The notes beneath the pieces were generated by a model. It was given only the letters and a program-made list of their open reading frames with translations. It was not told the DNA's origin and did no database searches. Shown piece after piece: positions 1-64,000 of a stretch of 64,000 bases of DNA (positions within the stretch are counted from its first letter, which is position 1; each line of letters begins with the position of its first letter). The DNA is from a virus. A program made the position numbers and the translations under genes. Location of the stretch: the UHGV virus genome UHGV-1364441, one strand, 5' to 3'.

Positions 1-1493
1 GTACTCAACAGGGGGATCTTTTCACCGCTGGTACCGAGTTCTCTTAAACCAAGGTATTGGATAACAGCAAGAACGCTTGTTTTGGCCAGAATATCGCGAC
101 CGACTGACGTTAAGTCAGTCTGAGAAACAGTGTCTGTACCGGTAAAGTACGGCAATTTATTTGCGCCTGTCGCAAGACCAGCAAGCGCGGTTAAAGTTGC
201 ATCAAGTGGCTGTTTCCCTGCCAGCGCATTTGTCATTGTTGTCGCAAAGTTCGGGTCATTGCCCAGTGCTGCTGCAAGCTCATTCAGGGTATCAAGAGCT
301 TCTGGTGATGAACCAACCAATGCGGATATGGCAGCTCTTACATAAGCGGTCGTAGCAATCTGCGTGTTATTCGTACCCTGTGCAGCGGTAGGCGCAGTAG
401 GTATTCCCGTTAATGCAGGACTTGCCAAAGGCGCTTTGAGAGCCAGGGAATTGTTGATAGTTGTGCTGAAATTCGGGTCGTTATTGATCGCAGCCGCTAT
501 TTCTTTCAGCGTATCCAGTGTGCCAGGTGCGCCGTTGATAAGTGCCGTTATAGCTGCCTTAACAAAGGCTGTATTTGCAATCTGCGTGCTATTTGTGCCT
601 TGTGAGGCCGTAGGTGCTGTCGGCGTACCTGTGAACGCCGGGCTTGCCAAAGGCGCTTTGAGAGCCAGGGAATTGTTGATAGTTGTGCTGAAATTCGGGT
701 CGTTATTGATCGCAGCCGCTATTTCTTTCAGCGTATCCAGTGTGCCAGGTGCGCCGTTGATAAGTGCCGTTATAGCTGCCTTAACAAAGGCCGCATTTGC
801 GATCTGTGTGTTGTTTGTACCGGGTTCAGGTGTCGGCGAAGTCGGCGTACCTGATAGATGTGGACTATCGAGCGGAGCTTTTGTATCAACCAAATCATGG
901 AGAGTTTTGACAGCCAGAGGTGTAGCCGCTTTTCTTTCTTCTGTACTGCTTATTTCATTAGAGAATTCGACACCAACAGCACGGTTAACCCGGTATTTAA
1001 GCACAATCATTTCTTTCGTCACAGCCGTTGCGCCGTTAGGCACGATAACTCGACATAATTCAATTTGATTCTGCCCAATAGTATTGTCCGTACGCGCGTA
1101 AATTCTTGCAGCACTGACAGAAGATGCGCTCTCTACCTGTGTCGTTTTTACACCATGTTCAAAATTGGCTTCTAGCACAATAATGTTGGTAGCCCCAGCC
1201 TTTACCGAGACAGTCACATCTTCTATTTGCTGAACGGATATCTGAACATTATTTACATCTACTGAAGCAGCCCCTTTACCTTCTGAGTTTTCAGAAGTTA
1301 TACGGACGCTCAACCCTGTGCCGGGAACTGGTTCAAATCCACAGTAAAAGCCCGGCAAAACAATATTTTTAAGTTTTCTGTTAAGAGCCGAACTACTATA
1401 GAGTTCGAAATATTGAACATCAGCAAGCAACGGCTGTGAGACACCAGAGGATAGTGTCATTATGTTGTTCGTTTTATCAGCACCCATAATCAT
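1..1493 (-). CDS. tail fibre protein, N-terminal ~497 aa (partial; continues past window start)
   Basis: Minus-strand frame open from ATG at 1493 (ATGA overlap with stop of upstream gene) to the window edge; absent from ORF track because truncated. Hand translation gives MIMGADKTNN... then 74-aa tandem units (NTQIANxAFVKAAITALINGAPGTLDTLKEIAAAINNDPNFSTT) and LDTLNELAAALGNDPNFATTMTNALAGKQP, which I recognise as the conserved block of enterobacterial side tail fibre (Stf / P1 S-like) proteins. Confidence 0.8.
   Translation of the reverse strand, partial: MIMGADKTNNIMTLSSGVSQPLLADVQYFELYSSSALNRKLKNIVLPGFYCGFEPVPGTGLSVRITSENSEGKGAASVDVNNVQISVQQIEDVTVSVKAGATNIIVLEANFEHGVKTTQVESASSVSAARIYARTDNTIGQNQIELCRVIVPNGATAVTKEMIVLKYRVNRAVGVEFSNEISSTEERKAATPLAVKTLHDLVDTKAPLDSPHLSGTPTSPTPEPGTNNTQIANAAFVKAAITALINGAPGTLDTLKEIAAAINNDPNFSTTINNSLALKAPLASPAFTGTPTAPTASQGTNSTQIANTAFVKAAITALINGAPGTLDTLKEIAAAINNDPNFSTTINNSLALKAPLASPALTGIPTAPTAAQGTNNTQIATTAYVRAAISALVGSSPEALDTLNELAAALGNDPNFATTMTNALAGKQPLDATLTALAGLATGANKLPYFTGTDTVSQTDLTSVGRDILAKTSVLAVIQYLGLRELGTSGEKIPLLS
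139..857. repeat. tandem ~222-bp direct repeats (three copies plus a partial), two nearly identical, inside the tail fibre gene
   Basis: Copies starting near 361 and 583 share ~150 bp of identical sequence (ggcttgccaaaggcgctttgagagccagggaattgttgatag...); a diverged copy lies at 139-360. Confidence 0.85.
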
Positions 1494-1936
1494 CCCTCAA
1501 CTTGCTCGATTGTCATGAGAATACTGTAACGTTTACCTTTATAGAGGGTGTCTTGCTGGGTGCAAAGCACAGCAAAAGCCTGTTCCTCAGCATCAACAAG
1601 CACAAGCGTGTTAAAGTCGTAAGGCGTGTTATCCGGCATTCTTTCTTGAGGGAAGGCTGCATTGATAGTGATAATCCCATCCACACTGGACAATATCAGA
1701 TCGGACACAGCAAACTGTTGAGCGTTACTCAATTTAAAATCGAGTGGAATGTCCGCTATATTCCAGCCTCCTGCACCATTAGCAGTTACCAGACTAGATT
1801 TGCACCAATACGCCTTAGAGATAACAAAACGCGCACCTTTGCCGATCGCCGACTCAGCGCGGCGTGAATAATAGTAGGAAAGCAATTGCGCCTTATACAG
1901 GCGGTTACCATCTCTTGCCTTTAAATTTTCAGCCAT
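1490..1936 (-). CDS. hypothetical protein in tail fibre/baseplate module
   Basis: 148-aa ORF translationally coupled to tail fibre start; position corresponds to a tail-fibre-adjacent gene (P1 R-like position); no motif recognised. Confidence 0.5.
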   Translation of the reverse strand: MAENLKARDGNRLYKAQLLSYYYSRRAESAIGKGARFVISKAYWCKSSLVTANGAGGWNIADIPLDFKLSNAQQFAVSDLILSSVDGIITINAAFPQERMPDNTPYDFNTLVLVDAEEQAFAVLCTQQDTLYKGKRYSILMTIEQVEG

Positions 1937-2001
1937 ACGAACATAGCCCCTTCATAAGCAATGAACCAAAGGAGAGTATGCTCAGTTTGTGATTTCCGTT
2001 G

Positions 2002-2027
2002 TTCTTCCCCCGCATTTGGGGGAAGAA
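2002..2027. other. perfect 10-bp stem-loop (ttcttccccc-gcattt-gggggaagaa) directly after stop of 2031..2876
   Basis: Inverted repeat read in sequence; no clear U-run on the coding (minus) strand, so may be a processing or attenuation hairpin rather than a terminator. Confidence 0.4.
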
Positions 2028-2030
2028 TTA

Positions 2031-2876
2031 TTAAACAGGTTGAAGGTGGTAATCCAAAGGCCACGCATCGAGTGGGGTTACATCAAGATGTAATTGCTTT
2101 TCTGCCGTTCTGTTCGGTATGGCGTTAAGAGAAATATTGTTTACCTGGCAGGAGGTATCACTACGGGATAGCATATCAGCCATACTCTCAGTAACATAAA
2201 CACCTTCAATTACCGAAACATCCGTAGACAGGCAATTTAGTATTTCTGCCACTTCAGGGAATACAGCACTAAGCCGAAACGAGACGCCATCAAAAACAAT
2301 ATGCAATGGCAACAAAGGGGCTATTACTGTTTCGAAGTCAGATAACAATTTCTGCACAGCGGCTTCTTTATCCTGCTCTCCATATGAGCGATATAGCTTG
2401 TTCTGATCAACAACGACCAGCCCCCTTGATGTCAGGAAGAACTCACCGAATTGAGCCTGTGCCGTAGGTATTTCTATTTCTGTCGCAAAATATGAACCAT
2501 AGGGGTGTTTTTCTATATTTACAGGTGCATATAGCGGTTCCCAACTAACAGGAATACAACCGAATTCACGCCAGAATGTCTGCTCAATAGGCAAGATAGT
2601 GCCTTTAAAGTGCACTTCATCTAATCGTTGCGCCAGCAGCATTGGCCTACGGGCCTTATCTTTTTCAGTGATAACGAAAAAACGCCCGTATTCAGCAATG
2701 CGGGCATCCATATCCTCACTGTCCATAGTGAAGAAGGATTTTCTGTTACTTATTCTTGTTAATATTGGTTCTACTGCCTCATTCCAGACATCTTGCAAAG
2801 CGTCTATAAAGGCACTCCAGAGATGGGAATCCTGTTTTACTTTAGTTAATCGTTCCTTAAGCCAATTATCTTTCAT
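2031..2876 (-). CDS. putative baseplate protein
   Basis: 281-aa ORF in the colinear minus-strand baseplate cluster between J-like gene and tail fibre; assignment by position only. Confidence 0.45.
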   Translation of the reverse strand: MKDNWLKERLTKVKQDSHLWSAFIDALQDVWNEAVEPILTRISNRKSFFTMDSEDMDARIAEYGRFFVITEKDKARRPMLLAQRLDEVHFKGTILPIEQTFWREFGCIPVSWEPLYAPVNIEKHPYGSYFATEIEIPTAQAQFGEFFLTSRGLVVVDQNKLYRSYGEQDKEAAVQKLLSDFETVIAPLLPLHIVFDGVSFRLSAVFPEVAEILNCLSTDVSVIEGVYVTESMADMLSRSDTSCQVNNISLNAIPNRTAEKQLHLDVTPLDAWPLDYHLQPV

Positions 2877-2886
2877 GCTAACCTCA

Positions 2887-4317
2887 TTACGGGTAAGAAA
2901 TGCTGAACGTTGAAGATTTCACGTCAAGATAAATGAAGTCATTAAAGTAAACAGCATCTTTCATATTTTGTATTGTTATGTCGTAAGACAGAAACATATC
3001 CAGAGACTCTATTACTCGCCAAATATCTTTAACTTTTACCTGTGCATAACATTGCTGGGAATCATCATCACTCTGTAGTAATAAACTGAATGATGACGAA
3101 TCACGGCCAAAATTATCTTCCAACGCTGCTTTAATAGCATTTTGAGCATCGTCTATCAGAACATTTTTACGTGCAATACCTATAAAATTTATAGTAAATG
3201 GCTGTTCATTTGTATCTACATACTCGAACCGCTTGTTCAACTCATTTGGAACATTCTCTAGAGCTTTCAGTATTTCTGATTTTAGCTGAGCCTGGCTTAC
3301 ACCCGGCTTATGTCCGCAAAAGAAAATTTTGTTGATGTTTCGAACGTCAAACCCAGTTATTTTCTCTTGTAACGCTTCGCCCCAAACGTTCAACCATGAA
3401 GTTCCATGAACAACATTCTGAATGAATTGGCGATAATCACCGCCCCATACCACTTGTTCATCGTATGCAACATAATACTGAGCACGATTTCGAGTTTCTT
3501 CTGTAGTTTCCATACCACTACCACCGGTAATGATCGAATCAGTTTTAAACTCAAGTGACTCCACATATTGAGCGATATTTCCAGCCGGTTCTAACTTTTG
3601 TCCTTCAGCCAAAGTATAGTCGCCAAGGCTAGCCATAACATCGATTCGAACCTGACAGCCTGCTGGAGGCATCATACCCATAGAACCATCACCAAACTTG
3701 ACTCCAAGTTGTTCTGTAGGTTTATATGCCAATGAATAGTGCTTACTCTTGTCTCTGGACATTCTAAATAATGGGTTATATGTCCATTTTTCTTCTACGC
3801 CATCTGTAATAACATAAACATCCAGGCTAGAGACTTCTTTTGTTAACTCTCTGGAAAGCAACAATGTCAGAAATAAAGTTTCCTTCTCAATATCAAATGT
3901 AACGCTAACAGCTTCATGCTGTTTAGTTTCTACGCCAGAAACTGTTCCTCCAGCAGGAATTACAACACTGTTAATAATTGCCAAAGGTGTTTGGTCATTG
4001 GCAAGCAATTCAGCCCCGGCTGGTAATGTAATATCCCGATCAGTTTTATTGGTTATAGACGTTGTTCCGTATGAAGCACTAACAAATCGCCCTACGTAGC
4101 TACGATCTTCAGCAACCGCTAAAATACTTGAGCGGCGCGTAGCCGTTGAAATAAGTCCCTCAGTGAGGCCGCGGCTTGCAAATGTACGGGCAATATAAAT
4201 AAGCTGTGATCCGAATATAGCGTGCATCTGCACAAACTGACTATTTACAAATCGTGACCACCATGTGTTTTCATTTAACTTAGCGTTAAATTTGTCCAGT
4301 AATTCTGTAATCGTCAC
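2887..4317 (-). CDS. putative baseplate J-like protein
   Basis: 476-aa ORF, size and position typical of baseplate J/gp47-like wedge protein in W-J-I-fibre order; 4-bp overlap with upstream gene. Confidence 0.5.
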   Translation of the reverse strand: MTITELLDKFNAKLNENTWWSRFVNSQFVQMHAIFGSQLIYIARTFASRGLTEGLISTATRRSSILAVAEDRSYVGRFVSASYGTTSITNKTDRDITLPAGAELLANDQTPLAIINSVVIPAGGTVSGVETKQHEAVSVTFDIEKETLFLTLLLSRELTKEVSSLDVYVITDGVEEKWTYNPLFRMSRDKSKHYSLAYKPTEQLGVKFGDGSMGMMPPAGCQVRIDVMASLGDYTLAEGQKLEPAGNIAQYVESLEFKTDSIITGGSGMETTEETRNRAQYYVAYDEQVVWGGDYRQFIQNVVHGTSWLNVWGEALQEKITGFDVRNINKIFFCGHKPGVSQAQLKSEILKALENVPNELNKRFEYVDTNEQPFTINFIGIARKNVLIDDAQNAIKAALEDNFGRDSSSFSLLLQSDDDSQQCYAQVKVKDIWRVIESLDMFLSYDITIQNMKDAVYFNDFIYLDVKSSTFSISYP

Positions 4318-4688
4318 GCGCCCACCCCACTTGATTTCTGCATAACAATATCCATGCTCCCACCTTTCGCATAAAAACTAATTAATAAAGAATCTTCAGA
4401 AATTGATGTGCAACGAATCCCCTGCACATCCAAACCTGGCAAGTCTTGCCGTAGTTTTTTCATCATTCTCCCTTCAATAGCCACTTCAACTATGTGCGAA
4501 GTTTCAGAGCCGAATGGTTCATGCTTAAATTCTTCCATTGGATTCCCCCAAGAGGGTAAACCATAAACACTCCCTTCAGGGGTTCGTAACCACTCGTCAA
4601 GTCGGGCCATCCATGCTGCGGTACTTCCTTCTGCAATAATGACACCGCTCTCATTCGTTTGAAGTCTTGCGTCTATTTCATAAAGCAT
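4314..4688 (-). CDS. putative baseplate W / gp25-like protein
   Basis: 124-aa ORF immediately upstream of J-like gene; size and order consistent with gpW/gp25 family. Confidence 0.45.
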   Translation of the reverse strand: MLYEIDARLQTNESGVIIAEGSTAAWMARLDEWLRTPEGSVYGLPSWGNPMEEFKHEPFGSETSHIVEVAIEGRMMKKLRQDLPGLDVQGIRCTSISEDSLLISFYAKGGSMDIVMQKSSGVGA

Positions 4689-4693
4689 CTGTA

Positions 4694-7600
4694 TTAATCC
4701 TCAAGCAGAGCATCCAGCGACGGGTCATTAATAGTTGTGCTAGCACGTGGTCGCGGTTGCGGCTGCGATGTTTTGACAACCTTATCCGGATCGCCTTTTG
4801 TATTGTTCTTGTTCACATTCAGAAGATCGTTCAGGATAGAGCAGATGTTATCCAGCGCCTTCAACATAGCAGGATCGTTATTTATAGTGTCAGTAGTTAA
4901 TGGTTGTCTTATTCCGCTTCGTGCGAGATCTGTTACAGTAGGAAGCTGTGGTGGCATAGCAAGAAAAGGTTCTTGCACAGCTGAAGCAGAGCCAAATATG
5001 GCGTTATTGGCACCAGTTGCTATTCCCCTAATGCTATTAGCGGTTTGTTGAATCCCCCCATTCAGCCAGTCTCCAACATTTCTTGTTAATGGGCTAATAG
5101 CTCGCGCAATCGCACTATTCTGTCCAGTAGACTGCATTACAAGATCGTTCAATATCCCTGTACTATCAATCCCCCCAACAAGTCGTGAAAGGTTATCGCC
5201 AACGGCAGGAATTACTGCGGTTCCTGTCTGTTTAAGCCCTGACACCGTGGAATCAAATAGCGAACCAAAGAAGCTCTTATCCTCACCTGTAACCACCTTG
5301 TAGCCGTTGTCATAAATCTGCACATCACTTGGTGCCGTGATAGTTCGTTTTCCAGAGGTAACTACTGGCGCAGCTCCCGCCATAGCCTGGTTGATTGCTA
5401 GAGCCTGCTCCTGCTGTGGAGTTTTCGGTGCTGGCGCTGCAGACGAAAAGCCCTCCATAGCCTGGCTGATTGCCAGAGCCTGCTCCTGCTGTGGAGTTTT
5501 CGGAGTAGAAGGGGATACTTGATCTCCCGGAAGTAGATCAATGATTTCTGTATCGTGATTAACAGTGCGTTTTTGTTGTATGGCTGTTGCGATATCAGCC
5601 ACTTGAGAAGCTTTTTTAAATCCAAAAGATTTACCGGTTAAGCCGGATATCTTTTCAGTAAGAGCCTGATCCATTCCTTTCGCTTTTTCGGAAAGCGAAG
5701 ATATAGAACCAAACGAAGTAGCTAACGCAAAATCCTTTCCCAGGTCCAGACTTGTTCCAGCAAGGCTGGTAGCCGCGCCGCCAAATAAATTACTTGCACC
5801 ACTGATTCCGCTTTCATTTATTGTGATTAACCGCTCAAGCAAACTCGATGGAAAGCCGGTATTAACATCAGCGTTCTCTGGATTAATCGGTTGTGGTTGG
5901 TTACCTGTTTTTTGTGGCTTTTTGGCGGCCTGGGCATGTTGTGCAACTTCAATTGGCTTAGGTGTTGCTGTTGGAACTGCATTCAATACAGGTTGTGCTG
6001 GAGATGTACCATCAGCATATTTCACCTTGCGACCAACGCTATATTGCGAATCACGAGCAATTAGTTGACCACCATTCTCTTGCTGAATTTTATTAAGCCG
6101 CGCCAATGTTTCATCGGAGAACCGCCCTTCCCAACGACCAGTATTTGCGTTGAATGCCCCAAGAGCATTCTTTATGAACTCATTGTTAACCGCCGGGTTT
6201 CCACCTTCTTTCGTCGCTATTGCACGAACTAATTGCGTCATAACCTCTGGGTTGCTGACGTCTATTTTTTCATTAGGCGAGACGCCAAGATATTTACTGA
6301 CGTTATCAATATATTGATTGGTATTGTTCTCATTTGGCGGCGCCCATTTGGAAATGATGCTTGATACCGTCTGTAACTTCTGATGTCCTGCTGCGGCACT
6401 GGTGCCGTTGTAATAGCTTGACACTTGGTTTGCCAACGCCCTGATCCCTTCTTCAGGTGTGTTAAATCGCGCAAAACGTTGTTCACCTTTTGCATTTGGC
6501 GATTCCAGCGTCGCCCCTTCCTGGTTGGCAAAAACAAGATTGCCGAGATTATTATTTCGGTAATTGCGGTTTTTAGCGTTGCTGCCGCCAATATTCAGAT
6601 CCGCTGCAATGGTGTTGTTGGCAGGTGCACTAAATTCTGTTGGAGAAGTATACCCGTGCTCACCAACTCCATCCTCGCCATTACGCCCACCTTGTAATTG
6701 TTCACCAAGAGAATGAATCGCATCGACAGTTTTTTTTGTGCCGTCTTCAACAGCTTTTTTTACTTGTTTCGTGTTTTCGTCAGTGGATAAAAATGTATCC
6801 TTAAGGTTACCAAAAACAGATTTGGTGATATCTACCGCGCCGTTAACACCACGAGCAATATCTCCGGTATCAAAATTCTGAAGTTTTTCACCTGCTCTTT
6901 CAAATCCTAGCGCAGAAATTCCTTTCCCTATCAAGTTCGTTGCGCCCGACACCAAGCCCCCCATATCGAGCACATTAGCTGTTGCGTAAGCCGTTTTTTG
7001 CTGTTCGGATACAGCATCATCGTCACTTAATCCAAAGGCTGCCTTTTGCGCATCTGTATCAGTGTAACCATCTATAGCGTCATATCCCGCCATAGCCAGC
7101 GATCCGATGATCGGGATAGCTCTTGCAGCTGTAGAAGCAGCTGATTTAACACCTATTTTTGCAGCACTTTTGAGGGCTACGGATTCGGTTTTTTTCTTTG
7201 CAACAGTTTCACCTGTTTTAATTGTGGCCTCTTCGGCAACAACACCTGCTGGCTTAACTGCCTTTGCTGTGTTTTTTGTTTCTTTAGCAATACCCTTAGA
7301 TGCGTCGCTTGTGGTGCTGATGTCTTTGGCTTTACTAACCTTTGTTTTAACAGTCTTTGCAGCTCCGGCACCAGCTCCAGCAGCAGCGGTTCCGGCAGCG
7401 GCTTTTTCACCAACAGAAAGGGCTTTTTTCCCCAGATTGCGACCTTTCCTTTTCGGTTTGTTCCGTTTATTTTTACCAGCCTGATCGCCAATATTGATTT
7501 TATTTCTTCTGCTTGCTCGATTTCTCCAGAGATCACTTAAGCCGAACTTATTCCCAGAAGATACTGATTTGCGTAGCTTAACTACTTCGTCGGAGACATT

Positions 7601-8638
7601 TTCCAGACCATCAATTATTTTGTTGTCATTGGTCTGAAGAATTTTTGTTTGCTCTTCTACTGCTTGTGCTGATTTTGTCTCAACAGCATTATTAAATGCT
7701 GTTGCAGAGGTTGCTTTTTGAGTATTCACCACCGCCGGATAAGTGATAGCTGGTGATGTCGCTTTCGAAGATAAAGCCTCACCTTTCCCCTTTTCTACCC
7801 ATTCTTTAAGAGATTCTGCTTTACCTGTGATCTCTTTAGTAATGTCGTACATGCCGCGAGCAGCCATCCACAACGGACCACCAGCGCCGACACCTGCGGC
7901 ATCTGTTAAAGACTCTTCACTGGAAGACTGATTGCCATCTACCCCTATAATGGAGCCTAATTTCCGGAGGAAGCCTTCTTGTAGTTTGGCGTCGGCCTTA
8001 CGTGCGTTCTGCCATTCTTTTTTTCTGGCTATATCTTCGTTGTTTTTCTGGGATACAAAGCGTCCATTACTATCCCGAAGCGGTCCTTTTTGGCTTTGGG
8101 GGGATTGTGGTTCAAGAGGAGCAGAATTAGCGGCTACTGGCACAGAACCTTTCAACTTTTGGGCGGACTGGCGTGATGACGCAAAATGAACGCGCTCTGA
8201 TGTGTTGGTTGCAACAATGAGACGTTCTTCTCCGTTGTTGACCTGCGTCCTCCCTTTTTTCATCGGAAGGCGTTTTATATATGGGTTAGCTTGGGTATTC
8301 TTGGCATCACCAGAGACATAGGGTTCGCTTGCTATGCGTCTACGGGATAGTCTTTGACTTACTTTACCTTGATTTTCACCAAGTTGAGTTATAGACCCTC
8401 TATCAGAGAGAATGGCGTTTTTGATCTCAGCAAGAGCCTTAAGTTCGTTTGTGCTCGCCCCCTGTATAGCGTCAATTATTGCGATACGGTCTTTATTCTC
8501 TTTCAAAATAACCTCTCTTTTGCCAGCGCGATCAACGTTTCCCGGCTTGAGCTTTGTATTTTTCTTCCAGGGCTTTTGACATATGGAGTGCTCGCCATTG
8601 CGGTAATTGTTCAACGTCGCTAACGGGCTGATATCCAT
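4694..8638 (-). CDS. large tail protein (tape-measure / P1 Sit-like by size and position)
   Basis: 1314-aa ORF, Ala/Gly/Lys-rich with internal duplicated segment (QALAISQAMEGF...QALAINQAMAGA), upstream of baseplate genes; I could not confirm a lytic transglycosylase motif. Confidence 0.55.
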   Translation of the reverse strand: MDISPLATLNNYRNGEHSICQKPWKKNTKLKPGNVDRAGKREVILKENKDRIAIIDAIQGASTNELKALAEIKNAILSDRGSITQLGENQGKVSQRLSRRRIASEPYVSGDAKNTQANPYIKRLPMKKGRTQVNNGEERLIVATNTSERVHFASSRQSAQKLKGSVPVAANSAPLEPQSPQSQKGPLRDSNGRFVSQKNNEDIARKKEWQNARKADAKLQEGFLRKLGSIIGVDGNQSSSEESLTDAAGVGAGGPLWMAARGMYDITKEITGKAESLKEWVEKGKGEALSSKATSPAITYPAVVNTQKATSATAFNNAVETKSAQAVEEQTKILQTNDNKIIDGLENVSDEVVKLRKSVSSGNKFGLSDLWRNRASRRNKINIGDQAGKNKRNKPKRKGRNLGKKALSVGEKAAAGTAAAGAGAGAAKTVKTKVSKAKDISTTSDASKGIAKETKNTAKAVKPAGVVAEEATIKTGETVAKKKTESVALKSAAKIGVKSAASTAARAIPIIGSLAMAGYDAIDGYTDTDAQKAAFGLSDDDAVSEQQKTAYATANVLDMGGLVSGATNLIGKGISALGFERAGEKLQNFDTGDIARGVNGAVDITKSVFGNLKDTFLSTDENTKQVKKAVEDGTKKTVDAIHSLGEQLQGGRNGEDGVGEHGYTSPTEFSAPANNTIAADLNIGGSNAKNRNYRNNNLGNLVFANQEGATLESPNAKGEQRFARFNTPEEGIRALANQVSSYYNGTSAAAGHQKLQTVSSIISKWAPPNENNTNQYIDNVSKYLGVSPNEKIDVSNPEVMTQLVRAIATKEGGNPAVNNEFIKNALGAFNANTGRWEGRFSDETLARLNKIQQENGGQLIARDSQYSVGRKVKYADGTSPAQPVLNAVPTATPKPIEVAQHAQAAKKPQKTGNQPQPINPENADVNTGFPSSLLERLITINESGISGASNLFGGAATSLAGTSLDLGKDFALATSFGSISSLSEKAKGMDQALTEKISGLTGKSFGFKKASQVADIATAIQQKRTVNHDTEIIDLLPGDQVSPSTPKTPQQEQALAISQAMEGFSSAAPAPKTPQQEQALAINQAMAGAAPVVTSGKRTITAPSDVQIYDNGYKVVTGEDKSFFGSLFDSTVSGLKQTGTAVIPAVGDNLSRLVGGIDSTGILNDLVMQSTGQNSAIARAISPLTRNVGDWLNGGIQQTANSIRGIATGANNAIFGSASAVQEPFLAMPPQLPTVTDLARSGIRQPLTTDTINNDPAMLKALDNICSILNDLLNVNKNNTKGDPDKVVKTSQPQPRPRASTTINDPSLDALLED

Positions 8639-8652
8639 ATAGAGTCAGGTTG

Positions 8653-9474
8653 TTAATAATGGTTAGCCATCCATTCAGATCTAATTGATGGGATAAACTC
8701 TCTATTGAGAAAGGGGACGTACAGTGTGGTTGTCACATCTGCACCCTCCTTAGCGTTTTTGCAATGTTGCGGAGGCAGGATCAGTCGGCTTGTGCCTCTC
8801 TCAATAGACATTTTCAGGCCGTGGCGTAGGTCTTTTTGCATAAGCTGTATGCGAGCCACAAGCGGAGTAAATTCGGTTTCAAGCGCCATGCTTTCAATGA
8901 TGTCAAAGCGTCGGTTAGCGGCCTGCGTGAAGTCCTCCGGATCGTCTTCAAGCGCCGTGCATAAAGCGAGTTCAGCAATTCGCATCCGTGCCACGCCAGC
9001 ACTGTATTCGGGGCTTTTCATATCAGGAAGTGACGCTCGCATTCGTTCAAGGAGTTCCGCGCCTTTCCCGGTTAATGGTTTAAGTATCCAGTCAGTTGGT
9101 ACTCCATTTACTGGTACGTTGGTTTTCACGTAAGGAGGTACAGTGAGTATTTCTACTGTTTGGGCCAGGTCGCTCAGGTTAATATCTGCATGATGCGTAT
9201 TACCGCAGTGACTGCACTCATAGGAGTAGGTCATTACTGCATCGGGGCGCGAATTAACAAATATCCACCAAAGAGCAGTTCTGCGATCCTGAACTGTCCA
9301 GTTAGCACTGTCGTTAATTTCACCATCCTGCATAGAGTTAAGGTACTCTGTAGTAGTAGCCTCATCTTCTGCCGGGTTCAGGTCAGAATATTTCAGCGCA
9401 TCCTTCACGGTAGGTGCGTGGAACTGAATTTCTGTCTCAGGACGGGAAGGCAATGGGAATTTTGGAATGTTCAA
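8653..9474 (-). CDS. hypothetical tail-associated protein
   Basis: 273-aa ORF heading the minus-strand tail operon; contains CSHCGNTHH Cys/His cluster. Confidence 0.45.
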   Translation of the reverse strand: MNIPKFPLPSRPETEIQFHAPTVKDALKYSDLNPAEDEATTTEYLNSMQDGEINDSANWTVQDRRTALWWIFVNSRPDAVMTYSYECSHCGNTHHADINLSDLAQTVEILTVPPYVKTNVPVNGVPTDWILKPLTGKGAELLERMRASLPDMKSPEYSAGVARMRIAELALCTALEDDPEDFTQAANRRFDIIESMALETEFTPLVARIQLMQKDLRHGLKMSIERGTSRLILPPQHCKNAKEGADVTTTLYVPFLNREFIPSIRSEWMANHY

Positions 9475-9569
9475 TTATTCCTCCGAAAAGCAGGTATCTG
9501 TTCATTTTCCAGAGGATAGGGAGTGTGTGATTTGCGATGGGGATTGAATGAAGATCTTTGCCGGTCGAG

Positions 9570-9839
9570 AAGCGATTATTGAGGGTGATTTTTACACCTT
9601 AAGTGACGCTACTCACATATCCACAGAGTATTTTTATAAACCTTTTTCCATTTTTAATCCTTTTTAGATCCTTTTTAGGCGTCGCTGGAGCCAGTAGTGG
9701 CGCGGGCTGTAGAGGAGGCTGGTGTAAGATTTGCCCTCAATTAAATACGATCGGTGTAAGATTTGCCCTCAAAAGGTGTAAGATTTGCCCTCAAAAGGTG
9801 TAGTAATTGCCCTCAAAGTGATGTAAAAATTGCCCTCAC
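9570..9839. repeat. iteron array upstream of rep gene (one inverted copy at 9570-9589, five direct ~20-bp copies at 9721-9839)
   Basis: ggtgtaagatttgccctcaa x3, ggtgtagtaattgccctcaa, gatgtaaaaattgccctcac; shares the ATTTGCCCTCA core I recall from F plasmid ori2 iterons. Confidence 0.8.
9611..9700. promoter_or_regulatory. origin-proximal AT-rich region with DnaA-box-like sequence (ATATCCACAG)
   Basis: catatccacagagtatttttataaacctttttccatttttaatcc; lies between an inverted iteron copy and the direct iteron array. Confidence 0.4.
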
Positions 9840-9862
9840 CATTTGAAGGATCACACAGGGTT

Positions 9863-10618
9863 ATGAACAGAGCGGAATTAACAGCAAAAGCCGTCAGCCT
9901 GATTGAGTCAGCGACACCTATTAGTCGTAGTTTGGCACAAGCCAATGAGATCACGGAGGCTGCTTATCACCTGACTCGCGACCAAAAGCGACTGTTGTTT
10001 ATTGTGGTGGGAAGACTTCGCTATGCTTCTAAGGATGGCGTTCTTGGTTCAGGTGCCTGTGAGTTGACGGTCAACGAATATGCAGAGATGTATAATTTGC
10101 CCTCTGCTGAAGCCAGCAAGGATATTCGTAAGGCCATTTCAGGGCTTAGCGAGAAGAAAGTTACGATATATAACCCTGATGAATCGACCGAATCAGAAGA
10201 CAGTTATGAGTCTTATCCTTGGATGATTAAGGATGCCTATTCACCACGGCGCGGGACTTACATTATTCATCTTAATCCATATCTCATGCCGTTTTTTACT
10301 CTGCTTGATAAGAGATTCACAAGGCTGAATTTTACCGAAGTATCTCGCCTTACAAATCCTTATTCTATGCGGCTTTATGAGTCCTTATGCCAGTACAGGA
10401 AGGATGATGGAAGCGGCTTTGCCATACTTGGCGTCGAATGGATGCGGGAGCGTTATGGGTTACCAAAAAGCTATCAGCGGTATGCCGAATTTAAGAGAAG
10501 TTTTTTAACGAAGGCTGTAGCAGAGATTGAAAAAAATACAAAAATGAAAATAGTCTTCTCAGAGGTGACGGAAGGCGGCAAAGTTACCAGGATAAAATTT
10601 ACCTATCAGCAGTCTTAA
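9863..10618 (+). CDS. repE: RepE/RepA-family (Rep_3) iteron-binding replication initiator
   Basis: Protein aligns along most of its length with F plasmid RepE as I recall it (TEAAY.L.RDQKR, AEASKDIR, YESxPW.IK, NPY.MRLYESLCQYRK.DGSG, LP.SYQR); start taken at MNRAEL (ORF track starts 9830). Confidence 0.9.
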   Translation: MNRAELTAKAVSLIESATPISRSLAQANEITEAAYHLTRDQKRLLFIVVGRLRYASKDGVLGSGACELTVNEYAEMYNLPSAEASKDIRKAISGLSEKKVTIYNPDESTESEDSYESYPWMIKDAYSPRRGTYIIHLNPYLMPFFTLLDKRFTRLNFTEVSRLTNPYSMRLYESLCQYRKDDGSGFAILGVEWMRERYGLPKSYQRYAEFKRSFLTKAVAEIEKNTKMKIVFSEVTEGGKVTRIKFTYQQS

Positions 10619-10912
10619 GGGCAATTTTTACACCCCTCTCAAGGTGTAGAATTTGCCCTTAACGATCGGCAATTGAGGGCAATTTTTACATCTTAATTGC
10701 ATGTATCTTGTTATTAGCAAGTTGTGTTTTTATATAACGTATTGATATGTAAGGACTATGTAAAAATCGCCCTCAACCAATATCGTGCGTATCGTGCATT
10801 CTTATTGCGCTTTTTTATTATCATTCACTGTGTTAACTGATTGATATTATTGAAATGTGTAAAGAATGCCTTCATTACAGATGAATTGATGATGTAAAAA
10901 ATGCCCTCAAAA
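10617..10912. repeat. downstream iteron cluster (inc-like), mixed orientation, interspersed with AT-rich DNA
   Basis: Copies at ~10617 (inverted), 10643, 10674 (inverted), 10759, 10893 of the same GTGTAnnAATTGCCCTCAA family. Confidence 0.7.
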
Positions 10913-10999
10913 TTGCGCTACCTTCCCTACCCGCTATCGTTGAGGGCGTGGGTGCTGACGGGAAATGAGCAACCCTCCAGCACACATAATTAAAGCTAT

Positions 11000-11707
11000 T
11001 CAGAATTTGATCACTCCACTCACAGCCCCCTTTAACGCACTTGTAGCCATGCCAGCGGCACCGTTGACCAAAGCAGAAACACCTGAGCCTGCGGATGTGT
11101 ATTTCTGGAAAGTGATTGGGTATGACAAGAACTCTGACACCTGATCACGTGAGCGTGTGATTTCCCCAAGTTGCGTAGGAAATACGCGCATTTCTTCTTC
11201 CAGTTCTTTTCCGCCGTCCTGAGTCACCCGGTAGACACGGATTTTCATCAGATATTCAGGAGGAAGGTTTATTGTTCCATCAGGATTTGTTACACGAGAA
11301 CGACGCTCTTTGAACCAGTCCATGATCTTGCCATCTTCGGTATCCCTCACGGTCATAGTGACCGGTCCGGCGCTAACATAGGTTGGCTTGCTGAATTCTA
11401 CGCTGCCGATCACCTTGCTTTCTGTCTCAATGTTTCCACTGCTGTAGGTGATATCCTTCACGAACATATCGAAGCCGTTCAGGCCATCCACTTCAACGGT
11501 CCACTGCCACCCCTGGGCGTAACGGATACGCATAGCGGCAGCAACAATATTTTTCCCGTAGGCAATATCGCTACTGTAATTCCCGCTTACCCCGCCGCCT
11601 GATATGGCTTTATCAAGAATGTCGCTAATGAGGTTGCTGGTGAATGATTTCGTGTTAAATGACAATGCGGTGGTCAACGTTCTACCAACGCTGCTGAAAA
11701 TACTCAC
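11000..11707 (-). CDS. hypothetical structural protein
   Basis: 235-aa ORF at the 3' end of a colinear minus-strand structural operon. Confidence 0.45.
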   Translation of the reverse strand: MSIFSSVGRTLTTALSFNTKSFTSNLISDILDKAISGGGVSGNYSSDIAYGKNIVAAAMRIRYAQGWQWTVEVDGLNGFDMFVKDITYSSGNIETESKVIGSVEFSKPTYVSAGPVTMTVRDTEDGKIMDWFKERRSRVTNPDGTINLPPEYLMKIRVYRVTQDGGKELEEEMRVFPTQLGEITRSRDQVSEFLSYPITFQKYTSAGSGVSALVNGAAGMATSALKGAVSGVIKF

Positions 11708-11722
11708 TCTGCGCCTCCAGCG

Positions 11723-12274
11723 TTAAAAAATGGTAGCCCCCGGAATAATGGCCCGGTTTGAGGACATTTTTTCCTCAATCTCCTGCACGCGGGCATATAG
11801 CGTGGCTTCATCGGGCAGATCGGAGTAGTCAAATTTCCCGTCGATGGACGCTCTACGCTGCCGGGCGACATTTCTTACATTGATAAGCGCCTCCAGATAT
11901 TCCTCCAGCATTCCAATGATTGCAGGAGGCACTTGCCATTCATCCAGCTCTCTGTCGCGTAGATTAACCAGATACAGCATTCGAAAAGGCCAGCGTTCTG
12001 AACCTGTTAGCTCTAATTCAATAAATCCGGATAATTCATCCGAATAGACCAACAAGCCGTTGTTGTCGGTAACATGAACCAGAGAGAGATAATCTTCTGG
12101 CAACGGGATTGCAGTACCACCAGCTTTTTCAAGTTTTAACGTTTTCACTACCCCTGCCCTGTCCTGATACGTGGTCAGAGCTTTGATCAGGAATGCTTTC
12201 AACGTTTCTTCTTCACGCACAAGCAGCGGATTAAATCGCTCTTTAACGCTTTCTAATAATTCAATTGGTGTCAT
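11723..12274 (-). CDS. hypothetical structural protein
   Basis: 183-aa ORF in structural operon. Confidence 0.45.
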   Translation of the reverse strand: MTPIELLESVKERFNPLLVREEETLKAFLIKALTTYQDRAGVVKTLKLEKAGGTAIPLPEDYLSLVHVTDNNGLLVYSDELSGFIELELTGSERWPFRMLYLVNLRDRELDEWQVPPAIIGMLEEYLEALINVRNVARQRRASIDGKFDYSDLPDEATLYARVQEIEEKMSSNRAIIPGATIF

Positions 12275-12328
12275 TGTTGCCTACAACTCAATAACAAGGA
12301 TGTTCCCGCCACAAGGGCGGGATAGGGA

Positions 12329-12820
12329 TTATTCCGCCCAGTTGTAAACAATGCGCAGGGAAGGTTTAACGACCGCCGTTACGTCTTCGGATGAGAAGTC
12401 CACGGCGTCGGAATACACTTTGCAATGAGAATATGTGCGGATCAGACCTTTATGGTTACCGCTATTCGATTCAGCCGCCGCCTGTAAGGTAATTTCCAGA
12501 TATTCTTTTCCGTATACCATCTGTTTTACAGCGGCGAGAACTGCGCCTTCGATAGTTTCCGCGCATGTGACCTGAAATTCACCAGAGTTGCGTAATGGTC
12601 CGTGCTGGTTGAATTTCATGCCACCGGGGGCGTAATCCTCCACATCTTCACGTGTCATTTCTGGTAACTGAGCTGTACGAACTAGTACAGACAGATGTTC
12701 GTAACCCTTAATGGTCATCCAATATTCAGAACCAATAAGTTTTTCGCCTGCAGCCAGGTTTTTATTAAACCGGGATTTTAGAAAGGCCATATCGGCTTTT
12801 GTATTTGCAAAACCGGACAT
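12329..12820 (-). CDS. hypothetical structural protein (tail tube candidate by size/position)
   Basis: 163-aa ORF downstream of sheath-like gene. Confidence 0.4.
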   Translation of the reverse strand: MSGFANTKADMAFLKSRFNKNLAAGEKLIGSEYWMTIKGYEHLSVLVRTAQLPEMTREDVEDYAPGGMKFNQHGPLRNSGEFQVTCAETIEGAVLAAVKQMVYGKEYLEITLQAAAESNSGNHKGLIRTYSHCKVYSDAVDFSSEDVTAVVKPSLRIVYNWAE

Positions 12821-12828
12821 AAATACTC

Positions 12829-13419
12829 CTACACAAAAACAGATGAGATATTGCTACGGTTGATCGATGTGTTACCGCTGCATTGCAGGGTTACCGTGTT
12901 ATGAGTGAAATAGCCTTCCGGTGTGCGCGGGGCGTCCAGTTGGTAACTCACGCTTTTGATAACAACGTCGGTAAGGGCTATGTTCCTACCTATGTTTAAC
13001 GTTACTGTCTCCGGGCGACGACCGAATGGCGCTACATTGTTCAGTTCCGGCGATTCCATCTTTAGCAATGCTGTAATGGCTGCGTTCACTTCAAGTTGCG
13101 CGTTCGTTGTCGCCATGAAATCAATTACCAGATTAAATTCAGGCGGTTGCTGACCTTCCCAAACAAGCATTGAGTTGAAGAGGGTTTTTGTTGTTACGCC
13201 GGTTGCGGTCTGAAGCGTATCTGCAAGAGAGCCAGCCGCAGCGCTAATACCACCAAGCAAACCTCCTACTGACTGGTTTTCAAATGGTGATTGCCACATT
13301 GATGACAGTTCTGCGGTAGATCCTTCACCGATATAACCGACGACCATATCCTCTGAAGAGAGGATATAAACCTTCATTAACGGACTTATTCCGTCAGGCA
13401 TTATCGCGCCGCAAATCAA
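12829..13419 (-). CDS. hypothetical structural protein
   Basis: 196-aa ORF in structural operon. Confidence 0.45.
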   Translation of the reverse strand: MICGAIMPDGISPLMKVYILSSEDMVVGYIGEGSTAELSSMWQSPFENQSVGGLLGGISAAAGSLADTLQTATGVTTKTLFNSMLVWEGQQPPEFNLVIDFMATTNAQLEVNAAITALLKMESPELNNVAPFGRRPETVTLNIGRNIALTDVVIKSVSYQLDAPRTPEGYFTHNTVTLQCSGNTSINRSNISSVFV

Positions 13420-13468
13420 ACGCTATTTCTCCCAGGTAGAGGCCACCTTTGCAGGCGGCCTATGTCAC

Positions 13469-14209
13469 TTACAAACCGCGTTTTTTGCGAATGCGCATTG
13501 ATTTTTTGCGGTTGATATTCGCTACGGATGTATGTGCTTTGCGGCGTGCTTTTTTCAGCGCCTGTTTTTGCAATGACGTCATGCGGCGAGGACGCGGGCG
13601 TTTACGGATGATGGTAACCTTGCCATCACGAACCACTTTTTTACGTACCGCTTCCAGCATTGCGCTATCACCACCAGCAACGGTGTAAATGGCAATAGCT
13701 GTTTCCATCATGTCGGTGTCGCTTTCGGAAAGAGCGTCATAAACACGTTCGGCAGCTGAGTCATCTTCATCGTCGATCATTTCGGTTACATCGTCCTGAT
13801 CAGCGCCAAGCGCAACAGCTGCATCAGCAAGAGCTGCGAGAGCATCGTTATAAGCATCGATTTGCTCATCGGTGAAATCGGTGTCTTCATCGATATCAGC
13901 CAGGCCAGCCATAGTGATTGCTAATGCATCAAATGAGTCAGCCTCCGGATCACCATCTTCAACCCAACCAGCAAGCATGGAAGCTGCCAGGCTGCGCATA
14001 TCACCTTGTGCTCGGGATTCAACTGCTTCCATCATCGCGGTTTCAATGTCGTCTTTGGGCTTTGGTTGAGTGTCCTTTCCTTTCTGTCCTGCGCTTTCCA
14101 GCATGGCGTTATCATTATTGTCCTGCGTGGATTTATCACCGCTTTCAAAGCAGCCAGAACCGAAAATCGCACGCATAAAAGGATCAGCAGTATAATTTTT
14201 CATATTCAA
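13469..14209 (-). CDS. strongly acidic protein with Lys/Arg-rich C-terminal tail
   Basis: 246 aa; long Asp/Glu-rich segment followed by RKRPRPRRMTSLQKQALKKARRKAHT...RKKRGL. Confidence 0.5.
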   Translation of the reverse strand: MNMKNYTADPFMRAIFGSGCFESGDKSTQDNNDNAMLESAGQKGKDTQPKPKDDIETAMMEAVESRAQGDMRSLAASMLAGWVEDGDPEADSFDALAITMAGLADIDEDTDFTDEQIDAYNDALAALADAAVALGADQDDVTEMIDDEDDSAAERVYDALSESDTDMMETAIAIYTVAGGDSAMLEAVRKKVVRDGKVTIIRKRPRPRRMTSLQKQALKKARRKAHTSVANINRKKSMRIRKKRGL

Positions 14210-14246
14210 ACCTCTCTCCCCCGCATCATTTAGCGGGGGTTATAAA

Positions 14247-15905
14247 TCAGCGCATCAGAATTGGCTTACCGACGATTCGGCGAGCTGTACCGGTCGGACA
14301 AACAGACCAGGACACCTCCCACAGATCGATGTCCTTTTGGACAACCTGAACAACATATGGATCTTCACCCTGGGACTTGTCACGTGGAGTAACCAGCGCA
14401 CCGGCTGCAACGTAACGGTCAAGCAATTCAGTCATTGCTTTCATTAGCGTTTCTTTGGTAATGCCATCCGGTTCGTGCTTAATCGCCTGAGCTACTTCAT
14501 AGAAATCTCTGGCGATGGCGTTCATCAAGGAAGACACATGCTGGAATCGCAGATAGTTGTTTTTGCTGTAAGTTGTTAAAGAGTCGTCAATGTAAACGGA
14601 CCCGTCAGCAGCAACTGAAACTGGATTAATGCGCGCAAGAACGAACGCTTCACGATCAACTGCACCGATATTTGGAATTCGGGCAATGTTCTGTCGATCA
14701 ATAATCGCGCGTGATATACCTGCCGGTGCGTAATGCCAACCACCAACATCCGGTACCAGCGCCACTCCTTTTGCCTTCGCTACGAATGCGTCGCAGCTAA
14801 TGCCATAGACGACATTCATTCCAGTGAAAGTATCTCGGCAGGAGAGCGGGAAGTAGTAACGGCTTGGTTGATGTGAGCCGCCAAAACTATGGCTTTTCGC
14901 TTCTGAAATAGCGTTTTCAGGTGTCTGGTTGCCCTTCAGGTCATAGAACATGTCTACGCGAACATCTTCAGCCAGCTTTTTGATTGCGGCTAAGGCGGAT
15001 GCGTCATAACAACCCAATGACAGCAATGCGGTGTAATTAACCTCTGAAGCTTCGAGAACCTTTAATGCTTCCAGATAGTCTGCAGCGTTAATTTCGGACA
15101 GATTTCCATCAGTACCACCTTCAAAAGCTACATCCTCAAAAATGAGTTGAGCAGCGGATGCTTCTGCATTATCTGCCAGTACGGCACCAATTCGAGTGGA
15201 CTGGCTTTCAAGCAGTGTCGGAATCCATGCTGGCTGGCCCATGTCGTTAGTGCCTTCTGGATTGAAAGACACCTGGTGGCTTTCCAGCACCTCAATGGAC
15301 CCATCGGTTTGTTTTTCTTTCAGCGTCAGCGTAAAGAGTTCGCTTTCTTCATCATCGCGAGTTAGTGATAACGTGCGATTTTGAGATGCATCACCATCTT
15401 TGATGAAGAATAATGCCTTCTCTTCACCTTTAATCTGGGGCGTCTCTTTGGGTGTGAAGGTCACTGATTGAGTCGTTGCAGTTGAAGCAACACCAACGCT
15501 TAATGTGTCACCTGGGTTTACTGTGGTTTCAGTAGGTTCAACGGAAAGTTCTTTGCTCGCCTTTGCCGCTTTTGCTTTGCCCACAACGGAAACAGAAATA
15601 CCCGGCACCTTCATGTCTTTAGCGCAAACTCGAACGACATATCCGGAGCCGCCTTTTACTGCGCGCTCCACGTGGCGATATGGTTCAAATGCCGCGCCCT
15701 GGCGAGGGTGAATCGGTGAACCTAATACGCTTTGATAAGTCGTATCGTCAACTTTCAGTACCTTACCCGGTGCGCCACGACGCGATATTACAAGCCCAGC
15801 AAAGACGGATGCGCCACCGCTGGTATTGGTGAGGGTAGCGTCAGCATTTACTGACATTACAGCAACGCCAGCTGCCTGCCCTACCGAAAAACTAATCTTA
15901 TTCAT
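14247..15905 (-). CDS. putative tail sheath protein
   Basis: 552-aa ORF adjacent to putative head gene, by analogy with P1 gene order 22 (sheath) - 23 (head); not confirmed by motif. Confidence 0.45.
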   Translation of the reverse strand: MNKISFSVGQAAGVAVMSVNADATLTNTSGGASVFAGLVISRRGAPGKVLKVDDTTYQSVLGSPIHPRQGAAFEPYRHVERAVKGGSGYVVRVCAKDMKVPGISVSVVGKAKAAKASKELSVEPTETTVNPGDTLSVGVASTATTQSVTFTPKETPQIKGEEKALFFIKDGDASQNRTLSLTRDDEESELFTLTLKEKQTDGSIEVLESHQVSFNPEGTNDMGQPAWIPTLLESQSTRIGAVLADNAEASAAQLIFEDVAFEGGTDGNLSEINAADYLEALKVLEASEVNYTALLSLGCYDASALAAIKKLAEDVRVDMFYDLKGNQTPENAISEAKSHSFGGSHQPSRYYFPLSCRDTFTGMNVVYGISCDAFVAKAKGVALVPDVGGWHYAPAGISRAIIDRQNIARIPNIGAVDREAFVLARINPVSVAADGSVYIDDSLTTYSKNNYLRFQHVSSLMNAIARDFYEVAQAIKHEPDGITKETLMKAMTELLDRYVAAGALVTPRDKSQGEDPYVVQVVQKDIDLWEVSWSVCPTGTARRIVGKPILMR

Positions 15906-15972
15906 GCTGGTTCTTATCCTCTAAAGCGAGAGAACGAGGCAAGGCTACCCACGGTTAATGGGCAGCCTCTGA

Positions 15973-16251
15973 TCAGGATTCGCTTACCGTGAAGTTGTCG
16001 CCTACGGTTACTTCTTTCGTAGTTGGTTCAACACTGACGGCGCTTACGCTTTTAGATGCCTCCCTAACAGTGACTGTGCACTGTGCGGTTTTATTGCCGT
16101 CATTTGTTTTGATTGTCAGCACTGCCTGCCCGGCCTTAAGAGCGGTACATGTAGTGCCATCAACCCGGACAATTTCAGGGTGATCTGACTCAACAGTGAA
16201 AGATTTGTCTGTTGCGTCAGATGGCGTGATAGTTACTTGAATGTTTGCCAT
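15973..16251 (-). CDS. Ig-like (Big_2-type) domain protein, possible decoration protein
   Basis: 92 aa; pattern TVTPSDATDKSFTVES...ALKAGQAVLTIKTNDGNKTAQCTVTV typical of bacterial Ig-like domain 2. Confidence 0.6.
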   Translation of the reverse strand: MANIQVTITPSDATDKSFTVESDHPEIVRVDGTTCTALKAGQAVLTIKTNDGNKTAQCTVTVREASKSVSAVSVEPTTKEVTVGDNFTVSES

Positions 16252-16397
16252 TTTTTCTCCTGAACGCCCCTTAATCAGGGGCGTGTTTTTGCCTTACTTC
16301 TGCTTTGTTTTTTTCTGTGCCTTTGAAGTGTTCGCGGCGATAGTTTCACCTTCATCTACGTCAAGTGACGTTGGTGATACCGACACGTTCGCCACCA

Positions 16398-18095
16398 TCA
16401 CTTTTTTTCGTTAACCTTGCCTGTCAGCATGTCGATAGCACCTTCTTTGGCACGAGTCAGACGCAGGCGGGCGAAATAATTCTCACCGTTGCGCGGGTGG
16501 ACTTCGTTGATAGCACTACCCCAGAGAGTGGTGCGGTTAACGAGAGATGGATTGGTTTCGTGCACATACGGGATTGCTGGGACCGCATCACCAGCGATCA
16601 GCCCGGCTTTACCGATGCCTTCACCGCGACCATAGAAATAAATGTCATCCAGACCTAAGTCATATCCCTGAGCCTTGAATTGCTCACACACAGGCTGCGG
16701 CACTTCGTAAATACGAATCGTGCCAAACAGGGTGCCGATGTACTGCACATACGGTGACTGAACGTAGCCCGGCGCGATTTGGAAGTGCTGTGGAGGCAAA
16801 GAACGCAGGAAGTTAGCTGCGTCACCACCTGCGAAGCCACCGCGAATACCTGTGGTCAGGGTGCGGTTTGCCATTTCCTGAGACAGGGCGTTTACTGCGT
16901 GGCGCAGGAGGCCGACCCAGGACTCATAGTTTTGAGCTTCAGGCAGAGCCACATCAAATTCACGACCATAAACGGTATGGAATACCAGGGTGCGCAGACG
17001 CATGATGTCGGTTTCATGGGAGATCCAGTTCCGCATTGCGGAGAACTGAAGTGCCGCCAATTCAAGGCCGTGTTCACGGCTTAAATCGGAAGCGGACATT
17101 ACGGTGTGTTCGGAAGCAATTACGTACTGAGACGGTCGAACTTCATACTTACGCATAGCCTGGTTGATTACCGGAATCAGGCTTGGATTGCGCTCGATGT
17201 TAATTTCGACCTGAACCGCAATTTCAGTCCCTTCTGCTGGCGCTTGAGTGAAGGTAATGTCGATGACACCAGTGTCATAAGCGACTTTTGCGGTAGCTGA
17301 GAATGCATTGCCTTTGCAGTCTTTATCATTGAAATAAAGGTTGCCATCGCCGTCGTCAACCTTGGACGGTTTGCGGTTGATAAGCAGCTTGTTATAACCA
17401 GCACGCAGCGGGCAGGACTGCCCCTCAAAATTTTGGATGTCGAACTGGAAAGTTTTGGTGCTGCCGTCCCCTTTCGTGGAAAGGGTATACAGGCGCTTCA
17501 TTTGAGAATAAACACCAGCGGATTGCATATTCAGTTCGTCACCTTGCTCGAAGGTGCCGAATTTTGTGCCTGCTACGTTGACCAGTTCATAAATATTTGA
17601 CTCATCACGATCACAAGGAACAAAAGTACAGGCATCACTGGTAGCAGCACCCAGAGAGGCAGGCAGAATTAGTGCAGCATATTGAGCAACTTTCATTACG
17701 CCGTCAGAGCTACGCATTGATTGCGCGACAGACTCAAACATTGCCTTGCCAGTGCCTACGTGTGTATCGCTGGCACATTCAGTCATCAGGCGTTCAAGTG
17801 CCATGTGTGCGTTTGCCAGGATATCGCTTGCCGGGTAGTGACCATGCTGGCGCTTGTACTCATGCAGAGACATAGCCCACCCACCAGCGATCTGACGTGC
17901 AACCTCTGGATTTACGCCTTCAAACATAGCCTCCTTCTGGATAGCTTTATCCAGGTTCTCCATCATCGCTGCCTGATCAGCAATCATATTGCCCGCAGCA
18001 TCGGTGGTCGGATCGACGGTCATAGCCATGACGCTTGCCGCCCGATTCATAATCTCGCGCTCGCGATCACGAGCTGGCTGAATGTTTTTATTCAC
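16398..18095 (-). CDS. putative major head (capsid) protein
   Basis: 565-aa ORF heading structural operon; assignment by size/position analogy to P1 gp23. Confidence 0.4.
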   Translation of the reverse strand: MNKNIQPARDREREIMNRAASVMAMTVDPTTDAAGNMIADQAAMMENLDKAIQKEAMFEGVNPEVARQIAGGWAMSLHEYKRQHGHYPASDILANAHMALERLMTECASDTHVGTGKAMFESVAQSMRSSDGVMKVAQYAALILPASLGAATSDACTFVPCDRDESNIYELVNVAGTKFGTFEQGDELNMQSAGVYSQMKRLYTLSTKGDGSTKTFQFDIQNFEGQSCPLRAGYNKLLINRKPSKVDDGDGNLYFNDKDCKGNAFSATAKVAYDTGVIDITFTQAPAEGTEIAVQVEINIERNPSLIPVINQAMRKYEVRPSQYVIASEHTVMSASDLSREHGLELAALQFSAMRNWISHETDIMRLRTLVFHTVYGREFDVALPEAQNYESWVGLLRHAVNALSQEMANRTLTTGIRGGFAGGDAANFLRSLPPQHFQIAPGYVQSPYVQYIGTLFGTIRIYEVPQPVCEQFKAQGYDLGLDDIYFYGRGEGIGKAGLIAGDAVPAIPYVHETNPSLVNRTTLWGSAINEVHPRNGENYFARLRLTRAKEGAIDMLTGKVNEKK

Positions 18096-18220
18096 GGTTA
18101 AGCCCTAAATTCGGGCGCGGCGTGAAGGTTCTTTTGACGCGCTAACAATACCAACTTTGTGATTTAGTCAATAGCATTAGTAAAATAAAATCTGTTAACA
18201 CACGTGTTGTTATGTGGTTT

Positions 18221-18240
18221 AATTTTAATTTTCTAACACA
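18221..18240. promoter_or_regulatory. operator-like motif (TGTTAGAAAATT family) overlapping promoter of 18254 gene
   Basis: aattttaattttctaacaca; same motif recurs in at least ten intergenic sites. Confidence 0.5.
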
Positions 18241-18253
18241 AATCATTACGGTT

Positions 18254-18646
18254 ATGGCGTATCGGATCTTTGTTTCGTATAAAAATGGCGCGAAAAGCCA
18301 CTCCCTGAACACAACGAGCCGCTTTCTTGTTGAGGCGCAACTGGCATCAATTCTTGCCGAAAGTGAGATACTCTCGCTCGCTGAACGGATCGTTATCCAG
18401 TTTTCTGGTAGAGATATACTCAATGTCCCCGCCCTCACCCCGGCCTCCGAAGTTATGGAATCAATTAAATGGCCTGTATGCGGATGTCCTGCCAGGGTTG
18501 AAGAGCCGGTAACAGCAACGCTCTACATGCCGAAAGCAGTAAGAGATTGGCTTGCTGTGATTGGCAACGGGAAAGTCAGTGCTGGACTGCGAAAGTTAAT
18601 TGAAATGGCAGATATTCCAGAGTTAAAAAACGCATGGCGACAATGA
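18254..18646 (+). CDS. hypothetical protein, operator-preceded
   Basis: ORF from MAYRIFVSY (ORF track starts 18212); operator motif immediately upstream. Confidence 0.45.
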   Translation: MAYRIFVSYKNGAKSHSLNTTSRFLVEAQLASILAESEILSLAERIVIQFSGRDILNVPALTPASEVMESIKWPVCGCPARVEEPVTATLYMPKAVRDWLAVIGNGKVSAGLRKLIEMADIPELKNAWRQ

Positions 18647-18665
18647 GTAAACAGGGGGGGGCAAA

Positions 18666-19124
18666 ATGAGTCACGCGAATCCATCAAAAACACAATATCG
18701 CTTAATGCTGGCGATCGCGTCAGCTATACCAACCAGCCTGAATCCCCCTGCTGGCTATCCCGCTGTTGTTGATGATTGTTTTCAGTATTACGGTGAAGAC
18801 ATTCTGGGACAGTCGAAAGCACTAAAACAGTTGTGCAAAGCCGGGATTCTTCACTGCATAGGCGATCCGGATGATTTTGTTGTCATGCTGGCAGATCGTG
18901 ACTCTTTTCTGCTGTCCTGGAAAGCCGGGGCGCGCGAAGCGCGTTTGGGGAATGGCATTGGCTACATAGACTATAGCGATTGCCCGCTGGCATTTGCTGG
19001 TGGATATATGCATTGGCATGAGCGAAATAGAGGCCGTCAGCGTCAGTATCGCTTGAGTGACTTTAACGTCTGTCACGGTTTCGAAGAAGCTGACAGCCAG
19101 GATATCTGGCTTCAGGAGCCGTGA
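18666..19124 (+). CDS. hypothetical protein
   Basis: 152-aa ORF following 18254 gene. Confidence 0.45.
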   Translation: MSHANPSKTQYRLMLAIASAIPTSLNPPAGYPAVVDDCFQYYGEDILGQSKALKQLCKAGILHCIGDPDDFVVMLADRDSFLLSWKAGAREARLGNGIGYIDYSDCPLAFAGGYMHWHERNRGRQRQYRLSDFNVCHGFEEADSQDIWLQEP

Positions 19125-19444
19125 TTACCCTTCCCTTCCCAAATCTCCCTATTCCTTTGGTTATTCAGTGCGTTTCGTTGGTTGCATTCATCGATCGTGC
19201 TGAATAACTGTTCAGTGTATGTTGGATACTTGTTTAACAGCACTGGCGTGTCCTCTGGCACCAGACAAGGGGAATAATCAATCAGATTTGCCTGCGGCTT
19301 GCTGGTGGCTTCTACGGTAATTTTCACTGGCACGCTGGTTGATGGCTTTTGCCCGTTCCCGCTGCATCCTGATAACGTCATCAGGCACACGCACATCGTT
19401 AATCCCAGCACGGCGTAACGCAGTTTCAAGACGAGTGATTTCAT
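19112..19444 (-). CDS. Rz1-like o-spanin lipoprotein (overlapped with Rz-like gene)
   Basis: Signal peptide with lipobox LSGC, Pro-rich mature part, starts inside the Rz-like gene in another frame. Confidence 0.55.
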   Translation of the reverse strand: MKSLVLKLRYAVLGLTMCVCLMTLSGCSGNGQKPSTSVPVKITVEATSKPQANLIDYSPCLVPEDTPVLLNKYPTYTEQLFSTIDECNQRNALNNQRNREIWEGKGNHGS

Positions 19445-19751
19445 TCTGGCTTTCCTCTCGTTGTTTGATTAGGTTGGCATTCAGTTCTGCTGTTTTGCGC
19501 TGGTACTCCTTTTCCAGTGCTTTAATTCTTTCGTTTTCGGTCAGCATGGCTGAGCGAGCGTTCTCACTTAACTGTAATGCGGTAGAAAGCGTGTTGTTCG
19601 TGCTTTCCAGTTGTGATTTTGAGTCTTCAAGCGATCGGACATACCTGATGTGTTCGATAACTGCCGTCGTTGTTCGGTAAATTCCAGAAATGGCTAAAAG
19701 CGCAATTACAATCAAAATTATCTTTTTCAAAACCATCCTCTCCAGGTTCAT
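19278..19751 (-). CDS. Rz-like i-spanin (lysis)
   Basis: N-terminal membrane anchor (KKIILIVIALLAISGIY), long coiled-coil region, overlapping +1-frame lipoprotein gene at its 3' end. Confidence 0.6.
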   Translation of the reverse strand: MNLERMVLKKIILIVIALLAISGIYRTTTAVIEHIRYVRSLEDSKSQLESTNNTLSTALQLSENARSAMLTENERIKALEKEYQRKTAELNANLIKQREESQNEITRLETALRRAGINDVRVPDDVIRMQRERAKAINQRASENYRRSHQQAAGKSD

Positions 19752-19806
19752 TTTTGGTGTTAAACATGTACCAATTTACATCCTTTTGTGTGCCTAAGTG
19801 GTGTTT

Positions 19807-20610
19807 CTATGGTTCCTTTTTGGTGTTCTTTTGGAGCGCATCGATAACGCCTTGTGGCATGATTAAACTGATTGCCGGACTCATTACTGCATCATCCAGT
19901 AGAGAACCAGTTAACGTGATGGCGACAGCGTTCTCTAAACCTTTGGTTGCCTGAGTGGTTGACGTTTTAATGCGACCTGTAAGGGCTACGACACCCTCAC
20001 TTGCTGAGTTAATTTCGGAGAGTAAAACTTCGGCGGCTGTCACTGCTTCCCGTAAAGCATCAATTTCATCCTGAGTAATGTCCGGAGCCTGTGTTGCCCC
20101 TCCACCAGCCTGTCCACCATCACTATCACCACCGGCACTCCCGGCAGCTTCAATTTTTGCGTTTATGGCGTTCATGGCGGTATTCAGATCGTCAAGTTTC
20201 AGCGCCGCCAATGCGTCCGTTAATGATTGCGGTATGGAAACATTCCCCATCCCCTCTACCAGGGCGAACGCTGGCGCGGGGATCAGTTCATTACCTTTTG
20301 CGTGGCACTCCCAGCCAATCTTCATCTGTAACAACTCTGATGGCGTGGTGTATGGGGAAAGAGAGTCAGCCAGTGATGAAGAAGACTTGCTGGCCTCATT
20401 GAGCTGTTCGGAAAATCCAAGCAATTGAGTCGTCCAGGCCGACACTGAATCAGGATAGGTTTTATCAGGGTGAACCATTTCCTGTATTGCGCTCGCGAGT
20501 GACGAGGCTTTTGAAGAAGCCGCCCGGCTTATGGTTATTGATTCCGGTGTGGAGGCACCAGCACCAGACAGAATTTGGAAGGCTTTAACTTCACCTATTG
20601 AATCAAGCAT
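19807..20610 (-). CDS. hypothetical protein (Ser/Ala/Gly-rich)
   Basis: 267-aa ORF translationally coupled to upstream PAAR-like gene. Confidence 0.45.
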   Translation of the reverse strand: MLDSIGEVKAFQILSGAGASTPESITISRAASSKASSLASAIQEMVHPDKTYPDSVSAWTTQLLGFSEQLNEASKSSSSLADSLSPYTTPSELLQMKIGWECHAKGNELIPAPAFALVEGMGNVSIPQSLTDALAALKLDDLNTAMNAINAKIEAAGSAGGDSDGGQAGGGATQAPDITQDEIDALREAVTAAEVLLSEINSASEGVVALTGRIKTSTTQATKGLENAVAITLTGSLLDDAVMSPAISLIMPQGVIDALQKNTKKEP

Positions 20611-20894
20611 TATGCGACCTGAAAAATATCCTCGCCGTTAGCGATAACAGAACCACAAGAAAGCGGATCGCCTACGCAGACTACTCCCTTTCCACCTATT
20701 GAATACCATGCCCGTGTCGATACAGCCGATCCGGGATGTGCACTGTTGCCATCTGTATGGCTGGGAAACATGGCACCATCCACAACAACTGGCTTACCGT
20801 TGACGGTGAACCATGGAACGGTTTCAGCTACCAGTCGCGGCGGAAATCCTCCGTGACCGGAACAAAGTGTGTCGCTGGTGGCTATTGCGCTCAT
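20610..20894 (-). CDS. PAAR-like repeat protein (putative spike tip)
   Basis: 94 aa with CSGHGG, VNGKPV, SCGSVIANG pattern resembling PAAR/gp5.4 spike-tip proteins; low-to-moderate confidence. Confidence 0.45.
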   Translation of the reverse strand: MSAIATSDTLCSGHGGFPPRLVAETVPWFTVNGKPVVVDGAMFPSHTDGNSAHPGSAVSTRAWYSIGGKGVVCVGDPLSCGSVIANGEDIFQVA

Positions 20895-20987
20895 TCTTCA
20901 TCTCCTGGTTATTCGCCTATTGTCATCACTTTGTTATTTCGTCACTCAAAGAGAGAGTGAAATCACGGAACATTTACAATTCCCGTT

Positions 20988-21157
20988 TTGTTCTCAAATT
21001 GTTCTCAAATTGTTCTCACTTCTATCCAAGTGCCCAGCAGGCGATTAAAGATATTCTCAAAACAACCTCAATTATGACTCTTATTTATCTCTAATTATGT
21101 GGATTTTCGATGCCTTCTCTTTTAAAATCATGATTTGATTCTCAAATGTGTCTCAGA
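20988..21157. repeat. parC-like centromere: three tandem 11-bp repeats (ttgttctcaaa) plus dispersed TTCTCAAA copies upstream of parM
   Basis: ttgttctcaaattgttctcaaattgttctcact at 20988-21020; further copies at ~21053 and ~21136 overlapping the parM promoter. Confidence 0.65.
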
Positions 21158-21171
21158 AGTGGAGCAAGAAG

Positions 21172-22128
21172 ATGCGCATTTTTATCGACGATGGTTCAAC
21201 AAATATCAAAATGCTGTGGGAACACGACGGGGAAACTCGCACGCACATCAGCCCTAACAGCTTTAAGCGCGGATGGTCAGCAACATTTGGTGCTGGCAAG
21301 ACATTTAACTATGTCATTGACGACGAAAAGTATTCGTATGATTTGATCTCGCCAGATGTTCTGCCGACGAATAACGTTGAATGGCAATACAGCCCGCTTA
21401 ACGTCCTGGCTGTTCACCACGCCCTGCTGACAAGTGGCATTGAGCCGCAGGAAGTAGAAATTGTGGTTACGCTGCCACTGGCGGAGTTTTACGACGACGA
21501 CGCGCAATACAATCTCGATAACATCGAGCGCAAGAAAGCCAGCCTTATGCGCCCCGTCACGCTGAATAAAGGCAATGTATTCACGATTAAGAAAGTCACG
21601 GTACGCCCGGAGTCTATTCCGGCAGGAATTGGCCTGTGCGACAATCTGACCCCTGCCCACTCTGTTCTTATCGTCGATTTGGGTGGAACTACCCTTGATG
21701 TTTCAATGGTCGCCGGGCAAATGACGGCAGTTTCCCGTGTTTTTGGCGATTCGAATCTTGGCGTCTCTCTGGTTACCAGGGAAGTAAGGCAAGCACTTGC
21801 CAGAGCCAATACCGAAACGTCAAATTACAATGTCGATCAGCTCATTATTAACCGCCACGATGAAGATTATCTGAACGACAATATCAATGACCCATCAGCT
21901 ATTGGTGATGTGAAAAAGGCCATTGCTGCAAGTATTGACCGTCTGCGTACCCGCGTTCTTGATGTGATTGGCGATTTTAAAGGATATACGCATGTCATGG
22001 TGATCGGTGGCGGCGCACCGCTGGTGGCTGATGCAATTCGCGAGCAAGTTAATATTCGCGATGACCGTTTCTTCGTGGCGGATGACCCGCAACTTGCTCT
22101 TGTTCATGGCCTGAAAGCAATCGGTTAA
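21172..22128 (+). CDS. parM: ParM/StbA actin-like plasmid segregation ATPase
   Basis: MRIFIDDGSTNIK..., HISPNSFK, ERKKA, PESIPAG, DLGGTTLD, YTHVMVIGGGA align with R1 ParM as I recall it; start at MRIF with GGAG RBS (ORF track starts 21148). Confidence 0.9.
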   Translation: MRIFIDDGSTNIKMLWEHDGETRTHISPNSFKRGWSATFGAGKTFNYVIDDEKYSYDLISPDVLPTNNVEWQYSPLNVLAVHHALLTSGIEPQEVEIVVTLPLAEFYDDDAQYNLDNIERKKASLMRPVTLNKGNVFTIKKVTVRPESIPAGIGLCDNLTPAHSVLIVDLGGTTLDVSMVAGQMTAVSRVFGDSNLGVSLVTREVRQALARANTETSNYNVDQLIINRHDEDYLNDNINDPSAIGDVKKAIAASIDRLRTRVLDVIGDFKGYTHVMVIGGGAPLVADAIREQVNIRDDRFFVADDPQLALVHGLKAIG

Positions 22129-22140
22129 CGAGGTATGTCC

Positions 22141-22479
22141 ATGTCTCAGGAACGTAAGAAAGTGATGATTTATCTTCGCCCAGGGGCTTATGCCAATGAA
22201 AAGGCGGCGAGCGAGAAGATAAAAAAACATAGCGATATGGCAAGAACTGCATTGTTGGCAGGGCTTGCGCTGGGAGAAGTCGATAGCAGGCTTCCTGGAT
22301 TACTGGCTTCCCTGCTGACCGAAGTCAATAACCCGGAGCAGATCCGAAAAATGCTGGCATCCTTCCTGGAATTACCTGCTGCTGTTGAGGAGCACCCTGC
22401 CGCCATTGAGCCAGCGAAGGAGCAAGTTGTTGCCAAAAGCGCGTCGGCGCGTAATCTTGCTGATTCTCTACCTGATTGA
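22141..22479 (+). CDS. parR: ParR-like centromere-binding protein
   Basis: Small gene immediately after parM; N-terminal region with ribbon-helix-helix-like pattern and ALLAGLAL segment resembling R1 ParR. Confidence 0.6.
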   Translation: MSQERKKVMIYLRPGAYANEKAASEKIKKHSDMARTALLAGLALGEVDSRLPGLLASLLTEVNNPEQIRKMLASFLELPAAVEEHPAAIEPAKEQVVAKSASARNLADSLPD

Positions 22480-22499
22480 TGGTCAAAACTCTATTTTAA

Positions 22500-22522
22500 G
22501 GCTGCAAATTGCAGCCTTTTTT
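22500..22522 (+). terminator. rho-independent terminator after parR
   Basis: ggctgca-aat-tgcagcc hairpin followed by tttttt. Confidence 0.7.
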
Positions 22523-22525
22523 GTT

Positions 22526-22740
22526 CCTTTTTGGTGTTAAAATGGCATCAAAGCGACACCAAATGGGAGTCGTTAATGTACTGGTGCATACTTGGTGCTA
22601 ATTTAGTGCTATTCAGGCGCAAAACGTGTACCAGTATCCATCGGATTTGATGTTATAGTTCCGGCATTAAGAATGGTGCTATTGCTGTACCGTTGATGTG
22701 TAAATGTGGTGCCGTTTTAGTGTAAAAATAGAGCCAAAAT
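22526..22740. repeat. array of degenerate TGGTGC / GGTACA hexamer-like boxes upstream of parA (putative second centromere/promoter)
   Basis: tttttggtgtta, gacaccaaa, tactggtgca, ttggtgcta, gtgtaccag, atggtgcta, gctgtaccg, tggtgccg; similar boxes recur at 23715-23800 and 19745-19830. Confidence 0.4.
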
Positions 22741-22751
22741 AAAGCCGAGGT

Positions 22752-23399
22752 ATGGACATGATTATCCTGGTAGCAAGTCAAAAGGGAGGCTGTGGCAAGT
22801 CAACCACCAGCGTCAATATTTGTGCCGAGCTGGCCCGAAAAAACAAAGATGTCGTCTTGATTGATGCTGATAAGCAGGGAACGGCAGCTCGATGGGCGTC
22901 AGACCGTAATTCGTCCGAAGTGACACCAGTTATTCATTGCGTCCAGAAGTTTGGAAATATTCGAGAAACTCTGCTCGATCTTAACAATCGATATGAATAC
23001 GTGGTTGTTGATACCGCAGGTCGTGATAGTAAAGAGATGCGCACAGGTATAACGGCGGCGGATATTCTATTGGTTCCATTCAGGCCGTCTCAGCCAGATT
23101 TGGACACGCTGGCACACTTTGTTGAGGTGTTTGAAGAGGCTTTGGATCTGATGCCTAATCCCAATATTAAGGCGTGCGCAGTCTTAACGATGGCCCCGTC
23201 AAATCCGGTTGTGAATGAAGCAAATGAGGCCAAAGAGTATCTGGCAGAATATCCGCAACTGAAATTGCTGAAAACCATTATTCGCGATCGCAAGGTTTAC
23301 CGCGACTGCATGGCTGAAGGAAAGGGTGTTGTTGAGATGGATAACGGTAAGGCGAAAGGTGAAATTCAGATGTTAGTTAAGGAGTTGCTAAGTGATTAA
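22752..23399 (+). CDS. parA: small ParA-family (type Ib) partition ATPase
   Basis: Deviant Walker A KGGCGKST, ~215 aa, followed by a small overlapping gene. Confidence 0.85.
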   Translation: MDMIILVASQKGGCGKSTTSVNICAELARKNKDVVLIDADKQGTAARWASDRNSSEVTPVIHCVQKFGNIRETLLDLNNRYEYVVVDTAGRDSKEMRTGITAADILLVPFRPSQPDLDTLAHFVEVFEEALDLMPNPNIKACAVLTMAPSNPVVNEANEAKEYLAEYPQLKLLKTIIRDRKVYRDCMAEGKGVVEMDNGKAKGEIQMLVKELLSD

Positions 23400-23676
23400 A
23401 CGTCGAGAACCAGCTAAAGCGCCTAAGGCTACTGATCCGGAACTTGAGCGAAGAATTGAAGAGTTCGCCAGCAAAGCGGATTTAATCCCGGATGAAATTA
23501 CAACGGGGAAGGTGCTTGATAAAGATGCGCCGCGCGACTTTAAATCCATACGCGTGAGCTTTAATGAATATGAGTACGGCGTACTCGATGATTTAAGCAA
23601 AAAACTGAACCGCAGCAAATTGAACTTGATTCGGCATGCAATCCTCATGTTAGCGGAGTCTGAGGAAGCAAAATAA
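23392..23676 (+). CDS. ParG-like small centromere-binding partner of ParA
   Basis: 94-aa gene, GTG start overlapping parA stop with AAGGAG RBS; basic N-terminus and C-terminal RHH-like segment (NLIRHAILMLAE). Confidence 0.5.
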   Translation: MIKRREPAKAPKATDPELERRIEEFASKADLIPDEITTGKVLDKDAPRDFKSIRVSFNEYEYGVLDDLSKKLNRSKLNLIRHAILMLAESEEAK

Positions 23677-23944
23677 TGTCTTTCAGGTTGGTTTTAGAAC
23701 TTAAAAATTCTTGAATCAAAGGTGTACCAATGTAGCACCGATTTGGTGCACCTTTACATCCTTTTTGGTGCCAATTGTGTACCATATAGCACTGGTTTAC
23801 TTATGAGCAGAAGTGGGCTTGATGAAAAAGCTCATTATTGAAATAACGATAGAAAGCAATTTCTAATCAACTAGTGGTTGTCAGCCTATTCGGCTTATAA
23901 GATCATACGCTGTTATACGTTTTTTACGCTTTGAGGAATCCACA

Positions 23945-25606
23945 ATGAGTGAGGCAGAAGCCCGCCCGACTAACTTTATTCGTCAGATCATCGATGAAGA
24001 TCTGGCAAGTGGTAAGCACACCACAGTACATACCCGTTTCCCGCCGGAACCGAATGGCTATCTGCATATTGGTCATGCGAAATCTATCTGCCTGAACTTC
24101 GGGATCGCCCAGGACTATAAAGGCCAGTGCAACCTGCGTTTCGACGACACTAACCCGGTAAAAGAAGATATCGAGTACGTCGAGTCGATTAAAAACGACG
24201 TTGAATGGTTAGGTTTTCACTGGTCTGGTAACGTCCGTTACTCCTCCGATTATTTTGATCAGCTCCACGCCTATGCTGTTGAACTGATCAACAAAGGCCT
24301 GGCGTATGTTGACGAACTGACGCCGGAACAGATCCGCGAATACCGCGGCACCCTGACGCAGCCGGGTAAAAACAGCCCGTACCGCGATCGCAGCGTTGAA
24401 GAGAACCTGGCGCTGTTCGAAAAAATGCGTGCCGGTGGTTTTGAAGAAGGTAAAGCCTGCCTGCGTGCGAAAATCGACATGGCGTCGCCGTTTATCGTGA
24501 TGCGCGATCCGGTGCTGTACCGCATTAAGTTTGCTGAACACCACCAGACTGGCAACAAGTGGTGCATCTACCCGATGTACGACTTCACCCACTGCATCAG
24601 CGATGCGCTGGAAGGTATTACGCACTCTCTGTGTACGCTTGAGTTCCAGGACAACCGTCGCCTGTACGACTGGGTGCTGGACAACATCACCATTCCTGTT
24701 CACCCGCGCCAGTACGAATTCTCGCGCCTGAATCTGGAATACACTGTGATGTCCAAGCGTAAGCTGAACCTGCTGGTGACCGACAAGCACGTTGAAGGCT
24801 GGGATGACCCGCGTATGCCGACCATTTCCGGTCTGCGTCGTCGTGGTTACACTGCGGCTTCTATTCGTGAGTTCTGCAAACGCATCGGCGTGACCAAGCA
24901 GGACAACACCATTGAGATGGCGTCGCTGGAATCCTGCATCCGTGAAGATCTCAACGAAAATGCGCCGCGCGCAATGGCGGTTATCGATCCGGTGAAACTG
25001 GTCATCGAAAACTATCAGGGAGAAGGCGAAATGGTCACCATGCCGAACCATCCAAACAAACCGGAAATGGGTAGCCGTCAGGTGCCGTTTAGCGGTGAGA
25101 TTTGGATCGACCGCGCCGATTTCCGAGAAGAAGCTAACAAGCAGTACAAACGTCTGGTGCTGGGTAAAGAAGTGCGTCTGCGTAATGCTTACGTCATTAA
25201 GGCTGAACGCGTGGAGAAAGATGCCGAAGGCAATATCACCACCATCTTCTGTACTTATGACGCCGACACCTTAAGCAAAGATCCGGCAGATGGTCGTAAA
25301 GTGAAAGGCGTTATTCACTGGGTGAGCGCGGCACATGCGCTGCCGGTTGAAATCCGCCTGTACGATCGTCTGTTCAGCGTGCCGAACCCAGGTGCTGCTG
25401 ATGATTTCCTGTCGGTGATTAACCCGGAATCGCTGGTGATCAAACAGGGTTTTGCTGAACCGTCGCTGAAAGAAGCGGTAGCGGGTAAAGCATTCCAGTT
25501 TGAGCGTGAAGGTTATTTCTGCCTCGACAGCCGCCATTCTACGGCGGAAAAACCGGTATTTAACCGCACCGTTGGGCTGCGTGATACCTGGGCGAAGTTA
25601 GGTTAA
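23945..25606 (+). CDS. glnS: glutaminyl-tRNA synthetase
   Basis: 553-aa protein with class I HIGH ([12 protein letters not shown]) and VMSKR motifs; matches enterobacterial GlnRS essentially end to end from memory; own promoter-like upstream region and terminator. Confidence 0.95.
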
Positions 25607-25632
25607 TAGGTATTTCGCCACATAAAAAAGTA

Positions 25633-25656
25633 AACGCCGCTACTGCGGCGTTTTTT
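25633..25656. terminator. bidirectional rho-independent terminator between convergent glnS and dam-like genes
   Basis: aacgccgc-tact-gcggcgtt flanked by A-run upstream and T-run downstream. Confidence 0.7.
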
Positions 25657-26560
25657 ACTTCATTATTGCAATTATATCGTTAGCAACTACACGTGTTGAC
25701 GCCTTGCAGGACACCGACCGTCTGGCTGCCATATGATGTACTTTAAACCCGTTTCCTTCATATAGTTCACGGATGTTTGGCGCACCACTATTTGTTATCA
25801 CTACCTTAGCGCCGCGCTGGTGGGCTTCCACCAATAGAGATACCAGCCGTTTCTGTTCGTCGAAACGGAAGCTATTTCCTGAATAACTGGTAAACCCTTC
25901 TGTATCCGGCAGCGGTTCATACGGCGGATCGCAAAAAATCACATCGCCTTCACCAGCCGCCTCGATGACGCCAGCAAAGTCACCTGATACAAAGGACGTG
26001 TTTTTGAGTACGTCATCAGCCAAAAATGCCTCCATCTCTGCATGTGGGAAGTAGGGCGCTTTGTATTTGCCATACCCCACGTTGAACTCGCCATTTTGGT
26101 TGTACCGCGTTACGCCATTAAAACAGTGCCGATTAAGGTACAAAAAGGCGGCAGCATGATGTAGCTGGTCATACTTTCCTCTGTTAAATGCCTCACGCAC
26201 TTCGAGGTAAGCGTCAGCGTTGTTGTAATTTTTGAAAAAACTATATGACAGCGTGACGAGCGAATGTCCTTCTCGCTGCAATGTCTGATAGAAGTTAATC
26301 AGGTCACCGTTAATATCATTAAGCAGGTTGTGGCGAAATCCTGCATTCGTAAATACGGAACCGCCACCAACGAATGGTTCTATTAACCGCTTACCGTGTG
26401 GTAGATGCTCAAGCACTGTAGGCAATTCTGAGAATTTACCACCTACCCATTTGAATATCGGACGCTCATATTCATCCGGAGTCCGAATGGTGCGCATATA
26501 GCTAATTTCAGCCATCGTATCCTGTTTTTCTATGGCTATGCGTGCTATAGATTTACTCAT
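25655..26560 (-). CDS. dam: Dam-like DNA adenine methyltransferase
   Basis: FKWVGGK and DPPY motifs, collinear with E. coli Dam; start placed at MSKSIAR (AAGGGGG RBS, overlaps stop of upstream ORF); ORF track starts 26656. Confidence 0.8.
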   Translation of the reverse strand: MSKSIARIAIEKQDTMAEISYMRTIRTPDEYERPIFKWVGGKFSELPTVLEHLPHGKRLIEPFVGGGSVFTNAGFRHNLLNDINGDLINFYQTLQREGHSLVTLSYSFFKNYNNADAYLEVREAFNRGKYDQLHHAAAFLYLNRHCFNGVTRYNQNGEFNVGYGKYKAPYFPHAEMEAFLADDVLKNTSFVSGDFAGVIEAAGEGDVIFCDPPYEPLPDTEGFTSYSGNSFRFDEQKRLVSLLVEAHQRGAKVVITNSGAPNIRELYEGNGFKVHHMAARRSVSCKASTRVVANDIIAIMK

Positions 26561-27305
26561 AGAGCACCCCCTTATTCGCTTCGAAAACTGCCTTTGCGAA
26601 TCCATGTGGAGTAGCACTTCGAAAATTAGCCCTGTCAGGCCCTGGTGGCGCGGCATGGATTCTGTTATCTGGCTTGCCTAATGATTCGTCCATTAGGGCA
26701 TCAGGCATGACAAAGCCCTGGCCGCTCCAGAGGCATGTTTTTTTGGTGTAGTTATCTTCCTGACAATATGCAGTGAAGAAGTAAGGGTGAAAGATGTGAT
26801 CTGGCTTACGCCAGAATGTCGATATTTTGCTGACCGGATTTTCAATCATGTACGGACAACCGATCATCTTTGCAATGTCATAACACTGCCAGACAACCTG
26901 CATTGCTTTGAACTGGAAAACCGGATCTTTATTAGCCTTGTCCGAAAACCAGCGCGCGCCGGAAACAGCCAGGTCAGTACACGGTGGGAACCCGGCCAGA
27001 AACACGATGCGCTGCAAATTCTTACGGAGAAAAGCGTATACTTCATCGCTATCGATGATCGCACTAATACGCGTCAGAACGGCACCTGATTGCATCCGCT
27101 CGTCACTGGTCGATAAGTGCTGTGGATCGACGATAGCGGCATCGACACCGTATTCCAGCCAGGGGGCAACCATTGCCCCCGTAAAATCACAAAGACTCAC
27201 AACAAGCGGTCGGTTATTATCGTTCTGCTTCACCGCCAATGGCCTCCACCAGCGCGTTAAACAGTGCAGATAATTCGCCCGTAAAGAGCACGAAATCAGC
27301 ATCAA
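26553..27305 (-). CDS. short C5 cytosine methyltransferase-like protein (start uncertain)
   Basis: Motif I-like DFTGAM, PC motif GFPPC, ENV-like ENPV; only ~215-250 aa so lacks an obvious target-recognition domain; ATG start would overlap rdgC by ~88 nt, alternative GTG near 27200. Confidence 0.5.
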
Positions 27306-28122
27306 ATCGTTGTGCTACATCCTCCCGGTCGATATCGTCGTTCTGGTCATAGAGATCATCACAGAATGTCAGGGCTTTGATACTCATATCATCGTTGACT
27401 CTGAACGACGCACGGTCCATCCAGTTAATTGCAACGGTCGTAGCTACTTTCCCCGCCTCAATGTGAGACATAATCTCGTCGGACTGTAGATCAACTTTGT
27501 TGCAGCGAACGGCACCACCATTATCGAGCAGACCCTTTAATGTGGCGTCTTCACCTGCTGTAAATCCGGCAGGGAAGCCGCTTTTAAACCACTCGGTCAT
27601 TGTAATCTCCAGCGGTTCGCGTGGTGTGAATGGAATGACAGGCAGGCTGCCGAGCGACTTTCGCAATAAAGCCAGCTGGTCCTCTGCCTTTTTGGCGCTG
27701 CTTGCCTCAACGAATACCAGATGGTTGCTGCGGTCGATCAGGATTTTGGCGAGTGATTTTCTCGTGAACGCGCGAGGCAAAAGTGAATGCAGGACTTCAT
27801 CTTTAAGACTGTCTCTTTCCGTTTTCTTCAGCTTGCGGGCTTGCTCTTCTTCGAGTTTCAGGACTTTTTTCTGCAACTCTTCCTTGAGCACCTGCGAGGG
27901 GAGAATTTTTTCTTCTCGCTTATGCTGTATTAGCAGAAAACCCTGGTATTCATGGGTGAGGTTGTCACCAAGAACAGGTGTCCAACCGACTTTAGCTGTG
28001 TCCTGAGAACCGCAAGGAGTAAACACGAATTTGCTAAGAGCATCGGATACTTCTGCGGCACTCCAGTTAACTTCACGTGAAAGACGATAGATGAAGATGT
28101 TTTTGAAAGCGACTGATCTCAT
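27217..28122 (-). CDS. rdgC: recombination-associated protein RdgC
   Basis: Aligns along full length with E. coli RdgC as recalled ([82 protein letters not shown]). Confidence 0.9.
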
Positions 28123-28135
28123 GTTTCACCAATTA

Positions 28136-28166
28136 TGTTAGAAAATTCTATTCAATTATCTAACAT
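28136..28166. promoter_or_regulatory. pair of inverted operator-like motifs 15-45 bp upstream of rdgC start
   Basis: caattatgttagaaaattctattcaattatctaacataattg: 12-bp perfect inverted repeat arms each containing the TGTTAGA core. Confidence 0.55.
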
Positions 28167-28181
28167 AATTGGATGTATTTT

Positions 28182-28835
28182 CTATCCCTTCTTGAAATCA
28201 AAGTTGCTTGCGATAGCCTGGAAGGTGCCTCCAGCCTTGAAATCAATATTTTCGTCGGCTGTCACAGTAATGTTTTTGCCATTAACGCTGATGTTATCGG
28301 CTGATTTGACGTTAACACTCCCTCCCGCATTCACTACTACATCAGCCGGACCAATGATGTATATCTGCCCTGATTCATTCATTCCAATCCTTGAGCCTGC
28401 TGCCGTATTCGCTATTTCATATCCACCGCCAGCCGTTCGCACTTCGAGCACATTGTTGCGGTGAATCACGAAATCTTTTGTCGCCGAAAATTGCGGGCGG
28501 GGAGGCGCTCCGTCTACTTCTGGTGGCGTCCAGCCGCTACCATTGCCTGACGCCTCCGGCGCGACGTTTGGTACTCCGCCAGGCGCATCCTGAGCTGCGC
28601 CAACTATCATTGGGCGTCTGGTATCAATTCGACCATTAACATCCAGATAAGGAAACTCTACCCATACCAGGTCGCCTTTTACTGTAGGTACAAACGCGTT
28701 ACCTATGGGTAACAGGTATTCTGCCCAGGGTAGATCGTCATCAGGAACGCCATTCCAGTCTGGTAAAACACGGACCTGAGCACGCATAAGCCCTGCCGGG
28801 TGCACAGTTCCAACAATTTGCGCTCTACGCTTCAT
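28182..28835 (-). CDS. baseplate spike/hub protein (gpV-like)
   Basis: 217 aa; N-terminal OB-fold-like pattern (GTVHP.G.MRAQVRV...WAEY...GDLVWVEF) then Gly/Asn-rich repetitive C-terminus, like P2 gpV-type spikes. Confidence 0.5.
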   Translation of the reverse strand: MKRRAQIVGTVHPAGLMRAQVRVLPDWNGVPDDDLPWAEYLLPIGNAFVPTVKGDLVWVEFPYLDVNGRIDTRRPMIVGAAQDAPGGVPNVAPEASGNGSGWTPPEVDGAPPRPQFSATKDFVIHRNNVLEVRTAGGGYEIANTAAGSRIGMNESGQIYIIGPADVVVNAGGSVNVKSADNISVNGKNITVTADENIDFKAGGTFQAIASNFDFKKG

Positions 28836-29812
28836 TTGTTCGGCACTCCTAATATCATTCGTGTTGTGTAGCCTACGCGGTCTTCAAAGTGCGCAACATT
28901 TTTTACTATCAGCTTGCGGGGCATTGATTCATCAATGCGGTTTTCCTGGTCATAGCGGTATACGATAATCTCTATTACCATTCCCGGTTTTATATCCGGA
29001 TTGCCTGCGACTTCTATATCCATTTTGGGGACGAGAGACAGCTGCATATTGCGAAGAGTTTCCATATCAGAGTCGGATATATAACGCACTGGGAGTGAGC
29101 TATCGCCATATTCGACGTAGCCATCGGTCATGGAATACCCAACAAAACGATATTGATTCTTTGCTGTTGTCGCATGTTCCTGTTGGAGTAGGCGCATTTT
29201 GGACAAAGTGTATTCTGCTTTAGGGTTATTCCCCTCGTAGGTAAATGATGGCGTTTGCTTCATCAGATCAGCCAGGGTGTAAAAGTTAAATTCCCCCCGG
29301 CATACCCAACATAATGCACCTTTGTCTCGCGCTATCTGCGAGAGCATTTTTGACGGTTTGTCGCCTGCGTTCAGGTGATATGTAACCGCACGCTTTAAGA
29401 CACTGCTGGAAATTTTAAGATTGCCGCTATACGCCTTGAATATGGTGTCCGGCGTTTTGTTCGTGTGTAGATTGGTGCGAGGGGAGGGGATCTTAAACCG
29501 ATGCACGTCTTCACTGACCGCAATAACGGTAACTACATCCCCAGCCAGCATTGCTGACGTAACAAAAAAAGTTGTTTTAAAAGTGCCTGCATTACCGTTT
29601 GGATCGCCCATTTCAGCCACCAGCGATGCACCGTATTTAGCTTTCCAGTCATCAATTATGGTGCCTGTCATGTCATGAATTTCCAGCTTCAATAACGGCG
29701 CTTTAAGGCTGCTCTTTTCCACGTACACTGCGGTAAAAATCCAGTCTCGTGGCACTTTGTTATCGTTAATTGTGACTGACTGGAGGAAGTATTGTTGTAA
29801 CTCCTGGGACAT
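28832..29812 (-). CDS. hypothetical structural protein
   Basis: 326-aa ORF coupled to the spike gene. Confidence 0.45.
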   Translation of the reverse strand: MSQELQQYFLQSVTINDNKVPRDWIFTAVYVEKSSLKAPLLKLEIHDMTGTIIDDWKAKYGASLVAEMGDPNGNAGTFKTTFFVTSAMLAGDVVTVIAVSEDVHRFKIPSPRTNLHTNKTPDTIFKAYSGNLKISSSVLKRAVTYHLNAGDKPSKMLSQIARDKGALCWVCRGEFNFYTLADLMKQTPSFTYEGNNPKAEYTLSKMRLLQQEHATTAKNQYRFVGYSMTDGYVEYGDSSLPVRYISDSDMETLRNMQLSLVPKMDIEVAGNPDIKPGMVIEIIVYRYDQENRIDESMPRKLIVKNVAHFEDRVGYTTRMILGVPNK

Positions 29813-29815
29813 TGA

Positions 29816-30583
29816 TTACCCCATAGCCAGCGAGGTTTCAGTAACAACGCGTTTCGCGTCCAATTCCCAGGCTGTGATTACATCCGCAATGACGCTTACA
29901 GGTGCCTGAGTAGCATAAATCCTCTCTTCTCCCACTGGTGCCGAAACATCCGTAAATCCAACGTCTTTAGCATCCTGAATGGAGCAAATCAGAGGAACAG
30001 GAACACGCACCAGGTTAGTGTTTGCCTCAAATTGTGTTCCGGTCATCAGGCGGAGCCGCGCGCCCAGCGAATTACACATCAGACTCATGGTTGCTTTATC
30101 AGTAGCCATTAACGTAACGTCATAAGTCAGGATAGCCTGGGTGTATTCCAGAGTCGCTAAAGGCATTCCAGTATCCGGGTTGCAAAAACTGGCAGTTTGC
30201 CTGCGGTCTATCTGCTGATCATCATTGATATAGCTGATATCCATAGACCGGGAGATGTTGATCAACGGCAAGGCATCGCGATTAATGTTCTGGTTTTCCG
30301 GTTTTCTTCCTTGCCCAGCATTTGCGCGACGAACTGCTTTAAGAAACTCGATCGCATTGTCGAAACGGGCCACATAGACACGCTCTGCTGGTGGACGATT
30401 CAGGAATGACGCAAAGCGTTTTTCTTCCGGCGCGGGGGCCACCAGTAAGATATCAGAAAAGATATTGCTGATTAGCGTAGCAAACGCGTTATCCACGTTT
30501 TCAAAGCCCGTGGTCTGGAATTTCCCTGTGCGTGAGGTTTGCCATTCACCTGTTCGCGCCAGGAGGGTTTTATTTGAAGTCAT
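29816..30583 (-). CDS. hypothetical protein
   Basis: 255-aa ORF in same operon. Confidence 0.45.
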   Translation of the reverse strand: MTSNKTLLARTGEWQTSRTGKFQTTGFENVDNAFATLISNIFSDILLVAPAPEEKRFASFLNRPPAERVYVARFDNAIEFLKAVRRANAGQGRKPENQNINRDALPLINISRSMDISYINDDQQIDRRQTASFCNPDTGMPLATLEYTQAILTYDVTLMATDKATMSLMCNSLGARLRLMTGTQFEANTNLVRVPVPLICSIQDAKDVGFTDVSAPVGEERIYATQAPVSVIADVITAWELDAKRVVTETSLAMG

Positions 30584-31494
30584 TCGATCACTCCGTTTTG
30601 AGTCGTATCAAAATTCCTGGCAGGTATGCAGTAGTAAAGCGAACCAACATGCTGTGTGCCGTAGCTAAAAATACGGTGCACGTACCACCAGCGGCGGGCT
30701 ACGCCGTTTACCATCTCTTCATTCCATTCAAGAATTGACCCGACGGGGACGTTATTTGCTGCAATACGCAGAATCAGAACATCATCGGTTAAGCCATCCT
30801 GCTCACCGTCTGCGTCAATCGCATGGAAAGAGTCACGCCCGTCCGGGTTATCCAGCACATAAACGATTTCAGGTTCCTGGTAAGTCAGTTCGCGCTGGTT
30901 GTTATCCAGTTCAGTGAATGACTCTTCTCCTGTTTCGTCGCTGACTACCCCATATGTGCCAACATCTGGTCGATATAAGAGAGCCTGAAACGCGTCTGGG
31001 CTGGATTCAATAATCAGCATCCAGTCTGCGCGGATTTGGTCGTTAAAGGCTTTATGCCCGTTATAGCGCGCTTTTAGCTGTGGAGTTGGTTCTCTGCCTG
31101 CCAGGGAAGGTGGAAGTATGGCTATATCTGATTCGCCAGCATCTGGAGTAAGGCCACCGTTGCTATCAGCAAAATTATCATGGCTATCAGCTTTGGCGGC
31201 GGGTTGCTCTTCCAGAATGCTGAATGAATCCGAACTGGTATTGCCATGTTCCGGCGCGCCTCCTGCATTCGCTTCAATCGGCGCTGGCGTTTCTCTCTGC
31301 GTGCTGTCATGTTCTGACCCCTTACTTGCCAGGTTTGCATCGTCAGAAAACCATTCGTCAAAACGGCCCATAAGCATCCTCAAAGGTCGATTTATCAGGT
31401 ATCGAGGGGCATTGTCTGGAGATTGTGATTTCACATGAACAAGCTCAAGTTGCACTTGCACTTGCGCATGGTGAATTGGGTTACAATTCATCAC
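30580..31494 (-). CDS. hypothetical protein (acidic, low-complexity N-terminal region)
   Basis: 304-aa ORF; start uncertain. Confidence 0.4.
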   Translation of the reverse strand: MMNCNPIHHAQVQVQLELVHVKSQSPDNAPRYLINRPLRMLMGRFDEWFSDDANLASKGSEHDSTQRETPAPIEANAGGAPEHGNTSSDSFSILEEQPAAKADSHDNFADSNGGLTPDAGESDIAILPPSLAGREPTPQLKARYNGHKAFNDQIRADWMLIIESSPDAFQALLYRPDVGTYGVVSDETGEESFTELDNNQRELTYQEPEIVYVLDNPDGRDSFHAIDADGEQDGLTDDVLILRIAANNVPVGSILEWNEEMVNGVARRWWYVHRIFSYGTQHVGSLYYCIPARNFDTTQNGVIE

Positions 31495-31677
31495 AAAGCC
31501 ATCTTTTATGCTACATTTGCATTTTTTTATTGTTATTATATCATTATTCGTGTCTTAGGCTGATTGTTGTACTATTGCTTGTTGCGAAGTGAATTTGTGC
31601 ATAAGTAACCAGTTGAGTAGAGAGACACGTCGCTCAGAGCGTGGAAAGTATTGAGTGCAATAGAGAGATAATACAAA

Positions 31678-31878
31678 ATGAGGAAGATTCTTTTGACATC
31701 AGAGGTCAAGACCTTGCTACGCATCAAGTCTGATCGGACCCTGACGAAGATGATTAATAGAGGCGAGTTCCCCAAAGGATTCCGTATCGGGCTGCGTCGC
31801 ATTGGCTGGTATGAAGACGAGGTGCTAGCTTGGTTGAAAGAGCGTGAGGAAGAAGCTCGTGGCGGAGAGATGTCATAA
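31678..31878 (+). CDS. AlpA-family phage transcriptional regulator / excisionase-like DNA-binding protein
   Basis: 66 aa with ...RIGLRRIGWYEDEVLAWL... pattern typical of AlpA/Xis HTH proteins. Confidence 0.65.
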   Translation: MRKILLTSEVKTLLRIKSDRTLTKMINRGEFPKGFRIGLRRIGWYEDEVLAWLKEREEEARGGEMS

Positions 31879-31935
31879 TCTCCAACCAGAAGAACTGGAA
31901 TGAGTTCATCCCCGCCCAGAAGGGCGGGGATGACG

Positions 31936-33138
31936 TTAAGTTTTAGCATTGTTCTTCACATATTCCACAAACATCTTTTCTGCTTGTGCTGGTGGCGTGC
32001 CCGTCATGATAAGAGCATCAATAAACGCCTGCTTCTTCAGTGCGAACTGATCAGCAAGGCGTTGCTGAAGTTCCTTGTTTTTCTGTTTCTCTCGTTGCAA
32101 AGCTGCTTCTTTTGCCTCCGCCCGTTTTTTCTGTGCGTCTGACAACTTTCTGGCCCTGGTCAGTTGGTCACGTAGCTTGTCGATCTTGCCGTTGTCCTTT
32201 GCCAGTTTTGTACTTAAAGCGGTCTGGCGCTTCTGATAGAGCCTCCATTCGCGCTTGGCGGCGTCAACGTTCGTTTTACTGCTACGATTGCGATTAAACT
32301 CCTTCTCGTCTTCTTTTGAGAAGTGTTTGGTTGTACGGCGCCGATCGTCACCAAATGCAATTTGCGTTGCGGCCTTTTGTAACGCACGAGCAATACTCAT
32401 TTGCCAACTGGCGGACTGTAACCGCGTCATTGAGTGGATCACGTGTTTACAGGCGACGCCTTGTAGCTTAGGGTTACGAACTTTTGGATAGGCGTATTCT
32501 TTTGGCGGGGCCAGGGCAAAGTTACCCGCAGTAGCAATGTAACGATACCAGTATTGATGACGACCACAGTCACAATCGAAAGACACTCGCCCGGCGCACA
32601 GTGATTTAGTGATTTTGAGAGCTGATTTATCGTCTTCTGCGATGTCATCAACCATCTGATCCCATTCTTCAAAGCGTATACGGACGATATGGTGCTGGTG
32701 GACGGATATATCCGATGCTTCTACGCGGATATTAATCACATTGTGGCGAAGAGATACGGGTGTAGCTCTTTTGATACCAGATCCGTCATCCACGGCGTTA
32801 TTTGCACGCTTAATATCGATTGCCTGGCTGGATGCCACCAGCTGGGCGTATGTGATGCCAGCCGTCTTGCTGTCATATTTTTCGCGCGTTTTACTCCGTA
32901 GCTTTTCGAAACCTTTCAGGTCGTCTCGCGTGAAGAACGTGCCGCCTTTTTTCTTCCCTAACTTGAGAATATCTTCGGCGGATTTGTTCCTCAGTCTACC
33001 TGGCGTCAGCGTCCGGTGAGCTTGTCGGCGCTTACGGGTTTGTTCTTTCCTGATAAGCTCGAATAAACGCGTGAAGTCCTTAGAGGACAGGCCGTCAGTG
33101 ATATAGCGCCCGTCCTGGTTTTTCAGGAAATCAGGCAT
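31936..33138 (-). CDS. SWIM-type zinc-finger protein with basic coiled-coil C-terminus
   Basis: 400 aa; CAGRVSFDCDCGRHQYWYRYI...ACKHVIH gives a CxCx(n)CxH arrangement; C-terminal ~90 aa Lys/Arg/Glu-rich. Confidence 0.5.
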   Translation of the reverse strand: MPDFLKNQDGRYITDGLSSKDFTRLFELIRKEQTRKRRQAHRTLTPGRLRNKSAEDILKLGKKKGGTFFTRDDLKGFEKLRSKTREKYDSKTAGITYAQLVASSQAIDIKRANNAVDDGSGIKRATPVSLRHNVINIRVEASDISVHQHHIVRIRFEEWDQMVDDIAEDDKSALKITKSLCAGRVSFDCDCGRHQYWYRYIATAGNFALAPPKEYAYPKVRNPKLQGVACKHVIHSMTRLQSASWQMSIARALQKAATQIAFGDDRRRTTKHFSKEDEKEFNRNRSSKTNVDAAKREWRLYQKRQTALSTKLAKDNGKIDKLRDQLTRARKLSDAQKKRAEAKEAALQREKQKNKELQQRLADQFALKKQAFIDALIMTGTPPAQAEKMFVEYVKNNAKT

Positions 33139-33460
33139 TTTCTATCTCCGGTTCCGCGCTCGCGTAATCACGGATCTTGTTCCTCAGCCATGCGACATCA
33201 GGAAGAGTTAACGTGGTCCCGGCGGGCATTTCTTCCATTTCTGACTCATGGCCCACCAGCACCCGGAATACCCAGCGCAAATCTGCATTGCCATACGCCC
33301 TGTAGGCTGCAAGGTCTGAACGATATACTTCATCAATCTTTATCGTGTACTGGAAATTATCAGAGTGATACTCCGATACCCGCTTAATCATTTCCTGGTG
33401 AAACAGCGCACGAAAAATATCGTCTTCAATGTACCTATCGTCGAGTCTGCTATAGCCCAT
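33131..33460 (-). CDS. hypothetical protein
   Basis: 109-aa ORF overlapping start of SWIM gene by 8 nt. Confidence 0.45.
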   Translation of the reverse strand: MGYSRLDDRYIEDDIFRALFHQEMIKRVSEYHSDNFQYTIKIDEVYRSDLAAYRAYGNADLRWVFRVLVGHESEMEEMPAGTTLTLPDVAWLRNKIRDYASAEPEIENA

Positions 33461-33551
33461 AACAAAGCTCCTCAGTCATAACCTGGGGAAACTTTATGGA
33501 GGATGTGAAATGCGAGAAAGCAGCGTCACCAGGGCGGGTGACGCTGTGAAA

Positions 33552-33845
33552 TTAAGCGTGGAAAAATAACGGGCGGATATTTGGGCGAGCGGTTTGTGAA
33601 GCGACCCAAAGCTCATACTGGGATTGCATACCAGTCCACATCTCGGCACTGGTTCCCAGAGCAGATTCCAGACGAAGCGCCATATCAGCAGAAATCCCTG
33701 CTTTCTCGTTCAGAATCCGAGAAAGCGCCGTGCGAGTAATGCCTAATGCGGCAGCTGCATCTGTGACTGATATGTCTCCCAGATACTCACGAAGAACCGC
33801 GCCAGGATGCGCGGGATTATGCATACGACTCATAGTGTTCCTCAA
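33552..33845 (-). CDS. higA: HigA-family antitoxin (XRE HTH)
   Basis: [15 protein letters not shown]...[37 protein letters not shown] is the characteristic HigA/VapI pattern; overlaps toxin gene by 4 nt. Confidence 0.8.
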
Positions 33846-34123
33846 TGATAATCCTGATAGTCAACAAGAATTGCGTCTTCGCCTTCAAATCGGAAGGTAA
33901 GTCGCCAGTTACCGTTTACTGATATTGCCCAGTGACCTTTAAGGTCTGCCCCCTTTAGTGGGTGCAATTCCCATCCCGGCGCAGACATATCGTCCGGGCG
34001 TTTAGCTGCATTAAGAGCAGTCAATTGAATGCGTAGCTTAATCGCATGTTTAGCTTGAATGCCTGCTGTTGATCCTGTCTTGAAAAATCGTTCAAGCCCT
34101 TTATGGCGAAATGACTTAATCAA
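33842..34123 (-). CDS. higB: HigB-family toxin (RelE/ParE superfamily)
   Basis: (M)[17 protein letters not shown]... with C-terminal [14 protein letters not shown]; start assigned to TTG at 34123 (ORF track extends to TTG at 34186 through the palindromic operator). Confidence 0.75.
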
Positions 34124-34147
34124 AATAACTTCATCCGTGCCTGTATC

Positions 34148-34161
34148 CTGTGTATACACAG
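34148..34161. promoter_or_regulatory. 14-bp perfect palindrome (ctgtgtatacacag) upstream of higB, putative HigA operator
   Basis: Read in sequence ~25 bp upstream of proposed TTG start. Confidence 0.5.
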
Positions 34162-34459
34162 TACACACGGAGAGGGCAAAGTGCAAGCACTATTCGGATG
34201 AACAGAGTTAGTTCGTTGTTCTGGAATTTATTGATTGTCAACAAGTGACTTTCATTAAACTTAAGGCATGGACCAGCTCGATAGTGAGCTGGTTGTTATC
34301 TACAGATCGAAGGGATTCGACAAGATGAATACTTTTAATAAGCTGATTGATTTATTGAATAAATTCATTAGCGCCTCTTTAACTAAGCAGGTGTCCACGT
34401 CAGTGTTTTTGTTACTCTTCTACCTGGTATTGCGGGAGTTAACAAAGCTACTGATGTGA

Positions 34460-35113
34460 TCAAAGTATCACTGTATCTTCATCAACTTCTTTCCCAGCCA
34501 GTGAATTTGGCTGGGGACTGCCTGCTTTAACCTTTTCATGCCCAATAATGGACAGGAACGAAGCGAGGATGCCTGTTTTGTGCTCTTTCTCGACTGTACC
34601 TGTCATCTGTTCCACGTAATCCGCACTGGCAACGTTGTGGTATACGGTCGCGTAGCAACACAGGATCATAAGAATATGTTCCGGCCTGATGTCCTGCCAG
34701 TTCACCCGGTAGACTTCTTCTCCGTTACCGTTGTATTCGGTGTCAACGATGGAGTCGGGGATTTCGAAAGCACCTTTGTTATTTTGCGGCAGGGATAATA
34801 GCTTCTGGAGTTTTAGCTCTCTGTATCTTTCCATCCCGACGATGATCGCAGCTCTGCCGTCGGCATGACGTGTCTTGAGTGTTACCTGGCTTGCTCCGGT
34901 GCCAGCGGAGATCGTTGGCGTAATTTCGTCTACCAGCACCTTAAATTTGCTTTTCCGCAGGGCTGCTATAGCTGGAGGAATTTTTTGCTTTTGTTCCAAT
35001 GCTGACGCGGGAAGGGGTTTTACTTCGTTAATCACGAGAGCGCCGTCTTTCAGTATTGCAGTGAGCATTTGCGGTTTGCTGGTGGTCAGGCTGAATATTG
35101 CGATCTTTTCCAT
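34460..35113 (-). CDS. hypothetical protein
   Basis: Start at MEKIAIF with GGAGGAAGG RBS; ORF-track start at 35155 lies inside a terminator hairpin. Confidence 0.5.
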   Translation of the reverse strand: MEKIAIFSLTTSKPQMLTAILKDGALVINEVKPLPASALEQKQKIPPAIAALRKSKFKVLVDEITPTISAGTGASQVTLKTRHADGRAAIIVGMERYRELKLQKLLSLPQNNKGAFEIPDSIVDTEYNGNGEEVYRVNWQDIRPEHILMILCCYATVYHNVASADYVEQMTGTVEKEHKTGILASFLSIIGHEKVKAGSPQPNSLAGKEVDEDTVIL

Positions 35114-35140
35114 TGTCCTTCCTCCACGGATGACGGATAC

Positions 35141-35164
35141 AAAAAAAGGCCGCACATGGCGGCC
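35141..35164 (-). terminator. rho-independent terminator on minus strand immediately upstream of 34460..35113
   Basis: ggccgc-acatg-gcggcc followed on the minus strand by seven U. Confidence 0.55.
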
Positions 35165-35381
35165 TGCTTTGGCGTTATGACTCCCTACCGCGCTTCGGCT
35201 GAAAGTTAATCGTCAAAAGAACCTTCAACGGGAGCCGTTAGCGCGATGGATTATGTGCAGTTTGTGATTTCCAGAATAGTGTCAACTACTTTTTTGTGGA
35301 TTTTTTATTTGCCTGAAATTTGGCCTAAATCATGTTGATGTAGCTTGTTGTTTTTATAACATAAAACTTCATTTTGTTTAC

Positions 35382-36005
35382 ATGAAGGACGGTGTAGTGA
35401 AGTTAAGGGTTTTGGGGGCCGCGCTCGCGGCTATGCTGGGATGTGTATCTGTAAATACAGCCACTGCAACTGCGTTACCCGCACAATTCAGGGCAGGGAA
35501 GCAGGTTATGAATAATGCTGGCGGGGATCGTTCGCAGGCGGCGATATTGGACTTTTGCAAGAGGGAGGGCATCCCATTGCGGCCTGTTGGCACTCAGTTT
35601 GTTGGCAATTCTGACTTTTGCGTTTTTGCATATACAGCGTATCTGACTGATAAAGCTATAACAAAAACAGGTTATTCAACTAAAGATACTCTTGCCAGAT
35701 TAAGTCAGGGATGGCAGCAATTCGAAGTGTATCGCCAGCAAGGATTAGGTGAGCTATTGCAGCCACTTTTTATGCTTGCCTTGGTGCCAGAAGGGCAGCA
35801 ATTTTTGGTTAAAAAGAGAATGCTTCGCCAAAGCGATGTTGCCGGGTTCGATAGCATGATGGCTTATGAGCGCCAACTAACTGAGCAGCGCAATAAAAAA
35901 CCATCTGCATCATGTGTGCAAAGTAAAACAGCAGAATACAGTGCAGTGGCTGGTCCTTTAGCCAAACAAATGGCAGAGCAATGGTGTAAAAAGTACGGGC
36001 AATAA
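35382..36005 (+). CDS. secreted protein / possible lipoprotein
   Basis: N-terminal signal peptide (LRVLGAALAAMLGC); no family recognised. Confidence 0.5.
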   Translation: MKDGVVKLRVLGAALAAMLGCVSVNTATATALPAQFRAGKQVMNNAGGDRSQAAILDFCKREGIPLRPVGTQFVGNSDFCVFAYTAYLTDKAITKTGYSTKDTLARLSQGWQQFEVYRQQGLGELLQPLFMLALVPEGQQFLVKKRMLRQSDVAGFDSMMAYERQLTEQRNKKPSASCVQSKTAEYSAVAGPLAKQMAEQWCKKYGQ

Positions 36006-36025
36006 GTTACGTAGCGGAGGCAAAA

Positions 36026-36418
36026 TTGAAAAAATTAGCTATTGCTTTATTGGCTGCTTTTCCTTTGCTGGCAGACGCTGGGAATCTGCAAGTGAAATGC
36101 GGTCAGTTTGATATAAAAATCTATCCAAACGCTATATTTCTGAACGGGAATAAGGTCGATAACGCACATCGTAAAACTGAATCTGACGTAATGAGTTATG
36201 TGTTCCAGGAATATGCAGAGATGGGAGGCACTTATACGCTGTACTCGCTTGATGTTCCTTCTCGCGGTGATATGACATTATCCCATCAATGGCAGAATGC
36301 CGATGGCGAAGCTCTGCGCGAGGTGAAGACAGAAAAATGTGGCACTTTCCATTCTTTTGAGGGTAAAGCGCCAAATGTTAAATCTGTGCTTGAAAAACAG
36401 CGTGCAGGTGAGTTTTAA
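36026..36418 (+). CDS. secreted protein
   Basis: Signal peptide MKKLAIALLAAFPLLADA; 130 aa. Confidence 0.5.
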   Translation: MKKLAIALLAAFPLLADAGNLQVKCGQFDIKIYPNAIFLNGNKVDNAHRKTESDVMSYVFQEYAEMGGTYTLYSLDVPSRGDMTLSHQWQNADGEALREVKTEKCGTFHSFEGKAPNVKSVLEKQRAGEF

Positions 36419-36432
36419 CCAGTATTAATTAT

Positions 36433-36470
36433 GCCGCCCCACCTTATAGCGGAGTGGGGCGGATTGTTCC
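36433..36470 (+). terminator. rho-independent terminator after secreted-protein pair
   Basis: ccgcccca...tggggcgg hairpin followed by T-rich tract. Confidence 0.5.
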
Positions 36471-36964
36471 CATTGTTATTTTTTTCTTTTCATTTTCATG
36501 GATTGTTTACAGGCATAAGCCAACGCCTTAGCTTTCACTTCATCCAGTTTCCCTGTAATCACTTCTTTTCCGAGAGTGACAAACCAGTCATAGCAACCGC
36601 CAGTGATGTTCTGGATTTGATAATTCAGGTAGCGAACGGTCATTTTGATACTCCCTCCAGTTTTGATGGGAGCAAAGAACGCAGGTTATTGCGTGAGTAG
36701 ACGGTGAGTGATGGGAAAAGTTTGTAATTGTTCATAGTGACTCCTTGCTTTCGAAGCCGTCACAGACTGTTCCACGGTCTGGTGGCGGCGCAATACAGGT
36801 TGGAACACCGTGAGTCAACGGGGGCTTTTAGCCACCTGTATTGCGCTGCCATAACTATGACATTGGCAATCATACGAAATCCTTGAGGATTTGTCTCGTT
36901 GCGTCGAGCGGTGAACCAATCTAATCAAAATGTACAATCAGTAAATTTCAAACTCAACATAAAA

Positions 36965-36976
36965 TGTTAGAAAATT
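36965..36976. promoter_or_regulatory. operator-like motif tgttagaaaatt
   Basis: Member of recurring motif family; overlaps stop of ref-like gene. Confidence 0.4.
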
Positions 36977-37553
36977 AATTCACCATTTCTTGCACCGTCT
37001 GATAGAGCGTCATCTCTTCGGCATTGTGCCGTATAAAATCTGCTTTCCCGCCTATTTTTCCATCAGCATGAACAGGAACCAACCAGGGATATTGTTCGCG
37101 GATCTCTGCTGGCGCTGCGTGCTGGTGGTGCCATTTACACAAAGGGAGAACGTATTTATGGGCATCTTTAGCCGTTCTGCCAAATATGTGGTGGAGAGAT
37201 ACGACAGGGCTATGCTTCCCGTGAAGATGGCAGGCAATACAGGGGAGTTTGCCTATAGCGTCCTGTATCCGGCGCTCTTCTGCTGTGAGTGATCTCCCTT
37301 TTAATCCGCGTGACGGGCGCGTTTTTTTGGGGAGGGCTGACGCCGCCCTCTCTCTTCTGCGCTGTTCACTTTGCCTCACTTTTTCAAGTTTCTTTTGACG
37401 ATATTCAGGCGATGCGGCTTTTTCCCTTGCGCGTTGCTGCTGGCGTTGAGCCTGCTGAAGACGTTTTGCCCTTTGCTCTTCCCGCCATTCCGGATCAGCC
37501 AGTTTTTGCATGGCTTTTTGTCTCTGTTTCTCCCAATAACTCTGTCTCTGCAT
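36975..37553 (-). CDS. ref: Ref-like HNH endonuclease (P1 recombination enhancement function-like)
   Basis: Arg/Gln-rich N-terminus then HNH zinc-finger block LPCIACHLHG...VSLHHI.GRT...LPLCKWHHQHAAP...YPWLVPVHADG, matching P1 Ref as recalled. Confidence 0.7.
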   Translation of the reverse strand: MQRQSYWEKQRQKAMQKLADPEWREEQRAKRLQQAQRQQQRAREKAASPEYRQKKLEKVRQSEQRRRERAASALPKKTRPSRGLKGRSLTAEERRIQDAIGKLPCIACHLHGKHSPVVSLHHIFGRTAKDAHKYVLPLCKWHHQHAAPAEIREQYPWLVPVHADGKIGGKADFIRHNAEEMTLYQTVQEMVN

Positions 37554-37600
37554 GTTGGCTGCCTCTTACTTATCAGCGATTTTTTTATGATTGATCATCT

Positions 37601-37631
37601 TTGTTAGATATTCAAAATTGATTTTCTAACA
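37601..37631. promoter_or_regulatory. inverted pair of operator-like motifs in divergent promoter region between ref-like gene and 37827 gene
   Basis: tgttagatattcaaaattgattttctaaca. Confidence 0.5.
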
Positions 37632-37826
37632 TAAAACATTAATATCAGTCGCTGTTTACTGTTTGGAGGACATGATGCTTATAGCCTTAAGTGCGATCCA
37701 CCAGCCACCTGTGAATGAGATCGGCCTGTTTTATGTGCTGTTTTTCGGCGCGTTGGCGCTACTTGAGCTTGGTATTGAGCTTTTTGCAGTGCTTATGTTT
37801 TGCGTCACGATGCTGGGGAAATTTTG

Positions 37827-38450
37827 ATGGTGAAACGTGTTTTGAAAATTTACATCGCGGGTCCGATGACTGGTTATCCAGATTACAACCGCGCGGCGTT
37901 TAATGCGAAGGCGAGTGAGCTGACGGCTGAAGGGCATATCGTTCTGAATCCAGCGGTGTTACCTGGTGGCCTTTGTCAGAGTGAATACATGGATATTTGC
38001 CTGGCAATGGTGCGTTCTGCTGATGCTATCTATCTGCTTAAGGGCTGGGAAGCGTCCGCAGGAGCACGAGCAGAACACGCCCTGGCTGAAAAACTGGAGC
38101 TGACGGTAATTTATGAAGCGCCATCTGACACAGATTGCAGAATGGCAGCGCATATTTACCGCGAACTGGTCGATGCGTTACGTGATGTTGCTATTGAATG
38201 TCACGGCACGGATCAGCTTCGCGCTCGCTTAAGCAATACCCTTTCCAGTTACCTGTCTTTAGCCGAAGGATACAACCTCCGACAGCGGAGAATGGTCAAA
38301 TTAATCACGCGTTTATCTCAATCCCTGGCAAATGCCGAACCAACTAATCCGCTACCTAATGACGCAATGAATTATCTGAAGTCATGCGGCGTTGTTTCTG
38401 AAGATGCAGTTCGTTTTGTGGAGTTTATGTCTCAGAGGATGTCGGCGTGA
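37827..38450 (+). CDS. DUF4406-like (nucleoside 2-deoxyribosyltransferase-like fold) protein with extra C-terminal domain
   Basis: N-terminus KIYIAGPMTGYPDYN... typical of DUF4406; start at MVKR with GGGGAAA RBS (ORF track 37800). Confidence 0.5.
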   Translation: MVKRVLKIYIAGPMTGYPDYNRAAFNAKASELTAEGHIVLNPAVLPGGLCQSEYMDICLAMVRSADAIYLLKGWEASAGARAEHALAEKLELTVIYEAPSDTDCRMAAHIYRELVDALRDVAIECHGTDQLRARLSNTLSSYLSLAEGYNLRQRRMVKLITRLSQSLANAEPTNPLPNDAMNYLKSCGVVSEDAVRFVEFMSQRMSA

Positions 38451-38764
38451 GCTGGCGGGGATGGGGAAGGGCGGAAATCATGATACTCCGCCAGTGCGCC
38501 GGAACTATGACAGTCGAGACTATTGGGAGACTGATCGGACGTACCGGTGGCGCAGTCAGGACTAAAGCGCGGCAACTGCGGATCAGCATGATTCTGAAAG
38601 GAGACTTTCACCAGTCAGCCAAATACCGGCAGAGCGATATAGAACTGGCGCGGCAGCTTCATCAGTGTGGTGTTCCCCGCCGTGAGATCGCAGAAAAACT
38701 CGAAATGCCCCTGGGAATGATTAATCAGTACGTTTATTTCGAAAGGAGAGTGCATGAAGTCTGA
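38447..38764 (+). CDS. hypothetical small protein, possible DNA-binding
   Basis: 105 aa, GTG or internal ATG start; two HTH-like segments. Confidence 0.4.
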
Positions 38765-39116
38765 AGGTTTAACGCCCGCACAACTGGCAGAGCGTAACGC
38801 TGAATTACCCAGGATTACCCAGGAAAAAGCCTTCCACATACTCGAACGATTAGAAACGCTCGCTACGGAGGAGAAGATATCCCCGGAGATGCTGGTCGAG
38901 TGCAGCCGTGTGATATTGCGTCGCAAGAACGACATCGCGCGGCTGACATCTGGCGCACCATCCGTATCAGCCAGTCCAACGCTTTATTGCAGCTTCTGCA
39001 ACAAATCCCAGCACACCGTTAAAAAGTTAATTGCCGGGGACAACGTTTTCATCTGCAACGAGTGCGTGAAAGATTGCAACAACATTATCCAGGAAGAGCA
39101 AAGGGAATCAGCATGA
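38754..39116 (+). CDS. small protein with C-terminal ClpX-type C4 zinc-binding domain
   Basis: [39 protein letters not shown] closely parallels the ClpX N-terminal zinc-binding domain ([39 protein letters not shown] as recalled); AAGGAGAG RBS. Confidence 0.6.
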
Positions 39117-39829
39117 AATTTTCCAAATTTTCTGAGTTGGTGAATCGTATTTTGTCCAACAACCACAGCCATCGTCGCGATATGGATGTAACGATCGTTG
39201 TTCATTCGCCTGGCAGCATTGGTTCAACACCTTCAGTTGAGGTTCAGTCAATTCACGCTGGTTTTGATTGGGATTCCGGGAAAGTGCTGATTTTCCCAGC
39301 ACAGCCACTGACCACGCTAACACCAGAACAGATTACTGATATCACGGATAGTGTGCGCAAAGGTCAGTCTTGGCACGCATATCAGGAATACAAGAAGCAT
39401 AAAGAGCAGTTGGAAAAATTATCGATTGAACTTGATGCCGCAAAACAGCGCATTGCAGAACTGGAGAGCGAACGCGTGGTGCTGGCGGCGGAGAATGTGG
39501 AGCTGAAGTCTGTGCACCCTCAACCATTCGGAGCTGAGATGATGAAGGCTCTTGATGCGTATGAGAAGCATCAGGATGAAGTGCCAGAGACAGGAATGCT
39601 CAATGCATTTTTCATCTTGCGCGACAGCATCCGTGTTGAAACCCCAGCCACCGACGCTTTCCTGGCTGAAGTGCGTGCGCAGGGGGTAGAGATGTACGCA
39701 GATAACCTCGACAACGCAGCAGACGACGCAGAACGAGGTGGTTTTGATTATGCCGTTAAGTTTCTACGCAGTGAAGCGTCTGGTGTACGTTTGTTCGCCG
39801 ACCAGCTTCGCAAAGGAGGCAACCAGTGA
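39113..39829 (+). CDS. Ea22-like protein (lambdoid early-region family)
   Basis: Coiled-coil [31 protein letters not shown] and [14 protein letters not shown] block shared with 43105 paralog; ATGA coupling with previous gene. Confidence 0.5.
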
Positions 39830-40101
39830 ATATCGACACGACAATAACGATCGATACGCTCCTAAATACCGGTCTGGCACTTCTCGGTTGGTTTTACATC
39901 ATGTTCAGTGCGGGGAAGTGGGCGGCCTCTGTTTTTCTAAAGCAGTGGGGAAAGCGCCGCAAACAGGAAAAACGCCAGAAAGCGTTGGAGGCGTTCTATG
40001 ACGCATTTGAACTTAGCCGCATTGAACCAGGCACAACAGCGAGGATAGCGACAAAAGGCGACCTGATGATAGTGATGTTCAGACAGGAGAAAACCAAATG
40101 A
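39826..40101 (+). CDS. small membrane protein
   Basis: 91 aa with one hydrophobic segment. Confidence 0.4.
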   Translation: MNIDTTITIDTLLNTGLALLGWFYIMFSAGKWAASVFLKQWGKRRKQEKRQKALEAFYDAFELSRIEPGTTARIATKGDLMIVMFRQEKTK

Positions 40102-40322
40102 CAGAACAGACGATGACAAATCGCGAACTTGTTGATGCCGCGATTGAACTTGCTGGCGATTTTTATTCCATGATGGGTTACGAGCATCGACCTGGTTTTA
40201 AGTATTGGGAGTCACCGCATCCGCAAGAACAACAGGTGTTTGAAATGGCCTGCCGTGCTTTTGAGGTTATTCGCGGTTCTGATGTGATGGATGCCGTTGC
40301 CGACTTGGAGGATGAAGAGTGA
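40098..40322 (+). CDS. hypothetical small protein
   Basis: 74-aa coupled ORF. Confidence 0.4.
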   Translation: MTEQTMTNRELVDAAIELAGDFYSMMGYEHRPGFKYWESPHPQEQQVFEMACRAFEVIRGSDVMDAVADLEDEE

Positions 40323-40630
40323 GCATCATTAAAGAAATGCCGGTAGAACGTGATGAATATGGCTGCTGGACACATCCGGAGTATGAAAAGTTTTGCGCAG
40401 GTCGTGAATATATATCCACTGAGGAATTTGACGCCTGGATGAAGGAAAATAATCTTCAGTGGACTATTCGCAGTATGGATGAAGATGATTTTGATCTGGA
40501 CGCAGCTGGTCCCGATATTGCCGCCTGGGAACCGGAGCGACCAGAGGGTGAAGGCTGGTTTGTTGGCTCTATTCATGACACTGAAGATGGTCCAGTTTGT
40601 ATCTGGCTGCGGGAGAAGGTTGCCGCATGA
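40319..40630 (+). CDS. hypothetical small protein
   Basis: 103-aa coupled ORF. Confidence 0.4.
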
Positions 40631-41319
40631 TCCAGGCTCTGCATGAAGTGAATTTATATAGCCGTATTGATGGTTCAGGCTACAGAAACATATGGGTTGT
40701 TGGTGATTTGCACGGTTGCTACACCCTACTTATGAATGAACTCCATCGTGTGGATTTTGACCCGACACAGGATTTACTGATATCGGTTGGCGACCTTATC
40801 GATCGCGGCGCCGAAAATGTTGAATGCCTGGAGCTATTGCAGATGCCCTGGTTCAGGGCAGTAGTGGGGAACCATGAGCTGTTGATGCTCGATGCGTTAA
40901 GTCCTGATGGCAACGTGAATAACTGGCTAATGAATGGCGGTCAATGGTTCTTCATGCTGGACGCTGATCAGGAAATATTAGCCAGGGCGCTGGTGGAGTT
41001 GGTAAGACGACTGCCCTATATCATTGAGTTGAACACCGGGCAAGAAACTATCGTTATAGCCCATGCCGACTATCCGGATAATGAATATCAATTCGGTAAG
41101 GAGGTGCCGCTTTTCAACGTTGTCTGGGCGCGCGAGCGTATCAGTGATTCGATAGATGGCATTGGTGGAGAAATCACAGGCGCAGATCGCTTTATCTTTG
41201 GGCACACACCGGTACGAAGACCAAAAGCATACTGGAATCAGCACTACATAGACACGGGCGCGGTTTTTTGCGGAAATCTGACGCTAATGCAGGTGAAGGG
41301 AGGACAGCTTAAAGTCTGA
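40627..41319 (+). CDS. Ser/Thr protein phosphatase (lambda PPase / PrpA-like)
   Basis: [59 protein letters not shown] metallophosphatase motifs; start at MIQALHE coupled to previous stop. Confidence 0.85.
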
Positions 41320-41343
41320 TCAAATCATTTACGCACTCAAAAT

Positions 41344-41376
41344 GTGTTAGAACATTGATTTTAGTTTTCTAACATA
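41344..41376. promoter_or_regulatory. inverted pair of operator-like motifs upstream of 41417 gene
   Basis: tgtgttagaacattgattttagttttctaacat. Confidence 0.5.
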
Positions 41377-41416
41377 TTATTTTACCGCTCGGAACAAAAC
41401 AGAGTCGGTATACATT

Positions 41417-42412
41417 ATGAGTGCAATAATCACACCTCATTTCGTAAACGGAGCTGGTGTGGCTGTCTTTCCGGTAGACAAGCCCACCAGTAACTACATT
41501 GGCGTAGGTCGCCGTTTCATTATCTCCCCACTTCCGCGTGAACAGGCTGAAAACACGCCAGATGGCGTAGTGGATCTGAATTATTCGCTGGTTGCCAACC
41601 AGTCTCTGAAACCGTTTTTTCAAAGCGAGCGCGTATTTAACGCGTTGGGCGGTGAAGATTCGCTTGTTCATTGGGTAAGTTCCAATATCCACGATTGCCA
41701 GGCGCACGATAAGCGCGATTGCAGCCACCAGCTAACCACTCATTTCTATAACGGCTCTGCCGTTCGCCTGTGCTGGAAGCATGATGCGGAATACATGATG
41801 AAGGGGTACAGCAAGCTGGACGACCAGTTATCCCTGAATCGTGCCAACTGGGTTATGAACTGGGCTGCGAGCGAGTTAAAACTACCGCCAGAACGCGATC
41901 TGAGCATGGTTGAACTCACTTTTTGGGCCATTCGCCGGAATCTGAAAGATGAGCTGCCAGATGAAGCCGGTCGCATTGCATTTTGTCAGCCAAAAACTGA
42001 AATCCCTACCGGTACGCTGAAAGAATCAGATATCACCTGGGAGCACAGTACCCGCGAGCTGGTGGACATAACCGCAGAGCAGATCGTCAACCTGTCTGTA
42101 GATGAGGATTCCGGCCTGCTTTATATGCGCCGACCAAAAGCGGTCCTCGGTAAAAGCCCGGCTTATCTCCGGTTTGTGGTTTCTCGTCCGTGCATCGGAT
42201 GCGGTGGCAAAGTTAACCACCCGTTCATATACCGCGCCCGCTCGTTAAACGAACACGACCGCTGGGCTGTTCCTCTTTGCGATGACTGCGCCAGAAGCGC
42301 AGAAAACGATGTCCGGGCATGGGAAAAAGCACATGGCATACGCCTTTACGTAGCCGCTAACCAGCTTTTTGACTTCGCCATCGAGCGCGGAGTGATCACT
42401 TTCAATAACTGA
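41417..42412 (+). CDS. hypothetical protein with C-terminal Cys cluster (prophage DUF968-like?)
   Basis: 331 aa; CIGCGG...HP...PLCDDCA suggests zinc-binding; family guess is weak. Confidence 0.45.
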   Translation: MSAIITPHFVNGAGVAVFPVDKPTSNYIGVGRRFIISPLPREQAENTPDGVVDLNYSLVANQSLKPFFQSERVFNALGGEDSLVHWVSSNIHDCQAHDKRDCSHQLTTHFYNGSAVRLCWKHDAEYMMKGYSKLDDQLSLNRANWVMNWAASELKLPPERDLSMVELTFWAIRRNLKDELPDEAGRIAFCQPKTEIPTGTLKESDITWEHSTRELVDITAEQIVNLSVDEDSGLLYMRRPKAVLGKSPAYLRFVVSRPCIGCGGKVNHPFIYRARSLNEHDRWAVPLCDDCARSAENDVRAWEKAHGIRLYVAANQLFDFAIERGVITFNN

Positions 42413-42428
42413 TGAGGTGGATCAAAAA

Positions 42429-43118
42429 ATGAAAGAACGCGGGATGATTTTTAACGATGAGATGGTCAGGGCCATCCTCGAAGGAGGGAAGACGCAGACT
42501 CGCCGACCTGTAAAAAATGTCAGGGCCGATAACTGCCTGGTTATCCGTAAACCGACAAAGAAACGCAATGGTGTCTATACCCACGTTATGGATGCACCTG
42601 AACATGGTTTATGCCCGTTCGGTAACGTTGGTGATCGCATATGGGTCCGTGAGGCGTGGGCGATATTAGGCAATGAGGATGGTTGCAGTGTGGACTGGAA
42701 CGACAACCTTTGTCGTGGCGATGAGAAGAACGCAGCAAGGATTTATCGGGCCAGTTGTGAGCAAAAGCCGGGTGATTACGGCTTGTGGTCGATACCCGAT
42801 GATGCCGACTGGAAACCTCACACTGTGAATGAAAAATTTGATGGCGGGTGGTGTCCATCAATTCACATGCCGCGCTGGGCATCGCGCATTCTTCTGGAAA
42901 TTACCAACGTGCGCGTTGAGCGGTTGAACGATATCAGCGAATGCGATGCAAGGGCTGAGGGCGCACCAACAGAATCGACCCTCATTGGCGATAAGCATTA
43001 CCCAAGTTTCCGTAGCCTATGGAAATCAATTTATGGCGAAGATAGTTGGAACGCTAATCCCTGGGTGTGGGTAATCGAGTTTAAGCGTATTCAGGGGGCA
43101 ACCAGTGAGCAAAATTAA
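42429..43118 (+). CDS. hypothetical prophage protein
   Basis: MKERGMIFNDEMVRAILEGGKTQTRRP N-terminus common in lambdoid prophage proteins; GAGGTGG RBS. Confidence 0.45.
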   Translation: MKERGMIFNDEMVRAILEGGKTQTRRPVKNVRADNCLVIRKPTKKRNGVYTHVMDAPEHGLCPFGNVGDRIWVREAWAILGNEDGCSVDWNDNLCRGDEKNAARIYRASCEQKPGDYGLWSIPDDADWKPHTVNEKFDGGWCPSIHMPRWASRILLEITNVRVERLNDISECDARAEGAPTESTLIGDKHYPSFRSLWKSIYGEDSWNANPWVWVIEFKRIQGATSEQN

Positions 43119-43803
43119 CTATCAAGAACTGCGCGAGGCGGCGGAACAGGCAACGCAAGATGAATGGGTAGCATATATTTTGCCGGGTCATAACGGCATT
43201 TATCCTGCGCGCACGTCTGAGGGTAGGCATTGCGGATACTTTATTGACTGGCCTGGCATTGATGGACAAAGGAATGCTGGTGCTAATGCCCGTTATATCG
43301 CGGCCATCCCACCAAAAGTTGCGCTGGCACTCCTGGGCGAAATTAAGCGCCTGGAGGACACAAATATTGATGCTATGTGCCGAATAGCACCGCTTGAGAC
43401 TAAGCTCGCGGCTCTGGTGGCAGAGAACGCCGGGCTGAAACTCGCAATGGCTGTAACTCTTGATCATGTGTCGGTCACGGATGCAGGGCAGGCCGGAGTT
43501 GCTGCAATGATTATCAACGATGCTCTGCACCACAGCGAAACCCCAGCCACCGATGCTTTTCTGGCTGAAGGGAAGACTGAAGCACGCAAGGAAGGCGCTT
43601 ATTTTGTGGCGAACAGAATGTTGGCAGCCTGGAAAGCTGGTTTTATTGATGATACTGCGAAGAACGCTGCGGATATTGCCCGGATGATCCTTACCTCTAC
43701 TGAGTTTATGACTAATGCGCCGGAAAGCCATTTTGATCGCTCATTCTCTGATGGCGTTCTCGAAGATATCGCCGAACAGCTTCGTAAAGGAGTCATCCAA
43801 TGA
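43105..43803 (+). CDS. Ea22-like protein, paralog
   Basis: GTG start; shares SKI(N/D)YQ.LREAAE N-terminus and [10 protein letters not shown] block with neighbours. Confidence 0.5.
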   Translation: MSKINYQELREAAEQATQDEWVAYILPGHNGIYPARTSEGRHCGYFIDWPGIDGQRNAGANARYIAAIPPKVALALLGEIKRLEDTNIDAMCRIAPLETKLAALVAENAGLKLAMAVTLDHVSVTDAGQAGVAAMIINDALHHSETPATDAFLAEGKTEARKEGAYFVANRMLAAWKAGFIDDTAKNAADIARMILTSTEFMTNAPESHFDRSFSDGVLEDIAEQLRKGVIQ

Positions 43804-44303
43804 GCAAGATTGACTATCAGGCACTGCGTGAGGCGGCAGAGAAAGCAACGTGGGGAGACTGGGACTCATATAAACCACACCGTGGCGCACGTGGTTATGA
43901 GGTCCGACTAAGTAGTCAGGCCATCGCGCAACACGTTCTGAAAAACAACGCTGAATTTATTGCTGCCTTTAATCCAAAGATTGCATTGGCACTACTGGAT
44001 GAACGGGAAAGGAACCAGCAATACATCAAATCCCGCGACCAGGAGAACGAGGATATTGCGCTAACGGTAGGGAAGCTGCGCGAGAAGCTGGAAGCCGCAG
44101 AGAAGCGCATTGCAGAGTTAGAAAGTGGTTCTCAGGCACAAAAGTTAGTTGAAGCAATCATTGTTGCGATAGAAAACGAACAGGAAAGGCTTTTTGATGA
44201 AGATTACCTAATGGATTCGAAAGAATGCATTGACGTAATTCGTGAAGAAGTAAAGCGATGGAATGATTCCCGTGCCGCTGGCATTCGCATCAAAGGAGAG
44301 TGA
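43800..44303 (+). CDS. Ea22-like protein, paralog
   Basis: MSKIDYQALREAAEKAT... N-terminus near-identical in pattern to 43105 gene; coiled-coil. Confidence 0.5.
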   Translation: MSKIDYQALREAAEKATWGDWDSYKPHRGARGYEVRLSSQAIAQHVLKNNAEFIAAFNPKIALALLDERERNQQYIKSRDQENEDIALTVGKLREKLEAAEKRIAELESGSQAQKLVEAIIVAIENEQERLFDEDYLMDSKECIDVIREEVKRWNDSRAAGIRIKGE

Positions 44304-44304
44304 T

Positions 44305-44499
44305 ATGGCAACCAACAACCGTAAAGCAAAGATTCTGTTAGTTCGTAGAAACGCTCCTGGCGTCTGGCAGTGGGTGAGACTCAGCAACCGACGGATGGGG
44401 TTGATGAAATATTACGGGATGATGGATTGTGGTTTTTGCAAAAAGCCCAGCGCGGCGCAAAACCGCTGGAAAAACCATTTGCGCACTAAAGGAGAGTGA
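44305..44499 (+). CDS. hypothetical small basic protein
   Basis: MATNNRKAK...; preceded by aaaggagagtgatATGgc cassette. Confidence 0.35.
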   Translation: MATNNRKAKILLVRRNAPGVWQWVRLSNRRMGLMKYYGMMDCGFCKKPSAAQNRWKNHLRTKGE

Positions 44500-44500
44500 T

Positions 44501-44710
44501 ATGGCTATTGCCGCAAGTTACACCATGCATCTCTATTGTGACTGCCGCCAGTGTACGGAAGGTGTATATCCAGTGCCAGACTTCGGTGAATATATCGGTA
44601 CGTCATGGGCTGGCTGTGCAAAAGAGGCACGTAAGGATGGCTGGCGAATAAGCAAAGACAAAACACGTGCTTTTGCGCCCGGGCATAAAGTTTTGAGGAT
44701 TAACAAATGA
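44501..44710 (+). CDS. hypothetical small Cys-rich protein
   Basis: MAIAASYTMHLYCDCRQCTEG...; preceded by the same 18-bp aaaggagagtgatatggc cassette. Confidence 0.35.
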   Translation: MAIAASYTMHLYCDCRQCTEGVYPVPDFGEYIGTSWAGCAKEARKDGWRISKDKTRAFAPGHKVLRINK

Positions 44711-45396
44711 CCACTTTAACCGACAAAGAACTGATTAAAGAAATCAAAGAGCGTATCAGCAGCCTGGACGTTCGAGACAATATTGAACGCCGGGCTTATG
44801 AAATTGCACTGGCATCGCTGGAAGCAGATCCAGTTGCTTATATTTTCAAACATCCGGCCGGGAAATTATTCTGGGCTTTAACGGATGAAAGCAATAAAGA
44901 GCAACCGGACGTTATTCCTGTTTATGCTGCCGCGCCTGCGTCGGTTGTGCCGGATAATGCATCAGAGCCTCTTGCTTATGCTTACAAAGAGCTTACGCCT
45001 GAGATTATGCGCAACCAGGCTGCCGAATCCAATCGCGGTAATGAGTGGACCGGCAATCCTGATATTGATAACGCCATCATCATGCTCGACCGCATAGATA
45101 CGCTGGAAAATTGCGATGATGACCGTATTGAGGCTGTTAAGGCTGTTTTGCGTAGACTGGCTGGCAACTCTCCGGTAACTCCGGATGGTTGGATAAGCTG
45201 TAGTGAGCGAATGCCGGATAGCAAAACAGCCGTTCTTGTTGCCAGGGAGTTTGACAGGAAAGGTGACTGGCGAATGAAATGGGCGACTTACATCCCGGGG
45301 CATCCTGACGCTAATGATGGGTGGATAATTCCAGGTGCGTCGTGGATACCATCACACTGGATGCCGCTACCAGAACCGCCGCAGGAGGCGAAATGA
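44707..45396 (+). CDS. DUF551-domain prophage protein
   Basis: C-terminal DGWISCSERMPD...WMPLPEPP pattern typical of DUF551. Confidence 0.5.
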   Translation: MTTLTDKELIKEIKERISSLDVRDNIERRAYEIALASLEADPVAYIFKHPAGKLFWALTDESNKEQPDVIPVYAAAPASVVPDNASEPLAYAYKELTPEIMRNQAAESNRGNEWTGNPDIDNAIIMLDRIDTLENCDDDRIEAVKAVLRRLAGNSPVTPDGWISCSERMPDSKTAVLVAREFDRKGDWRMKWATYIPGHPDANDGWIIPGASWIPSHWMPLPEPPQEAK

Positions 45397-45653
45397 TGGA
45401 TGTAAAAGAGAAGGTTTTGCAGGTGATGCGTTCCCGGGCTGCCCTGCAAGATAAAGCTCTCGGCGGGGAATATCCATTCAGGATGGCAACCTGGAATTTG
45501 CGGTTGGCAATGGAGAAGGAATTTCCTGATGAAGAATGGCGCTCGGCAGATTTGCGCAAAATTCTTATGGAGCTGGCTAAAGACGGAACAGTATCCAAAG
45601 ATACCCATGCCAGCCGGATTGGTCAGGCGGTATGGAGACTGGAGGTGAGGTAA
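45393..45653 (+). CDS. hypothetical small protein
   Basis: MMDVKEKVLQ... with GGAGG RBS (ORF track starts 45321). Confidence 0.4.
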   Translation: MMDVKEKVLQVMRSRAALQDKALGGEYPFRMATWNLRLAMEKEFPDEEWRSADLRKILMELAKDGTVSKDTHASRIGQAVWRLEVR

Positions 45654-45934
45654 TGGCTAACCTGCAACTTGCCGTCAAAGGTGAATACTTCGATGACATG
45701 ATTCGCGGGGAGAAAACGGAAGAGTATCGCCTGTGTAATGGCTACTGGAATAAGCGAATCATGTTCCGGGAATATGACCGCCTGATTATCACAAAGGGAT
45801 ATCCGAAGCGCGACGATTCCAGTCGCAGAATAGACGTCCCGTATAACGGATATGAAATCAAGACAATCACACATCCGCACTTCGGTGATAAACCGGTAAA
45901 GGTGTACGCGATAAAGGTGAATATCAATGGCTAA
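45653..45934 (+). CDS. hypothetical small protein
   Basis: MANLQLAVKGEYFDDMIRGEKTEEYR...; RBS GGTGAGG. Confidence 0.4.
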   Translation: MANLQLAVKGEYFDDMIRGEKTEEYRLCNGYWNKRIMFREYDRLIITKGYPKRDDSSRRIDVPYNGYEIKTITHPHFGDKPVKVYAIKVNING

Positions 45935-46379
45935 ATTTCAAAGAGCTATTATTTTTCTGGCTATGTTATCAGCCAGTCATTTATCCCACGCGTCAGTTAT
46001 TGCCGCTGGAGCGGCGGCAACAGCGGCGGCAACAGCGGCGGCAACAGCAGCGGCAACAGCAGCGACCACGGCGGCAGTAAATGCTTCTATCGCCAGCGAG
46101 CAAGCGCGGCGTGCTGCAACCAATGCTTCCGCAAACACCACCACGGTATCAGTCACACAATCAAAACCGAATATAGGCTTTGTTACTTGCGGAAAGAGGA
46201 ATAGCGAAATGGTTGGTTCTCTTGGTTGTGTAATGTGGCAAGAGGACGATAGACCTGAAATCCCGTGGAACTCATGGCCTGGTTACATTCTTGGTAAGAA
46301 GATACCCACCAGCTATGAAGTAAATGCTATTTCATTCGACCAATATAACGGTGTTGCAACGGTGTATTTTCTGTATTAA
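45927..46379 (+). CDS. secreted protein with Ala/Thr repeat tract
   Basis: Signal peptide then AAATAAATAAATAAATAATTAA encoded by tandem 9-bp gcggcggca/acagcggcg repeats. Confidence 0.5.
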   Translation: MAKFQRAIIFLAMLSASHLSHASVIAAGAAATAAATAAATAAATAATTAAVNASIASEQARRAATNASANTTTVSVTQSKPNIGFVTCGKRNSEMVGSLGCVMWQEDDRPEIPWNSWPGYILGKKIPTSYEVNAISFDQYNGVATVYFLY

Positions 46380-46391
46380 CACGGAGTAATT

Positions 46392-46685
46392 ATGTGGCGT
46401 GGTAATAGTCATGGCAGAAGCCAGATGATACTTACCGAATATACGTTAGACCACAAAACCAATAAATCACGCTCAGTATATTTGCTTCGGCACAATAGCC
46501 GCGTAAGGAATACCGTGCTGGAGCAAAATCTGACCGTTGAAATGGATAATTTTGGGAACTTCAAGCCAACAATAGCGCTTGATGATTTTCCGCGTGGTTT
46601 AAGCGAAAGAGAAGCAATGCTTAAATTAGCAGAATGGCTACAGAGATTAAGTATTGCTATTGAAGATAACTGGAGCAATCCGTAA
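46392..46685 (+). CDS. hypothetical protein
   Basis: 97-aa ORF. Confidence 0.4.
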   Translation: MWRGNSHGRSQMILTEYTLDHKTNKSRSVYLLRHNSRVRNTVLEQNLTVEMDNFGNFKPTIALDDFPRGLSEREAMLKLAEWLQRLSIAIEDNWSNP

Positions 46686-46925
46686 TGAAAAATAAAAAGT
46701 TTTGGTCTACGTTTTTATTTGTCTGTGTTTGTGGCTTTTTTGTTGCTTTAGCTGGTGGCGTAGAATGGGGAACGGAGAACTGCGGCGTAATGGTTGGTGA
46801 CACCTTATTACTCGCGGGCATGTTAGCTTTTATTCGTTCATGAGAAAGATTCAAACCACCAGCAATATTATTACCCCTGTCGTTACGGCAGGGGGCTGCA
46901 ACACTGTGTAATTGAGTAATTTTAT

Positions 46926-47300
46926 ATGATGACATTCAAACATTTTCTTGACCGTCCATTATGGGCGGCAGCCGCAGGCTATGACTTTAATTATATGGAT
47001 TGCATGTCTTATACCGCCAATGCATACGACCATTCCTTCAGTCTGCTGTTTAATTCTTTAAGAATATTGCCGCAAACAGAAGTTGGAGAGCTTCATTTAT
47101 GGCTATTGGGCTTTATCGCGGCTGGAGTTGGTATTGCTGTATGGCCTTTTATTTTCTGGCTGGTGGCTGTTGTAGTGTGGTTTAAGTGCAAGGCATACCG
47201 GAATAAGTATTTCTTAGGTGATGGAATGACTGATATTGCCAAAAGGAACATTGAAAATTGGACCAAAGAATGCGAAAAGAAATGGAGCAACAAGAAATGA
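46926..47300 (+). CDS. membrane protein
   Basis: Hydrophobic stretch LWLLGFIAAGVGIAVWPFIFWLVAVVVWF. Confidence 0.45.
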   Translation: MMTFKHFLDRPLWAAAAGYDFNYMDCMSYTANAYDHSFSLLFNSLRILPQTEVGELHLWLLGFIAAGVGIAVWPFIFWLVAVVVWFKCKAYRNKYFLGDGMTDIAKRNIENWTKECEKKWSNKK

Positions 47301-48013
47301 CCAGAATCACTAAATTGCGCATATCAGAGATTATTGCACGCATCGAAATGTATGGACACGGTGCTGGATATACGGCAGATGAGGTGTTGGAGCTTGCCAA
47401 AATAGCGTTAGCAACCTGCAAGGATGGTGAAACCATAAAGCTGATTGACTTGTTGGTGCAGGAGCTGCCAAAGCGTGGAGGGTGGCCTGATGATGTGCTC
47501 GATTGTCGCATGGTTAGAGAGGACGAGTATGAACCATCATATGGCCTCTTTGCTTTTGGCTCTGACCCAGCAAAAAGCCTGCGAGGACGCCATTTTTGCC
47601 TTGAGGTCAGACTCCCGATAAGTAACCTTGATCGTGAGGAATACACGGAAATAATTTCGCGCAAACAATACGAAGAGGCTCTAGAAGCATCCAGTAAGTT
47701 AAATTTTGAGCAATGGCTGGAACAGCAACGCGGGAAAATCGATGTGGACTGTGGTTGTGTGTCCACTGAAACATTCATGCACTGGCTGCGGGTAGCTTAC
47801 GAGGCTGGCAACCATCCGGATTTTCCGGATAGTTCCCAACAATCGCCCAAGAAAAGCGTAAAAACCACTCTGGAAAGAGGCTATCTTGAGGCCGCATTAA
47901 AGATTAAGCCGGGCCATACGCTAGGCGTCATTGATGCCATGTTGGTTCATGAAATGGCGAAGGCTTTATTGCCGCTGGTGGCTGATAAAATTCCGAATAA
48001 AGCCGATATCTGA
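47297..48013 (+). CDS. hypothetical protein
   Basis: Start MTRITKL by ATGA coupling (ORF track 47258). Confidence 0.45.
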   Translation: MTRITKLRISEIIARIEMYGHGAGYTADEVLELAKIALATCKDGETIKLIDLLVQELPKRGGWPDDVLDCRMVREDEYEPSYGLFAFGSDPAKSLRGRHFCLEVRLPISNLDREEYTEIISRKQYEEALEASSKLNFEQWLEQQRGKIDVDCGCVSTETFMHWLRVAYEAGNHPDFPDSSQQSPKKSVKTTLERGYLEAALKIKPGHTLGVIDAMLVHEMAKALLPLVADKIPNKADI

Positions 48014-48052
48014 TCACCATGCTAAAATCCCCTCAATTCACAGAGGGGATTT

Positions 48053-48325
48053 TTGTATATGTTGCATAGAGTTTTATGGAAAAGCGTTATTGTCGGCGCG
48101 ATCTTGGCTATGTCTGGGTGTGCTATGGTGCAATACAATGACGGAGAAAAGGTTAGCATCCAGTCAGATGGTTGGTATGGCCTGGATAGCCTGCAAAAAA
48201 CAGCGGATAAAGCCTGCCAGCAATACGGAAAGTCTAAAGCCGTATATCAGCATAGTGCTAACGCTAATCCTCATCTTGCGCCCGGAACAGGCGTTCAGAA
48301 TACCATCTGGAAATGTGAGCCTTAA
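48053..48325 (+). CDS. lipoprotein
   Basis: Signal peptide with lipobox (AILAMSGC). Confidence 0.5.
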
Positions 48326-48327
48326 AT

Positions 48328-48579
48328 ATGAGCGACTGGAATATTGCAGCTAAAAGTCAGGAAGAACGGGATAAGGTTAACGTTGATCTGGCTGCCAGCG
48401 GTGTGGCGTACAAAGAGCGATTGAACATACCTGTCATAGCTGAACAGGTAGCCCGCGAGCAACCAGAGAATCTGCGCACCTATTTCATGGAACGGCTACG
48501 GCACTACCGGCAGTTAAGCCTCCAGTTGCCAAAAGGGAGCGATCCGGTGTATCAGAACGAGGATGCACCAAAAAAATAA
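48328..48579 (+). CDS. hypothetical protein
   Basis: 83-aa ORF. Confidence 0.4.
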
Positions 48580-48702
48580 CGGCAAGATGGGGGAGAAATG
48601 TGATTAGCCCCCAGCGTGGCGCGCCTACAAACCCAGCTTTCACAAACTATGCCTTTTCAATGTATACTGTATGAATAAACAGTATCATTAAGGTAAAACG
48701 CT

Positions 48703-49092
48703 ATGGGCTTCCCTTCTCCTGCGGCGGATTATGCAGAGAGCCGCATTTCTCTTGATCAGCAACTAATCAGACATCCTTCCGCGACCTACTTCATGCGGGC
48801 GGCAGACAGCCATCACCGTGAGGGAATATTGCAAGGTGCTTTGCTGGTGGTTGATTCCTCACTTACTCCGGTTGATGGTTCACTGCTTATATGCGCTATG
48901 GAGGGTGAATATCGCATAAAGAGATACAGGAAATATCCGCGCCAGCACCTGGAGGATTTAAGCACCGGGAAGAAAGAGGCGTTACCAGTAGATGACGATG
49001 GATGCACGGGCAGTAATGCTGTTTTTGGTGTGATCACTTATGTCATTAATGATGCCAGAAGTGGGGAGTTTGATTATAGACCTGTGATTTAA
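48703..49092 (+). CDS. humD: HumD/UmuD'-like S24 peptidase-fold protein
   Basis: GFPSPAADY...HPSATYF..A.DS...G.L.G.LLVVDSS collinear with UmuD lacking the N-terminal arm, as in P1 HumD. Confidence 0.75.
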   Translation: MGFPSPAADYAESRISLDQQLIRHPSATYFMRAADSHHREGILQGALLVVDSSLTPVDGSLLICAMEGEYRIKRYRKYPRQHLEDLSTGKKEALPVDDDGCTGSNAVFGVITYVINDARSGEFDYRPVI

Positions 49093-49137
49093 GGCGCATA
49101 AAGAAGCCCGCCAGACCAGGCGGGCTTTTTGTTGATA

Positions 49138-50232
49138 TCATTCAATGATTTTTTCGGCTGTCAGCCAGCTAATTTCATGCCTGTCTTTCGGCGGTTTTAG
49201 CATGTGAGCATATTCAGCGACATGCTCCCACGGAATTGTTTTTGCCCACTCAACGATAGCATTGTGATCTGCAGTGAAGAGTGGAATAGTGTGCGATTTC
49301 AACCATTCTAATGTCGTGACGCCATGTTTTTTGGCGTGGTGCTGCGCATGATGCCGGGCTATCACTCGTAATGGCATTGTCCATTCACTACCATCAGGCA
49401 TCGAAAAGCGCATTGTCTTCGGCATATCTGATTCAAGAACAGCCTCCCTAATACCAGGGAACTCACCAAGAATCATACGACGATAGTCATCACTATTTCG
49501 CCCGCCATACCTTTCGGCAAAATGATCAAGATATTCTTGGGTAATAAATGGTGAATCCTCCGCACTCAGCTTAATGGCTTTATATACACCACTCGTATTA
49601 TCTTCAGCTAAAGCACGTCCATGATGTGAATCATAAAAAAAGCCTATTTCCTCTGGTGACGGAATTGAAGTGAGCAATATGCGTGAATCACCACTAGTCA
49701 TGCTTGCCCACACAATGCTGTATGCCCGATCGCTGATATGTGCGGAATCCACAATAATGAATAAAAGATGGTCGGCGTAGTGACCTGCAATGCTATCTTC
49801 ATAGTTAAGGCGGTAGTTACAAAAGCACATTCCCCAAAATTCATTGAACATCAGACCGCTATCACCGACCTTAAAATACTCAATGATAAAAGGTTGTTTT
49901 TTCAGCAATGCCTCCCAACATTGCCACACATATGCAACAATTCCTCTTTTGCAAGCATTTGATTTTGGATAAACAATTACTGTCCGGGAATCAGGATACA
50001 TAATCGTATAAAGGGTACTAATAACAGCAAGCACTTGCGGTCGTCCGATCCCATACGGAGTGGTGACAGTAGCTTTTGCATTATTGGGCTGTATAGCTTC
50101 AACAATTTGTTGTTGCTGGTGGCTTAAATCAATATCAAACAATTCTTTTGCTGCCAGTACCCAATTGTCTTTATATTTCTCCACCAGCGACAGCCAGCGC
50201 GGATCTTTATAAATATTGCTCTTAGTCGCCAT
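49138..50232 (-). CDS. terminase large-subunit paralog with degenerate ATPase motifs
   Basis: Collinear with the PacB-like TerL at 55532..57040 (DPRW..., SHQQQ.I...Q, AGHYADHLLFIIVDSA, GFFYDSHH, ED.PF.T..., YGGR) but Walker A GHGTGKS replaced by TPYGIGRP and Walker B ILDEAS by IIVDSA; shorter C-terminus. Confidence 0.6.
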   Translation of the reverse strand: MATKSNIYKDPRWLSLVEKYKDNWVLAAKELFDIDLSHQQQQIVEAIQPNNAKATVTTPYGIGRPQVLAVISTLYTIMYPDSRTVIVYPKSNACKRGIVAYVWQCWEALLKKQPFIIEYFKVGDSGLMFNEFWGMCFCNYRLNYEDSIAGHYADHLLFIIVDSAHISDRAYSIVWASMTSGDSRILLTSIPSPEEIGFFYDSHHGRALAEDNTSGVYKAIKLSAEDSPFITQEYLDHFAERYGGRNSDDYRRMILGEFPGIREAVLESDMPKTMRFSMPDGSEWTMPLRVIARHHAQHHAKKHGVTTLEWLKSHTIPLFTADHNAIVEWAKTIPWEHVAEYAHMLKPPKDRHEISWLTAEKIIE

Positions 50233-50989
50233 CTGCCACTTCCTTAACTTCTTCTTTGGCCTGTTCTGCAATCGCCGCACGGCATTTCGCCCTGGCTGTA
50301 GCGATTGCTTCAGCTCGCACATCGTCTGGAATCGTTGACGTGATATACATATCCAGTTCTTCGGCACGGAATACTGTTTGGTCCAGATATTCGCGTAGCA
50401 TCCAGGTAAATTCGAAATCACACGCGATAATCTCTGCGCTACCTTCTGCACCATTTGGGAAATGAATAAATGCCTGTTTAGCCAAACCGATAACACGACA
50501 TGCGGTTGCCAAAACAGCGACAACCAGGTTTACATTTTCACACGCTACGGGCTGATTAACGCCGGAGATTACTCCATTTAACTGTCGGTTATATGGAAGG
50601 TAGTTTGAGATGCGTTCTACGCGCCATGTGCCAGTCAGGCTGCCATTTTTAAATATAATTGGTGTAACGGATAGCCCAAGCTCGCGTATAAGTCGTTGCG
50701 CTATAGCAGGATCATTAAACAGGTCTAATGCTACACATTCGAAAGACTGCGCAAGGGCAAACAGTTCTTCCAGAGAGTAGTCTTTGCCCCTGGCGGTGAT
50801 GTAACGACGAACGCCGCTGTCTGCATCACTCCATATAGCTACGCCATGCTCTTCATTCAGCTCTTCATTAAAGCCGAGATACGTCATGATAGTGCGTTCA
50901 ATCGTGTCAAACGGCAGTGACATGTCGGCGTTAACAGCCACCAGCAGGCCATTACGCAAGCGGTATTGAATTGTTTTAGTGCTTTCCAT
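50222..50989 (-). CDS. hypothetical protein
   Basis: 255-aa ORF overlapping start of TerL paralog. Confidence 0.45.
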   Translation of the reverse strand: MESTKTIQYRLRNGLLVAVNADMSLPFDTIERTIMTYLGFNEELNEEHGVAIWSDADSGVRRYITARGKDYSLEELFALAQSFECVALDLFNDPAIAQRLIRELGLSVTPIIFKNGSLTGTWRVERISNYLPYNRQLNGVISGVNQPVACENVNLVVAVLATACRVIGLAKQAFIHFPNGAEGSAEIIACDFEFTWMLREYLDQTVFRAEELDMYITSTIPDDVRAEAIATARAKCRAAIAEQAKEEVKEVADGD

Positions 50990-50995
50990 GTCAAA

Positions 50996-51658
50996 TCACT
51001 CCACAACAAACCAGTCACAGGCCAGCAGGTCGCCAACTGAAGGCACCCACGGAACAACTACACCTTGTGCATTTTTTAAGGCGAAATAAGCACCATACGG
51101 AACGAGGTCGCCGGGGAAATATCCCTTAATGGCTTCCATTCGTGCCGGGTACTGTCCTTCGGGAACCAGCCAGCAGAATTGGTTTTCGCCGTTCCACCCG
51201 CGTCGAGCAACTTTCTTGCCATCCTTCAACCACATCAGCGCGTCAGAAAAGTCGGCTGCTTCAAGGTCGATTTCTTCTTGTAGAGTAGCGATACCGCCAG
51301 CAGAAATAGTTACGTCCCTGGCTGTAATGAATGTCACCCCATTGTGACCTTCAATGCTGAGCGATACCCCATTTTCGGAGGCGTCGTTAACCCGGCTATA
51401 GCATTTTTCAAATGCTTTCTCTGGCACATAGACCAGATAACCATTTTCAGCAGTGACGAGATATCCTCCTATTTGCGGTCGGAACTTTTCCAAGAACACA
51501 CCATCAACACGAAGCGTCATTCCTTTTGGCTCCACGACTTCGATGCTGCCAAAAATGGGCGCATAAGCTTTGCCGACAATAACAATATCTTTGATTTTCG
51601 ATGCCCGAATGATGCTGTGGCATTTGTATTTGGGGAACACCTGAAAAGTGCTGGCCAT
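50996..51658 (-). CDS. two-domain protein with possible DUF2829-like C-terminal domain
   Basis: C-terminal FSDALMWLKDGKKVARRGWNGENQF...GDLLACDWFVV resembles DUF2829 consensus as I recall it; family call tentative. Confidence 0.4.
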   Translation of the reverse strand: MASTFQVFPKYKCHSIIRASKIKDIVIVGKAYAPIFGSIEVVEPKGMTLRVDGVFLEKFRPQIGGYLVTAENGYLVYVPEKAFEKCYSRVNDASENGVSLSIEGHNGVTFITARDVTISAGGIATLQEEIDLEAADFSDALMWLKDGKKVARRGWNGENQFCWLVPEGQYPARMEAIKGYFPGDLVPYGAYFALKNAQGVVVPWVPSVGDLLACDWFVVE

Positions 51659-51672
51659 AATCCTTCCTCTAC

Positions 51673-52167
51673 TTAAAACTTTGCGTACTGAAGCGGTGTA
51701 CGCTTGATTTCAACGCGGCCTTCCGATGTGCTACCAAAGCCACCAGCACCACGCTCCGTTTCGTTGAGTTCCTCAACCTCGACTAGTGAGACTTGTTCAA
51801 CACGCTCAAAAATTCCTTGCATGACAGCCATTCCAGGCTTGAGACAAACGCCTTCCCCGCCTGGATCAGTAATCAGTTTTGCCATGATTTCGCCGCGATA
51901 ATCGGAGTCGATAATTCCTACGCAGTTAGCCAGGCGAGTATGTTTTTTGCAGCCCAATCCTGATCGCGGATAGAGTTTCAGACACCAGCCGGGCGGGATC
52001 TCCATAGCCAGTCCGGTATACACCCACCAGCTTGAGGAAATTGCACCATTGCTATCGACGCATGGTTTTATTTCAACAGCCTCAAAATCCATCGCCGCCG
52101 ATCCGGAGGTGGCATAAGCTGGAAGTTTTGCTGCCGGATGTAGGCGTTTCACTTTTACGTAAATCAT
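51673..52167 (-). CDS. dut: dUTP diphosphatase (trimeric dUTPase)
   Basis: AYATSGSAAMD, PRSGLG, GIIDSDYRGE, RGAGGFGSTS motifs. Confidence 0.85.
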   Translation of the reverse strand: MIYVKVKRLHPAAKLPAYATSGSAAMDFEAVEIKPCVDSNGAISSSWWVYTGLAMEIPPGWCLKLYPRSGLGCKKHTRLANCVGIIDSDYRGEIMAKLITDPGGEGVCLKPGMAVMQGIFERVEQVSLVEVEELNETERGAGGFGSTSEGRVEIKRTPLQYAKF

Positions 52168-52640
52168 TGTTTTTTAGCTCTCTGCGTGAAGGTGTAAACC
52201 CGACGTTTGATATGTGGAACGGTAGGAACAGGAAGACAGGAACTTTCAATAACTCCTTGCTCCTCCAGCGATCGCACCGCCCGCAAGAACTGCGACGTGT
52301 CGCCGCCAAACTGGCGGGCATAGGTGCTGCCGTTATGAAGTATTTGAGCTATTACCCGAGCTTTTGTCTGGCTGTCACGATATGCGAATAGCCGCACGGC
52401 CTCTTCTGGCGCAATCGCTAACTGATAGCCTTTCCCGGCACGGTGTCGAATGAATCCATGCGCCAGTAGGTTTTTGAGTTCGTTACGAGTGCGAACAGAT
52501 CCGTAATCCAGGAAGTGTGGATTGATAACGACTGGCTTAAACCATTCCGTAGGTGCTTTAGCTAATAGAGCTAACAGCTTCCCGGACAATTCTGGATAGG
52601 AAGACGGGTAACAATTCAGAGATGGGTAATAAGTTTTCAC
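52164..52640 (-). CDS. hypothetical protein
   Basis: 158-aa coupled ORF. Confidence 0.4.
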   Translation of the reverse strand: MKTYYPSLNCYPSSYPELSGKLLALLAKAPTEWFKPVVINPHFLDYGSVRTRNELKNLLAHGFIRHRAGKGYQLAIAPEEAVRLFAYRDSQTKARVIAQILHNGSTYARQFGGDTSQFLRAVRSLEEQGVIESSCLPVPTVPHIKRRVYTFTQRAKKQ

Positions 52641-52981
52641 CGACGCCCCCTTGCCGGATATCGACCTGCATTAGTATCCGGTGCAATAAAGCCGGTAGTG
52701 GGGCGAGTGAAAGCGAGATTAATCTTCTCGACCATAGTGCGATAATTTTCCTGATAGTGGGCCAGGAGTTTTTCGGCGGCAATGATGGTTACTTTCCGGA
52801 CGTAGCTTTCTGCTTCCTCCAGATTTCGCCAGTTTTTTTCGAGGGTAAACACAGGGACGGCCTCAAGCCCGGTCATGATGCCGAACACAACGACAGCATG
52901 ACTGTTCTTAACACCAGCGGCGAAGGTTACGGTGTAACCATCCACCTTGAAGCGTCTTGATTCCGTGATTTGACTCTGCAA
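52637..52981 (-). CDS. hypothetical protein
   Basis: 114-aa ORF, first gene of operator-controlled operon. Confidence 0.4.
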   Translation of the reverse strand: MQSQITESRRFKVDGYTVTFAAGVKNSHAVVVFGIMTGLEAVPVFTLEKNWRNLEEAESYVRKVTIIAAEKLLAHYQENYRTMVEKINLAFTRPTTGFIAPDTNAGRYPARGRR

Positions 52982-53037
52982 AGCACCCTCCTAAATAGGC
53001 GAGGGTACTTTACAGCAAAGGCGTTAATCTAAAAAGA

Positions 53038-53051
53038 TGTGTTAGAAATTT
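53038..53051. promoter_or_regulatory. operator-like motif upstream of 52981 operon
   Basis: tgtgttagaaattt. Confidence 0.5.
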
Positions 53052-53054
53052 AAT

Positions 53055-54083
53055 TTACGAATCCATCAGGCGGCTATTAGCCCCCACAGACACGCCACCA
53101 CGGCGAAGATACCGCATAAGTGTTTCCGGTTTCTTCCAGGTTCCTTCCTGCATGATCTCCACCATAGACACCTGCTTTTCAGCCATATCAATAGCGGCCC
53201 CGACGCGTGCACTATGCCCGGTCCACGTCCGGTATCTTCCTTTGTTTGGCGTAGCATCTCTTTTATTCAGCAACACCCAGGCGTCGCTGAATATTTTCTC
53301 CATTGCAGGTGCAGTAAGGGGCGTTGTCGTGATCCTGGCCTTATTGCTACGGTGTATCGGCGGGAACAGCACTGCGTCAGGATGTTCGCGAAGCCCGGAA
53401 ACATCCAGCCAGTCATTCAGCACAGCGGTAGTGCGACGGGAAAGCACCTTATCAAGCCCGGCGGCGGTCGTTATTGTCTTCGTGTGTGAAATATGTAGCG
53501 TGACAGTGTCACCTGTTTGGTCCAGATCTCCTACACGAATACGCGAGATTTCCGACATACGCATCAGCGTATTGTATGCAACAAAGAGAAAAGCCCGGTT
53601 GCGCAGATCCACCAGCCGTTCTGACCTGGACAACAGGACGTCGAGCAGTTTCAGATCGTCCCACCGCAGCGGTATAGCCTGGCCTGTTCGTTCGCCTTTT
53701 TCAGTTGCCGCTTCGCGCCGGATGCGCCGCATAGCCAGAGAAACACTTTTATCATCCGAAAGTGGCGGAAGGCCACAATGCGAAAGCAGCATGTTCAGCA
53801 TGGCGTAGTGCTTATCAATGGTGGTCGAAGCCAGATCGGCATCATGCAGCTGAAGAAAATACTCGCGGGCCATTTCTGGTGAGATCGGAAACCAGGCAAG
53901 CTGGCGAGCGTGACACCAGCGCGCCCAGGAATGAAACACCAAACGGAGGTCGCGCAGAGTATTCGGCGCATAAGCTCCCTGGTCATTCATGAACCGCATA
54001 AAGTTTTCTGCGGCTTCCTGGTACTCTTTGCCAATGTTGCGCAGAAAACCACCGGAACTGCCAGAGATAATTAATTCACTCAT
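53055..54083 (-). CDS. cre: Cre-like tyrosine recombinase
   Basis: Collinear with P1 Cre as recalled: WFP..PE..R.Y.L.L, SVSLAMRRIRRE, RMSEISRIRVGDL, HISHTKT, WTGHSARVGAAIDMA, EIMQEGTW; catalytic R-H-R-Y context retained. Confidence 0.85.
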   Translation of the reverse strand: MSELIISGSSGGFLRNIGKEYQEAAENFMRFMNDQGAYAPNTLRDLRLVFHSWARWCHARQLAWFPISPEMAREYFLQLHDADLASTTIDKHYAMLNMLLSHCGLPPLSDDKSVSLAMRRIRREAATEKGERTGQAIPLRWDDLKLLDVLLSRSERLVDLRNRAFLFVAYNTLMRMSEISRIRVGDLDQTGDTVTLHISHTKTITTAAGLDKVLSRRTTAVLNDWLDVSGLREHPDAVLFPPIHRSNKARITTTPLTAPAMEKIFSDAWVLLNKRDATPNKGRYRTWTGHSARVGAAIDMAEKQVSMVEIMQEGTWKKPETLMRYLRRGGVSVGANSRLMDS

Positions 54084-54439
54084 GAAACTATTTAACCTCT
54101 ATATACAGATGACGCTACGCGAAAAATATAAAAATGACAGGGTAGCTATAAGTTAATTTTCAAGATTCAAGCCTTTGATTCGAGGCACGTATTTTCAGTG
54201 ATGTCAATACTGATCATCTACCCATGATTATAGCCTAACTTTAAATAATGCCAATTATCTAAAGTTAGAAATTTAGGAATTTTTTTTCTTTCCGCGCAGA
54301 TGGGCAATGCATTGCTGGTGTGGGCTTTAAGTTATGCCTGGCAGTTTTTAAGCAGAATTTTCTAAATTGGATGATAAAAAAATGCATCTTGATCCTTTAC
54401 TCACCCTGTTATTCGGCATAGATTTGTCATAGTAATTTT

Positions 54440-54452
54440 ATGTTAGAAAACT
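54440..54452. promoter_or_regulatory. operator-like motif 17 bp upstream of 54469 start
   Basis: atgttagaaaact; a second partial copy at ~54262. Confidence 0.5.
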
Positions 54453-54468
54453 AAATCGAGTAGGAATA

Positions 54469-55506
54469 ATGAGTAAGAAGTCGATCGAGAAAGAGTACAA
54501 ACGGTTCCTGCAAACCGCTGAACGGTGGAAAGAGCTGGTGGTCGCAAACTCTGTTTTCCATGATACCAGTTATTCCGGCGAGGAATTCCGCCATGTTGCA
54601 CTAACACATGATCAGAATGTGCTAGAAGAAGCTGAAAAGTGCCTCACAGAATGGAAAGCCTTTGTTGACTTGTGCCGTAACGCTGACGGCAAAGCGTCTA
54701 ACATTGTTGAGTCTGTATATTCTCCGATCCCATTCATTATCGAGGACACAAATCAAAGCACGCATATTGTTGTGCAAAGCGCGACCACCACCCGCTCATT
54801 TACGCGCGAAAATCTGCTCAAAAAATATGATGCAATTATAAAGAAAAGCCTGAAAAACAAGATATTTTCGCAGATTGTTGGTGCACTTGAAGAAGAGCGC
54901 CGTTTTTTCGCATCAGAACCTGAAGGGGAAGTTTACCGGGCGCGCAAAGATGGATACACAGATGTAGTGCTTACAACAAACATTGAAGGCAGCAATGCTC
55001 TGTCACGATTCAGGGTAGGCGCACACGGAGCCTTAGTGTTCGCAAAACTTCCGAACACCACAGTGCCCGTTGTTAATAATGTCGGCGAACGTCGCAGCAT
55101 TACTATTTATTCTGGGGTTGAGTCGATACCTTGCGGCCTGCTTGGTGACTTTAGTCTCTATCGCGTTCGCGATCTGGAGAAACACCAACCAAGCTATGTT
55201 GCGAAGTCATACATCTTGCGAAACATCGACATCCGCAATGAGAGCTTAAAGAACAAATCAGCCAAAATGCTTGAGGAAGCCGATCCGGCTATTCGCCATA
55301 TCATTGAGCGTAAAATACAGACAGCACGCGAAGCGATGGCGCGACTGAATAAAATGGATCTGGAGTTGTTAGACGTAATGATGACATCCGGAGATGACCT
55401 GACAGGCATAAAACTGACAGACGCGCGGAAAAGATACGGTAAAACCATAGAAGAACGTTACGGGTTCACTTTCTCCCAAACACAGCACGCCGCTAAACTC
55501 TGGTAA
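54469..55506 (+). CDS. hypothetical protein (candidate regulator in the pacB-cre interval)
   Basis: 345-aa ORF with operator motifs in its own promoter; no family recognised. Confidence 0.45.
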   Translation: MSKKSIEKEYKRFLQTAERWKELVVANSVFHDTSYSGEEFRHVALTHDQNVLEEAEKCLTEWKAFVDLCRNADGKASNIVESVYSPIPFIIEDTNQSTHIVVQSATTTRSFTRENLLKKYDAIIKKSLKNKIFSQIVGALEEERRFFASEPEGEVYRARKDGYTDVVLTTNIEGSNALSRFRVGAHGALVFAKLPNTTVPVVNNVGERRSITIYSGVESIPCGLLGDFSLYRVRDLEKHQPSYVAKSYILRNIDIRNESLKNKSAKMLEEADPAIRHIIERKIQTAREAMARLNKMDLELLDVMMTSGDDLTGIKLTDARKRYGKTIEERYGFTFSQTQHAAKLW

Positions 55507-55531
55507 TCATAAGCCCCGCATTGCCGGGGCT

Positions 55532-57040
55532 TTATATATCCAGATCTGGCATTTCCACATCTGCAAGAACCTGATCGCGGAAGGTAGCCATTTCAGCGCC
55601 GATATCTTCATTAGCAGGAACATAGTCCACCAGCATTGTAAAGCAGTAGGTATCCCATCGGTCAGGTGATTTGATGTTCAGCTTTTGCCGCATGTGCTCC
55701 TTGCGCATCATCGCCATCTTCCCTTCTTCATTAAGTAAAAAGGGGATTTTTGACGCTTGCTCTGCCGTTTTAGGGTCACTGTCTATTCGCATACGACCTG
55801 ACTTTATGGCATCACGAGCCATAATATTTGCGTAGGCACGCTGGTTAACAAAACGCTCCTTGTCTTTGTTCGAAAACATGGGTTTCCCCCACCGAATCCG
55901 TACCGGATTAGCCCCACGGCGCACCAGCTGCGCACAGGTATCTGAACCAAAACCGTCTGCGTCAACCGCGATTGTAATATTCGGGTATTTATCCGGCGTG
56001 CATTCGTTGTATATAAAGTCAGCAAAAGCCAGCGGGTCCATAGTCCCTGGCATTTCCATTACCTTAAAGTTAACAACACGCCGCTTTTCCCGGTGACCAG
56101 ACACTTTACAGATATTAAGAACTGACTTGTCTCGCCCGTTACCAACGTCAGCAGTAGCCACCCATCCCCAGTTTTTCTCCAACAACACCTTGCGCCGCGC
56201 AGCGCGATCGCATTCATCACGACCAAGCAAATAGCCGTTAATCTCCCGAGGAAACTGACCAAGAACCTTGACCATGTACTCAATAGAATCGCGCCCGCCA
56301 TATTCCAGGAGTTTCTGCCTGATGAATTGTGGTGTGACGAACGGTGATTCTTCTGAGTTAAGAACAATTGCTGTCCAGATCCCTTTCGGGTTGTCTGGGG
56401 TTTTAGCTTGAGAATGGTGCGAATCGTAGAAATAACCACTTGGCCTTGTTGGCTGGGATAGCATCAACATTCGGTTATCTTCTTCAGTCAGAGCGCCAGT
56501 CATTACGCCGATCGCTTTATCAGATATACCTGATGCTTCATCCAGAATTAGAAGCAAATGTGCCGCGTGCTCCCCCGCCAGAGCTTCTTCGTTACCGAGT
56601 CGATAGCCTTTGCAGAGAACTTCCCAGATCCCCTTTCGAGAGCGTTCATAAAACATGGTGTCAGACAGGACAAAATAGGTCTGTAACCACCCATGACGCT
56701 TAACGGCATTCGCCCAATACTGTTTAACGTATTTAAATACACCTGTCTTAACCTGACCTATTTTGTTAGCAACAATGATGACACGGGCATCGGGGAACAG
56801 AATCAAATAAATCAGCAACAACATAGCCGTTAGCGACGATTTCCCTGTACCGTGACCAGAGGTAACAGTGGTTCTGCTCCCTTTTTGCTGTACGGACTGG
56901 ATAATCTCCTGCTGCTGGTGGGAGGGAAACATCCCGAATATATCAACAACAGCCTGGGTAAAGTTGTAGCGGTATTTGATTACCATATCGCGCCAGCGTG
57001 GATCGCTGGTGACGCATTTAATCTTGCGCCCACCAGCCAT
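55532..57040 (-). CDS. pacB: terminase large subunit (PacB-like)
   Basis: Walker A GHGTGKSS, Walker B LLILDEAS, ~500 aa, directly downstream of small-subunit-like gene. Confidence 0.8.
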   Translation of the reverse strand: MAGGRKIKCVTSDPRWRDMVIKYRYNFTQAVVDIFGMFPSHQQQEIIQSVQQKGSRTTVTSGHGTGKSSLTAMLLLIYLILFPDARVIIVANKIGQVKTGVFKYVKQYWANAVKRHGWLQTYFVLSDTMFYERSRKGIWEVLCKGYRLGNEEALAGEHAAHLLLILDEASGISDKAIGVMTGALTEEDNRMLMLSQPTRPSGYFYDSHHSQAKTPDNPKGIWTAIVLNSEESPFVTPQFIRQKLLEYGGRDSIEYMVKVLGQFPREINGYLLGRDECDRAARRKVLLEKNWGWVATADVGNGRDKSVLNICKVSGHREKRRVVNFKVMEMPGTMDPLAFADFIYNECTPDKYPNITIAVDADGFGSDTCAQLVRRGANPVRIRWGKPMFSNKDKERFVNQRAYANIMARDAIKSGRMRIDSDPKTAEQASKIPFLLNEEGKMAMMRKEHMRQKLNIKSPDRWDTYCFTMLVDYVPANEDIGAEMATFRDQVLADVEMPDLDI

Positions 57041-58404
57041 TAGTCATCCTCCGGCGGTTCTATCGCAATATCATCATCTCCGGCGTCATACCCTGCATCT
57101 GATGCATCATAATCACCGTAAATTTCAGCCGTTGCCGAAGGGTCAATGTCCAACTCTTCATCGTTGGCCTCGAATTCCCCAGCCTTACGCTCGCCATTGT
57201 GGTCGTAATCTCCGCACCCCAGATCTTCAACAATGGTTGCCACATCCGCCCGGCGCTCTGCCAGCCATTGCGGATGGTTAGCCTGAAGCGATGCAAACTC
57301 CTTCGCTTCTTTGTCCAGCTGTTCATCATCAACATCATTGATGTCAGAAACTGGAGGTTCGAGAAGAGTGATAGCTTTCGCCGCGCGCGCCGCGAGGATA
57401 GCCGGGACACTGACACCCTGACGCTCGATGTATTCAGCAACACCGATATCGTCCAGCTCCTCGCGCTCACGCATACGTATAGCGGCGGCGATAACTCTGG
57501 CTGCGCGTGCGTCAGCGCCAATGCGATATTCAATCTCTTTGCCACGCTGTTCGGCCTGTAGGCGTGCTAATTCGAGTTTTTCTCTGGCCTCGGCCTCTCT
57601 GAATGCTTGCTGGCGAGCACCCTGACGAAGTTTTTCATCACCCTGTCGCAGCTTTTGTTCGGACTGATATATCGCTGCCAACCTACTGATAAAATCGTTC
57701 ATGTAGTAGGCCGCGTCACTGATTAGACCGAGAAGTCGCTGCCCAGGGTGCATTCCTTCTGGCTGTTCATCACCCAGGGCGTCTATCTCCGCCTGTAGGC
57801 GTTCGGCCTCCTGATCAACAATGCTTTGGTACTGAAGTGCGCGTTCTTGCGCCATTTGAATTGCTAACCGCAGGTGCTCTTCTGCGCCGTTCTTCATCAT
57901 GTCGCGAGCCACACTCGTAGTGGGCAACGTGGCACGCTGCACAGCACCGCCAGGGATCATTGCTGAAGATCCCTCGATTTTTGAGGCGCATTTATCTTCG
58001 GTGGGGATCATTTTCGCCATTTTTTCGCGCAATGATCTCCTGACAGATTCTTTTATCTCATTGTTATTATTTGCATTATTTTCATGATCCGAAGTTTTCT
58101 TTCTCGGCATACTTCGGAAAGAACCTGTGCCCTGTGAATTGTCAATTTCTGTAAATTTTGTTGTTTCTGTACCCTCTTCTGGTCTTTTTTTTGCTCTTCC
58201 TGCCCGTTTTTTTTGAGGTGATTTGGTGCTTTTTTTTGTAGTCTTCACCTGCGACCGCACCTCATTTTTTTTCATATTGAGATGCTTTCTGGCGGTATTG
58301 AAGCTAAGGTCGTGTTGCTCGCAGTATTCCTTTACGGTGATCCCTTTTTCTTCACGCAACGCTATAAATTTGGCGCGGTGCTCTTCCCAATTAACCAGAC
58401 TCAT
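57040..58404 (-). CDS. pacA: terminase small subunit / pac-recognition protein (PacA-like)
   Basis: N-terminal HTH-like segment, Lys-rich linker, acidic C-terminus; contains a GATC-rich pac-like cluster within its coding sequence as in P1 pacA. Confidence 0.55.
   Translation of the reverse strand: MSLVNWEEHRAKFIALREEKGITVKEYCEQHDLSFNTARKHLNMKKNEVRSQVKTTKKSTKSPQKKRAGRAKKRPEEGTETTKFTEIDNSQGTGSFRSMPRKKTSDHENNANNNNEIKESVRRSLREKMAKMIPTEDKCASKIEGSSAMIPGGAVQRATLPTTSVARDMMKNGAEEHLRLAIQMAQERALQYQSIVDQEAERLQAEIDALGDEQPEGMHPGQRLLGLISDAAYYMNDFISRLAAIYQSEQKLRQGDEKLRQGARQQAFREAEAREKLELARLQAEQRGKEIEYRIGADARAARVIAAAIRMREREELDDIGVAEYIERQGVSVPAILAARAAKAITLLEPPVSDINDVDDEQLDKEAKEFASLQANHPQWLAERRADVATIVEDLGCGDYDHNGERKAGEFEANDEELDIDPSATAEIYGDYDASDAGYDAGDDDIAIEPPEDD
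57955..58089. other. pac-like cluster of five GATC sites in TGATC(A/G)-type contexts
   Basis: GATC at 57955, 57968, 58006, 58034, 58086 within 135 bp, two on one side and three on the other of a ~35-bp core. Confidence 0.5.

Positions 58405-64000: not shown

Follow-up and report, generated by a model that had tools for sequence, protein, structure and literature searches.

Our analysis of a 64-kb stretch of viral DNA (the window) reveals a cluster of five short repeats inside pacA whose DNA sequence is conserved regardless of the protein they encode. Judging by sequence comparison, we consider it likely that these five 9-mer copies together make up the part of a D6-type pac site that the pacase (PacA/PacB) recognizes. 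By analogy with phage P1, this site is probably controlled by Dam.

Judged by the presence of pacA, pacB, lpa, c1, rox and dre in the P1/D6 order, the source element is a D6-like phage-plasmid. The pacA gene (57040..58404, minus strand; 1365 nt, 454 aa), which encodes pacase A, a small-terminase-like subunit, houses the whole candidate pac region. This ORF shows 94.1% nucleotide identity to phage D6 pacA, and its product matches phrog_1711 “terminase” (E=5e-178) and shares ~25% amino acid identity with P1 PacA. Directly downstream lies pacB (55532..57040, minus strand), which encodes pacase B or large terminase, the presumed nuclease-ATPase partner; the product matches the phrog_2 terminase large subunit (E=2e-40) and scores 21.9 bits against PF03237 (Terminase_6N), slightly below the 22-bit cut-off. 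The stop codon of lpa, the late promoter activator gene (58401..58793, minus strand; PF25716, E=1.4e-56), overlaps the start codon of pacA. A rox-like recombination site with one mismatch to D6 rox (54237..54268, strand not given) adjoins the gene for a Dre-like tyrosine recombinase (53055-54083, minus strand). Plasmids of the NZ_CP047663 and NZ_CP149812 types are examples of carriers of this element or of D6. The pacA gene is matched by 121 PLSDB plasmids; D6 was the sole match in a tblastn search of a phage collection, and a genome-contig scan with a PacA alignment returned three loci only, all P1-like.

Five GATC sites lie at 57955, 57968, 58006, 58034 and 58086, all inside pacA and together spanning 57955-58089 (135 bp); in pacA numbering these are, from last to first, nt 316, 368, 396, 434 and 447. 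The coordinates confirm the first-pass annotation in its count of five sites within 135 bp of a pacA-like ORF. Its statement that each site has a TGATC/GATCA context holds for four of the five, the site at 57968 reading AGATCC/GGATCT. The cluster is the tightest five-GATC span of the window (the next non-overlapping one measures 253 bp), and three of the window’s seven copies of ATGATCC fall within it (P = 4e-4). Enrichment of GATC over background is present locally (Poisson P = 1.4e-4; P = 0.0045 with pacA as the a priori place) but not window-wide: the window holds 225 GATC sites against 243.5 expected, and in uniform-placement simulations (225 sites in 64 kb) at least five sites fell within 135 bp or less somewhere in 21.5% of random placements, so that the cluster alone is not significant at this scale (P ~0.22). 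We therefore dropped within-window enrichment as proof of function. The scan statistic is compatible with a reading in which the sites have no cis function and are a by-product of conserved residues (D-H, G/R-S and M-I-P) and chance clustering, and M-I-P and D-H are indeed conserved amino acids. The conservation test across homologues, described below, makes the cluster more than chance and this reading already disfavored, to the point of being very hard to credit.

When oriented, the five GATC sites form the cores of copies of a non-palindromic 9-mer with the consensus AATGATCCC. Followed along the coding strand of pacA, they point left, left, right, left and right, with start-to-start spacings of 52, 28, 38 and 13 bp in a single cluster. 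Copy 1 (58083..58091, plus strand; pacA nt 316) reads CATGATCCG, with its GATC at 58086-58089. It codes for S/A/E-D-H with GAT as the Asp codon every time; GGATCA is invariant in six pacA representatives, and the GATC is found in 29/29 distinct D6-group sequences. Copy 2 (58031..58039, plus strand; nt 368) reads AATGATCTC, with its GATC at 58034-58037, and codes for Arg-Ser (AGA TCA) in the window and for Gly-Ser (GGA TCA) in other clades; GATCATT is invariant in the six representatives, and 28 of the 29 D6-group sequences keep the GATC. Copy 3 (58004..58012, minus strand; nt 396) reads AATGATCCC, with its GATC at 58006-58009 (again in 28/29 sequences). It codes for K-M-I-P, with Ile always ATC and the following Pro codon variable at its third base, and AAATGATCCC, found at this copy, is the linker’s longest run without variation.

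Copy 4 (57965..57973, plus strand; nt 434) reads GAAGATCCC, with its GATC at 57968-57971, and is the sole copy that lacks a TGATC context in the window’s clade; other clades read AATGATCCC or GATGATCTC here. It codes for Gly-Ser in the window and Arg-Ser in other clades, and its GATC is found in all 29 sequences, as is that of copy 5 (57953..57961, minus strand; nt 447; GATC 57955-57958). Copy 5 reads AATGATCCC, which is invariant, and codes for A/Q-M-I-P. Copies 2 and 3 were found independently as an inverted repeat (I3) and copies 3 and 5 as a direct repeat (D1); the repeats were also recovered independently as two occurrences of GGGATCATT and as the pairs GATCATTGC/GCAATGATC and GGGGATCATT/AATGATCTCC. 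A possible but uncertain sixth copy, GGTGATCCC, lies at 58336..58344 (plus strand; nt 63) in the conserved N-terminal coding region. Its GATC is present in 29/29 D6-group sequences and absent from the Enterobacter hormaechei-type gene, and since the stretch is generally conserved, protein constraint could account for it.

The candidate pac region lies in pacA sequence that specifies a Lys/Asn-rich linker (aa ~47-165), which is the least conserved stretch of the protein and which we take to be disordered from its composition and poor conservation. Within this variable segment the five GATC sites occupy identical pacA positions in all lineages of the D6 group, the lowest identities being 70% (nucleotide) and 69% (amino acid). 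All five are present in 27/29 distinct D6-group sequences and two others (L027 and L038) each lack one; either single copies are dispensable or these two elements are defective. All five positions also recur in 11 D6-like metagenome loci, which come from a DNA-pattern scan with copies 2 and 3 (17 specified bases; most matches random) and are biased for these two copies. The other GATC sites of pacA (nt 589, 681, 1032, 1147 and 1180) are not conserved.

Across the six pacA representatives, which span 70-100% nucleotide identity, the 4-mers of nt 270-500 are invariant in only 13% of cases, but the five GATC sites are so without exception (P about 1.5e-5 to 4e-5), and the invariant runs of at least 6 nt in this interval are the repeat copies, plus the hexamer ATAACA. 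Arg/Gly replacements retain the GATC (AGA TCA / GGA TCA). Within GATC, Asp is invariably encoded by GAT and Ile by ATC, while neighboring synonymous positions are saturated; as background, 26-32% of codons for invariant amino acids are identical across the six genes. Moreover, the copies occupy three reading frames and both orientations, so the same 9-mer cannot be a peptide repeat, and we ruled out that explanation. Each of these observations also counts against the by-product reading, as does the clustering of GATC in the same region of PacA clades of unrelated sequence.

P1 pac is a mapped site inside pacA (PMC10028697, a study in which it was recoded synonymously; annotated in NC_005856 at 90784-90813). 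It lies at nt 195-353 of the 1194-nt P1 gene and the D6-type cluster at nt 316-450 of 1365, in both cases just after the N-terminal domain. Both systems combine multiple repeats that have a GATC (Dam) core with adjacent PacA and PacB homologues and their own Dam-family methyltransferase. The pacA-pacB-c1-rox-dre order of the window matches P1 synteny: P1 pac (90806) and lox (94800) are ~4 kb apart, the GATC cluster and the rox-like site ~3.75 kb, with pacB and c1 between them in both. The details of the site differ. P1 has seven near-palindromic hexamers, TGATCA/G, and the window has five non-palindromic copies of AATGATCCC in mixed orientation; the P1 hexamer TGATC(A/G) is matched by 0/5 window copies on either strand, the copies reading TGATCC, TGATCT and AGATCC. 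The P1 hexamers form two tight clusters (4 + 3, ~7-15 bp spacing) that flank a segment of ~90 bp in which the central cut and an IHF site lie, whereas the window has one cluster with a largest gap of 52 bp start-to-start and lacks the 4 + 3 layout. No match to the IHF consensus WATCAANNNNTTR with one mismatch or fewer was found in 57900-58200, a scan with little power because the annotated P1 IHF site itself fits the consensus poorly. The view of the first-pass annotation that the cluster mirrors P1 pac thus stands for a DNA-level element with an invariant GATC core in the same gene region, for synteny and for the distance to rox, and falls for the hexamer, the two-cluster layout, the near-palindromic repeat and the TGATC context of one copy. 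The window cluster therefore does not duplicate P1 pac.

GATC clusters are found in the same gene region (~nt 150-480) in every PacA clade examined, P1 included. In 15 PacA representatives, a set that includes the experimentally defined pac of P1, GATC occurs at 12-27 per kb in nt 150-480 versus 2-7 per kb elsewhere in the gene, and the sites within the clusters are nearly all TGATC. The flanks of the repeats track PacA phylogeny: P1-type genes have TGATCA(C), and the D6, E. hormaechei and L049 types have TGATCCC. The E. hormaechei p60214CZ_1 type (54-55% amino acid identity) carries the AATGATCCC motif, sharing copies 2, 3 and 5 with the window and copy 4 approximately, while copy 1 is missing; the L049 type (IMG/VR) carries TGATCCC(C). 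A second, upstream cluster is present in the Pantoea, Leclercia, E. kobei, C. freundii, L049 and E. hormaechei types, with six to seven copies at 12-bp spacing in the Pantoea type and an extra cluster at nt 157/169/181, also at 12-bp spacing, in the E. hormaechei type. The D6 group has the single copy 1 instead; we detected no left-arm repeats in it, though its nearest outgroups, which are the E. hormaechei and L049 types, and all TGATCA-type clades examined have them.

Conserved GATC clusters are known to serve origins and Dam-regulated promoters as well, and our conservation tests give DNA-level constraint without naming the reader protein. The cluster might accordingly be a Dam/SeqA-type epigenetic element, either timing or sequestering pacA/pacB expression or linked to replication, with the real pac elsewhere. 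The GATC clusters of oriC and P1 oriR (SeqA) are likewise dense and conserved, and their methylation state is read after replication. SeqA reads bare hemimethylated GATC, which is enough at those origins, whereas the D6-type repeats lie in pacA and have conserved 9-mer flanks that change with PacA phylogeny; a sequence-specific reader such as PacA therefore fits better. The cluster also sits in the part of pacA where P1 pac maps, with GATC clusters there in all PacA clades examined, and a scan of the region found no sigma-70-like promoter in or near it. We consequently regard an epigenetic element as improbable. The scanned region also contains four weak terminator-like hairpins.

A packaging signal embedded in the gene of the protein that recognizes it has precedent in other headful phages, since the pac sites of P22 and SPP1 lie within their small-terminase genes (gene 3 and gene 1, respectively). 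Their sequences and terminase families are unrelated to the D6 type, and we know of no Dam dependence of either site.

Two conserved islands are candidate places for a cut. Copies 1 and 2 are separated by an A/T-rich spacer of 48 bp, which includes the invariant hexamer ATAACA (58062..58067, coding-strand sequence; pacA nt 338-343). The E. hormaechei-type gene retains the hexamer as AATAAAAACAAT, and it is one candidate for a cut or accessory-protein site. In a single assembly a contig breaks at pacA nt 320-329, slightly upstream of ATAACA, which is an anecdotal observation. The second candidate, for a cut or bending site, is an island upstream of the GATC cluster that reads AATTTACAgAAAtTGACAA on the coding strand (58139..58157, strand not given; nt 248-266), with the invariant runs AATTTACA and TGACAA in the six D6-group representatives. 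This island falls outside the coordinates of the first-pass annotation, and the conserved region probably reaches ~70 bp past the right boundary given there, to about 58157.

Sternberg and Coulby reportedly found, in 1987, that both P1 repeat clusters are required for efficient cutting, and a site with one cluster for this reason needs explaining. We tentatively entertain, as one possibility that we would not yet lean on, that D6 types have a compact single-cluster pac in which the upstream cluster was lost, five (perhaps six) alternating AATGATCCC copies remain, the pacase geometry is altered and the flanks have co-evolved. On a compact site the pacase would assemble, for example, on two inverted-repeat pairs, and the cut would fall beside or inside the cluster instead of halfway from one cluster to another. 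PacA and the flanks (TGATCA-type versus TGATCCC-type) would have evolved in concert, with the Dam-methylatable core kept as a regulatory switch.

A rather doubtful alternative is that the cluster is the right-hand (HEX3-like) arm only and that the cut lies at the 58139-58157 island, the lost left arm having been replaced by a GATC-free feature such as intrinsic bending by phased A8 tracts (~58184-58240). The E. hormaechei type fits such an arrangement, having most of the window’s copies and an additional left cluster, and its equivalent island (nt 262-278) is located at the midpoint (~nt 282) of its two GATC clusters, just as the P1 cut (pacA nt 276-285) lies near the midpoint (279) of the P1 clusters. 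The invariance of the island in the D6 group points the same way, but protein reasons (x-F/L-T-x-x-D-x) could explain it. The D6 group is without detectable left-arm repeats, and the one anecdotal assembly break falls between the first two copies and away from the island.

The window also encodes a Dam-family (D12 class) N6-adenine DNA methyltransferase (25655..26656, minus strand; 333 aa), and the presence of an element-encoded Dam-like methylase, as first annotated, is borne out by its matches to PF02086 (E=2e-56; 191.8 bits, cut-off 22) and TIGR00571 “dam” (248.8 bits, cut-off 114.85) and by its similarity to E. coli Dam. The protein has FxGxG and DPPY motifs, the latter at aa ~242, and the three relatives of solved structure nearest to it, namely E. 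coli Dam (2e-58), DpnM (1e-45) and T4 Dam (1e-10), all act on GATC. It falls short of the cut-off set for the E. coli Dam equivalog (239.8 versus 441 bits). E. coli Dam contacts DNA through K9, N120, R124 and Y138, and the alignment shows equivalents of all four, with differences at L122V, P134G and R137K. From homology, we presume that the enzyme is GATC-specific and that it modifies the GATC cores of the cluster alongside host Dam.

Returning to the pac reading, we infer by analogy with P1 that PacA binds the repeats, that methylation is required, where the cut lies and which way packaging runs. For PacA to bind, the adenines of the GATC cores would have to carry methyl groups placed by host Dam, the element’s enzyme or both. 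PacB would then cut nearby, possibly in the A/T-rich spacer (around 58040-58082) that separates the first two copies or else at the 58139-58157 island, and headful packaging would run through pacB and c1 towards rox. With this direction, the first headful would carry rox in its terminal redundancy and could be circularized by Dre. Hemimethylated, freshly replicated copies would be bound and not cut, so that cutting would be limited to a fraction of the pac sites per concatemer.

To our knowledge, the pacA GATC clusters of non-P1 phage-plasmids of the P1 supercluster have no experimental characterization. Full-text literature searches returned no description of a D6 pac site, though an earlier mention is possible in Gilcrease & Casjens 2018 (Virology 515:203), Sauer & McDermott 2004 (NAR 32:6086) or Lobocka et al. 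2004, and the D6 GenBank records carry no annotated pac feature.

D6-like phage-plasmids are frequent in E. coli, Salmonella and Shigella, and P1-type packaging signals decide which DNA gets packaged and transduced. P1 pac serves as a tool in phagemids, in PAC vectors and in particles for CRISPR delivery (PMC10028697), and a defined D6-type pac motif with a specificity unlike that of P1 could provide an orthogonal packaging signal. The motif would also permit the prediction of pac-like sites and transduction hot spots in host genomes and resistance plasmids. Finally, the D6-type pac would offer a natural experiment on the evolution of a methylation-gated terminase site inside the coding sequence of its own reader.

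The gene carrying the GATC cluster, a 1365-bp pacA ORF on the minus strand (57040-58404), shares 94.1% DNA identity with pacA of Escherichia phage D6 (AY753669, MF356679). Its surroundings are collinear with D6: lpa (58401-58793, minus strand), pacB (55532-57040, minus strand), c1 (54469-55506, plus strand), a gene for a Dre-like tyrosine recombinase (53055-54083, minus strand), and a rox-like recombination site (54237-54268). The rox-like site, TAACTTTAAATAATGCCAATTATCTAAAGTTA, shows one mismatch to published D6 rox, a single T to C change in the right arm that leaves its inverted repeat imperfect. In PLSDB, 121 plasmids carry this pacA, mostly ~90-kb, non-mobilisable plasmids from E. coli, Salmonella, and Shigella; the pacA DNA of NZ_CP149812 is 99.9% identical to the window gene, and PacA of NZ_CP047663 is identical across aligned residues 1-427. 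Based on pacA identity, collinearity with D6, and these plasmid matches, we assign the window to a D6-like phage-plasmid of the P1 supercluster. PacA is ~25% identical to P1 PacA and matches phrog_1711 ("terminase", E=5e-178), while domain searches of Pfam and NCBIfam returned no matching model. The lpa stop codon and pacA start overlap at 58401-58404 (ATGA) and therefore leave no space for a separate late promoter between the two genes, unlike in P1, where an 85-bp gap in front of pacA holds the LPpac promoter (P1 record). Expression of pacA in this element must be organised differently from that in P1.

The first-pass annotation had flagged five GATC sites within 135 bp inside a pacA-like ORF, and we find them at 57955, 57968, 58006, 58034, and 58086, the tightest five-site span in the window. 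The TGATC/GATCA context claimed for all five holds for four, with 57968 instead reading AGATCC. The local Poisson P is 1.4e-4, and P is 0.0045 with pacA as the a priori target. Across the window, however, GATC is not over-represented (225 observed versus 243.5 expected), and 21.5% of random placements over 64 kb yield five sites in ≤135 bp at least once. On the window alone, the cluster is thus not more than chance, and we take the comparative evidence as decisive.

We compared a D6 group of pacA homologues reaching down to 70% nucleotide identity (D6, 94%; E. marmotae, S. dysenteriae, and E. coli HX138 plasmids, ~75%; E. fergusonii, 70%) with E. hormaechei (67% nucleotide and 55% amino acid identity), more distant Pantoea, Leclercia, Citrobacter, E. 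kobei, and P1-type genes, and 75 IMG/VR loci. Every D6-group lineage has GATC at exactly pacA nt 316, 368, 396, 434, and 447 (copies 1-5), and all five are kept in 27 of 29 distinct D6-group sequences. The two exceptions, IMG/VR loci L027 (without the nt 368 site) and L038 (without the nt 396 site), are natural variants each short of one copy. The remaining GATCs of pacA (589, 681, 1032, 1147, 1180, and others) are not stable across homologues. Among six representatives, 13% of 4-mers within nt 270-500 are invariant, versus five of five GATCs (P about 4e-5 when calculated analytically and 1.5e-5 when resampled); in this interval, the runs that stay invariant over at least 6 nt are GGATCA, ATAACA, GATCATT, AAATGATCCC, and AATGATCCC.

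In a codon alignment, the GATC islands are conspicuous within codons 91-165, where the protein has diverged most. The five sites use three reading frames (GAT CAT; xGA TCA twice; ATG ATC twice), and copies 2 and 4 exchange Arg and Gly (AGA/GGA) with GATC retained. The Asp codon is always GAT and the Ile codon always ATC, whereas the third base varies in neighbouring Pro and His codons; where the amino acid is invariant, the six sequences share an identical codon at only 26-32% of positions. Once oriented, the sites are copies of a single 9-mer with the consensus AATGATCCC, in this window reading CATGATCCG, AATGATCTC, AATGATCCC, GAAGATCCC, and AATGATCCC for copies 1-5, oriented <- <- -> <- -> on the pacA coding strand. 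A repeat finder independently recovers the same units, and three of the window's seven ATGATCC copies fall in the cluster (P=4e-4). Origin from a peptide repeat is ruled out by the mixed directions of the oriented 9-mer. The alignments indicate constraint at the DNA rather than the protein level: protein constraint or chance as the source of the GATCs is effectively excluded by the invariance of all five, the oriented 9-mer copies, and the codon-level invariance.

Copy 2 (AGA TCA) uses the rare codon AGA, read by tRNA-Arg(UCU). ARAGORN places four tRNA genes at 60324-61518 on the minus strand (Met(cat), Ser(tga), Thr(tgt), and Arg(tct)), as shown by their encoded CCA ends; the D6 record places the collinear genes on the opposite strand and names the last one tRNA-Asn.

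P1 pac is a 161-bp site with seven TGATCA/G hexamers, an IHF site, and proposed methylation control, and P1 titre drops about 9-fold when the hexamers are recoded synonymously (PMC10028697). The P1 record gives 90784-90813 for the IHF site and cut positions; in P1 pacA, four TGATCA (nt 195-229) and three TGATCA/G (nt 325-348) flank the cut (nt 276-285) at their midpoint. Every PacA clade examined has GATC clusters at pacA nt ~150-480 (12-27 GATC per kb, versus 2-7 elsewhere in the gene), almost all in TGATC context. The layout is bipartite in all of these clades except the D6 group, with left and right clusters at nt 154-237 and 363, 379 in Pantoea, 199-255 and 338-375 in L064, 184-268 and 369 in L049 (both IMG/VR loci), and 157/169/181 and 380-471 in the E. 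hormaechei type. The motif falls into two classes that track PacA phylogeny, P1-like clades having TGATCA(C) and the D6, E. hormaechei, and L049 types having TGATCCC. The E. hormaechei-type gene has copies 2, 3, and 5 in common with the D6 group; for copy 4 it has a rough equivalent within an indel region. It lacks copy 1, and its left cluster sits in a 12-nt insertion absent from the D6 group.

The initial suggestion that the cluster mirrors P1 pac therefore stands as to place, inside pacA, and GATC-repeat kind, in both of which the D6-type element is homologous to P1 pac. It does not extend to two features that define the P1 site: the exact hexamer, found in none of the five copies, and the 4+3 bipartite layout, which the element lacks. 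No IHF consensus at ≤1 mismatch occurs in 57900-58200, although the annotated P1 IHF site itself fits that consensus poorly. Three A8 tracts (T8 on the plus strand), ~23-24 bp apart at ~58184-58240 (pacA nt ~165-221), encode lysines and stand where related PacA genes have their upstream GATC cluster. The DNA here may have an intrinsic bend, but other D6-group clades do not keep the exact tracts.

Near the cluster lie two GATC-free islands conserved at the DNA level. Island 1 (AATTTACA..TGACAA; 58139-58157, pacA nt 248-266) falls midway between the two GATC clusters of the E. hormaechei type, like the P1 cut, and island 2 (ATAACA; 58062-58067, nt 338-343) lies within the A/T-rich stretch that separates copies 1 and 2. 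Both are candidates, and the cut might fall at either. The functional site probably extends over about 57953-58157, ~70 bp more than the interval first flagged (57955-58089). That the cluster is one arm only of pac, with the cut outside it, is a less likely possibility. In isolate assembly IMG 2537562191, a D6-like element is broken into two contigs inside the candidate region, just 3' of copy 1: L048 ends at pacA nt 329 and L036 starts at nt 320, a 10-nt overlap corresponding to window ~58076-58085. The break is anecdotal: it could mark a physical end of the DNA, or could have arisen as an artefact of assembling low-complexity sequence.

The predicted element-encoded Dam-like methylase is borne out by a Dam-family methyltransferase gene at 25655-26656 on the minus strand (PF02086, E=2e-56; TIGR00571 "dam", 248.8 bits), whose best solved relatives, E. 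coli Dam (2e-58), DpnM, and T4 Dam, are all GATC enzymes. P1 has a Dam-like domain fused with a second methyltransferase domain. Directly upstream of the methyltransferase gene, and overlapping it, a 250-aa ORF (26553-27305, minus strand) with no match in Pfam may, by analogy, be its diverged partner. The methyltransferase gene also adjoins a full-length glutaminyl-tRNA synthetase gene (23945-25606, plus strand; PF00749/PF03950/PF20974, E=6e-130), and a glnS gene has been described previously in D6-like elements (PMC6799933). Within the synthetase gene lies the window's second-densest GATC stretch, four in 135 bp near 24252.

By homology with P1, methylated AATGATCCC copies would serve as the recognition sequence for PacA, with PacB cutting near the repeats. 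Headful packaging would then proceed via pacB and c1 toward rox, 3.75 kb from the candidate site (4.0 kb for the P1 equivalent), a direction that would allow Dre to circularise the first headful, while hemimethylated sites, fresh after replication, would be shielded from cutting. This logic of packaging direction and hemimethylation is that of the P1 literature (Sternberg and colleagues). That clades with altered flanks still keep the GATC core fits a role for methylation itself, as does the element's own Dam-family enzyme. A different element read by Dam or SeqA, instead of pac, is possible but disfavoured by the location of the cluster, by flanks that are specific, conserved, and change in step with PacA phylogeny, and by the absence of a promoter-like site in a promoter scan of the region.

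P1 pac was already known in the 1980s, and the D6-type element is therefore of a known kind. The D6 GenBank records contain no pac feature, and full-text searches turned up no account of a D6 pac site, although Sauer & McDermott 2004 and Gilcrease & Casjens 2018 may mention one. Judged by its sequence, the D6-type pac candidate differs in architecture from the known P1 kind.
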